Notes: a model not told the origin generated them from the sequence alone. Numbered from the stretch's first letter, positions 1 through 41,376 are shown. The stretch: 41,376 nt of DNA from Pseudomonadota bacterium (GCA_024640785.1 JAHEEI010000003.1:1-41376); one strand, 5' to 3'. Made by a program: numbers and translations.

Positions 1-1
1 T

Positions 2-418
2 CCCTTGCTGAATCTTTTTGAAATGGAAGATTATATTGATAATTTAACAGAAAGTTTTTCTCATGGTATGAAACAGCGCCTGGTAATGGCATCAGCCTTT
101 ATCCATAAACCCAGACTTTTAATCGTTGATGAACCCATGGTTGGTCTTGATCCAAAAGGTGCGAGGCTGGTAAAAAAGATATTCAGAGAGGTTTGCTTAA
201 AAGGTACGACAATATTTATGTCTACCCATACCCTGGAGATTGCAGAGGAAATGTGTGACCGGATTGCTATTATACAAAACGGAACAATTGTTGGTGTTGG
301 AACCATCAAGGAACTCAGAGAAAAGACCGGCTCTGAAGGAAGAAAGCTTGAATCAATATTTTTTAAACTTACCGGTGGGGATGAGAGAGTTGAAGTATTG
401 GAATCATTGAGGTTTTGA
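2..418 (+). CDS. ABC transporter ATP-binding subunit (5'-truncated by the window edge)
   Basis: Signature FSHGMKQRL, Walker B/D-loop LLIVDEPMVGLDP, H-loop STH; frame is open to the window start. Confidence 0.93.
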   Translation, partial: PLLNLFEMEDYIDNLTESFSHGMKQRLVMASAFIHKPRLLIVDEPMVGLDPKGARLVKKIFREVCLKGTTIFMSTHTLEIAEEMCDRIAIIQNGTIVGVGTIKELREKTGSEGRKLESIFFKLTGGDERVEVLESLRF

Positions 419-2124
419 CGGTGATGGACAGGCTAGAGTTGTTATACCCAAAGATCATACAAATAAAAAACAGAATTAAGTTTAAAGGCGAACGATCTCA
501 CCTCAGGTTTTTATTGATGTCTGTTTTCGGTCTTGCTTTCTGGTCGGGTATTTTCTTTGTTTTTTTCAGGGTTCTTACATATTTTAAGGGAATTGATGTT
601 TTTGGCGATTTTCTTGCTGCAAAACTGCTTTCCATGATATTTCTTACTTTCTTTTCCATATTAATTTTCAGTAATGTGATAACAGCAATCTCATCATTTT
701 TTATTTCTGAGGAGTTACAGCTCATTATCTCAACTCCTTATGCTTCTACGGAGCTCTATTTTTCAAAACTGACAGAAACCGTTCTTAACAGTTCATGGAT
801 GGTTCTTATGTTCAGTCTTCCTGTTTTCCTATCCTATGGAATAATTTATAAGCAGAGCTTTTCATATTATGTATTTTTAATACTTTCTATTCTTCCTTTT
901 CTTGCTATCTGCGGAACTGTTGGAATTGCTGTTGCCATTGGTCTGGTGAAAATATTTCCGGCTAAAAGACTTAAAGATGTACTTTTTATTATTAGCATCT
1001 TATTTATTATTATTGTTTATTTTATGTTTAGATTTATAAAACCTGAAAGATTGGTAGATCCTGATAATTTCTTTACGGTCATAGACTATCTGTCTGCTCT
1101 CGAAGCTCCGGCATCACCTTTTCTTCCAAGCCAGTGGGTTACAGATCTTTTGTCGGTTTTGCTTTTTGATAATGCTTCAGGCTCAACTATTTTTAATATG
1201 TTACTGCTATGGAGTACAGCGCTGGCATTTATTATTATGCTTGGCTGGCTTTTTAACTCAGTTTTTTATGATGCATGGAATAAAACACAGGAGGTCAGGG
1301 CCACCTCAATTTCAACAGACTGGATATTCCATAAAATTCTTAACTTTATGCTGGCGCCTCTTTCTCCTTCTGTTCGTGCAATTGTAGAAAAGGACATTAG
1401 AACCTTTTTCAGAGATACTTCACAGTGGTCTCAACTTTTCATTCTTTTCGCGATTATTGTAATCTACTTATATAATATCAGTGTGCTTCCCATGGAAAAG
1501 AATCCCATGCCCACTCTGTATCTTCAAAATATTATTTCATTTATTAATCTTGGTCTGGTCGGCTTTGTAATTTCTGCCGTAGCTGTTCGCTTTGCCTATC
1601 CTGCCGTCAGTCTTGAAAGAGATTCTTTCTGGATAATCAAATCCTCACCCATTGGGTTAAAAGGTTTTTTATGGTGTAAATTTTGGGTCAATTTTATCTT
1701 CCTTGTTGTTATATCTGAAATCCTGGTTGTTTTTACAAATTATTTATTGAAGGTTGATGTTATGATGATGGTGGTATCAGTTTTTACTATATTTCTAATG
1801 ACTTTCGGTATTACCAGTCTTGGAGTAGGGTGCGGTGCCATGTATCCCCGGTTTAAGGTTGAAAATGTTTCACAGATTCCGACAGGTTTTGGCGGACTTT
1901 TATTTATGATTCTATCAATGCTTTTTATTGGATTAACTATTGTACTCGAAGCAAGACCGGTTTATTCCTTCATGATGGCGGATTTCAGTAATATCCCCGT
2001 TTCTAATTCAAACTGGATTAAAATAGCCATTCATTTTGTGCTTGTTTTAATCATTAATATATTTGCTTTTTTACTACCCCTGAAAATCGGTTTCAAAAAA
2101 CTTTCTGAATTTGAAAATTTTTAA
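415..2124 (+). CDS. Putative ABC-2-type exporter permease (polytopic membrane protein)
   Basis: About 12-14 hydrophobic segments, KDIRTFFRD and SLERDSFWIIKSSP motifs of this permease class; overlaps/abuts the ATPase stop (alternative starts 421, 424). Confidence 0.85.
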   Translation: MTVMDRLELLYPKIIQIKNRIKFKGERSHLRFLLMSVFGLAFWSGIFFVFFRVLTYFKGIDVFGDFLAAKLLSMIFLTFFSILIFSNVITAISSFFISEELQLIISTPYASTELYFSKLTETVLNSSWMVLMFSLPVFLSYGIIYKQSFSYYVFLILSILPFLAICGTVGIAVAIGLVKIFPAKRLKDVLFIISILFIIIVYFMFRFIKPERLVDPDNFFTVIDYLSALEAPASPFLPSQWVTDLLSVLLFDNASGSTIFNMLLLWSTALAFIIMLGWLFNSVFYDAWNKTQEVRATSISTDWIFHKILNFMLAPLSPSVRAIVEKDIRTFFRDTSQWSQLFILFAIIVIYLYNISVLPMEKNPMPTLYLQNIISFINLGLVGFVISAVAVRFAYPAVSLERDSFWIIKSSPIGLKGFLWCKFWVNFIFLVVISEILVVFTNYLLKVDVMMMVVSVFTIFLMTFGITSLGVGCGAMYPRFKVENVSQIPTGFGGLLFMILSMLFIGLTIVLEARPVYSFMMADFSNIPVSNSNWIKIAIHFVLVLIINIFAFLLPLKIGFKKLSEFENF

Positions 2125-2262
2125 TTTTAAAGATATTTTCTGAAAATATCTAATCATAAAATACTCGGGCAATAATTGTTTGTCATTGTTATGATTGAAG
2201 TATATAATTGTATTGTTAGTAATGACCATATACTTTTCATATAAATAAAGGACGCTTTTCAG

Positions 2263-4035
2263 ATGTCTGATAAAGTAGTTGATCTTGTAGAATTTAAAAA
2301 TATATCAGCTGAGAAGCTATTAAAACTGCCCCAAAATTCAGCTGAGAAGCTGTTTAACAGCCTGCCTGTCCAACAAAAAGCGGAGCTTGTTATAAGTGCT
2401 CCTTTTAAAGATAGAATTGATTTAATTTTAATGTCAGATGATACAAGAGCACTGGTTCAAGCACTTCCCGAAGAAGAGGTTTACTGGACAATAAGAGAAA
2501 GGGGACGGGCGGACTCCCTTTCAATAATTTCCAGGACATCTCATGAACAGTTTCAGTATTTTATTGATATTGATTGTTGGAACCGTGATGAAATTGATTT
2601 TAATAATATCGCGGAGTGGTACACACTGCTTGGGAAATGTAATGAAGTAAAAGTTGTTGAGTGGTTTGAAAATGCGGATGAAAGATTTCTTATCTCAACT
2701 TTAAAACGTTTTATGGGCATATCAAAGATTGAATCTGAGGCTGATATTTTAGAAGAGTACGAGGATATGCCCAATGATACCTTGGACAGTGTGTATTATT
2801 TTCAGTTTGCGGATGATGAGTCAAGACTGGTTTTAATGCCGCTACTGAGTGTGCTGTACAAGTATGACAGCAGTCTCTTTTATTCGCTCATTGAAGGGGT
2901 ACTATATGATTTTGTAACTGAAGCGGATGAAGAAGCCTTTAGGTGGAGACAGGTCAGGATTTCCGAGAAAGGATTTCCTGCAATAGATGAAGCGCTTGAA
3001 ATTTATCAGCTTGTCTCTGATCGTGAGATTGAAGCCTTAAAGCAAACCCTTAATAATGTTAGGGAATTAAATGAAGAGAATAAAACCTCTCTCAGGTATC
3101 TTTTGTCCGTTGAAAATGCGCCATCCTTTTTTTCAGATGCAATTAAACATATTAGTGATGAAAAAGCGCTATATGATATCCAAAAAAATATCATAAATTT
3201 AGCAAACAAGATAATAATGGCAGATTGTCTTGAGATCAGGGAAATTAAGGATAAAAAAAAGGCAATTGATAAGGCTGAAGGTTATATTAATATCGGTCTT
3301 GAGATCATATCCGAAGAAGATATGTCAAAAGCGGTTGAGGTTTTAGTTTCTGTTCATCCTCTTGAGCTGTTTAGAATCGGCTATAGTTCCGGATTAAAGC
3401 TTAAAAACAGGATTAAAAAATATATCCTAAAGTATGGCGAGCAGATATTATCATTTGCCGATGCGCCCTATTCTGAGTCGATATCCGGTCTGCTTCAAAA
3501 AAGGCCGAAGTATTTTGAAGGTCTGAGTGAGAAAGATTCAATTACTCTACGGGATTTTAAAAATATCTACGAGATTAAATATACAGAAGAGGCAGTTAAT
3601 TATTTGATATTTTGTAACAGATTGATATTCGACTGTTTTAAGCTTGACCATGAATATTTGACGGGTGCTTTTCAGGATAAAGTTCATAATAATGCAGGAG
3701 CAATAACCTATATTTCTCTTTTTAATACAATAATGGTTAATAACATCTGTAAGGGTTCTTCAGGCCCTGACCCTTTGACTGGCAATGAAGCAGGGGTTTT
3801 TATAAAGACAGCATTTGATAATAAAAACGGAGTTCTTTCCTTGAAAAAGGGTTTCAAAGCGGAAGTGTTTGCCTGGATTAAAAAAAGGGTTAACTCGGAA
3901 AAACAGGAGATAAGCATTCTAAAACATTTTGTTGAACAGGCTTTAAAAATGATCAATGAAGATATAAACAGCTTTTCCTCAAATGATACGATTGACATCA
4001 GGTATATTAGTGCGTTATTATTTAAGAAAGATTAA
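2263..4035 (+). CDS. Conserved hypothetical helical protein, DUF6178-like
   Basis: 590-aa ORF with AAGGA RBS; motifs LVQALPEEEVYWTIRERG, QYFIDIDCW, RWRQVRISEKGFP, GYINIGLE, LFRIGY recalled from the DUF6178 family. Confidence 0.75.
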   Translation: MSDKVVDLVEFKNISAEKLLKLPQNSAEKLFNSLPVQQKAELVISAPFKDRIDLILMSDDTRALVQALPEEEVYWTIRERGRADSLSIISRTSHEQFQYFIDIDCWNRDEIDFNNIAEWYTLLGKCNEVKVVEWFENADERFLISTLKRFMGISKIESEADILEEYEDMPNDTLDSVYYFQFADDESRLVLMPLLSVLYKYDSSLFYSLIEGVLYDFVTEADEEAFRWRQVRISEKGFPAIDEALEIYQLVSDREIEALKQTLNNVRELNEENKTSLRYLLSVENAPSFFSDAIKHISDEKALYDIQKNIINLANKIIMADCLEIREIKDKKKAIDKAEGYINIGLEIISEEDMSKAVEVLVSVHPLELFRIGYSSGLKLKNRIKKYILKYGEQILSFADAPYSESISGLLQKRPKYFEGLSEKDSITLRDFKNIYEIKYTEEAVNYLIFCNRLIFDCFKLDHEYLTGAFQDKVHNNAGAITYISLFNTIMVNNICKGSSGPDPLTGNEAGVFIKTAFDNKNGVLSLKKGFKAEVFAWIKKRVNSEKQEISILKHFVEQALKMINEDINSFSSNDTIDIRYISALLFKKD

Positions 4036-4076
4036 ATCGATATTTCAAACAGACAACATGAATAAAGGAGGAAATC

Positions 4077-4304
4077 ATGCCGCACAAAGACATACCCCAT
4101 ATTGCAGCAACACTTCAGGTAGCTTTTTATGCTTCATATCAGGTTCCTGAATATAAGGATTTAAGTCTGGAAAAACGCAGACAGAAAGTGGTTGATGATT
4201 ATATTTCATCACTTAAGCTGGCTGATGTAATCTTTGAAAAAGCAATACATGAGAAATTGCCGCCTGACCAAGAGAGGATAATGGAAAAATATATTAAGGG
4301 ATAG
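4077..4304 (+). CDS. Small hypothetical protein (75 aa)
   Basis: Strong AAGGAGG RBS just upstream of ATG; fills the gap between co-oriented genes; no recognised domain. Confidence 0.75.
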   Translation: MPHKDIPHIAATLQVAFYASYQVPEYKDLSLEKRRQKVVDDYISSLKLADVIFEKAIHEKLPPDQERIMEKYIKG

Positions 4305-4393
4305 TTTGTTTGGGTCCTGCATTATTATTACATCCGTCAGTTAATCTGACCTATCTGATGCAGGACCATATTTTCAAATTTTTGGAGAGTTCG

Positions 4394-4723
4394 ATGCCAA
4401 TATATGAGTATCAGTGCAACAAGTGTAATGCAGCCTTTGACTGTGTAGTGATGAGCGTATCAGAAAAGTTTGAGCCTAAATGTGAAAAGTGCGGAAGCAC
4501 AGATGTGAAAAAACTGGTTTCCCAGGTCAGGTATATGTCAGGACCGGAAGAAAGCTGCCTTGCTTCAAACGTCGAAAACAGGTTATTGCAGTCAATGGGT
4601 GGAAAAGTAGATTCGAATATTCAAAAAGAAATTAAAGAACTTTCTAAACAGGCAGCCAAAAGAGGTAAAAAACGTTATGCCAGTATGATGGATACCGGCA
4701 AGTCAGAAAATATTGATTATTGA
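4394..4723 (+). CDS. FmdB-family zinc-ribbon protein
   Basis: MPIYEYQCNKC...PKCEKCGS..VKKLVS motif; ATG at 4394 with GGAG RBS is more plausible than the ORF-track start at 4310. Confidence 0.9.
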   Translation: MPIYEYQCNKCNAAFDCVVMSVSEKFEPKCEKCGSTDVKKLVSQVRYMSGPEESCLASNVENRLLQSMGGKVDSNIQKEIKELSKQAAKRGKKRYASMMDTGKSENIDY

Positions 4724-4947
4724 TTTAAAAGTCAGATTTTTGCATTAATTTAAAAGTTGTTTTGAATTCGCCCTTCAAATTCATTTCTTTTGTGATATTC
4801 AACATCTCAGAAGTTGTCTCGATAAATATCCTTTTCATAGCACTTATATTAATATATGCATTTTTAAGGCCTCATAATGTCAGCCTGTTAAAGTTAATAT
4901 TTGTCATTTTATGATTTAATCAATAATAATTTACAGGAGAATGTAAA

Positions 4948-5280
4948 ATGAAGAAATGTTTTACGATTTTAATTGCCATTAGTTTCATATTTATCGGAAC
5001 TGCTATTGCTGAAAAACCGGTTCTGGTTTCAAAAAAGAAGGCAGTAAAAGAAGATATGAATGTTCAAAAAAAGGAAATGAAAGATTATAGTGTTGATGAG
5101 ACGGGGAAAAAAGAAAAAAACACGAAGAAAATAATCGATGATAAAAAAAAGGGCCAGAAGAAACAAGAAGAGAAAAAGTCATCACAGGTTCAAAAAGAAT
5201 TGGATAAGGATTCAGCAAAGGGGCAGGAGGTCAGACAACAACGTAAAAAATGGTGGAAGTTATGGGGTGGTACCGAATAA
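4948..5280 (+). CDS. Exported Lys/Glu-rich low-complexity protein
   Basis: AGGAG RBS, Sec signal peptide (MKK + hydrophobic core + AIA), highly charged body, C-terminal KKWWKLW. Confidence 0.8.
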   Translation: MKKCFTILIAISFIFIGTAIAEKPVLVSKKKAVKEDMNVQKKEMKDYSVDETGKKEKNTKKIIDDKKKGQKKQEEKKSSQVQKELDKDSAKGQEVRQQRKKWWKLWGGTE

Positions 5281-5498
5281 AATCCTTGAATCGCTTTTCA
5301 TCATACTACATTGTGTGTGTGGTGGGGTGATGTGAATAAGACTATTTCTGTAATACTTACTATCATAAATTCGAGTAAAAATTATTAAAAATATATATTT
5401 GGGTTCTAATAATGCGGAACAATTTATAGGTGCATGAGCCACTGATCTGTTTATCTGTTTAGGTGAACAGCAAAGCCAAAGGATTGAAAGGATTAAAT

Positions 5499-5744
5499 AT
5501 GGACAATTTAGCTGCAATTAGAGAATTTGTTGGCTAGTGTTCAGTCATCAATACCGCATTATTGATATTCACAAGCGTATTTATACTCCTGTTACGCAGA
5601 CCAATCTCACGTATTCACAGCAAGATGTTTAACATGGATGAAAGTAATCTGTCTTCTGCTTACTTTCAATTTTTGGCACAATACAAGATTGTCATAATTG
5701 TTTTAAATATTGTCCCATACATTGCCCTGAGGATACTGAGTTAA
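5499..5744 (+). pseudogene. DUF6868-like small membrane protein interrupted by an in-frame TAG
   Basis: AAGGA RBS + ATG 5499 reads MDNLAAIREFVG*CSVINTALLIFTSV..., continuing in frame into the 5562-5744 ORF ending NIVPYIALRILS; TAG at 5535-5537 sits where the family has GWC. Confidence 0.7.
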
Positions 5745-5850
5745 ATTATTTAATAGTGGGACAAAGGTGTGGGAGTACGTATAGAAATCTGATACAAATG
5801 GGGATGAGCGGGTTTATTGAATTCCTCCTTTTTGTTTTAAATATTTTTAA

Positions 5851-8301
5851 TCAACCGATACCCGCAAGTTCGAGGCGGCCTTTCCACCTTTCAAACAGCA
5901 GGCGCTTAAGCAGTTGATGCTCCGGGTTTGTTAGTTCAGGATCTCTGTCAATCAGATCAAAGGCTGATTTTCTTGCATCCACCAAAATCTTAATATCCCG
6001 TCCAATATGTGCGACCCTGAAATCTGGAAGGCCGGACTGACGAGTTCCCAGAAATTCACCCGGACCTCTTATATTAAAGTCCTCTTCCGCGATCTTAAAC
6101 CCGTCATTTGTCTTTGACATGACCGTTAAGCGCTGTTTGGCTTCATCAGATTTTTTATACTGAGCAAGCAGGATACACATTGAATCAGCTGATCCTCTGC
6201 CCACACGGCCCCGCAACTGATGAAGCTGTGAAAGTCCGAACCTTTCCGCGTGCTCAATAATGATTAGGGAGGCATTGGGTACATCAATTCCAACCTCTAC
6301 AACTGTTGTTGAGACAAGGATATTAATTCTTCCTTCTTTAAATTTGTTCATGATGGCATCTTTTTCAGCACCTTTCATGCGTCCGTGTACCAGCCCCACT
6401 TTATATCCCGGGAAAATGTCTTTTTGAAGATGGGCGGCCATGTTTGTCGCATCAAGAAGATCGATTTTTTCAGATTCTTCAACCAGCGGATAGACAATGA
6501 ATGCCTGCCTTTTTTTTTCAAGTTCCTGACTGATAATTCTGTAGACGTCTTCCCGTCTGTTTTCATGTAAAACTTTTGTCTTGATGGGTTTCCTGCCGGG
6601 AGGGAGCTCATTAATAATTGATATATCTAGATCGCCGTAAACCGTTAAACCAAGGGTCCGCGGGATTGGTGTTGCCGTCATTACCAGGACATCGGGGTTT
6701 TCTCCTTTTCGCTTGATTTCTGCGCGCTGCATAACCCCGAATTTATGCTGTTCATCAATTACCGCAAATCCAAGATTCTTAAAATCTACGCCTTCCTGAA
6801 TTAGCGCATGGGTGCCGATAATGATATCTGATTCACCGTTTTTAATTTTAACAAGGGCAGCGTCTTTTTGTGCTTTGGGTTGGCTGCTGGTAAGAAGGAC
6901 TACGTTAATTTTGAGTTTATCAGTTAGGCACGCTATGGTTTTCAAATGCTGTTCAGCCAGAATTTCGGTTGGCGCCATGATGGCGGATTGATATCCGTTT
7001 AGCTTTGCGCAAAAACAGGCAATCAGGCATACCACGGTTTTACCGCTTCCCACATCACCCTGAATAAGACGGTTCATGGGATAAGGCTTTTTCATATCTG
7101 TAAAAATATCATCAACAGATCTTTGCTGTGCATTTGTTAACGAAAAGGGGAGAGTTTTTAAAAATTTATTAATTTTGTCCTGATGTATTTTAAAAGAAAT
7201 TCCAGGTTCGATAGCCATGCCTTTTTTTCTTAAGGCAAGAACTGTCTGCAGCATAAAGAATTCATCAAAAACAATTCTTCTGTGATATTCAGACTGCATT
7301 TCAAAGAGTCTATCAATGTCATCTTCTGTGCCCGGAAAGTGAACATGCTGAAAAGCCGTCGCGAGAGGAATCAGGCCATTTTTCTCTTTGATATTATCAG
7401 GCATGACATCGGGAATAAATTTACAGAAATTAATGACTGTGAACTCCATTATTTTCTGCATATTTTTCTGGTGTATTCCTTCTGTTAAAGGATAAACCGG
7501 GAGTATTTTAAGTTTTGATTCAATGGTATCATCCCCTGCAAAGATGTCAATTTCAGGGTGATGAACTTCTTTTTGATATCTGAAGTTTGAGATTGTACCA
7601 GACAGGATTACCTCTGTCCCTTCTTTAAATCTTTTTTTGAGAAGGTTTTTATATTTATCGTTTATCCTGAACCATTTTGCAGAAAGATTTTGTGATCCGT
7701 CACTTATCAGAATCTCAAAAAGTTTGTTTCTTCCGGCAAAAGCCCTGCTGGATATACTCATGACCCTGCCGATAATTGTGACGTGTTCTCCGGAATTTAC
7801 TTGAGAGATTTTTTTAATTCTTCTACGGTCAATATAGTTCCGGGGTATAAGATAGAGCAGGTCCTCAATATTGTTAATATTCATCCGTTTAAGAGCTTCG
7901 GAGATCTTTGGGCCGACGCCTTTGATTTTATCAACCGGTGTCGAAAGCATATGGATACTTTCTAAGAAACTGGTATTTTTAATGGGAGCTTCTTTTTTTA
8001 TGGGCTTGTTATTTTGTGAAATGTCAATTCTGTTAATGGTTAATAAAGCAGCTTTAATGAGCTCTTTTTTCTTATCATGTGTCAAATTATGATAACCCTT
8101 GAAGTCCTGTTCAAGGGTTATCAGGCTATTTCTGGCTTTATTAGAGGATATAAAAGACAAGGCTTTTTCAACCAAAGAAGGTATGAGTTCTTCAATGCCT
8201 TTTATATTTAAAAGAGAAGAGAAGTTATTTTTTGATGCAAAAATAAGAGGCCGCTCTATCGCAGCAAATATGGATTCAAGGTTCTTGAATTTATCTTCCA
8301 T
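5851..8301 (-). CDS. recG: ATP-dependent DNA helicase RecG
   Basis: QGDVGSGKT, IDEQHKFG, MTATPIPRTL, HQLRGRVGRG, RGPGEFLGTRQSG, wedge/OB domain. Confidence 0.98.
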   Translation of the reverse strand: MEDKFKNLESIFAAIERPLIFASKNNFSSLLNIKGIEELIPSLVEKALSFISSNKARNSLITLEQDFKGYHNLTHDKKKELIKAALLTINRIDISQNNKPIKKEAPIKNTSFLESIHMLSTPVDKIKGVGPKISEALKRMNINNIEDLLYLIPRNYIDRRRIKKISQVNSGEHVTIIGRVMSISSRAFAGRNKLFEILISDGSQNLSAKWFRINDKYKNLLKKRFKEGTEVILSGTISNFRYQKEVHHPEIDIFAGDDTIESKLKILPVYPLTEGIHQKNMQKIMEFTVINFCKFIPDVMPDNIKEKNGLIPLATAFQHVHFPGTEDDIDRLFEMQSEYHRRIVFDEFFMLQTVLALRKKGMAIEPGISFKIHQDKINKFLKTLPFSLTNAQQRSVDDIFTDMKKPYPMNRLIQGDVGSGKTVVCLIACFCAKLNGYQSAIMAPTEILAEQHLKTIACLTDKLKINVVLLTSSQPKAQKDAALVKIKNGESDIIIGTHALIQEGVDFKNLGFAVIDEQHKFGVMQRAEIKRKGENPDVLVMTATPIPRTLGLTVYGDLDISIINELPPGRKPIKTKVLHENRREDVYRIISQELEKKRQAFIVYPLVEESEKIDLLDATNMAAHLQKDIFPGYKVGLVHGRMKGAEKDAIMNKFKEGRINILVSTTVVEVGIDVPNASLIIIEHAERFGLSQLHQLRGRVGRGSADSMCILLAQYKKSDEAKQRLTVMSKTNDGFKIAEEDFNIRGPGEFLGTRQSGLPDFRVAHIGRDIKILVDARKSAFDLIDRDPELTNPEHQLLKRLLFERWKGRLELAGIG

Positions 8302-8513
8302 TAATCTTTAAGGGTTATATTATTTGGTGATAAATTTATGTTTGTTAAATTGCCCTCTAATACTACTTATAATTCCAAAAAAATTTATAACTGATTTTTA
8401 AACCTATATCATAAATATCTCTGTGCATAAACCTTCCAATTAATATTATGGAGATTGTGGCTTAAATCTTGAAGTAAATTACATTAAAAAGAAAAGATAT
8501 CTTGAAGGAGATT

Positions 8514-9254
8514 ATGCAAATTTTTTTATAGATGAAATTTAAAAAATCGATACTCTGATGCAGGGCAGGGTTTCAGAAAAATCAGGATATGAAAATATTA
8601 TAAAACAGGATAAAAAGTCATTTATTTTAATGATATACCGAGCGCTAATATCTTAGAATAAAAGTAATAAAGAAGGTTTTGTTTCATTCAAATATCATTT
8701 CCATGGGAAAACTTTAATTTCTATCGGAAATAATCCAGTTTTAGCTTAAAAGTTTATTTTTTACCTTTGTCAAGGACTCATAAGAGAAAAGTTCTGACTT
8801 TAATGTCGATTATCTATCCTTAAAACATTTAAAAAGTAGTAGATTAATTGACTTACTGGAATCAAAGATTAAACAGTCTGATCCAGTTATATCAGCCGTA
8901 AAGTAGCATAATATAAAAAATTTGTTTAATGAAAAGTCAAAAAAATTAAAAGTTAATTCTGGGTTGATCCGTTAATTGATCAGGACAGAAAGTGATTTTA
9001 ATTTAGATTTTACATTATTCAAGGAGGTACTGGGGCTAATTCAGCTTAAACCTGGGAGTGCAAGGGATCTTGCGGTTATGATAACTTATGATATTTGAAA
9101 ACGTGATCTGCTGAACAAATTATTTAAAGGCTCTTTTAACCGGAATGAAGCAAACACGGATCTTGCGCTTGGGGCTTATAACTGGGGTATTATAAATATT
9201 GAGTAGGATCCTGAGAACTTTCCGCGCGAAACATGTAATTACTTGCAAAGATAA
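8514..9254 (+). pseudogene. Decayed soluble lytic transglycosylase (SLT domain)
   Basis: Manual translation of 8964-9254: LIR*LIRTESDFN...LGLIQLKPGSARDL...DLALGAYNWGIINIE*DPENFPRETCNYLQR*, i.e. ES, GLMQ-like, AYN and ETxNY motifs with stops and a local frameshift; 5' boundary (AAGGAG + ATG 8514) tentative. Confidence 0.85.
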
Positions 9255-9709
9255 AGAAATTTCTAAATTTAACATCAAGTGGTTAAATCATATTACCATC
9301 AAATATCCTGCAAAAAAGTTATTTTTTTATCCCGAATTTTTTAGAATTAAATTATCAATATATTGTATGAATCATATGTTTAAACTGCATATGTTGAAAT
9401 TCACAACAGCTGTTAATTGACTGTGGAATACTTTGTTATAACAGCATATTTGTATTTAAAATAAAGGGGTTCAAGTAAACTGTTCCAAAATGTAACACTA
9501 TTTTAAATAAAGTAATATCAGTTAGTTATGATTTTAGTAGTCAGTTGACATGATAATTCTAAGCAACATAAAAAAATAAAGTAATTTCAAAAACTAATGT
9601 TGATAAACAGTTTATAATTTTCGAAAAAGTATAAATTTAAAATATTTGAATTTTCTTATACCTGTTTTTAAAATAGATGTTTATAAAAATTAAAGATAAT
9701 ATTTTTTCC

Positions 9710-9738
9710 TTGACGCAGAGGATATAAATTATTAGATT
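9710..9738 (+). promoter_or_regulatory. Candidate sigma70 promoter of the tetR-aor-ubiD unit
   Basis: TTGACG (9710-9715), 17 nt, TAGATT (9733-9738). Confidence 0.55.
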
Positions 9739-9744
9739 TGACTA

Positions 9745-9758
9745 TGAATCCAAATTCA
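9745..9758. promoter_or_regulatory. Candidate TetR operator TGAAT-N4-ATTCA
   Basis: 5+5 inverted repeat overlapping the predicted transcription start directly upstream of the tetR gene. Confidence 0.5.
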
Positions 9759-9776
9759 AAAATTTCAGGTTATACA

Positions 9777-10400
9777 ATGAGAAAAGATAAAAATACTTTA
9801 ATTTTAAACGCTGCAATTAAGATATTTGCAGAAAAAGGGTATCAATATGCAACAATAGCTGAGATCGCTAAGGAAGCTGCTGTTTCGAAAGGACTAATTC
9901 ATTTTTACTTTGAAAGTAAGCTTGATCTTATGCTTTCTGTAATCCTGAGTTTTCTTGAGCATGTTAATGAGATAAATGCTAAAAAATTAATTGGTTCTAT
10001 CAGTCCCGTAGATTCATTGAAGGCAGTTTTTGAGACTTTTCAAGAGCTTTTATTTAAAGATTCGGATAACCTTTATAAGGGGAAGATTTTAAATGAGGGT
10101 CTTCCTGAGGTGGATAAAATTAAAAGCAAAGTGCTTAAAAATAAAAAGGCGGCTATTGATGAACAAAACAGGAAACTATTTGATACTATTGATAAGCTTA
10201 TCCATGAGGGACAGAAGGCTTCACTACTAAATAGAAATCTGAAACCTGAAATCATAAGGCAGATATTGGGTGGGTCAAGTCAGTTTCTAACCACGGGAAT
10301 GTATCTGCACCCATTCGGCAAGGGCGGACTGGGCTATAATAAAAGAGATGTAAAAAAAGCCATGAATATGTTGATAGATAGTTTTAGAGCTGCTAAATAG
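9777..10400 (+). CDS. TetR/AcrR-family transcriptional regulator
   Basis: HTH ILNAAIKIFAEKGY...TIAEIAKEAAVSKGLIHFYFESK; start uncertain (9738, 9744 or 9777). Confidence 0.95.
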   Translation: MRKDKNTLILNAAIKIFAEKGYQYATIAEIAKEAAVSKGLIHFYFESKLDLMLSVILSFLEHVNEINAKKLIGSISPVDSLKAVFETFQELLFKDSDNLYKGKILNEGLPEVDKIKSKVLKNKKAAIDEQNRKLFDTIDKLIHEGQKASLLNRNLKPEIIRQILGGSSQFLTTGMYLHPFGKGGLGYNKRDVKKAMNMLIDSFRAAK

Positions 10401-10453
10401 AAATACTAAGGCTTTTATAAATCAAAATAAATTCAGAGGAAGGGAAGATTATC

Positions 10454-12229
10454 ATGATTAAGGGAGGATATTTTGGAAGATATTTAAAAATTGATCTTAC
10501 TAATAGGAGCTTTAAAGAAGAAGAACTCTCCAAAGATATAATGAATAAATATCTTGGTGGGCGCGGTATTGCAACTAAGCTCCTTTTCGATCTTCAGGGA
10601 GGTAAAATAGATGCTCTTTCTCCGGGAAGCAATTTAATTATATTTACCGGACCTGTTGGCGGGACGAATGTACCGGGAAGTTCAAGGATATTTTTTGGGA
10701 GTAAATCACCGCTCAGTAATGCTATTAATACAACCAGTATGGGTGGTATTTTCCCAAATATGTTTAAAAAGACAGGTTACGACGGTGTTGTAATTCAAGG
10801 AAAAGCTGATGATAAAACCTGGATTCATATTTCTCCCGGTAATGTTCAGTTTCATTCAGCATCAGATGTTTGGGGTCTTAAAACCTCAGATGCTGAAAAA
10901 ATTATCAAAGAAAGAGCAGGTTCTAAATCTAGTGTTGCACTAATTGGTCCGGCTGGAGAGAAACAAGTTCTTTTCAGTGCTATTGTGTCAGATACACGGA
11001 CTGCAGGAAGAGGTGGAACCGGCGCTGTTATGGGTTCAAAAAACCTAAAAGCAATTGCTGTTTCGGGTGAGGTTAAAGTTCCAGTTGCAAATAAAGATGC
11101 AATGGATAAAATATCGAAAAAAATAAGAGAAGATCAGGCTGAGAATCCGAGCGCTCTGGGGATGAACATGAACGGCAGTGCCGGTCTGGTGAGCCCGGTA
11201 AATGCCATGGGTGCGCTTCCGACAAAGAATTTTCAGCAGGGGACTTTTGCGGGTGCCGATGAGATGGGAGGCTATGCCATTACAGAAAAGAACAGGGTGA
11301 AAGCGGTTGCCTGTGCTTCCTGCACGGTCGCCTGTTCTTTAATTGCGGAAGCTAAAAATGGTAAATATGCCGGTACCATAACCGAAGGCCCGGAATATGA
11401 ATCAGATGTAATGCTCGGTTCAAATATCATGGTTGATGATACGGATGTTATTGTCTGCGCAAATCATCTCTGTGATGAATATGGAATCGATACCATCTCA
11501 ACCGGAAATGTGATTGGTTTTGCTATGGAGTGCTATCAGCGCGGGCTCATCACTGAAAAAGATACCGGAGGTCTTGCTTTAAACTGGGGTGACGGTGATA
11601 TCGTTCTCGAACTAATTAATCTTATCGGTAAAAATGAAGGGTTTGGTAAACGGCTGGGTCAGGGTGTTTTGAGATTCTCTAAGGAGATCCCTGGCTCTGA
11701 GTCTTTTGCCATGCACGTAAAGGGACTTGAGCTTGCTGCCTATGACCCAAGAGCTGTTTTTGGGCAGGCTTTATCTTATGCAGTTGCACCTCGCGGGGGT
11801 GAACATGGACGCGGCGGATATATGATCGTAGAGTTTTTTCAGGCTGATGCGGACCTGTACACTCATGTGGGCAAGGCTGAAAAAGCAGCAAAACTGTCAG
11901 AGGCTGCTGCAATTTATGATATAGCCTCCGTTTGCAGTTTTAACTTCATACCGACCTCTGATTTGCCTGAATTAATTAATTCTATAGTAGGTACAAATTA
12001 TACTGAGGAGGATTTAAGACAAATTGCCCGGAATGTTATGACCCTTGAACGTCAGTTTAATAACAGAGAAGGCTTTACCAGAAAAGATGATACTCTGCCG
12101 TCACGTCTTTTAAATGAGCCTTTACCCGATGGAATGGCTGAAGGTAAAAAGGTTGAGGGTCTTGATATAATGCTTGATGAGTATTATGCAATTCGCGGCT
12201 GGGATAAAGAGGGTGTGCCTCTGCAATAG
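10454..12229 (+). CDS. aor: Tungsten-dependent aldehyde:ferredoxin oxidoreductase (AOR/WOR family)
   Basis: YLGGRG, KSPLS, IGPAGE, AGRGGTGAVMGSKNLKAIAV, CASCTVAC plus distal Cys (VCSF), EGPEYES, DEYGIDTIS, DDTLPSR, YYAIRGWD. Confidence 0.95.
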   Translation: MIKGGYFGRYLKIDLTNRSFKEEELSKDIMNKYLGGRGIATKLLFDLQGGKIDALSPGSNLIIFTGPVGGTNVPGSSRIFFGSKSPLSNAINTTSMGGIFPNMFKKTGYDGVVIQGKADDKTWIHISPGNVQFHSASDVWGLKTSDAEKIIKERAGSKSSVALIGPAGEKQVLFSAIVSDTRTAGRGGTGAVMGSKNLKAIAVSGEVKVPVANKDAMDKISKKIREDQAENPSALGMNMNGSAGLVSPVNAMGALPTKNFQQGTFAGADEMGGYAITEKNRVKAVACASCTVACSLIAEAKNGKYAGTITEGPEYESDVMLGSNIMVDDTDVIVCANHLCDEYGIDTISTGNVIGFAMECYQRGLITEKDTGGLALNWGDGDIVLELINLIGKNEGFGKRLGQGVLRFSKEIPGSESFAMHVKGLELAAYDPRAVFGQALSYAVAPRGGEHGRGGYMIVEFFQADADLYTHVGKAEKAAKLSEAAAIYDIASVCSFNFIPTSDLPELINSIVGTNYTEEDLRQIARNVMTLERQFNNREGFTRKDDTLPSRLLNEPLPDGMAEGKKVEGLDIMLDEYYAIRGWDKEGVPLQ

Positions 12230-12325
12230 GCTATAATAGCATTTTTAAAAAGAAAACGTTTGTAGAGATTTTTATAAATACTGGTTCAAGCACACAAAAC
12301 TGTTTAAACTTAAAAGGAGAACAAA

Positions 12326-13789
12326 ATGTATCCATATGATTCATTAAGAGATTATGCAGAGGATTTGGAAAAACAGGGGAAACTGATAAGAATAAATAAG
12401 ATGGATCAGGACAAGTATGAGATGTCCGCACTGGTCTATAAACTAAATGACAGGCTGGACTATAAAGCACCGGCCTTCCTGGCTGAGAAAACGAAGATTA
12501 ATGATAAAGTCTATGATTCACCGGTTATCGGCAATCTTTTAAATAGTTTTGGGACAGTTGCCCAGTGCTTTGGTGTAGAGAAGATTAATGACAATCAGGG
12601 CGAGATGTATGATGCCGCGGTAGCACGAATTATGTCTTTTCAGGATAAGGAGATGAAGTGGCAAAGCATTGAACCTGTGATTGTTGAAAAATCGGCGGCC
12701 CCCTGTAAAGAGGTTATATTAAACGGTGAGGATGCAGACCTGGGTAAATTTCCATGGATTAAGAATAATCCTGCAGACGGAAGTCAATATATAAGCGCCG
12801 GTTCAGTTATCTTGGAAGATGTTGACCTTGGGAAAAATGTGGGAACCTACCGGATGCAGGTAAAAGGTCCGCGCAAGGTTGGGGTATATTTTACAAACCA
12901 GAGCCATGGATATAAGTTTATGATGCAGGCTCTTGAACGCGGTGAAGAAAGTGTAAAGGTCTCTGTTGCTGTGGGTATAGACCCGATTTCATGGATGATG
13001 AGCAGCACACGCCTTGCTGATTTGGGTGAAGATGAATTTTCAATTTCCGGTGGATTTAGAGGTAAGGCGGTGGAACTTGTTAAGAGTGAAACCAATGATC
13101 TTAATGTTCCAGCCCATGCAGAATTCATCATTGAAGGGGATATTTCAATGGAAACAGCAGAGGAGGGCCCATACGGTGAAATGCTGGGATATGTGGGAAA
13201 AAAGGTCTGGACCTTTGAAATTGATATAAAGACGATTACTCACAGGGAAAAACCCTGGGTATATAATTTGTGGCCCGGTATTGGCGGCGCATACTTAACC
13301 CTTCCATGGGAGGTGGGTCAGTTCACTAAATTAAAACAGATCATGCCGAACCTGGTTAAACTGCATACCCCACCTGCAACCGCATCCGTGGTTATTGCCT
13401 GTATTGATAAGAAACTTCCGGGTGAAGGTATTGAGGCAGGTATGATGATTCTGGGTTACCGGTTCATCGGTTTCAGCAAGAAAATGGCCATTATTCTGGA
13501 TAAGGATATTGATCCAACAGATTTAAACAGAGTAATTCAGGCGGTCGGTACCCGCTGGCAGCCTGATCCTGCAAGCCTGGTTGTTAAACAGTCTTTTCAT
13601 ATCCCTCTTGAACCCAGCAGTAAAGAGATGTTTTTAAGCAGCAAAATAGTCATTGATGCGACCCGGCAAATGGAAAGTGAAGGGGGGCCTGAGACTTACC
13701 CTTATGATAACCGCACCGTGCTTGAAGAAAGAGCTGAAGAAGCCTTTGATATCGTAAATAAAAGATGGGATGAATATTTTGGCAAATAA
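12326..13789 (+). CDS. UbiD-family prFMN-dependent (de)carboxylase
   Basis: AAAGGAG RBS; NVGTYRMQV (Arg), VPAHAEFIIEG, EEGPYGEMLGY (two Glu), TRWQP, SKIVIDATR. Confidence 0.93.
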   Translation: MYPYDSLRDYAEDLEKQGKLIRINKMDQDKYEMSALVYKLNDRLDYKAPAFLAEKTKINDKVYDSPVIGNLLNSFGTVAQCFGVEKINDNQGEMYDAAVARIMSFQDKEMKWQSIEPVIVEKSAAPCKEVILNGEDADLGKFPWIKNNPADGSQYISAGSVILEDVDLGKNVGTYRMQVKGPRKVGVYFTNQSHGYKFMMQALERGEESVKVSVAVGIDPISWMMSSTRLADLGEDEFSISGGFRGKAVELVKSETNDLNVPAHAEFIIEGDISMETAEEGPYGEMLGYVGKKVWTFEIDIKTITHREKPWVYNLWPGIGGAYLTLPWEVGQFTKLKQIMPNLVKLHTPPATASVVIACIDKKLPGEGIEAGMMILGYRFIGFSKKMAIILDKDIDPTDLNRVIQAVGTRWQPDPASLVVKQSFHIPLEPSSKEMFLSSKIVIDATRQMESEGGPETYPYDNRTVLEERAEEAFDIVNKRWDEYFGK

Positions 13790-13809
13790 TTTTATCCAAT
13801 GTTGATATA

Positions 13810-13838
13810 AAAGAGCCCTATATTAAACAGGGCTCTTT
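13810..13838 (+). terminator. Intrinsic terminator-like hairpin after the ubiD-family gene
   Basis: AAAGAGCCCT / 9 nt / AGGGCTCTTT followed by A/T-rich sequence, 20 nt after the stop. Confidence 0.7.
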
Positions 13839-14118
13839 ATATATAATGGTCTGATCTAGGTACGAAGCTTTTAGAAGAGGATTCAATTTTACTTGACATC
13901 GAGATAATATAAGATTGAGTTATGCTAACTTAGAACTCATTATTCTAGTAAAGACCCAAGTTGTTTAAATTCATGTTTCATATTAATTATTAAAAATAAA
14001 TCCTTGAAAAAATCTTTCTATGTTCTATATATAAACAATAAAAGATACTTATATCTTTAAAATTATAGGGCTATAAGGTCTGTTTATCTCTAAACCAACC
14101 CTAAAATAAGGAGTGAAA

Positions 14119-14955
14119 ATGAAACAAAACTATAAAAAGTTTCATTTGCCAACAAAGTTAATATCCATAATCCTTGCCATCGGGCTTATTTTTATTTGTT
14201 CATCAGCATATTGTCAGGAAGATGATCCATGTGTGAAAAAAGAGAAATGGGAGTTTATGCTTACCCCATATTTTAACGCTAACAGCCTTGACCTCGACTC
14301 CACGATTAAGGGAACAACAGCAGACGTTGATCTGGATTTTTCCGACCTTACGGATGATTTTGATGCCTGGGGTGCATCGGCCCTTTTTGAGGCCCGCAAA
14401 GGTAAATTGGGCTTCCTTTTTAATGGGACGTATATAGACATCGATGGTGACTTTAATCTGGACCCCCCTACACTTGATAAGATAAATGTGGATATTGAGC
14501 AAGCGATCGTAGATGGGGCGCTTATGTACCGAATATTCGAAGGACCGCTGAGAAAAGGATGTTATCTGAAGACGACCCTTGATGTGTGGGGGGGGGCTCG
14601 CTATGTTTATCTGAAACAGGAAATATCCCCTAGACTCAATAGCGGCCTCACAACAAAGCTCGACAAAAGCAAAGACTGGGTGGAACCTATCTTGGGAGCC
14701 CGCATTTTAGTTCGACTGACCAAGAAAATTAGCTGGCTGGCGATGGGCAATGTTAGCGGCTTCGGCATTGGGTCGGCCTCCGACAAGACCTGGGATTTTA
14801 CGACTGGATTTGATTTTCGTCTGTTTGAGAAAGCTTCTTTAAAGCTGGCATATCGAATTTATGATATTGATTACGATATCGGAAGCGGTACGGAAGAGTT
14901 TGGGCTGGATGGCAAAATGGAAGGTCCTTGGCTGGGAATGACTTTCTATTTCTAA
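14119..14955 (+). CDS. Outer-membrane beta-barrel protein (porin-like, unknown substrate)
   Basis: AAGGAG RBS, signal peptide, alternating amphipathic beta strands, C-terminal beta-signal GPWLGMTFYF (alternative GTG start 14113). Confidence 0.85.
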   Translation: MKQNYKKFHLPTKLISIILAIGLIFICSSAYCQEDDPCVKKEKWEFMLTPYFNANSLDLDSTIKGTTADVDLDFSDLTDDFDAWGASALFEARKGKLGFLFNGTYIDIDGDFNLDPPTLDKINVDIEQAIVDGALMYRIFEGPLRKGCYLKTTLDVWGGARYVYLKQEISPRLNSGLTTKLDKSKDWVEPILGARILVRLTKKISWLAMGNVSGFGIGSASDKTWDFTTGFDFRLFEKASLKLAYRIYDIDYDIGSGTEEFGLDGKMEGPWLGMTFYF

Positions 14956-15239
14956 ATATGTTCCAAACGATATTTTATATAAAAACATACCAGAATAGGA
15001 AATTAATTGTATCTATAAAAGGCAAAAAATTTAGTATTGCAAAGCAAGATGTGTTTTCATTTATTTGTTAAGGAGAGTAAGGTTTTTCCATCATTGGCAG
15101 AGTCAACACAACTCCAGGCAACCTTAACATTTCAGCAAAAATTAAAAGTCAACGTTTACGATAATAATATTGAATATTTTTAAGAATTAAAGGTGTTGTA
15201 CGAACTGTTGACCCTAGGTTTTGTTAAGAGTACTTGTGG

Positions 15240-15923
15240 TTATGTGAAAAAGCAGAGTGAAAACCCTTTTTTTATTTTAAATAATCCAATAACCCGAATA
15301 ATTAAGTAATCAATTATCTGAACGCAGCGGCCATAATTACAGATGTAGGCCTTATTGTCTACGCTTGCATAACCATAATTCATAATAACGTTCCAGGCAT
15401 TGAAGTTTCTATTCGCCTCCAAAATACTTGTCCAGTATCAGCCACTCTGAATTCCTTTAAATAACTGCATATCTATCGATGTTACTTATTCTTTGCCTGT
15501 ACTTTCAGTAATTCCAACAAGCTCAGTTTTAGTCGGCAATCGCCAGTCTCCCATACAACCTATCCGTATAACCACAATCTACTTCTTAGATTTTAATTAC
15601 AACCCTTTTTGCATTATTCATCCCAGCTGTAACTCGAATTTTTCAATCAAACAAGCCCTGTTGTCATATCCTTTAACGTACCATTTCCCTAATCACATCA
15701 AAAGTCACCTTTTGAGAGTGTGCCATTACAGCTCTCACATGAAGATGGTGTGCCGTTTGTATTTTTGATATGAATTCCTCTGTTGTAGGTTCTGTACTGT
15801 GCGACCCTATTGTAAACACAAGATTTTCTGTAAAGCCAATATCGGTATAAGGAAGATGAACATTGTTGCTAGCATAACTATAATTATTATCCGAGTCTTT
15901 GTCCTCACTAATTCTTTCTACAT
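15240..15923 (-). pseudogene. Decayed DUF1566 (Lcl C-terminal domain) exported protein
   Basis: Minus-strand translation gives CD*GNGTLKDMTTGLV*LK ... GDWRLPTKTELVGI...*YWTS...AWNV...RCV with several stops and at least one frameshift; AAGGAG + ATG at 15923 is followed at once by TAG. Confidence 0.82.
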
Positions 15924-15991
15924 TTTAATTCTCCTTTTTGTATTAACTATTGTAAGAGCAAGCTCAAGTTTTTGCATTTTAATATTGGGCG

Positions 15992-16798
15992 TTATTGTGA
16001 ATAGAGTTTAATATAAAACTGAATTTTATCCTCAATGATAGTTTCCGCGATTTTCAGTTCCTCCAGTGATTTAAATTCAGATTCAAGGCTGACAAGTATT
16101 TTATCGAAGGCTGAAGGTATAATATTCCATTTTTCTCTGTAGTTAATTCTGGCAATGTTATATTCAGCCTTTGAAAAATAGTACTTCCCCAGTCTGCTTT
16201 CTTTTGACTTGAATTTCCAGTCTTCCTTTAATTTAAAAAAATCATTGAGCACTGTTTTTAGTCCAGGCTTGTTAAGGTATTTCTCTTTTATACTCTCACC
16301 CATTCTATTTTCAACTTGATTAAAGAATCCTTTTACAAGGTCAATATCAGTAATAGTAAGCGCATAAAGATACCAGTCGTCAACTGACTCAATTACAGCT
16401 TTTTGTTCAACAATTCTCAGGCTTCCAAAACTAGGACAAAAATGAGATGCACATATTTTTGTACCGTAAAAACAGTTATACCTTAAATCTGGAATTTTGG
16501 TTACTGCAGGATGAAGCATACAGCCTGTTTTAGTATGATCCTGGTTAATAAAACCAAGGAACTCACAGTTATAAATAGTCTCGAAAAGTATTGTATTGTG
16601 GATAGAGTCCTTAACCTGATCCTTATACTTGGAAAGGTTATTATAGTCCGGCAAAGATAGAAATAATTCCGTCTGCAGCTCCAGAATATCCTGAATTGCT
16701 TTTCGTTTGTGGTTCTGCCAGTTGAATTGTCCACAGCAGGCGCTGCAGGATTTTTTGATGTCAGGCTGGCAAAGCATTATTGGGTGAGAGGCTGACAC
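15992..16798 (-). CDS. Conserved hypothetical Cys-rich protein (possible Fe-S/Zn binding)
   Basis: 268-aa ORF; LCQPD..KSCSACCG, CEFLGF, GCMLHP, CFYGTKICASHFCP; last gene of a tight three-gene run. Confidence 0.75.
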   Translation of the reverse strand: MSASHPIMLCQPDIKKSCSACCGQFNWQNHKRKAIQDILELQTELFLSLPDYNNLSKYKDQVKDSIHNTILFETIYNCEFLGFINQDHTKTGCMLHPAVTKIPDLRYNCFYGTKICASHFCPSFGSLRIVEQKAVIESVDDWYLYALTITDIDLVKGFFNQVENRMGESIKEKYLNKPGLKTVLNDFFKLKEDWKFKSKESRLGKYYFSKAEYNIARINYREKWNIIPSAFDKILVSLESEFKSLEELKIAETIIEDKIQFYIKLYSQ

Positions 16799-16804
16799 AA
16801 TAAT

Positions 16805-17716
16805 TTAAAAGTATTTATTTAGATTTATAAATGATAATGGATCAACTCTAGTATTATTTACCCTTATTCCCCAGTGAAGATGTGGGCCTGTAGATCTTCC
16901 GGTTGATCCAACAAGTCCTATTACATCTCCGGTATTTACTTCATCTCCCTTTTTTACAGTTATTTCAGAAAGGTGAAAATACATACTGATAATACCCAGC
17001 CCATGATCAATATAAACAGTATTGCCTGAAAAAAAATGATCCCCTGTAAATACAACAACACCCTTATTGATTGATTTAATCTTCTCATACTTTTTTGCCT
17101 TTATATCAATACCCGAATGGGAATTCCTGGGTTGTTTATTTATGAATCTTTTCACACCAAAAGGCGTGGATATTTTATTATCTATTGGTTTTATAAATTT
17201 TGAGTCAAAAAGTTTAGTCTTTTTACTGTTTGTAAAAAGCTCAGCCACTATTTTTTTTTCTTTATTGTAACGTTTGAGATTTTTGTCACTTAAATCAACT
17301 TTAGCTTTTGGTAGGCTAAGATGCTGAATTTGAAAATCCTTTTTTTGGATGTTTATTTTTTTAGTTATGTTTTTTTTATTGTTAAAAGATATTTGCACAT
17401 TTTTTTCTCCAGGTTCAGTCTCTTGGCCAATTCCGATAAATCCGATATAGGATTCGCTAGAGTTGTCATAATGTAATGGTATATTATTGTTGTCAAAAAT
17501 CAGAGAAACATCTGAAATACTTGGGGTGTCAGAGATTTTAATATAGCAGGCATCACCTTGAAGGATTTTATCCGGGAGTATTTCAATCCTCGGCAGCTTT
17601 TTTTCCGCAAAGCATATACTGTAATTAAATAACATAGCGCAGAAGCTAAGAACAAAGACTTTTATAAATGTTCTGTCAAATAGCCCAAAACTTATTTTAG
17701 CGAGATTATTTTTCAT
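16805..17716 (-). CDS. M23-family peptidoglycan metallopeptidase
   Basis: HSGID and GRSTGPHLHW motifs, N-terminal signal/TM segment. Confidence 0.95.
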   Translation of the reverse strand: MKNNLAKISFGLFDRTFIKVFVLSFCAMLFNYSICFAEKKLPRIEILPDKILQGDACYIKISDTPSISDVSLIFDNNNIPLHYDNSSESYIGFIGIGQETEPGEKNVQISFNNKKNITKKINIQKKDFQIQHLSLPKAKVDLSDKNLKRYNKEKKIVAELFTNSKKTKLFDSKFIKPIDNKISTPFGVKRFINKQPRNSHSGIDIKAKKYEKIKSINKGVVVFTGDHFFSGNTVYIDHGLGIISMYFHLSEITVKKGDEVNTGDVIGLVGSTGRSTGPHLHWGIRVNNTRVDPLSFINLNKYF

Positions 17717-17730
17717 TTAAATCCTTATAT

Positions 17731-18486
17731 TTATATAGAGATTTCCAATAAATCTTCAGCAGCAAATACCTTACCATTATAGCAATCTTTAACCGGTGTT
17801 AAGATGTCAGTAAATTCACACTGCGGATAAAAATGCGTCAGCAACAGCTTTTTTGCTGATGCTTTAGAAGCTATTTCTCCAGCCTCAGATGGCGTTAAAT
17901 GTCCTATTGTTTTTAAATTATCAGGGAATGAACATTCAAGGATTAAAAGATCACAGCCTTTTGCGAGCTCAATAATTTCATTGCAGTAATCAGTATCACC
18001 GGAGTAGACAACTGACCTGCCAATCATATCTGTTATTTTGACGGCAATGCTGTTATCCGTATGAACTACATTACAGGTTTTAATTAAGTATTTTTCAAAC
18101 CGGAAACTGCTTTCTCCGGATTCCAGCCAATTAATTATAAATTTGTCGGGAATTACTTGATTGCCATGAGTATTTATAAGGTTCTTGTAAAGTTTTATTA
18201 AGCCCAATGGGCCGATTATTTTAAGATCAGCAGTTCTCGGGTTTTCATAATCATATTTTGATGAAAATATAAACGGAAGCATGTCGGATATATGGTCTAT
18301 GTGAAAGTGGCTGTATATTATGGTATCTATTTGATTTAATTCTGTATTTGTTTTTTTGAGTTGACGAAGTGAACCCGGGCCAGTATCGAGGAGGATTTTT
18401 TCATTATCAATATTTACAAGAATCGAAGGTGATGATCTTTTAGTTGACGGTATTGACGTTCCTGATCCAAGAATGGTGATTTCCAT
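17731..18486 (-). CDS. MBL-fold metallo-hydrolase, RNase Z/AtsA-like
   Basis: LGSG, LLDTG, SHFHIDH, YSGDT, LEC, HLT, LTHFYP. Confidence 0.9.
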   Translation of the reverse strand: MEITILGSGTSIPSTKRSSPSILVNIDNEKILLDTGPGSLRQLKKTNTELNQIDTIIYSHFHIDHISDMLPFIFSSKYDYENPRTADLKIIGPLGLIKLYKNLINTHGNQVIPDKFIINWLESGESSFRFEKYLIKTCNVVHTDNSIAVKITDMIGRSVVYSGDTDYCNEIIELAKGCDLLILECSFPDNLKTIGHLTPSEAGEIASKASAKKLLLTHFYPQCEFTDILTPVKDCYNGKVFAAEDLLEISI

Positions 18487-18744
18487 GGCTGATAATTTAG
18501 TACCTAATATTTGATACTGTGTTGGTTTACTTTTTTAATGACCCGCCAGGTAATATTATCTCATAAGTTTGTAGAATGTATAATCTATTTCTGTTAATAA
18601 TTATAAAGAGATTTATGGAAAATTCCATAAAAGAAACTGTTTGTGAAAAATTTTCTGGCTTGTGATATTTTGAGGATATTTTACTTGACAATGTTTTGTT
18701 CATAATAGATATCATAGATATTAATAATAATGTATAGGTGTAAA

Positions 18745-19140
18745 ATGTATCCGGAAGATCTGCTATATACTAAATCAAACGTTTGGGTGAAAATTAACAG
18801 TAATGATACCGCCCGAATCGGGATAACGGATTTTTTACAGAAAAAGGTTGGCAAAGTACAGTTTGTTGATTTGCCAGATATTCATACTGAGCATGACCAG
18901 TTTGATCCATTTATTATAATTGAGTCCGATGACGTGATGAATGAGGTTTATGCTCCTTTAAGTGGTAAAGTAATAAGCGTAAATGATGAGATTGATGATG
19001 ACCCTGCTATAATTAACCATGAACCATATGATGATGGCTGGCTCGTTGAGATTGAGGTTTCACATGAGGATGAGATAAATAGCCTGATGGATTATGTTGA
19101 ATATGAGGAATTTATGGATGCGGGGGAATTTGATGATTGA
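18745..19140 (+). CDS. Glycine cleavage H-like protein lacking the lipoyl-lysine
   Basis: IGITDF, FVDLP, VYAPLSGKVISVN, INHEPYDDGWL match GcvH; ESVK is replaced by ESDD (alternative start 18730). Confidence 0.88.
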   Translation: MYPEDLLYTKSNVWVKINSNDTARIGITDFLQKKVGKVQFVDLPDIHTEHDQFDPFIIIESDDVMNEVYAPLSGKVISVNDEIDDDPAIINHEPYDDGWLVEIEVSHEDEINSLMDYVEYEEFMDAGEFDD

Positions 19141-19191
19141 CAGTTTATTCTTCTTTTTAATGCAGCACAGGCAGTTCTGTTTCCCTAAGGA

Positions 19192-19848
19192 TTAGAACCC
19201 TTTCCAAAAAATCATACTTTTTAATTTTTCCCTTGATGAACGAAAAGTGTTTACTGGTAAATTTTTATCCGGATATCCCAATGAAATAGAGAGGACTGTT
19301 TCAGTATTTACCTGAAGGTTAAGAGATGTCCTAATCGGTTCAGAGTAGATCAGGGTATAGGCGATCGCGCAGGTTGCAAGACCTCTGGCATGGGCGGATA
19401 ACATTATATTTTCAGCAGCCATACCGATATCCATTAGTTTGTTCTCAGGCAGAACGCAGTCTGTTGTGATGAATATCACTACCGGGGCATCATAAAACCG
19501 TAGACTACCGCTTTCGATAAATTGACGGTTTTTATCTCCCAGAGAGCTGATTACAGGTTTTAATTCTCTGAAAAGTTTTTTTCTCCGTTGCATGTATATT
19601 TCAGGAATCCTCTTATCCTTTGCAGAATTATAGGTTACTCTCTTTGTTTTGTGAAAAACCTCAATTTTAGCGCAAAGCTCGGATAGTGCGGTGCCGGTTA
19701 ATACATGGAAATTCCACGGCTGCATATTTGACGCAGAAGGTGCCATATGACCGTCTAATAGAATTTCTTGTATGATCTCTTTTGAAACTTTTTTGTCTGT
19801 AAAACCCCGAAATGTCTTCCTGGTTTTTATTCCTTCCAGTAGCTCCAT
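19192..19848 (-). CDS. Nitroreductase-family flavoprotein
   Basis: RKTFRGF, APSASNMQPW, FYDAPV, DIGMAAENIMLSAHARGLATC, LGYP. Confidence 0.93.
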   Translation of the reverse strand: MELLEGIKTRKTFRGFTDKKVSKEIIQEILLDGHMAPSASNMQPWNFHVLTGTALSELCAKIEVFHKTKRVTYNSAKDKRIPEIYMQRRKKLFRELKPVISSLGDKNRQFIESGSLRFYDAPVVIFITTDCVLPENKLMDIGMAAENIMLSAHARGLATCAIAYTLIYSEPIRTSLNLQVNTETVLSISLGYPDKNLPVNTFRSSREKLKSMIFWKGF

Positions 19849-20129
19849 TAGGAATCCTTTTTTTCTTCAGCTAAAGCCTCAACCAGTTTGGTGTAACAGT
19901 CCTCAACTTCTAGAAGTCTTTTTTCAGTATTGTTTATGTAGACTCCGATTTCACAGATTTCATCACGCAGTTTATCAAAATCTTGATTTTCATTGTCAAT
20001 GGAACTAGATATGTCCTTAATGTGGTTAGTAAGGATATTTGATGCTGCCATGAAAAAGTCACAGTCTTCATATTCACTTTTTAAGATGCCCAGAATTTTT
20101 GTTTTTAGTTTTTTGCTGATTTTTGCCAT
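19848..20129 (-). CDS. Hypothetical coiled-coil protein (93 aa)
   Basis: Stop overlaps the nitroreductase ATG (TAATG coupling); heptad-like C-terminus. Confidence 0.7.
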   Translation of the reverse strand: MAKISKKLKTKILGILKSEYEDCDFFMAASNILTNHIKDISSSIDNENQDFDKLRDEICEIGVYINNTEKRLLEVEDCYTKLVEALAEEKKDS

Positions 20130-20240
20130 TTAAATGAACATTTCTATTGTAAAAAATTTAAAAATCTTGAATAATTTTGCTTTATAAAATATAACTTTTA
20201 AATGCATATTTCAAGAAATATATATCCAAAGAAGATTTAA

Positions 20241-20390
20241 ATGTCCGGTTTGAAAAGCAGTTATGAGTTTGCACTGGAATAAATGAAAGAGATGGAAGTA
20301 GATGGAGTTATAGAGCTTACTGAAGAAGGTATGCAGAGAATTTTAAATTTAAAATTAACAAGTATTATAACAATTTTAAAAAGTTACTAA
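20241..20390 (+). pseudogene. Remnant of a small conserved hypothetical gene
   Basis: MSGLKSSYEFALE*MKEMEVDGVIELTEEGMQRI...; TAA at 20280-20282; resembles the KSAYELAMER..LTEEQK.KI type N-terminus (recalled). Confidence 0.5.
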
Positions 20391-20399
20391 GGGATAACT

Positions 20400-21659
20400 G
20401 TGGATTGTATTGTAATAAATGGTGGAAAGTCATTAAAAGGTGAGGTTAGTGTTAGTGGTTCAAAAAATGCAGCACTCCCAATCATTGTAGCAACTCTTCT
20501 GGCGAATGGTAATCATAAAATATCAGGTGTTCCGAATTTAAGGGATATTAATACATTAGCAAAACTACTGACACATCTGGGTGCTGAAATTCAATTTAAT
20601 GAGAATATGGAGGTCAATACTCATAATATAAATGTTTTTGATGCACCGTATGAACTTGTCAGAACCATGAGAGCCTCTTTTCTGGTTATTGGTCCTTTAG
20701 TTGCCAGGTTTGGTAAAGCAAGGGTTTCCCTGCCAGGCGGCTGCGCTATTGGTGTCAGGCCTGTTGATATTCATATTAAGAGTCTCGAGGCTATGGGTGT
20801 TAATATAGATATCGAACAGGGATATGTTACAGCTAGTTGTGATGAGTTAAAAGGGGCTCATATTTATCTTGATATGCCCACAGTTGGAGGGACTGAAAAC
20901 ATTATTATGACAGCATGTCTTGCCAAAGGTACGACTGTGATTGAAAATGCTGCAAGAGAACCAGAAATCATTGATCTTGTGGGTGCCTTAAGGACGATGG
21001 GTGCACAGATAACAGGTGAGGGTACGGGCACAATTAAAATTGAAGGTGTTTTAAAACTTAATCCGCTTAACTATGCTGTAATCCCTGATAGAATAGAAGC
21101 AGGCACCTTCATGGTTGCGGCCGGTATTACCGGGGGAGATATTTTTATTAATAATTGTCCTATTAAATATATGGGGGCAACGATTGACAAATTAAGAGAA
21201 ACGGGGATAGTGATTGAAGAAGAAAACGGCTTAGTCCATGTATTGTCCAGCGGCAAAATAAATTGTGTTGAGGTAACAACTAAGCCTTATCCGGGCTTTC
21301 CAACGGATATGCAGGCTCAGATGATGGCACTGCTTTCATTGGCTGATGGTACATCAATAATCAGGGAGACAATTTTTGAAAACCGATTTATTCATGTTGC
21401 GGAACTTGACAGGCTGGGAGCCAGTATTAAAGTTGAACATGATACAGCAATCATTGGGGGTGTCAAAAAACTAAAAGGCGCAACTGTGATGGCAACTGAT
21501 TTAAGAGCAAGTGCTTCTCTGATACTCTCAGGTCTGGTTGCGGAAGGTAAAACCACTGTGCTAAGAGTTTATCACCTTGACCGCGGTTATGACTGTCTTG
21601 AAGAGAAGTTAAAGCTTCTGGGTGCTGATATTTACCGTACAAGTGAAAACAATCTTTAA
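20400..21659 (+). CDS. murA: UDP-N-acetylglucosamine 1-carboxyvinyltransferase
   Basis: GSKNAALP, MRAS, LPGGCAIGVRP (active-site Cys), PGFPTDMQAQ, ATDLRASA, HLDRGY; GTG start. Confidence 0.99.
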   Translation: MDCIVINGGKSLKGEVSVSGSKNAALPIIVATLLANGNHKISGVPNLRDINTLAKLLTHLGAEIQFNENMEVNTHNINVFDAPYELVRTMRASFLVIGPLVARFGKARVSLPGGCAIGVRPVDIHIKSLEAMGVNIDIEQGYVTASCDELKGAHIYLDMPTVGGTENIIMTACLAKGTTVIENAAREPEIIDLVGALRTMGAQITGEGTGTIKIEGVLKLNPLNYAVIPDRIEAGTFMVAAGITGGDIFINNCPIKYMGATIDKLRETGIVIEEENGLVHVLSSGKINCVEVTTKPYPGFPTDMQAQMMALLSLADGTSIIRETIFENRFIHVAELDRLGASIKVEHDTAIIGGVKKLKGATVMATDLRASASLILSGLVAEGKTTVLRVYHLDRGYDCLEEKLKLLGADIYRTSENNL

Positions 21660-21678
21660 TTGAAAAATTCAGGGTATT

Positions 21679-22953
21679 ATGGTTATTTTAAATGCATCGG
21701 ATAATAAGTTTAATGAATTAATTCAAAAAATATTCAAAAGGTCTGAAAATGTCCCCAAAGATGTTGATGAGACAGTATATAAGATTATCAATGATATTAA
21801 GTCAAAGGGTGATTCTGCATTAGTCAAATATACCAGGAAATTTGATGGACACGATGATATTTTGATAACAGAAGATGAGTTGAAAAATGCCAAATCAAAG
21901 GTTGCTTCCAGGATATATCTTGCGCTTGAAACAGCTTTTAATCGAATCAAGTTCTTTCATGAAAAACAAATTTGTAATTCATGGGAATTTGAACAAAAAG
22001 GTGAAGTTCTGGGACAGATCATACGTCCCCTTGAGAGAATCGGTATTTATGTACCCGGAGGTAAGGCGGTTTATCCTTCCTCTGTACTTATGAATGCTGT
22101 TCCTGCTATTGTAGCTGGTGTTGATGAAATAATTATGGTTACCCCTGATAATGGGAATGGAGTAGATCCTGTGATTCTTGCTGCAGCTGATATGTGCGGA
22201 ATAAAAAAAGCGTTTAAAATTGGTGGTGCTCAGGCTGTTGCAGCTCTTGCTTACGGCACAGAAACTGTAACTTCTGTGGATAAGATAGTGGGTCCTGGTA
22301 ATATTTATGTTGCAATGGCCAAGAAACATGTGTTTGGTAAAGTGGATATTGATATGATTGCCGGTCCGAGTGAAATTCTTATTATTTCAGATGGAACCGG
22401 ATCAGCTGAATGTGTGGCAGCTGATATGCTCTCTCAGGCTGAACATGATGAAATGGCATCATCAATCTTGATTTCAACAGACGAGAATTTTGCCATGGAT
22501 GTTGAGGCGCAGATTTACGATCAGCTTGAGGTGCTCCCTAAAAAGGATATTGCGATCAAGTCAATTGAAAATTACGGCGCAATTATTATCGTAGATGATT
22601 TGTCCGCTGCATCAGAAATATCAAATAACTTTGCGCCAGAACACCTTGAACTCTATGTCGATAAACCCTGGGAACTTCTTAAAATGATTAAGAATGCGGG
22701 TGCCGTCTTTCTTGGGCACTATACGCCTGAAGCTTTGGGTGATTATATCGCCGGACCGAACCATGTTCTCCCCACAGGCGGAACGGCAAGATTTTTTTCA
22801 CCATTGTCTGTGGATGATTTTGTTAAGAAGACAAGTCTACTATTCTTTAGTGAAGATGCTTTGAAAAACTGTGCGGAGGATGTGATAACGCTTGCCAGTT
22901 CAGAAAACCTTGAAGCGCATTCAAGGTCTGTTAAAAAAAGGCTGAAAAAATAA
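21679..22953 (+). CDS. hisD: Histidinol dehydrogenase
   Basis: GIYVPGG, GGAQAVAALAYG, DMIAGPSE, QAEHD, APEHLEL, GPNHVLPT. Confidence 0.97.
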   Translation: MVILNASDNKFNELIQKIFKRSENVPKDVDETVYKIINDIKSKGDSALVKYTRKFDGHDDILITEDELKNAKSKVASRIYLALETAFNRIKFFHEKQICNSWEFEQKGEVLGQIIRPLERIGIYVPGGKAVYPSSVLMNAVPAIVAGVDEIIMVTPDNGNGVDPVILAAADMCGIKKAFKIGGAQAVAALAYGTETVTSVDKIVGPGNIYVAMAKKHVFGKVDIDMIAGPSEILIISDGTGSAECVAADMLSQAEHDEMASSILISTDENFAMDVEAQIYDQLEVLPKKDIAIKSIENYGAIIIVDDLSAASEISNNFAPEHLELYVDKPWELLKMIKNAGAVFLGHYTPEALGDYIAGPNHVLPTGGTARFFSPLSVDDFVKKTSLLFFSEDALKNCAEDVITLASSENLEAHSRSVKKRLKK

Positions 22954-23021
22954 TTCTTTTTTATCTGCACGTGCCTCAAAATTACTTTATCAAAGAGCTC
23001 CTATTTATTTAATTATTACCT

Positions 23022-24446
23022 GTGAAAAATCTTAAAAACAATAGAATTATTGATGCTGTTATAAAAACAGTCAAGCAAACAAGAATTTCTGTTTTTCTTG
23101 TTGGTGGAGCTGTTCGGGATTTTATCCGAAACGATTTTAATAATAATGATCTAGATTTTATTGTTTCGGCGAGCTTAGATCTTTTTGTTGAGGGATTTTC
23201 AAAAAAATTTAAAGGTAAAATTATTGTTTGGAATGAAAATGATAGACGTGTTGTGTTTCGAATGAATGGGGAAAATATACATGTTGATTTTGCACTGTGT
23301 AAAGGTGAAACAATTTATGATGATCTTAAATTCAGAGATATAACGATAAATGCCATGGCAATTGATGTAAATTTTGTTGGTGAAAATTTTCTGGATTATT
23401 TGATTGATCCTTTAAATGGCCTTAGGGATATTTATGGTAAAAAGATTAGAGTTTGCAGCGATAGAGCCTTTATAAATGATCCAGTAAGAGTTCTTCGTGT
23501 TTTACGTTTTTCAGGAAGATTCGGTTATACTATTGATGAGACAACCATTAATTTAATGAAGGATTCTTCTTTTTTAATAACTATGGTTGCTGTAGAACGG
23601 GTGAAAAAAGAGTTTTTTTCTGTTTTAAATTATAAAAATCAGATGTTTTCCATTGAAAAGATGATTGAGATTGGCCTTTTAAAAATTTTATTACCGGAAA
23701 TAATTGAATTTAAAAAAATTAAACAGGGATTTCAACATCAATATGATCTTTTCAATCATTCGATTCAAACTGTAGATAAGCTTAAAAAAGCCGAAGATGA
23801 ACTGATTAAACAATTTGGAGGTAAGGCTGATTTGTTTAAGCCAAATTTAGATGAACTGATTGAAGAGTGTGTAAACAGGAGATCTTTACTGGTTTTTTCG
23901 GCACTGCTTCATGACAGTGGTAAAACACAAACAGTGCAAATTAAGGATAACCGTATAACTTTTAATGGTCATGAAAAAGAAGGAAGGGAGATTAACCTTA
24001 TATTTTCAAAAAGAATCGGTCTGGGTAAAAATGCTCAGAAAATTGTTTCGGCTATTACCTTGAACCATATGCGGATACTTTCTCTTTCTTTACTTGAAGA
24101 TCTGACTTTAAGGTCAGTAAAAAGATTTATTTTTGATTTGAAAGATATTTTAAATGAGGTTCTTATTCTGTCAGTTGCCGATGCAATGGCAACTGGGGGC
24201 AATGCTGATTTAAATAATATTTTTAGGGTAATAGCAGAGGTTTTAAAAGTTTATAAATCCTTGCATAATGTTACTGAAATTGATCCGTTACTTAATGGAA
24301 ATGAAATCATGGGTTTAACGGGTTTTAATAACACTCCTCAGATTGGTGTTATCCTTAATGAATTAAGATTGCTTGAATGTTCGGGCCAGGTTGAAACAAG
24401 AGAAGATGCGGTAAAATGGCTGAAAAGAAGAGTAAATATAAATTAA
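23022..24446 (+). CDS. Class II tRNA nucleotidyltransferase with HD domain (probably CC-adding)
   Basis: VGGAVRD..DLDF, RDITINAMA, DPVRVLRVLRF, ERVKKE, LLHDSGK. Confidence 0.88.
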   Translation: MKNLKNNRIIDAVIKTVKQTRISVFLVGGAVRDFIRNDFNNNDLDFIVSASLDLFVEGFSKKFKGKIIVWNENDRRVVFRMNGENIHVDFALCKGETIYDDLKFRDITINAMAIDVNFVGENFLDYLIDPLNGLRDIYGKKIRVCSDRAFINDPVRVLRVLRFSGRFGYTIDETTINLMKDSSFLITMVAVERVKKEFFSVLNYKNQMFSIEKMIEIGLLKILLPEIIEFKKIKQGFQHQYDLFNHSIQTVDKLKKAEDELIKQFGGKADLFKPNLDELIEECVNRRSLLVFSALLHDSGKTQTVQIKDNRITFNGHEKEGREINLIFSKRIGLGKNAQKIVSAITLNHMRILSLSLLEDLTLRSVKRFIFDLKDILNEVLILSVADAMATGGNADLNNIFRVIAEVLKVYKSLHNVTEIDPLLNGNEIMGLTGFNNTPQIGVILNELRLLECSGQVETREDAVKWLKRRVNIN

Positions 24447-26008
24447 AAATAATAAATCTTTGCTGTCCTGTTGAAGAAAGCATGGATTTACATGCTGTGC
24501 TTGTTTCATGTTTTGGGCTAAATAAGGAGGATATAGTTGATTTAACTATATTGAGGCGTTCCACTGATGCAAGGAAAAACAGCCTTTTTTTTGTTTATAC
24601 CTTGGTAATTAATGTTTTTATAACAAAGTCTGATGCTGATGAGTTGCTTGAGAATAAAAACATTGAAAAATTATTTGAAAGAAGTAAAAGGTTAATTAAT
24701 AAAATTGCAAGACTCAAAAATCGTCCTATTGTAATCGGATGTGGCCCTGCGGGGATTTTTGCAGCAATAACCTTAGTTGAAAGAGGTGTTGCTCCGATTG
24801 TTGTCGAAAGAGGTGAACGTGTAATTGACCGGGTGAAATCCGTTGATAAATTTATGAACTTTGGTGAGTTAAATCCTGAGTCGAATATGTTTTACGGGGA
24901 AGGCGGTGCAGGTACTTTTTCTGATGGAAAATTGACTACCCGGATGAAATCCGTTTTAAAAGACCGCGTATTGCGAGAGTTTATAGATGCTGGTGCTGAA
25001 AAAGATATTGCTTACATTAGCAGGCCACATTTAGGTACGGATTCTTTAAGGAAAATAATTCCTAATATTGTTGAAAAACTCGTCTTAAAAGGTGTTGATT
25101 TTTTATTTAATACAAATGTTCAGAACATAATTATCGAACAGGGGAGAGTTAAAGGAGTTGTTGCGGATAATGGCTTAATAAAAACGGAAAACATTTTTCT
25201 TGCTACCGGGCACAGTTCTGTTGAAATTTATGATTTATTAAATAATAAAGGTGTTCTACTTGAACCAAAAGGTTTTGCCGTTGGGTTTAGAATTGAGCAT
25301 CCAAGAGAATTTATTGATTCCCGTCAACACGGTAAATTTTCCGGAAATAAATTTCTGGGGGCTGCTGAGTATTATTTAGCATATAAGGATAAAAAGACCG
25401 GGAAAGGGGTGTATTCATTCTGCATGTGTCCGGGTGGATATGTTGTAGGCTGTTCATCTCTAAATGATGCATTATGTACAAACGGGATGAGTAAATTTGC
25501 CCGGGATAGTGACTTTTCAAATGCCGCCATAGTTGTTTCAATTTCACCCGATGATCTTGAAGGTGATGAACCCTTAAAAGGTTTTAGTTTTATACATAAA
25601 CTGGAAAAATATGCTTATGAACTTGGGGGTTATAATTTCTGTGTTCCGGTACAAAATGCTGTTGATTTTATTAATTCAAATGTAACTGAAAATTTAATCC
25701 GAGAGACCTCATATCGTCCAGGAGTTAAATGTTCTGATTTGAATTATTTTTTTGATGATAGAATTGCCAGTATCTTAAAAAGAGGGCTTAAAGACTTTAA
25801 TAATAAGATTCTTGGTTTTATTGATGAAGGAATATTATTTGGTGTTGAGACAAGAACATCATCGCCAGTCCGAATCGTCCGGGATAAAATACATTGTAAT
25901 GCCTTGGGAATTGAAGGGCTTTTTCCGGTGGGTGAAGGTTCAGGTTATGCCGGCGGCATTATGAGTTGTGCTGTGGATGGAATTAAGGCCGCTGAGGTAT
26001 TTTGTTAA
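24416..26008 (+). CDS. FAD-dependent oxidoreductase (COG2509-like)
   Basis: VIGCGPAGIFAA Rossmann motif, GEGGAGTFSDGKL, FCMCPGG, ETRTSSPVRI, GEGSGYAGGIMS. Confidence 0.92.
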   Translation: MAEKKSKYKLKIINLCCPVEESMDLHAVLVSCFGLNKEDIVDLTILRRSTDARKNSLFFVYTLVINVFITKSDADELLENKNIEKLFERSKRLINKIARLKNRPIVIGCGPAGIFAAITLVERGVAPIVVERGERVIDRVKSVDKFMNFGELNPESNMFYGEGGAGTFSDGKLTTRMKSVLKDRVLREFIDAGAEKDIAYISRPHLGTDSLRKIIPNIVEKLVLKGVDFLFNTNVQNIIIEQGRVKGVVADNGLIKTENIFLATGHSSVEIYDLLNNKGVLLEPKGFAVGFRIEHPREFIDSRQHGKFSGNKFLGAAEYYLAYKDKKTGKGVYSFCMCPGGYVVGCSSLNDALCTNGMSKFARDSDFSNAAIVVSISPDDLEGDEPLKGFSFIHKLEKYAYELGGYNFCVPVQNAVDFINSNVTENLIRETSYRPGVKCSDLNYFFDDRIASILKRGLKDFNNKILGFIDEGILFGVETRTSSPVRIVRDKIHCNALGIEGLFPVGEGSGYAGGIMSCAVDGIKAAEVFC

Positions 26009-26025
26009 TCTGGAGTCAGATGAAC

Positions 26026-26217
26026 TTACTTTGAAGATTGACTTATGAAATGTTCAATTGAGCGGTCATATTTTGCTTCTGCTGCTGCGCTGAAGAGGCA
26101 GCCTGGAAGTTCATTTCTTGTTTTGTGATATGCAACACACTCACAGCATTTACCTTTTTTTTCACAGGCATATGTACAGGTGCAGTTCTTAGTGTTTTTG
26201 TCAATATCACATTCCAT
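26026..26217 (-). CDS. Small Cys-rich protein, DUF6485-like
   Basis: AAGGAG RBS; CTCTYACEKKGKCCECVAYH..ELPGC.F...YDRS pattern. Confidence 0.85.
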   Translation of the reverse strand: MECDIDKNTKNCTCTYACEKKGKCCECVAYHKTRNELPGCLFSAAAEAKYDRSIEHFISQSSK

Positions 26218-26254
26218 TTAAGCTCTCCTTTGATTCTATTTTATATTATCAGAT

Positions 26255-26280
26255 AAAAAAGGAAGGACATTTGTCCTTCC
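26255..26280 (-). terminator. Intrinsic terminator of rplM-rpsI
   Basis: Minus strand GGAAGGAC-AAAT-GTCCTTCC followed by TTTTTT. Confidence 0.88.
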
Positions 26281-26289
26281 CTTTGGGAT

Positions 26290-26685
26290 CTATCTCTTTG
26301 AGAACTGGAAGCGTGCTCTTGCTCCTTTTTGACCGTATTTTTGCCGTTCCACTTTTCTTGAGTCTCTGGTAAGCAGAGACTCTTTTTTAAGGATCTCTCT
26401 AAGGTCTGGGTTCATCAGTATTAGTGTTTTTGAGATTCCATGTCTGATGGCTTCAGACTGGCCGGTTGGGCCCCCACCTTTTACGTTTACAAGGATGTCA
26501 AAGGTGTTATTAAAGTCTATCAGGTTCAGAGGTTGTTTAACAGTTGTTTTTCTCTGTTCAAGACCGCCGAAATAATCATCAAGGGATTTTTTATTTATTA
26601 ATATATTGCCTTTTCCCGGTATCATTCGGATTCTGGCAATTGATGTTTTTCTTTTACCGGTTGCGGTGAAAACTTGTCCTGTCAT
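26290..26685 (-). CDS. rpsI: 30S ribosomal protein S9
   Basis: TGKRKTSIAR, GGGPTGQ, C-terminal RFQFSKR. Confidence 0.99.
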   Translation of the reverse strand: MTGQVFTATGKRKTSIARIRMIPGKGNILINKKSLDDYFGGLEQRKTTVKQPLNLIDFNNTFDILVNVKGGGPTGQSEAIRHGISKTLILMNPDLREILKKESLLTRDSRKVERQKYGQKGARARFQFSKR

Positions 26686-26702
26686 AATTATTTATATGCC
26701 TT

Positions 26703-27128
26703 TCAGATTAATGGTTTTGGCTGCTGAGCCTGATGTGGATGATTTTTCCCAGAGTATATCTTAAGTTTTTTGATCATTTGCCTGCCAAGACGATTTTTGG
26801 GAAGCATTCCTCTAACCGCTTTCAAGACCACTATTTCCGGTTTTTTTTCAAGAAGTTCTTCTGCATTTACTGATTTTATACCTCCCGGGTAGCCCGTGTG
26901 CCTGTAGTATTGCTTATCCTGGCGTTTATTTCCGGTAAGGTTAACTTTTTCTGCGCTTGTGACTACTATAAAATCTCCAGTATCTACATGGGGGGTATAT
27001 ATTGGTTTATGTTTTCCCCTCAGGATATGTGCGATTTTGGTAGCTAGATGGCCGAGGGCTTGACCTTCTGCGTCTACCTGGTACCAATCATGTACGACTT
27101 CTTCTTTTTTTGCACTAAAGGTTTTCAA
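26703..27128 (-). CDS. rplM: 50S ribosomal protein L13
   Basis: [33 protein letters not shown]; TTG start with GGGAG RBS. Confidence 0.99.
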
Positions 27129-27157
27129 TTTTTTCTCCCATCTGAAATTAAATTCAA

Positions 27158-27186
27158 ATTATATTTTTTTTTAAATTATTTGTCAA
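27158..27186 (-). promoter_or_regulatory. Consensus sigma70 promoter for rplM-rpsI
   Basis: Minus strand TTGACA (27186-27181), 17 nt, TATAAT (27163-27158). Confidence 0.88.
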
Positions 27187-27491
27187 GTAATATCATTATT
27201 TTGCTAAATATTCCTGCACATATAGGTGTTATTAAATTTATGTGTAAAAAGTTTATTTAGAGATACCAAATATATTAAATGAGTGTTATTTTTATTAAAT
27301 AATATAATTATTTATATATTTAAACTGGCTGATCTAAAATATTTGTAAGGTTTATTTTGCGTGGACACGATTTAATATTCATGATATCAGATGAATATTA
27401 ACTAAAATGACAGATCTTTATACAGTTATGATTATTTGAAATTTAACCTCTAGTTTTACATAACTACTTAAAAAAATTTAAGGAATTGATA

Positions 27492-28355
27492 ATGATAAAA
27501 AATATCGGCATATTTGCAAAAAAAAGTCATCCTGATATTAATAGAATTATCAGCCGGATCATTGCTTTTTTACAAAACAGGAATGTAAAAGTTCTAATTG
27601 AAAATGAATTTGGTCCGGATTCCGATAAAATGACCATAATAACTGAAAAAGAAAATATTCCCCAGGAATCGGATCTGATTATTGTTTTTGGCGGAGACGG
27701 GACTCTTTTAAGCGTGTCCAGGCTTGATAATGTAACAGAGATTCCAATACTTGCTGTAAATCTTGGGGGTTTAGGTTTTCTCACTGAAATTAGGGTTGAA
27801 GAGATCATGGATATGTTGGGTAAAGTTCTTGCTTCTGATTATGATGTTGAAAAAAGAATGATGTTTGATGTTCAGTTAAAAAGGGTTGGGGATGGTAAGG
27901 TTGAGAATTTTATTGCTTTAAATGATGTTGTTGTAAATAAAAGCGCTCTGGCGAGAATGATTGATCTTGATACTTATGTTAATGATATGTTTCTAAACGC
28001 GTATAGGGCTGATGGTCTGATTATATCCACACCAACCGGTTCCACCGGATATTCTTTGTCTGCCGGCGGTCCAATCATTTACCCGTCTTTAAAGCTGATT
28101 GCAATTATTCCGATTTGTCCCCATACACTTACAAATCGTCCCATTATTCTCGATGATGAAAAAGAAATTATGTTCACCTTAAGGTCAGGGGATGATGATG
28201 TTTACCTGACGATGGATGGTCAGGTGGGTGTAGTTATGAATGTTGGGGATCAAGTGAGCGTTTATAAATCAAAAAAGATCATTAACTTAATAAAATCCCC
28301 CTTTAGAAATTATTTTGAGGTTTTGAAAGAAAAACTTAAATGGGGAGAAAGATAG
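27492..28355 (+). CDS. nadK: NAD(+) kinase
   Basis: GGDGT, NLGGLGFL, LND, STPTGSTGYSLSAGGP, DGQ (alternative TTG start 27486). Confidence 0.97.
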   Translation: MIKNIGIFAKKSHPDINRIISRIIAFLQNRNVKVLIENEFGPDSDKMTIITEKENIPQESDLIIVFGGDGTLLSVSRLDNVTEIPILAVNLGGLGFLTEIRVEEIMDMLGKVLASDYDVEKRMMFDVQLKRVGDGKVENFIALNDVVVNKSALARMIDLDTYVNDMFLNAYRADGLIISTPTGSTGYSLSAGGPIIYPSLKLIAIIPICPHTLTNRPIILDDEKEIMFTLRSGDDDVYLTMDGQVGVVMNVGDQVSVYKSKKIINLIKSPFRNYFEVLKEKLKWGER

Positions 28356-28369
28356 TTTCTAGGATCATT

Positions 28370-30076
28370 ATGCTACTTGAACTGGTTATCAAAGATTTTG
28401 CAATCATTGACAGGCTTAACCTTACCTTTAAAGAAGGTCTTAATATCCTATCCGGAGAAACAGGTGCTGGTAAGTCAATTATTGTTGGCGCGGTAAGTCT
28501 GCTTCTGGGAGGAAGGGCATATTCAGAATTAATCCGCTCTGAAAAAGATGCTGCAGTGGTTGAAGCTGTTTTTGATATCAAAGATTCTTCTGAAGTTAAA
28601 ATACTTATAAAGTCACTGGGGATTACGGTAGAAGATGATCAGTTAATTATAAGACGGATAATTTCAAGAAGCGGAAAGAACAGGATATATATTGGAAATC
28701 AGCTTGGGAATATCCAGGTGCTTTCTCAAGTTGGTGGCGCATTAATTGATATTTCAGGTCAGTATTCACAGCAATTACTGCTTCAGACTGAAGGGCATAT
28801 AAATATTGTAGATATTTTTGGTGTTCATGAGGAGTTGTGCGAACAGTATAGAGAATGTTATGAAGATTTTTTAAAGGCTCTTGATGAATTAAATGACCTT
28901 GTTAAGAAGGATGAAGAACTTAAAAGTAAAAAAGATCTGTATGCTTTTCAGAATGATGAGCTGAATAAAGTTTCACTTGACCCTTCGGAAGAAGAGGAGT
29001 TGTTAAATGAAAAAAATATTCTTATCAATGCAAAAGAGCTCTATGATAAAACCTATGGTGTTTATGTTGAAATGTATGAGAATGATCATTCATATATTTC
29101 TGCCTTAAAAACTGCATATAAAAGTATTGAAGAAGCTGCGGCAATAGACGAGGTACTTGAGAGTCAGCGTAAAAGTTTTGAGTCAACCATTTTTGAACTA
29201 GAAGATAATGCTTTGTCATTAAGGGCTTATGCTGACAAAATTAATATTGACCCTGAAAGGCTTGAACAGGTTGAGTTAAGACTTGATGAAATCTACAGGC
29301 TCAAGAAAAAGTATAATAAGACCGTGGTTGAGCTTATTGATTATCAGAAGATGATTGAGGCTGCTTTGAGTAGGATTGAATCATTTTCTGATGACATAAA
29401 TAAATTAAAAGATAAACTTAAAACAAAGTCAGACACGTTATGGAAACTTGCTGACAAGTTATCTGAAAAACGTAAAAAGGCATCAGCTGATTTTAAAAAA
29501 TGTGTTGAAAAAGAGCTTAAATCCATTGGAATGGAGAAGACAGATTTTTACGTTGAAATAAAAAGTTATTCAAGAAGCATTGCTGAAAACTTTGACTCGT
29601 ATGTTAACGGGCTTGACATCTCGGGTAAGGACGAAGTGGAATTTTATATTTCGCCGAACAGGGGGGAAGAAAAGAAACCTCTTTCAAAAATTGCTTCAGG
29701 TGGAGAACTTTCAAGGATAGTACTTGCAATTAAAAAAATTATGGCTGAGAAGTACTTGATCCCAACTTTACTTTTTGATGAGGTTGATACTGGAATTGGA
29801 GGTTCTATCGCAGATTCAGTCGGAACAAAATTAAATGAAATATCCAGGTCTCATCAGGTATTGTGTATCACGCACTTACCTCAGATTGCCTGTTTTGGAA
29901 ACCATCATTTTAATGTCACTAAATGTTTAGCTAATAATAGAACTGTTACAAAAGTAGAACTACTAGGCGAACAGAGCCGTATTGATGAAATATCAAGAAT
30001 GCTGGGCGGAAAAAACATTACGGATAAGACCATTGCCCATGCTATTGAAATGCTCAAAACTGCACAAAATGTTTAA
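28370..30076 (+). CDS. recN: DNA repair protein RecN
   Basis: MLLELVIKDFAII start, SGETGAGKS, coiled coil, ASGGELSR, FDEVDTG, ITHLPQIA. Confidence 0.98.
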   Translation: MLLELVIKDFAIIDRLNLTFKEGLNILSGETGAGKSIIVGAVSLLLGGRAYSELIRSEKDAAVVEAVFDIKDSSEVKILIKSLGITVEDDQLIIRRIISRSGKNRIYIGNQLGNIQVLSQVGGALIDISGQYSQQLLLQTEGHINIVDIFGVHEELCEQYRECYEDFLKALDELNDLVKKDEELKSKKDLYAFQNDELNKVSLDPSEEEELLNEKNILINAKELYDKTYGVYVEMYENDHSYISALKTAYKSIEEAAAIDEVLESQRKSFESTIFELEDNALSLRAYADKINIDPERLEQVELRLDEIYRLKKKYNKTVVELIDYQKMIEAALSRIESFSDDINKLKDKLKTKSDTLWKLADKLSEKRKKASADFKKCVEKELKSIGMEKTDFYVEIKSYSRSIAENFDSYVNGLDISGKDEVEFYISPNRGEEKKPLSKIASGGELSRIVLAIKKIMAEKYLIPTLLFDEVDTGIGGSIADSVGTKLNEISRSHQVLCITHLPQIACFGNHHFNVTKCLANNRTVTKVELLGEQSRIDEISRMLGGKNITDKTIAHAIEMLKTAQNV

Positions 30077-30092
30077 TTTAAAGGAATAAGTT

Positions 30093-30548
30093 ATGATTAG
30101 AAAAGCCAAAGTTTCAGATATTAAAGCGATTCATTCACTGCTGCTTAATTACGCTGAAAGAGGAGTGCTGTTAGGTAGATCATTAAGTGATTTATATGAT
30201 CAGATAAGGGATTTTTATGTGTCTGTAGATGATGAGAATAATATATTAGAGGGCATCTGCGGTTTACATGTTTGCTGGGATGATCTTGGCGAGATACGTT
30301 CTCTTGCAGTTAAGGATGAGTATAAAGGTCAAGACAGGGGCTTTGAGTTGGTGAATGCCTGTATCAGAGAGGCAGGAGATTTCGGTATAAATAAACTTTT
30401 TGTTCTTACATATGTTCCTGATTTCTTCAGGAAGATTGGTTTTGAAATTGTGGATAAGAAGGTTCTTCCTCATAAAGTATGGGCTGACTGTATGAATTGT
30501 GTAAAGTTTCCGGACTGTGAAGAAGAAGCAATGATGATTAACCTGTAG
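30093..30548 (+). CDS. GNAT N-acetyltransferase (short ArgA-like)
   Basis: EIRSLAV..EYKGQDRG, LFVLTYVPDFF, LPHKVWADCMNCVKFPDCEE. Confidence 0.88.
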   Translation: MIRKAKVSDIKAIHSLLLNYAERGVLLGRSLSDLYDQIRDFYVSVDDENNILEGICGLHVCWDDLGEIRSLAVKDEYKGQDRGFELVNACIREAGDFGINKLFVLTYVPDFFRKIGFEIVDKKVLPHKVWADCMNCVKFPDCEEEAMMINL

Positions 30549-30552
30549 TCTG

Positions 30553-31533
30553 TTAATCTGCCGATGATTTATTTTTATGATAAATATCTGTGTAGACAAA
30601 TCTTTCCATCAGTCTGTTGTAAGCCGTCCATTTAGTGTCAGGGTTAGATTCTTTTTCAATATAATCTGTAACTGCACAGATCTTCGAATCAATATCATCA
30701 AGATAATGAAGCATCATTGCTTCAAGTGTTTTGGGCTTTTTGGGTGAGCCGAATTCAAATTTACCATGATGGCTTAGGATTAAATGTTTAAGTATCATAG
30801 CAAGGTCTGTTGGAAAATCTGGACATTGTGCAATCTTATCATTTAATATTTCAACACCGATTGATATATGACCTATCAGACGTCCGACATCTGTATAGTC
30901 AAAATTTCTTTCATATGAGAGTTCGTTTATTTTACCAATATCATGTATTATGGCGCCGGTAATTAAAAGATCCTGATCGATATCATGATAATGTTTTGAG
31001 ACATCTATCGCAAGACGGGTTACATTAAGGGTATGATCAAGCAACCCGCCCAGATAATCGTGGTGTATTGTTTTTGCTGCAGGCGCCTTTTTAAAGGATG
31101 ATAAAATGTATTCATCATTAAAAATTATCTGTAGAAGTTTTTTTAAATGAGATGTCTTAATGCTGTCAATAATTTTAAAAAGATCTTTAATTGATTGCTC
31201 AGGATTATTCTCAGAGGAAGGGAGGAAAAAGGTGAGATCCGTATCGTCATCTGCAATTTTTAGAATATTATTTATATTAAGCTGGATCTCCCCCTGATAG
31301 ATAACTGAATGTGCTTTTACAGCAACGATATCTCCAGTATCAAACTGTTTAGACAGTTTTTCAGCATTGTCCCAAACCCTTGATTTAACAACTCCTGTTT
31401 TGTCTGAAAGGTTAAGTGAGATATATGGCTTTCCGTTCTTGGTTGTCGCAATATTCTTATTTTGTACCAGAAATATAGTATCTATTTTAGTGTTTTCTTT
31501 TATTTCGTTTATGTAAACTGATTTGTTCAGCAT
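30553..31533 (-). CDS. yhaM: YhaM-family 3'-5' exoribonuclease (OB + HD)
   Basis: N-terminal OB fold (KNGKPYISL.LSDKTG), PAAKTIHH, GGLLDHT, HDIGK, SHHG..EFGSP. Confidence 0.9.
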   Translation of the reverse strand: MLNKSVYINEIKENTKIDTIFLVQNKNIATTKNGKPYISLNLSDKTGVVKSRVWDNAEKLSKQFDTGDIVAVKAHSVIYQGEIQLNINNILKIADDDTDLTFFLPSSENNPEQSIKDLFKIIDSIKTSHLKKLLQIIFNDEYILSSFKKAPAAKTIHHDYLGGLLDHTLNVTRLAIDVSKHYHDIDQDLLITGAIIHDIGKINELSYERNFDYTDVGRLIGHISIGVEILNDKIAQCPDFPTDLAMILKHLILSHHGKFEFGSPKKPKTLEAMMLHYLDDIDSKICAVTDYIEKESNPDTKWTAYNRLMERFVYTDIYHKNKSSAD

Positions 31534-31579
31534 TTCCTGTCCTTATGTATCCATTGCAGTTATAAAAATCATCAACAGT

Positions 31580-31608
31580 AAAAAAAATACCCTAAAAAGG
31601 GTGTTTTT
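31580..31608 (-). terminator. Terminator-like hairpin downstream of pilU (possibly bidirectional)
   Basis: A-tract, TACCCT-AAAA-AGGGTG, T-tract; reads as a stem followed by 8 T on the minus strand. Confidence 0.65.
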
Positions 31609-31625
31609 CTATGATATATAAATGA

Positions 31626-32774
31626 TTAGTATTCTTGTGTTTCATCTGATTTCAGCCTAAAGGGATTTTCATCTTTATCTTTAGTCTCAAGAGCATTTTT
31701 ATCCGAGGCTTTTCCTACTTCAGCAATCTTAATTTTTAGCCTCAGATCGTTTGGACTGTCTGAATAGGCCATTGCATTTTCGTAGGTGATTATGTTTTCT
31801 TTATATAAGTTATAGATTCCTTGGTCAAAAGTCTGCATGCCTTCCTCGATTCCGGCAGCCATTGCTTCTTTTAATACATCAATTCTCCTTTTCATAATAA
31901 GATCCTTAACCCGGGGTGTATCAAGAAGTATTTCAATTGCTGCGACACGTTTATTATCAACGGTTGGGATAAGTCTTTGTGAGATGAATGCTCTCATATT
32001 AAGGCTGAGCTGGAAATATATTTGGTTATGTTTCTCATGAGGAAAAAAATTCATTATTCTTTCGATGGCTTGATTCGCGTTATTTGCATGAAGAGTTGAA
32101 ATACATAAATGACCAGTTTCCGCAAAAGCTATAGCTGCTTCCATTGTTTCCGCGTCGCGAACTTCACCTATTTGTATTACGTCAGGTGCCTGACGCATTG
32201 TGTTTTTTAGAGCACTGGCATAACTATGCGTATCCATTCCAATTTCTCGCTGTGATATAATACATTTTTTGTGCCGGTGTACAAATTCAACTGGGTCTTC
32301 TACCGTAACAATATGTCCGGTTGTTGAGTTATTCCTATAATCAACCATTGCAGCCATGGTAGTTGATTTGCCTGTTCCGGTTCCACCTACCAGCAAAACT
32401 AGACCGCGTTTTGTTAAGCTGACATCTTTCAAAATTGCAGGAAGCCCAAGGTCGTCTATTGTTTCTATCTCCATTTTAATCATCCTGAAGACAAGCCCCA
32501 CACAGTTTTTTTGCCTGTAGATATTTACGCGAAAACGTCCTATGTCCGGATAGTATAAAGCAAGGTTCATCTCGAAGGTTTCAGCAAATATTGCTTTTTG
32601 GCGTGCATTCATAAGTGAATTTGCAATCTCTTCTGTTTGATGTGCATTAAGACTTGCATTGCCATATGGTTTAACTATACCCTCTGTTTTAAACATTGGG
32701 GGACTGTCAACAGTTAGATATAGGTCCGATGCGTTTGACTGTACCATGAGCCCAAGCAATTCTTTAACGGTCAT
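31626..32774 (-). CDS. pilU: Type IV pilus retraction ATPase PilU-like
   Basis: GGTGTGKSTT, EDPVE, RQAPDVI, AETGHL, HANNANQAIERI; lacks AIRNLIRE; follows pilT. Confidence 0.9.
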   Translation of the reverse strand: MTVKELLGLMVQSNASDLYLTVDSPPMFKTEGIVKPYGNASLNAHQTEEIANSLMNARQKAIFAETFEMNLALYYPDIGRFRVNIYRQKNCVGLVFRMIKMEIETIDDLGLPAILKDVSLTKRGLVLLVGGTGTGKSTTMAAMVDYRNNSTTGHIVTVEDPVEFVHRHKKCIISQREIGMDTHSYASALKNTMRQAPDVIQIGEVRDAETMEAAIAFAETGHLCISTLHANNANQAIERIMNFFPHEKHNQIYFQLSLNMRAFISQRLIPTVDNKRVAAIEILLDTPRVKDLIMKRRIDVLKEAMAAGIEEGMQTFDQGIYNLYKENIITYENAMAYSDSPNDLRLKIKIAEVGKASDKNALETKDKDENPFRLKSDETQEY

Positions 32775-32795
32775 TGTAATCTCCTTTGAATTATT

Positions 32796-33830
32796 TTAAG
32801 AGCTTACTTCTTTTAAATAGCGTTCGGCGATTTCAGGATCGACAATTCCTTTGGCAACCAGGTTTTTAATTGCTGCGTCCATTGTCTGCATGCCGAATTT
32901 AAAGCCAGTTTGGATTGATGATGGTATTTGGGCAACTTTTCCTTCACGTATAAGGTTTCTAATAGCTGGGGTACCAATCATGATTTCAAGTGCCGCGACC
33001 CTTCCTTTTCCATCTCTGGTTTTTAGAAGTGTCTGAGAGATTACGGCCTGGATTGTCTCTGAGAACTGGGTCCTGACCTGTGCCTGCTGTCCGGATGGAA
33101 AAACGTCAATTATTCGGTCGATAGTTTTGGGAGCACTATTGGTATGAAGGGTTGCAAAGACTAGATGACCTGTTTCAGCGGCTGTAATTGCCAGTTGGAT
33201 AGTCTCAAGGTCTCTCATTTCACCCACTAAAATAATGTCAGGATCTTCTCGGAGTGAGCCTCTAAGAGCATTGGCAAAGCTGTGGGTGTCTGCCCCAAGT
33301 TCCCGTTGATTTACAAGACAGTTTTTAGATCGGTGAACAAATTCAACAGGATCCTCAATTGTAATAATATGTTCTTTTCTGCTTTTGTTTATGTGGTCAA
33401 TCATGGCCGCAAGTGTGGTTGACTTGCCGCTACCAGTTGGTCCGGTAACCAGTACAAGTCCGTTTTTATAATCGCATACTTTCCGGCAGGTATTTGGGAG
33501 TCCCAGTTGTTCAAAAGAGAGAATTTCTGTAGGAATTGTCCTGAAAACAGCGGCCTCACCGCGCTGCTGATAAAAGCAATTAACTCTGAAACGTCCGTAT
33601 TTACCCATAGCCATTGAAAAATCAAGTTCCTTAGTTTCTTCAAGAGTTTTTCTCTGTCGGTCATTCAAGAGATCATAGATCATTTTGTGTATTTCTTCTT
33701 TTGATAATACGTCCATTTCAAGTTTTCGTAATTCTCCATTTAAACGAATCATTGGCGGTTCTTCAGCACTAACGTGAACGTCAGAAGCTCCTTGTTCCTG
33801 GGCAAATATGAGTAGTTCTGAGATGTCCAT
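32796..33830 (-). CDS. pilT: Type IV pilus retraction ATPase PilT
   Basis: GPTGSGKSTT, REDPDIILVGE, AETGHL, AIRNLIRE, GMQT. Confidence 0.97.
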   Translation of the reverse strand: MDISELLIFAQEQGASDVHVSAEEPPMIRLNGELRKLEMDVLSKEEIHKMIYDLLNDRQRKTLEETKELDFSMAMGKYGRFRVNCFYQQRGEAAVFRTIPTEILSFEQLGLPNTCRKVCDYKNGLVLVTGPTGSGKSTTLAAMIDHINKSRKEHIITIEDPVEFVHRSKNCLVNQRELGADTHSFANALRGSLREDPDIILVGEMRDLETIQLAITAAETGHLVFATLHTNSAPKTIDRIIDVFPSGQQAQVRTQFSETIQAVISQTLLKTRDGKGRVAALEIMIGTPAIRNLIREGKVAQIPSSIQTGFKFGMQTMDAAIKNLVAKGIVDPEIAERYLKEVSS

Positions 33831-33996
33831 ATTTAAAACTCCTTTATAATTGATTGATATAAATGTTTTTAAGCTCCTAATATATTATTGTCAATGAATT
33901 TTTCAATAATATAATTAAATTAATTTATTTCTGAAATAAATAATGAGGTTAGCAGATTATTAAAAGTTATAGTATAATTGTATACTAAAAATTGTA

Positions 33997-34725
33997 ATGT
34001 CAAAAGGTAATTGTAAGATGATAGACAGAGAAATTAATAAGATCATTAATAGAATTCTTGATTATGAATTTAAAAATCCAGCCCTGCTGGAACTTGCTTT
34101 GACTCATAAATCATATGCTAATGAAATGGAATTGAAAAATATTTATGGTAATGAACGTTTAGAATTCATGGGTGATGCTGTACTAGGGGCAGTAATAAGC
34201 CATATTATTATTGAAAGATATGAAGATTTTTCTGAGGGAGAGCTCTCAAAAATGAGGGCTTCTGTTGTAAATAAAGAGTCTCTTGCAGGTCTTTTAAAAA
34301 AACTTGGAATAAACAGATTTATTATACTTGGCAAAGGAGAGCAGCAAAATAACGGTCGCGGAAAAGATTCTATTCTGGCAAATGTTTACGAGTCAATAAT
34401 TGCAGCAGTTTATTTTGATGGAGGTTATGATAGTGCCTACAATATGATCAGTGCTCATTTTAAGGAGACTTTTAATAATGCTGAACAAGATGGCTGCTAT
34501 ATAAATGATTATAAAAGCCGACTGCAGGAGTATTGTCAAAAAAATATGAATACTCTTCCAGAATATAATATTGAAAGTGAAGAAGGGCCTGATCATATTA
34601 AACAGTTTGAGTCAGTTGTGATTATTAATAACATTAAGTATGAAAAAGGAATTGGTAAAAACAAGAAATCTGCAGAGCAAGAAGCTGCCATGAAAACACT
34701 TAACAGGTTGTTAAAGGAATTTTAA
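33997..34725 (+). CDS. rnc: Ribonuclease III
   Basis: ALTHKS, NERLEFMGDAVL, dsRBD DYKSRLQE...KKSAEQEAA (alternative start 34018). Confidence 0.98.
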   Translation: MSKGNCKMIDREINKIINRILDYEFKNPALLELALTHKSYANEMELKNIYGNERLEFMGDAVLGAVISHIIIERYEDFSEGELSKMRASVVNKESLAGLLKKLGINRFIILGKGEQQNNGRGKDSILANVYESIIAAVYFDGGYDSAYNMISAHFKETFNNAEQDGCYINDYKSRLQEYCQKNMNTLPEYNIESEEGPDHIKQFESVVIINNIKYEKGIGKNKKSAEQEAAMKTLNRLLKEF

Positions 34726-36045
34726 ATGATACCGGTAGTTGCGATAATAGGCAGGCCAAATGTTGGTAAATCGACCCTTTTTAATCAGCTGGCAAAAAAA
34801 AATATAGCTATAGTGGATGATCTTCCCGGAGTTACCAGAGACAGGAATTATCTTGAGGTAACATATGATAATAAACCTTTTATTCTGGTTGATACAGGAG
34901 GTTTTGACCCATTTGATGATGATAAACTTTCTGCTATTGTCAAAGAACATGCTCAGATAGCCGCTGAAGAGGCAGATGTTATAGTTTTTCTAATGGATGG
35001 TCAAACAGGTCTGCATCATTCTGATGAAGAGGTCCACAGGATTATTCAAAGGTCAAATAGAAAAGTTTATTATGCTGTAAATAAGCTAGAGAAGGAAAAG
35101 GAAAGGGGTAATGTTTTTGAATTTTACAGCCTTGGTGTCGATAGAATATTTGCAGTTTCAGCCAAGAATAATATTGGAATAAATGATCTTTTTGATGAGG
35201 TAACAGAAGACTTTCAGGAGGACAAAGAAGCTGATAAAGGTCTAAATGAGACAGTAGTGGCAATTGTGGGGAGGCCTAATGTCGGCAAATCATCAATAAT
35301 AAATAAGATTGTTGGAAAGGACAGGTTCATAGTCAGTGATATAGCAGGAACTACCAGAGACTCTGTGGATACACTTTTTAAATATAATAATAGGTCAATC
35401 CGTATAATTGATACAGCTGGTATTCGCAGAAAAAGCCGTATAAGCTTTAAACTGGAAAAATATAGTGTTATAACAGCCTTGAGGTCAATAAATGCCTCAG
35501 ATCTTACCGTATTGCTCCTGAACGCTGAAGATGGAGTGACATCTCAGGATATGAAACTCGCATCTCAAATTTTTGATAGAAAAAAAGCTTGTATAATTGC
35601 AGTAAATAAATGGGATCTGATTGAAAAGGAAAATAAATCTTATGAGAATTTTGTAAAGAAGGTCAGAGATGATCTGTCTTTTATGGATTTTGCTCCTGTA
35701 ATTCCGGTGTCAGCATTAACCGGGCAGAGAGTTAGAAAAATCCTTGATCTTATTCTCGAAATTGGTGAGACCTATAAAAAGAGGGTACCGACCTCGGTCT
35801 TCAATAAGAAATTAATGGAGATTTATGCCAGAAGCCCATCACCGAAAAATAGGAGAAACAAGACAAGACTCTATTATGGTACACAGGTAAAGTCATCACC
35901 GCCAATATTCAAGATCTTCACTAATAATCCGGGCTCTTTTCCTGAGCATTATTTAAAATATCTGGAACGTTCAATCCGGGAGGAATTCGAGCTAAATGGT
36001 GTTCCTGTATGTCTTCAGTTTGCTAGCAGAAAGTGTGAAGAGTGA
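34726..36045 (+). CDS. der: Ribosome biogenesis GTPase Der (EngA)
   Basis: Two tandem G domains (GRPNVGKS twice, DTGG/DTAG, NKLE/NKWD) and a KH-like C-terminus. Confidence 0.98.
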   Translation: MIPVVAIIGRPNVGKSTLFNQLAKKNIAIVDDLPGVTRDRNYLEVTYDNKPFILVDTGGFDPFDDDKLSAIVKEHAQIAAEEADVIVFLMDGQTGLHHSDEEVHRIIQRSNRKVYYAVNKLEKEKERGNVFEFYSLGVDRIFAVSAKNNIGINDLFDEVTEDFQEDKEADKGLNETVVAIVGRPNVGKSSIINKIVGKDRFIVSDIAGTTRDSVDTLFKYNNRSIRIIDTAGIRRKSRISFKLEKYSVITALRSINASDLTVLLLNAEDGVTSQDMKLASQIFDRKKACIIAVNKWDLIEKENKSYENFVKKVRDDLSFMDFAPVIPVSALTGQRVRKILDLILEIGETYKKRVPTSVFNKKLMEIYARSPSPKNRRNKTRLYYGTQVKSSPPIFKIFTNNPGSFPEHYLKYLERSIREEFELNGVPVCLQFASRKCEE

Positions 36046-36056
36046 GGTGAGAGTAT

Positions 36057-37145
36057 TTATTTGAGATTTAGCGCAGTCTGCATTGCTAAACTCAGCTCAT
36101 GGGGTGACTTTACCTTTAAAAAGACTTCACCGATTTGTTTCATTAACACCATATTGATACCGGATCCCGATCTTTTTTTATCTTTCAGCATAGTATCAAG
36201 ATAGTTCTTTAATGAAAAGGCCGGTAGTTCTGTCGGCAGACCAGATTTTTGCAGCAGTGCTATTAATCGATTAGAATTATCCATATCAGTAAATTTCCAA
36301 AATTTAGATAACTTTGAAATTGCTGCCATGCCTATTGCAACAGCCTCACCATGGATGAATTTATTGTAGTTGGTCAGTGTTTCAACCGCATGGCCAAGGG
36401 TATGTCCGAAATTAAGGAAAGATCGGATACCTTTTTCTTTTTCATCCTGTGTGGTGATATCTGCTTTAATGCTGCAGCATGTTTTAATGATATAGGCAAT
36501 AATTTCATCATCAAGTTTAACAGCTTTATCAATATTTAATTCAAGATATTTAAAGAATTCTTTGTCAAGAATTACACCGTACTTAATGACCTCAGCAATC
36601 CCGGCTCTAAGCTCTGCAATTCGAAGCGTCTTTAAAACTTCAGGGTCTATGATTACAATTTGTGGCTGATAAAAAGACCCAACAAGGTTTTTTCCTCCAG
36701 GTAAATTTACACCGGTTTTACCGCCGACACTGCTGTCAACCTGTGAAAGGAGGGTTGTGGGAATCTGAATGTAGGGAATACCTCTAAAAATAGTTGCTGC
36801 AGCAAAACCAGCCATATCCCCGACAACTCCACCACCAAGGGCAATAATAGATGAGTTGCGATCAAAATCCATCCTGATAAGTTCATTATAGATATTGGAT
36901 ATTGTTTTCAGATTTTTGTGTTCTTCTCCATCTGGCAATATAATTTTATGGACATTAAACTCTGCTTTTATAAGGCTTGTTTTTATCTGATCCAGATAAA
37001 GCGGAGCGATAGCTGCGTTTGTTATTATTGCGATGTTTTTGCATACAGGTAGGGCGGAAATCAGCTCTCCGGTTTTATTCAGCAGACCGGTTTCTATGTG
37101 GATATTATAGGTTCTGTCTTTTAGATCAACTATTACTGTTTGCAT
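36057..37145 (-). CDS. aroB: 3-dehydroquinate synthase
   Basis: GGGVVGD, PTTLLSQVDSSVGGKTG, EVIKY, LNFGHTLGHAVE, HGEAVAIG. Confidence 0.98.
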   Translation of the reverse strand: MQTVIVDLKDRTYNIHIETGLLNKTGELISALPVCKNIAIITNAAIAPLYLDQIKTSLIKAEFNVHKIILPDGEEHKNLKTISNIYNELIRMDFDRNSSIIALGGGVVGDMAGFAAATIFRGIPYIQIPTTLLSQVDSSVGGKTGVNLPGGKNLVGSFYQPQIVIIDPEVLKTLRIAELRAGIAEVIKYGVILDKEFFKYLELNIDKAVKLDDEIIAYIIKTCCSIKADITTQDEKEKGIRSFLNFGHTLGHAVETLTNYNKFIHGEAVAIGMAAISKLSKFWKFTDMDNSNRLIALLQKSGLPTELPAFSLKNYLDTMLKDKKRSGSGINMVLMKQIGEVFLKVKSPHELSLAMQTALNLK

Positions 37146-37281
37146 AAATTTATGTTTTTCTTAAGGCCTATTTTTTTTGATTTTAATCATTTCAGAGCAC
37201 AGTATTTAAAGATTTCTATTGTATTTTTAACTTAGAATATTATTGATTATATCATACTCAGTGCTTTTAAGGGCTATAGAA

Positions 37282-37323
37282 AAATAAATCGCTAGATGTG
37301 AATACACAGCTAGCGATTTATTT
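37282..37323 (-). terminator. Long hairpin/terminator ending the pil operon
   Basis: AAATAAATCGCTAG ... CTAGCGATTTATTT 14-bp inverted repeat plus an inner TGTG/CACA pair. Confidence 0.75.
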
Positions 37324-37345
37324 ATATGTTTGGTTATACTTTAAA

Positions 37346-38299
37346 CTATAAAGCTGCTGCCGGTGAAGATGTGTTGCTGAAAAAGCTTCCCATGAGTTCG
37401 TCTATACCTTTTTTAACTGCTTCATCAAACATGACCTTTGGATGTTTTGAATGATAAGCCTTCCTGCTTTTTGGCAAGTATTCAATTTCAGTACGGTTCG
37501 TCCATACCATGTCACCGGTTGCGGTGTCCTGGGCATAGATTCTGATCTGCACTACAGCAGATCTCTTCGCATTTTTAGAATCATTCTGGTCATAGTCTTT
37601 TGAAGAACTGAATAAATCTACAAAACATTGACCAATAATAGAGAAAAAGCCGCGGTATGAAAGATTTTTTGTTTCAACATCCTTATAACCATATTCAATT
37701 ATCCTCCCTCGGAAGAGGATGTCTGCATCGAGTAGATCTCCGATTTCTATTATTTTATCTTTGGTAAGACCCACTGTTGCACCCTGTAATACAGGGGAGT
37801 CCGGGTTATCATTCGCATCCTTATCTTTAGCTATTATCTTTCGTAACTCTTCCTGCATTGCATCGCTGTGCGGAAAATTTTCCAGCTCGTATTCAGGACT
37901 ATCGATTCCAGTAATAACGCTTTCCGATAAGGTTCCATTTATCAGATATTTATCATCTATTGGTTTAATAATATCGTTATCTACCAGGAGTGAGTTAATA
38001 TCTTCCTGTATAACCACACTGATTCCATGAGATGTCAGCTGGTCTATAATTTCCTCCATAATTTTGATATTTCCACCCCACTCACGGTAGGCTATGGGTT
38101 CCTGCTGAGCGGAATAGTCTGCAAAGGGCAGTATGGCTGCTCTTCTTATCCCTTTTATTTGGACCGTGTTTTCAGCAGGGTAGAATTTTACATTGGGGGT
38201 TGGTGTCGGTTCAATATTGCATTTAAGATCAGCACCTGTCTTGCAGGATGTAATACATGCAATGGTCATTATTAGTATAATTAAAGGAAATTTTTTCAT
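37346..38299 (-). CDS. Lipoprotein of unknown function, CsgG/PelC/LpoB-like fold suspected
   Basis: AGGAGG RBS, lipobox-like ITSC, AAILPFADYS, LDADILFRGRIIEYG, VQIRIYAQDTATGDMVW. Confidence 0.75.
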   Translation of the reverse strand: MKKFPLIILIMTIACITSCKTGADLKCNIEPTPTPNVKFYPAENTVQIKGIRRAAILPFADYSAQQEPIAYREWGGNIKIMEEIIDQLTSHGISVVIQEDINSLLVDNDIIKPIDDKYLINGTLSESVITGIDSPEYELENFPHSDAMQEELRKIIAKDKDANDNPDSPVLQGATVGLTKDKIIEIGDLLDADILFRGRIIEYGYKDVETKNLSYRGFFSIIGQCFVDLFSSSKDYDQNDSKNAKRSAVVQIRIYAQDTATGDMVWTNRTEIEYLPKSRKAYHSKHPKVMFDEAVKKGIDELMGSFFSNTSSPAAAL

Positions 38300-38336
38300 C
38301 TTTATTTGGCCTCCTGTTTAATTACAAATATTTATT

Positions 38337-40454
38337 TTAACCTTCAAACTTTGAAGGTTGGTCTACTATCGTTACGGTGAGAAACACCAACAATTCCACA
38401 AGTGAATTATCTGTTTTTTCAAATGTAAAAAACTTTTTTATTAAGGGGATATCGCCAAAAAAGGGTACTTTTTGAGTTATCTTTTGGTCAGTGGTTTCAT
38501 ATATTCCGCCAATGACAATTGTTTTAGCACTTTCAATCAGCAGATCGGTTTCAACTTCTCTAACATCAATGCCCGGTTCACCGCCTACACCTGTTTGCGA
38601 AGACGGCTGGTTCTTGGTTACAAAGACATGTATTGATATTGTATTTGCAGGTGTGATTTTAGGGGTTACCTTTAATTCTAGCACCATATCTTTAAATTCA
38701 GTGGAGGTAACTCCTTCCTCACTCAATTCAAGGTAGGGAAGTGCTACACCCTGCTTAATTCTTGCTTCCTTGTTATCCAGCCCAAGAACTTTAGGGCTTG
38801 AAAGTATTTTTAACTCTCCCTCGTTTTCAAGTGCTGACAGTTCTACATCAAGATTAAAATTATCTGATAAATAGCCAAAATTAACTAATCCATTTGAAAC
38901 TGCCGGAAGACCGACAGAAGCTCCTCCACCTATAATGTCTCCATTTACGGTGGTATTATAGTCAGCATTCCACAGCACACCTAATTCCTTAACGTAAGTC
39001 GGGTTTGACTGGACAATTTTAGCTTCGATTAAAACCTGACGTGTAGGGATATCCTGTTCATTTATTATTTGTTCAATCTTGGGCATATTCTCTTCGATAT
39101 CCTGTACGGTTAATTTATTGGTTAGAGCAAAGGAGTTAACATTTCCTCTTTCGGAAAGAATCCCCATTTTTTTTATAAAACTTGCCAGGTCACCGGCTTT
39201 TGCATAGCTTATGTTATAGGATTTGATGACAAGTTCCGCGATATTTTCTTCTGATTTTTTGGCCAGCAGTTTTTCATCATTAATTTTTTTGATTTGGTCG
39301 ACTGTTTCAATTCTTGTTACAGTGTTGGTAACGATTTTACCCAGCTGGTTTGTTTCAAGGATGATATCTAGGGCCTCATCCCAGGGAATATCTTCAAGTT
39401 TTAATGTTATTTTGCCTTTAGCTTTGTCACTGATAATGATATTTTTTCCGCTTATGTCGGCAATCAACCGTAAAATGTTTTTTATGTCAGCATCTTTGAA
39501 ATCCAGTGATATTTTTTCGCCGGTATAATTTCTTGTTTCTGTGTTTTCATTATTATCGTTAAAGTTCTCTTCTGTATTTGCTGAGGCTGAAGTGGTATCT
39601 TTATTATCAAAGGTGATGTTTAATGTTTGTTGTTGCTGAGAGACCTGATAAAGAGGGAAGGTGTTACCTTTTAGTTCAACAGTAACACTTAGGTTGTTTG
39701 GTGATTCGCCAACATTTATCTTATTTACTATTTTACCTTTATTAGATATTACATTGTTTTTTAAAGCGTTTCTGGTTTCATTCAGATTAATTATGATTCG
39801 GTTTGGATTATTAAGCGTGTATGTAGAATAATTTATAATCTTAGCGCTTGTTTCTATGGCAATGCTGTCATGGTCATTTTTTGATATGCTGATGCTTTTA
39901 AGTTGTATTGTTTTTTTCTTTTCTGTATTTGGCTTAGATTTATTGATTTCTTCAGCATCAGATTTCTCCGTAAGTACGCTTTCCTTGGGTGATATGACGA
40001 TATTTAATAAATTTTCTTTGTTTGATGCGTTATATGTTACATCTGAGGAAAGGGCTATTTCAAGTCTTAAAAATTTTTCATTATTATATTGTTTGTCAGA
40101 CCAAGTAATGTTTGTGATTAATTCATTTTTTAATAATTCCCCAGTTAGGTTGGGCGCAGCGATCAAATTCTGTAGGTCTATCAGTATCCTGTCTGGTTTG
40201 CTTAGTTTAAAAATGGTATAGGTAAGAGTGTTGTTGGTAATTAGGGTAACGGTATATTGATTGCCGGATTGAGTGAGCTTAATGTCCCTTAATTGCTTCA
40301 CAGGTTCATCCTGAACTAATGTTTCTTTATCCGTGGGTATTATTTCACTGGAAGATTGAGTTGTTTTTATATCCTTCTTAACAGTACAGCCTAATAAAAT
40401 TAGGATAATTGAAATAAATATAAATAGATATTTATATGGTTTTTGAGAGTTCAT
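38337..40454 (-). CDS. pilQ: Type IV pilus secretin PilQ with two AMIN-like domains
   Basis: YTGEKISLDFKDADI, PWDEALDIIL, RQVLIEAKIV, KVPFFGDIP, ELLVFLT; AMIN motifs FKLSKPDRILID and LNNPNRIIIN. Confidence 0.96.
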   Translation of the reverse strand: MNSQKPYKYLFIFISIILILLGCTVKKDIKTTQSSSEIIPTDKETLVQDEPVKQLRDIKLTQSGNQYTVTLITNNTLTYTIFKLSKPDRILIDLQNLIAAPNLTGELLKNELITNITWSDKQYNNEKFLRLEIALSSDVTYNASNKENLLNIVISPKESVLTEKSDAEEINKSKPNTEKKKTIQLKSISISKNDHDSIAIETSAKIINYSTYTLNNPNRIIINLNETRNALKNNVISNKGKIVNKINVGESPNNLSVTVELKGNTFPLYQVSQQQQTLNITFDNKDTTSASANTEENFNDNNENTETRNYTGEKISLDFKDADIKNILRLIADISGKNIIISDKAKGKITLKLEDIPWDEALDIILETNQLGKIVTNTVTRIETVDQIKKINDEKLLAKKSEENIAELVIKSYNISYAKAGDLASFIKKMGILSERGNVNSFALTNKLTVQDIEENMPKIEQIINEQDIPTRQVLIEAKIVQSNPTYVKELGVLWNADYNTTVNGDIIGGGASVGLPAVSNGLVNFGYLSDNFNLDVELSALENEGELKILSSPKVLGLDNKEARIKQGVALPYLELSEEGVTSTEFKDMVLELKVTPKITPANTISIHVFVTKNQPSSQTGVGGEPGIDVREVETDLLIESAKTIVIGGIYETTDQKITQKVPFFGDIPLIKKFFTFEKTDNSLVELLVFLTVTIVDQPSKFEG

Positions 40455-40462
40455 ATTTCCCT

Positions 40463-41032
40463 CTATTCTTGAGATTGAATTTTAATAGATCTGATATTTT
40501 TTTCTAATTTGCCAGATGAATTGTAAACATCTTCTTCAATTATAACGTTATCCGGAGTAATTTTTTTAACAATCCCTCCATTGTTTCCGATTAATGTGTT
40601 TTCAATAACAATATAACCAAATTTTTCCATATCCTCAAAAAGGGCGGATAATTTGTCGCCTGATTGAATTATTGCAACGAGCTGTAATTCTTCTAGTGTA
40701 TATTTTTGTAAAGGGGTTAAAGGTCCATCTATGGTTTCTTTCTTGGTTGTTTTTCTTTCCGGCTGTATTTCAGTAATTAAAGGAACAAAAGGATCTGGTT
40801 TTCCTGTTGCATCATATGAGTAATCATTTATAGTATCATTATCAAGTGTCTTTTTGATTTCTTTTTGGATTGTTGCTGTAGGTTTCTTATTCTTTGTTTT
40901 GACCTCTTCAGATACATCAATCTTATTTTCAGGTTTTTTGCCATTAGAACCGCAACCTGTTATAATAATACTATGAATTGTGAAAAGTATTATTAATGCT
41001 GTGATATGAAGATTTGGAAATTTATTCAACAT
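40463..41032 (-). CDS. pilP: Type IV pilus assembly lipoprotein PilP
   Basis: Lipobox ITGC, YDATGKPDPFVP, PLQKYTLEELQLVAI, IGNNGG; ATG 41032 directly after the pilO stop. Confidence 0.92.
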   Translation of the reverse strand: MLNKFPNLHITALIILFTIHSIIITGCGSNGKKPENKIDVSEEVKTKNKKPTATIQKEIKKTLDNDTINDYSYDATGKPDPFVPLITEIQPERKTTKKETIDGPLTPLQKYTLEELQLVAIIQSGDKLSALFEDMEKFGYIVIENTLIGNNGGIVKKITPDNVIIEEDVYNSSGKLEKNIRSIKIQSQE

Positions 41033-41033
41033 C

Positions 41034-41375
41034 TTAATTTTTCTTCCTTTTCTTCGGTTTCCTTTTATCAATTGTTGAGTCTTTCTCAATAAATTTGAAA
41101 GTTATTGCATTAAACTTTGAGTTTAGTTTTGGTTTTTCAGTACCCGCTCTTTTTTTCTTTTCCGTACTTATTTTTAAGTCGGCAATATTTACAATTCTTT
41201 TTAGTTTTGATACCTTATCGAAAAAATGACCAATATTGTGGTAATCTCCTAGTACCTGCATTTCAACCGGTATGTCAGCATAGAATCCTCTGCTTACCTC
41301 GTTTTGTGGTTGGAAAAGCAGTATTTCAAGTCCACAGTCCTGAGCAAGGTTTGAAATGCTTGTTAATAAACTTGG
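41034..41375 (-). CDS. pilO: Type IV pilus assembly protein PilO (5'-truncated by the window edge)
   Basis: Frame open to the edge: PSLLTSISNLAQDCGLEILLFQPQNE..FYADIPVEMQVLGDYHNIGHFFDKVSKLKRIVNI. Confidence 0.93.
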   Translation of the reverse strand, partial: PSLLTSISNLAQDCGLEILLFQPQNEVSRGFYADIPVEMQVLGDYHNIGHFFDKVSKLKRIVNIADLKISTEKKKRAGTEKPKLNSKFNAITFKFIEKDSTIDKRKPKKRKKN

Positions 41376-41376
41376 A

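Follow-up and report, generated by a model that had tools for sequence, protein, structure and literature searches.

Genetic organization of the locus

The window analysed here is a stretch of 41,376 nucleotides from the 2.84-Mb genome of an uncultured sediment bacterium, a member of an uncultured class of Thermodesulfobacteriota. It carries a cluster encoding a TetR-family repressor, an aldehyde:ferredoxin oxidoreductase (AOR) and a UbiD-family decarboxylase, with the following features.

9710-9738, plus strand: putative sigma-70-type promoter (-35 TTGACG at 9710-9715, 17-nt spacer, -10 TAGATT at 9733-9738)
9745-9758, plus strand: putative TetR operator, palindrome of 14 nt (TGAAT-CCAA-ATTCA) located 3' of the -10 box and 5' of the tetR start codon
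9777-10400, plus strand: TetR-family repressor, 207 aa (Pfam TetR_N, 54.4 bits)
10454-12229, plus strand: AOR-clade aldehyde:ferredoxin oxidoreductase, 591 aa (Pfam AFOR_N, 231.8 bits; AFOR_C, 416.4 bits)
12326-13789, plus strand: UbiD-family decarboxylase, 487 aa (Pfam UbiD_N, 33.7 bits; UbiD, 181.7 bits; UbiD_C, 64.3 bits)
13805-13842, plus strand: terminator-like hairpin that would close the operon, with a T-rich tail to 13845 (fold, -18.2 kcal/mol)

The original prediction described three co-oriented genes separated by short gaps, with no obvious internal terminator and one hairpin after ubiD, and each of these elements was recovered. The open reading frame calls place the gaps at 10401-10453 (53 nt) and 12230-12325 (96 nt), each with a purine-rich ribosome-binding site at its 3' end. 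Terminator-like sites were absent from both gaps in a consensus scan, and the gaps fold no better than shuffled sequences (z scores of -0.58 and +0.82 for the 53-nt and 96-nt gaps, respectively). A stem with a long loop and a U5 run after it, at 12219-12273, might nevertheless act as a weak attenuator. The hairpin 3' of ubiD has a GC stem (13813-13819/13829-13835) and a z score of -1.92, with 6 of 200 shuffles folding as well; its 9-nt loop explains why the consensus scan did not pick it up. It is followed by approximately 270 nt without open reading frames and then by an unrelated outer-membrane-type gene. The predicted tetR start, ATG 9777, also held, its ATG column being kept in all five aligned relatives. 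A start at TTG 9738 was rejected because this position falls within the -10 box.

The promoter was located by consensus scan and is predicted to be functional from its sequence; the -35 CTTGAC and the ATTA core of the -10 element are unchanged in five of five aligned relatives. Alignment showed that the palindrome at 9745-9758 is invariant in the window and in loci L013, L024, L080 and L050. The exact 14-mer is found in the window-derived loci and in L013, L023, L024, L050 and L080; 130 other loci lack it. Every relative within the window's subclade carries the putative operator unchanged. Within the window's own genome the palindrome is the sole zero-mismatch copy, and one single-mismatch copy lies inside an open reading frame on C145. 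The combination of an N-terminal TetR helix-turn-helix domain with a palindromic operator at the promoter suggests an autoregulated TetR repressor. TetR reaches the cut-off of no NCBIfam equivalog (the best, Bacillus FadR, gives 66 of the required 200 bits). At L013, L014, L023, L024, L050 and L080 the first gene of the cluster encodes an ortholog with 59-83% identity, and the dN/dS of tetR is 0.10-0.11.

The AOR retains its catalytic residues and forms a distinct orthogroup

The AOR is full length, with AFOR_N spanning residues 8-205 and AFOR_C residues 219-590. Comparison with solved structures gave 414 bits for 9g7j and 408 bits for the Pyrococcus furiosus AOR (1aor), against 290 bits for FOR (1b25), 260 bits for WOR5 and 146 bits for BamB (4z3w). 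A GAPOR identity was rejected (46 bits versus a cut-off of 1300), and the enzyme is therefore nearer AOR proper than FOR, WOR5, GAPOR or BamB. Intact catalytic motifs had been predicted, and in a phmmer alignment to 1aor the columns of P. furiosus Cys288, Cys291, Cys295, Cys494, Glu313 and His448 are identical; we take the cysteines to be [4Fe-4S] ligands and Glu313 and His448 to be active-site columns. The cofactor is probably a tungsto- or molybdo-pyranopterin plus [4Fe-4S]. Members of the UbiD-linked AOR orthogroup share 64-94% identity with the window AOR; in the comparison that included own-genome paralogs, the linked AORs gave 66-91% and the paralogs at most 40%. The genome holds 19 AFOR_C matches in its 2.84 Mb. 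The dN/dS of the AOR gene is 0.043-0.052.

The UbiD protein lies outside the quinone-biosynthesis clade

The catalytic motifs of UbiD are likewise kept in alignment (N171, R176, E237, E280 and E285, the last two within EGPYGE). Over 73 family rows, N171, R176 and E237 are present in 73, H194 in 69, E280 in 65 (plus 8 with Asp) and E285 in 72. The N, H and E columns presumably bind metal and phosphate, and we take R and the E-x4-E motif to be catalytic. The protein belongs to the UbiD family model TIGR00148 (276.2 bits versus a cut-off of 244.85), and scores below the cut-off of every equivalog; its best 120 database relatives bear only generic names. Its nearest solved relative is the phenolic acid decarboxylase 7ae4 (145 bits over residues 4-469). 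A VdcBCD-type hydroxyarylic acid decarboxylase was considered and rejected (VdcC equivalog, 221.1 versus 650 bits), and the window cluster contains no UbiX-like (B) or small D-like subunit gene. A UbiX flavin prenyltransferase is encoded elsewhere in the genome, at C67 (258.2 bits versus a cut-off of 188). Taken together, the window UbiD is probably a reversible prFMN-dependent decarboxylase of an uncharacterised subfamily. Its dN/dS is 0.045-0.047.

As the original prediction required, the protein falls outside the MqnL/UbiD quinone clade (TIGR03701, 179.5 versus 495.9 bits), and it is not an E. coli-type UbiD (PRK10922, 145.5 bits versus a cut-off of 788). We consider it very improbable that the enzyme serves in the biosynthesis of a cofactor, quinone or lipid head group by decarboxylating a prenylated or hydroxy-aryl acid, with the AOR an incidental neighbour. 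Such a role would agree with the automatic database name of the relatives, 4-hydroxy-3-polyprenylbenzoate decarboxylase, and with the rank of E. coli UbiD as second-best solved relative (128.7 bits). It would also fit two Candidatus Foliamicus genomes with four UbiD-family regions each; because none of these regions reaches the canonical UbiD cut-off, a quinone role of the subfamily is possible there. However, all quinone equivalogs score far below their cut-offs for the window protein, and the window's own genome encodes a true menaquinone decarboxylase on C303 (TIGR03701, 613.9 bits) beside an MqnP-like prenyltransferase. The E285 acid/base column, which is Glu in the window UbiD and in nearly all family rows, is Asp in this quinone-type paralog. 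The family occurs in only 9 of 401 genomes of the phylum sample, and the window UbiD appears from its sequence context to be under repressor control; both points argue further against a quinone role.

The AOR-UbiD pair recurs in related genomes

The original prediction required the pairing to recur beyond its own genome, and it does. Among 74 core related loci, 26 have an orthologous AOR adjoining the orthologous UbiD, and the two orthologs are neighbours in 5 of the 10 genome loci; loci from related organisms are not independent, and these counts, which include the duplicates L013/L023 and L019/L045, overstate the number of independent cases. In an unbiased 401-genome sample of the phylum, the AOR orthogroup was present in eight genomes and adjoined UbiD in seven of them.

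Gene order varies among these loci. With TetR, we observed TetR-AOR-UbiD, TetR-AOR-(77-aa ORF)-SDR-UbiD and TetR-AOR-UbiD-SDR; the further orders are MarR-MarR-SDR-AOR-UbiD, UbiD-AOR-SDR and AOR-x-SDR-UbiD. The 268-aa SDR is a third recurrent member of the module. Adjacency is kept while the order is shuffled, in at least five arrangements, a pattern classically taken to mark functional linkage. In the UbiD tree, each of the three subclades of the core clade (56 rows) contains AOR- and SDR-linked members, and UbiD and AOR pairwise distances over 17 loci correlate (r = 0.913), a value reached by none of 2000 permutations. Fused AOR-UbiD or SDR-UbiD proteins were not found, which is weak evidence. 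We estimate that one UbiD gene in the window's own genome would have an AOR neighbour by chance in roughly 1-2% of cases. Given the 19 AFOR_C matches, chance adjacency is unlikely yet not negligible from this genome alone; the recurrence of the pair in other genomes settles the question.

A proposed pathway for oxygen-free removal of one carbon

AOR and UbiD enzymes are each well studied and reversible, and they meet at the free carboxylic acid. We read TetR-AOR-UbiD as a reduced form of a conserved SDR-AOR-UbiD module, and we give about an even chance to the proposal that it is an inducible funnel running from (alcohol to) aldehyde to acid to decarboxylated product plus CO2 while reducing ferredoxin. 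The compound would bear its carbonyl carbon on an aromatic, heteroaromatic or alkene system. Where present, the SDR would supply the aldehyde by oxidizing a primary alcohol. From the aldehyde the AOR would form the free acid, passing two low-potential electrons to ferredoxin without ATP or CoA, and UbiD, with prFMN from the UbiX encoded elsewhere, would take the carboxyl group off as CO2. The net reaction would be an oxygen-free "deformylation" yielding reduced ferredoxin. TetR would bind the palindrome immediately 3' of the -10 box, and its release would presumably be triggered by either the substrate or the acid. Inferred elements of this scheme are co-transcription, TetR repression, the sharing of the acid, the oxidative direction and the use of ferredoxin as acceptor.

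The oxidative direction is favoured because UbiD is the constant member of the nested sets TetR-UbiD (L050, which has the same operator and no AOR), AOR-UbiD and SDR-AOR-UbiD, and because the clusters lie under TetR- or MarR-type repressors, as is usual for catabolic and detoxification operons. Purifying selection on both enzymes (dN/dS of about 0.045), the conserved promoter and putative operator, and the presence of UbiX and of a separate menaquinone-type UbiD in the genome also back this pathway. Exact contigs of 151-365 nt from the AOR and UbiD genes in four estuary metatranscriptome runs are a weak hint of expression, with DNA carry-over possible.

Other observations count against the pathway. 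No RNA contig from the estuary runs spans the AOR-UbiD gap, and no ferredoxin, UbiX or transporter gene lies within the cluster. Both the SDR and the 77-aa ORF of the closest relatives are missing at the window locus. Of the core loci, 25 are flanked by 2 kb or more in each direction, and 12 of these lack an orthologous AOR; so do all 16 of the more distant UbiD loci. In Candidatus Foliamicus the UbiD orthologs (59% identity) sit amid housekeeping genes. Decarboxylation of an aromatic acid would, moreover, hand an anaerobe a product that is harder to degrade, and apart from detoxification and reduced ferredoxin there is no obvious benefit to the cell.

A second possibility is that AOR and UbiD are a co-located and perhaps co-regulated stress or detoxification set in which AOR scavenges aldehydes, UbiD acts on environmental acids and no acid is shared. 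AOR-clade enzymes have broad ranges, the AOR is missing beside about half of the informative UbiD orthologs, L050 keeps UbiD alone under the same operator, and 19 AOR-family genes raise the background of adjacency. Nevertheless, this distinct AOR orthogroup is almost never found away from UbiD (seven of eight genomes adjoin), the adjacency has outlasted at least five rearrangements and the distance matrices correlate (r = 0.91); we therefore regard separate substrates as unlikely. Operation in reverse appears less probable still. UbiD would carboxylate a C-H bond with CO2, and reduction to the aldehyde by AOR, and on to the alcohol by SDR, would pull the reaction forward, giving a natural ATP-free analogue of engineered cascades of UbiD with carboxylic acid reductase (CAR) and serving as an electron sink or activation step. 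Both families are reversible in vitro, the full module would take the product to the alcohol, and an anaerobe with so many AOR-family genes could have surplus low-potential reductant. The cascade principle has been demonstrated with CAR, converting indole and CO2 to indole-3-carboxaldehyde (PMC8988006). However, TetR-UbiD without AOR at L050 would leave carboxylation unpulled, the window pair without SDR would leave a reactive aldehyde as end product, no CO2-concentrating or ATP-dependent activating genes lie nearby, and repressor control fits catabolism or detoxification better. Acid reduction by AOR also requires a very low potential and high acid concentrations.

A possible link to tetrapyrrole breakdown

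Formyl-group chemistry on chlorophyll b and phyllobilins underlies a more specific version of the oxidative pathway. As a long shot, the module could be an oxygen-free deformylase for tetrapyrrole-derived pigments that sink into anoxic sediment, either chlorophylls with a formyl group or ring-opened catabolites of chlorophyll and heme. AOR would turn a pyrrole-bound formyl group into a pyrrole carboxylic acid, from which UbiD would remove CO2. It would then be part of a much larger undescribed anaerobic tetrapyrrole-processing metabolism in the window's class. Coproporphyrinogen-oxidase-like genes lie directly beside UbiD relatives in four separate UbiD clades, and other neighbours of these relatives are bilin-reductase-like, HemG-type flavodoxin-like and PNPOx-like genes. 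In the same genus, an ortholog of the module SDR ends a cluster of bilin-reductase-like, B12-radical-SAM and two BchN/BchB-like genes, the latter nitrogenase-type with a PCP_red domain, and the same BchB-like/SDR pair is present in the window's own genome. PF05996 is matched 14 times in this genome; across the 401 phylum genomes sampled, the family cut-off was reached in 12 of 13 genomes of the window's class and in none of 388 genomes of other classes. The neighbours of the relatives and the class-wide expansion of bilin-reductase-like genes hint, speculatively, at a tetrapyrrole-derived substrate. CPOX, FDBR and RCCR share one common fold (PMC10151467).

Significance and comparison with known systems

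The original prediction knew of no characterised AOR-UbiD operon; in the open-access literature we likewise found none, nor any report of a natural coupling of AOR with UbiD. A conserved, repressor-controlled module of this kind, AOR-UbiD with or without SDR, would represent a new route, needing neither oxygen nor ATP or CoA, by which a one-carbon substituent is taken off an unsaturated carbon skeleton (or, in reverse, put on) while the electrons are saved in ferredoxin. It would give enzymologists a matched natural enzyme pair whose substrate the ligand of the TetR sensor should reveal, and it would interest biocatalysis, where the current partners of UbiD enzymes are carboxylic acid reductases that consume ATP. 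A pigment-derived substrate would give access to the anaerobic breakdown of chlorophylls and bilins in sediments, a nearly unexplored field.

The window AOR has the same two-domain architecture and length as the P. furiosus (1aor) and 9g7j AORs and, like them, stands alone, without AorA/AorC-type or polyferredoxin partner genes. Unlike them, it belongs to a separate orthogroup tied genomically to a UbiD decarboxylase. The window UbiD shares its fold family and, as predicted from sequence, UbiX-supplied prFMN with quinone UbiD and MqnL (SCO4490 type), but scores far under their equivalog cut-offs. VdcBCD and BsdBCD, which act on vanillic and 4-hydroxybenzoic acids, are repressor-controlled decarboxylases of the detoxification type, a likeness to the window operon. 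The E-x4-E catalytic motif is shared with their C subunit (7ae4), whereas the window UbiD is partnered by AOR and, in relatives, often by SDR. CAR uses ATP and NADPH and runs only from acid to aldehyde. In the engineered UbiD-CAR cascades, UbiD and an acid/aldehyde enzyme share a free carboxylic acid (PMC8988006), as is proposed here. In contrast to those cascades, the pairing in the window is natural and conserved, the partner is a predicted ferredoxin-linked, ATP-independent AOR, and the direction from aldehyde to acid is favoured.

Organization of the tetR-aor-ubiD locus

Contig C299, which makes up the window, belongs to a 2.84-Mb metagenome-assembled genome in 305 contigs (completeness 92%, contamination 5.7%), whose nearest named relatives are uncultured Thermodesulfobacteriota. 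The original prediction described three co-oriented genes separated by short gaps, with no internal terminator-like site and a hairpin after ubiD, and ORF, Pfam and folding data bear this out. Gaps of 53 and 96 nt separate the genes, and neither contained a terminator-like site or folded better than shuffled sequence.

Features of the locus
5851-8301, minus strand: recG, flanking the three genes on one side
9777-10400, plus strand: TetR regulator, co-oriented with the two enzyme genes
10454-12229, plus strand: aldehyde:ferredoxin oxidoreductase (AOR), 591 aa, AFOR_N/AFOR_C domains
12326-13789, plus strand: prenylated-FMN-dependent decarboxylase (UbiD), 487 aa, UbiD_N/UbiD/UbiD_C domains
13805-13842: hairpin with a GC stem and T-rich tail, after ubiD

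The three genes are bounded by recG and an unrelated outer-membrane-type gene. The remaining genes of the window are housekeeping genes (murA, hisD, CCA-adding enzyme, ribosomal proteins S9 and L13, NAD kinase, recN, RNase III, der, aroB and type IV pilus genes), and a search of the whole window for riboswitches and other RNAs returned no Rfam family at its gathering score. The plus-strand ORF at 14113-14955 encodes a 280-aa protein whose start resembles a signal peptide and which ends in an aromatic residue, like outer-membrane beta-barrels; neither Pfam nor NCBIfam gave a match, and relatives do not keep it beside the cluster. The following 1 kb or so (14956-15991) lacks a convincing ORF, its sole ORF being of 91 aa with a TTG start and no Pfam match.

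The AOR-UbiD pairing recurs among relatives

We scanned one genome per species for relatives of the locus, which gave 10 loci, and metagenomes, which gave 188 relatives; the best 80 of 188 were kept, for a combined set of 90 loci. An orthologous AOR adjoined UbiD in 5 of the 10 genome loci, while 2 were too short to tell and 3 had no AOR despite 6 kb on each side. UbiD was at least 57% identical to that of the window in 74 of the 90 loci, and 26 of these 74 had an adjacent AOR ortholog, counts that include duplicates (L013 is L023, L019 is L045, and three more pairs) and related organisms that are not independent. These data refute the idea that the pairing is unique to this genome. Among the 25 core loci that extend 2 kb or more to each side, the AOR ortholog was adjacent in 13 and absent in 12; it was beside none of the 16 more distant UbiDs (43-56% identity). 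Clustering of 572 neighbouring ORFs revealed only two strongly recurrent neighbours, AOR-family genes (29 loci, paralogs included) and one family of short-chain dehydrogenases (SDR; 24 loci).

Gene orders at the window and related loci (L-numbers)
TetR-AOR-UbiD: window, L013, L023, L024
TetR-AOR-77-aa ORF-SDR-UbiD: L080; partly L026, L025
TetR-AOR-UbiD-SDR: L014
MarR-MarR-SDR-AOR-UbiD: L015, L033, L099
SDR-AOR-UbiD without the MarR pair: L032, L035
UbiD-AOR-SDR: L017, L038, L039, L042, L043, L048, L074
AOR-x-SDR-UbiD: L051

AORs linked to UbiD group tightly into one orthogroup, with 66-91% identity to the AOR of the window; the best of seven paralogs compared from the same genome is 40% identical. 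More divergent AOR-family paralogs, with 24-38% identity to the AOR of the window, lie within a few kilobases of UbiD orthologs in L043 (2117-3961), L048, L051, L070, L088, L036 and L072, and some loci carry such a paralog on top of the orthologous AOR. The association therefore reaches beyond one orthogroup. Downstream of UbiD, 8 loci carry small ORFs of group c3; these matched no Pfam family and show no relation to the 77-aa ORF.

Across 401 evenly sampled genomes of the phylum, a UbiD ortholog (E <= 1e-100) was found in 9 genomes and an AOR ortholog (E <= 1e-180) in 8, with the AOR scored on the three best candidates per genome, so that some copies may be missed. All lie within the class of the window's genome. 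Six of the sampled genomes have AOR and UbiD side by side on a single contig. A seventh, G387, has the order UbiD-AOR-SDR followed by a coproporphyrinogen-oxidase-like gene, and its UbiD fell below the threshold only since a contig end cuts the gene; in the eighth AOR-bearing genome, G363, AOR and UbiD are on two short contigs. Pairwise distances of UbiD and AOR correlated across 17 loci (r = 0.913, reached by 0 of 2,000 permutations), which demonstrates co-inheritance and nothing more, because vertical inheritance would produce such a correlation between any two genes. A quick maximum-likelihood tree built from 73 UbiD rows places UbiDs linked to AOR or SDR in all three subclades of a 56-row core clade (98% support), and many apparent losses of AOR are truncated contigs. 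Therefore, the linkage is old in this UbiD family, and some branches have lost or dispersed it.

The enzymes are predicted to be a strict-sense AOR and a UbiD of an uncharacterised subfamily

Match scores assign the oxidoreductase to AOR in the strict sense: it scored 414 bits against 9g7j and 408 against 1aor, both solved AORs, versus 290 against formaldehyde oxidoreductase and 146 against the benzoyl-CoA reductase subunit BamB. Both enzymes retain their catalytic motifs, as originally predicted. The AOR keeps the columns of the four cluster-ligand cysteines and the Glu/His pair of the Pyrococcus furiosus enzyme, and UbiD residues N171, R176, E237, E280 and E285 are present and kept across the 73 family rows.

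The UbiD passed the general family model (276 bits; cut-off 245). It belongs to an uncharacterised subfamily, because it reached no equivalog cut-off (VdcC, 221 versus 650; menaquinone decarboxylase, 179.5 versus 495.9; E. coli-type UbiD, 145.5 versus 788) and scored low against solved relatives. The best of these was the phenolic acid decarboxylase 7ae4 (145 bits), followed by E. coli UbiD (2idb/5m1c, approximately 129), 6h6v (124) and 7pda (116), with the Fdc1 entries (approximately 62-81), 6da6 (80), AnInD (70), AroY-type enzymes (56-61) and PA0254 (approximately 52) lower still. The 120 best database relatives all derive from metagenomes or metagenome-assembled genomes and carry only generic or automatic names. 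A search for fusions among longer proteins (854-2435 aa) related to the UbiD gave no match at E <= 1e-40, which is weak evidence.

We ruled out membership of the MqnL/UbiD quinone clade, since the scores are far below the quinone cut-offs and a genuine menaquinone decarboxylase (613.9 bits), the only further UbiD of the genome, is encoded elsewhere, adjoining an MqnP-like prenyltransferase. The UbiX flavin prenyltransferase is encoded on a third contig. In two gammaproteobacterial Candidatus Foliamicus genomes with related loci (G401 and G402; L021 and L022), each genome has four UbiD-family regions, all below the canonical E. coli-type cut-off (best 185 bits versus 788), so this subfamily may have a quinone role there. 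We consider a biosynthetic role for the window UbiD very improbable.

Both enzymes are maintained in a decaying neighbourhood

Against L013 and L024, dN/dS was 0.043-0.052 for AOR, 0.045-0.047 for UbiD and 0.10-0.11 for TetR, at dS values of 1.2-1.6 that are near saturation. These low ratios indicate that both enzymes are maintained despite the decay around them. The AT-rich (28% GC), apparently non-coding 1.4-kb stretch upstream of tetR is a lytic transglycosylase (SLT domain) pseudogene (8522-9263, plus strand), 51% identical to its intact counterpart at the same position in L080; it carries a frameshift and no fewer than nine in-frame stops. The gene is also intact in L024. Two genes found between AOR and UbiD in close relatives, the 77-aa ORF and the SDR, are likewise lost from the window. 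No SDR remnant matched in the 96-nt AOR-UbiD gap, and the gaps of approximately 350 nt in L013, L023 and L024 contain the intact 77-aa ORF, not an SDR remnant. A fragment of an SDR ortholog lies at the edge of contig C195 of the same genome (71% identity over 104 residues). The 77-aa ORF is conserved and cysteine-free, lies between AOR and SDR or UbiD in L013 (3928-4161), L023, L024, L025, L026, L080 and L051, and matched DUF2621 weakly (23.5 bits; cut-off 27.7).

A candidate TetR operator precedes the predicted operon

We aligned the upstream regions of the window, L013, L024, L080 and L050, five of the seven TetR-headed loci, leaving out L023, which is identical to L013, and L014, whose TetR is more distant. 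The -35 box CTTGAC is invariant and the -10 box keeps an ATTA core. A 14-nt palindrome at 9745-9758, approximately 20 nt before the conserved ATG, is likewise invariant, and presents the usual picture of a TetR operator to which the regulator would bind. The exact 14-mer occurred in L013, L023, L024, L050, L080 and window-derived loci and in 0 of 130 other loci, and the window's genome has no second perfect copy; a copy with one mismatch on contig C145 lies inside a 441-aa ORF and was taken as chance. In L050 the same promoter, palindrome and TetR are followed directly by UbiD, with no AOR. The best solved relatives of the TetR are FadR-like or uncharacterised regulators at no more than 39 bits, too weak to indicate a ligand.

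Exact contigs of 151-365 nt from AOR (e.g., 10987-11137 and 11058-11422) and UbiD (e.g., 12458-12615 and 12664-13023) were found in four estuary metatranscriptome runs. They give a weak hint that both enzyme genes are expressed in nature, because contigs from RNA libraries do not prove transcription. None of the contigs on 9400-14200 spans 12229-12326 or reaches tetR or its promoter; these are assembled contigs, so such holes prove nothing.

Direction of the proposed pathway

The AOR and UbiD families would meet at a free carboxylic acid on an unsaturated carbon, with the SDR contributing an alcohol/aldehyde step. In the oxidative direction, an aldehyde, itself possibly derived from an alcohol, would be oxidized to the acid with reduction of ferredoxin by AOR, and the acid then decarboxylated to a product and CO2. 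This direction is favoured because UbiD is the constant member of nested gene sets (UbiD alone, AOR-UbiD, SDR-AOR-UbiD), which fits feeder enzymes placed ahead of a common last step, and because the clusters are under TetR or MarR repressors. The reverse, carboxylating flux would end in a reactive aldehyde at the window locus and would be without any pull in L050, which again favours oxidation. None of these arguments, from nested architectures, repressors or reverse dead ends, is decisive. We give the coupled oxidative reading about an even chance; that the two enzymes are co-located yet uncoupled seems unlikely, and carboxylation less likely still.

Candidate substrates

Our sober guess is that oxidation and decarboxylation would act on a lignin-type aromatic aldehyde, because the nearest solved relatives of the UbiD act on hydroxy- and methoxy-benzoates and prenylated hydroxybenzoate, Amidohydro_2-type genes adjoin some UbiD relatives, and the clusters are under MarR or TetR control. 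Some members of the Amidohydro_2 family are metal-dependent decarboxylases of aromatic acids, and regulation by MarR or TetR proteins is common where phenolic compounds are concerned.

A tetrapyrrole-derived substrate is a different possibility. Genes resembling coproporphyrinogen oxidase (34-52 bits; Pfam cut-off 31.8) adjoin UbiD in four clades (L042, L043, L046, L074 and G387; L030 and L057; L097, L101 and L102), bilin-reductase-like genes (55 bits) lie directly 3' of UbiD in L019, L044, L045 and L076, and HemG-type flavodoxin-like, PNPOx-like and FMN-reductase genes are frequent near UbiD relatives. PMC10151467 assigns a single common fold to coproporphyrinogen oxidase, the bilin reductases and red chlorophyll catabolite reductase. 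In G108, a genome of the same genus, the SDR ortholog closes a cluster (L113; G108:C8:52000-60438) of a bilin-reductase-like gene (28.6 bits, below cut-off), a B12-binding radical SAM gene and two BchN/BchB-like nitrogenase-type genes, the second ending in a PCP_red domain; the same BchB-like/SDR pair lies at the end of contig C195 of the window's genome (L105:3-1805).

Family PF05996, the ferredoxin-dependent bilin reductases, has 14 matches in the window's genome, of which 11 exceed the cut-off, although the organism is a non-phototrophic anaerobe. The matches fall on contigs C179, C222, C171, C128, C100, C164, C257, C1, C262, C118 and C215. PF05996 exceeded its cut-off in 13 of the 401 phylum genomes (the window's included), all in the same class and with six or seven scored copies each; by family, the window's genome left out, it did so in 8/8 (f1), 2/2 (f2), 2/2 (f4) and 0/1 (f3). 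As such paralogs are so numerous in the class, part of the bilin-reductase-like adjacency may be background, and we regard a tetrapyrrole-derived substrate as improbable. Several PF05996 genes adjoin AOR-family and PNPOx-like genes, as on C179 (AOR, 190-aa ORF, FDBR-like, Pyridox_ox_2), and C215 carries Pyridox_ox_2 followed by AOR.

Comparison with known systems

According to the original prediction, no characterised AOR-UbiD operon was known. This agrees with the open-access papers and preprints searched, which yielded no description of a natural AOR-UbiD cluster; as far as searched, the pairing is undescribed. Beside reviews, the matches included papers that mention AOR solely as BamB and engineered work that pairs UbiD with carboxylic acid reductase. 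AOR-UbiD is a real and conserved pairing under repressor control; it joins two known types of enzyme, usually accompanied by a third.
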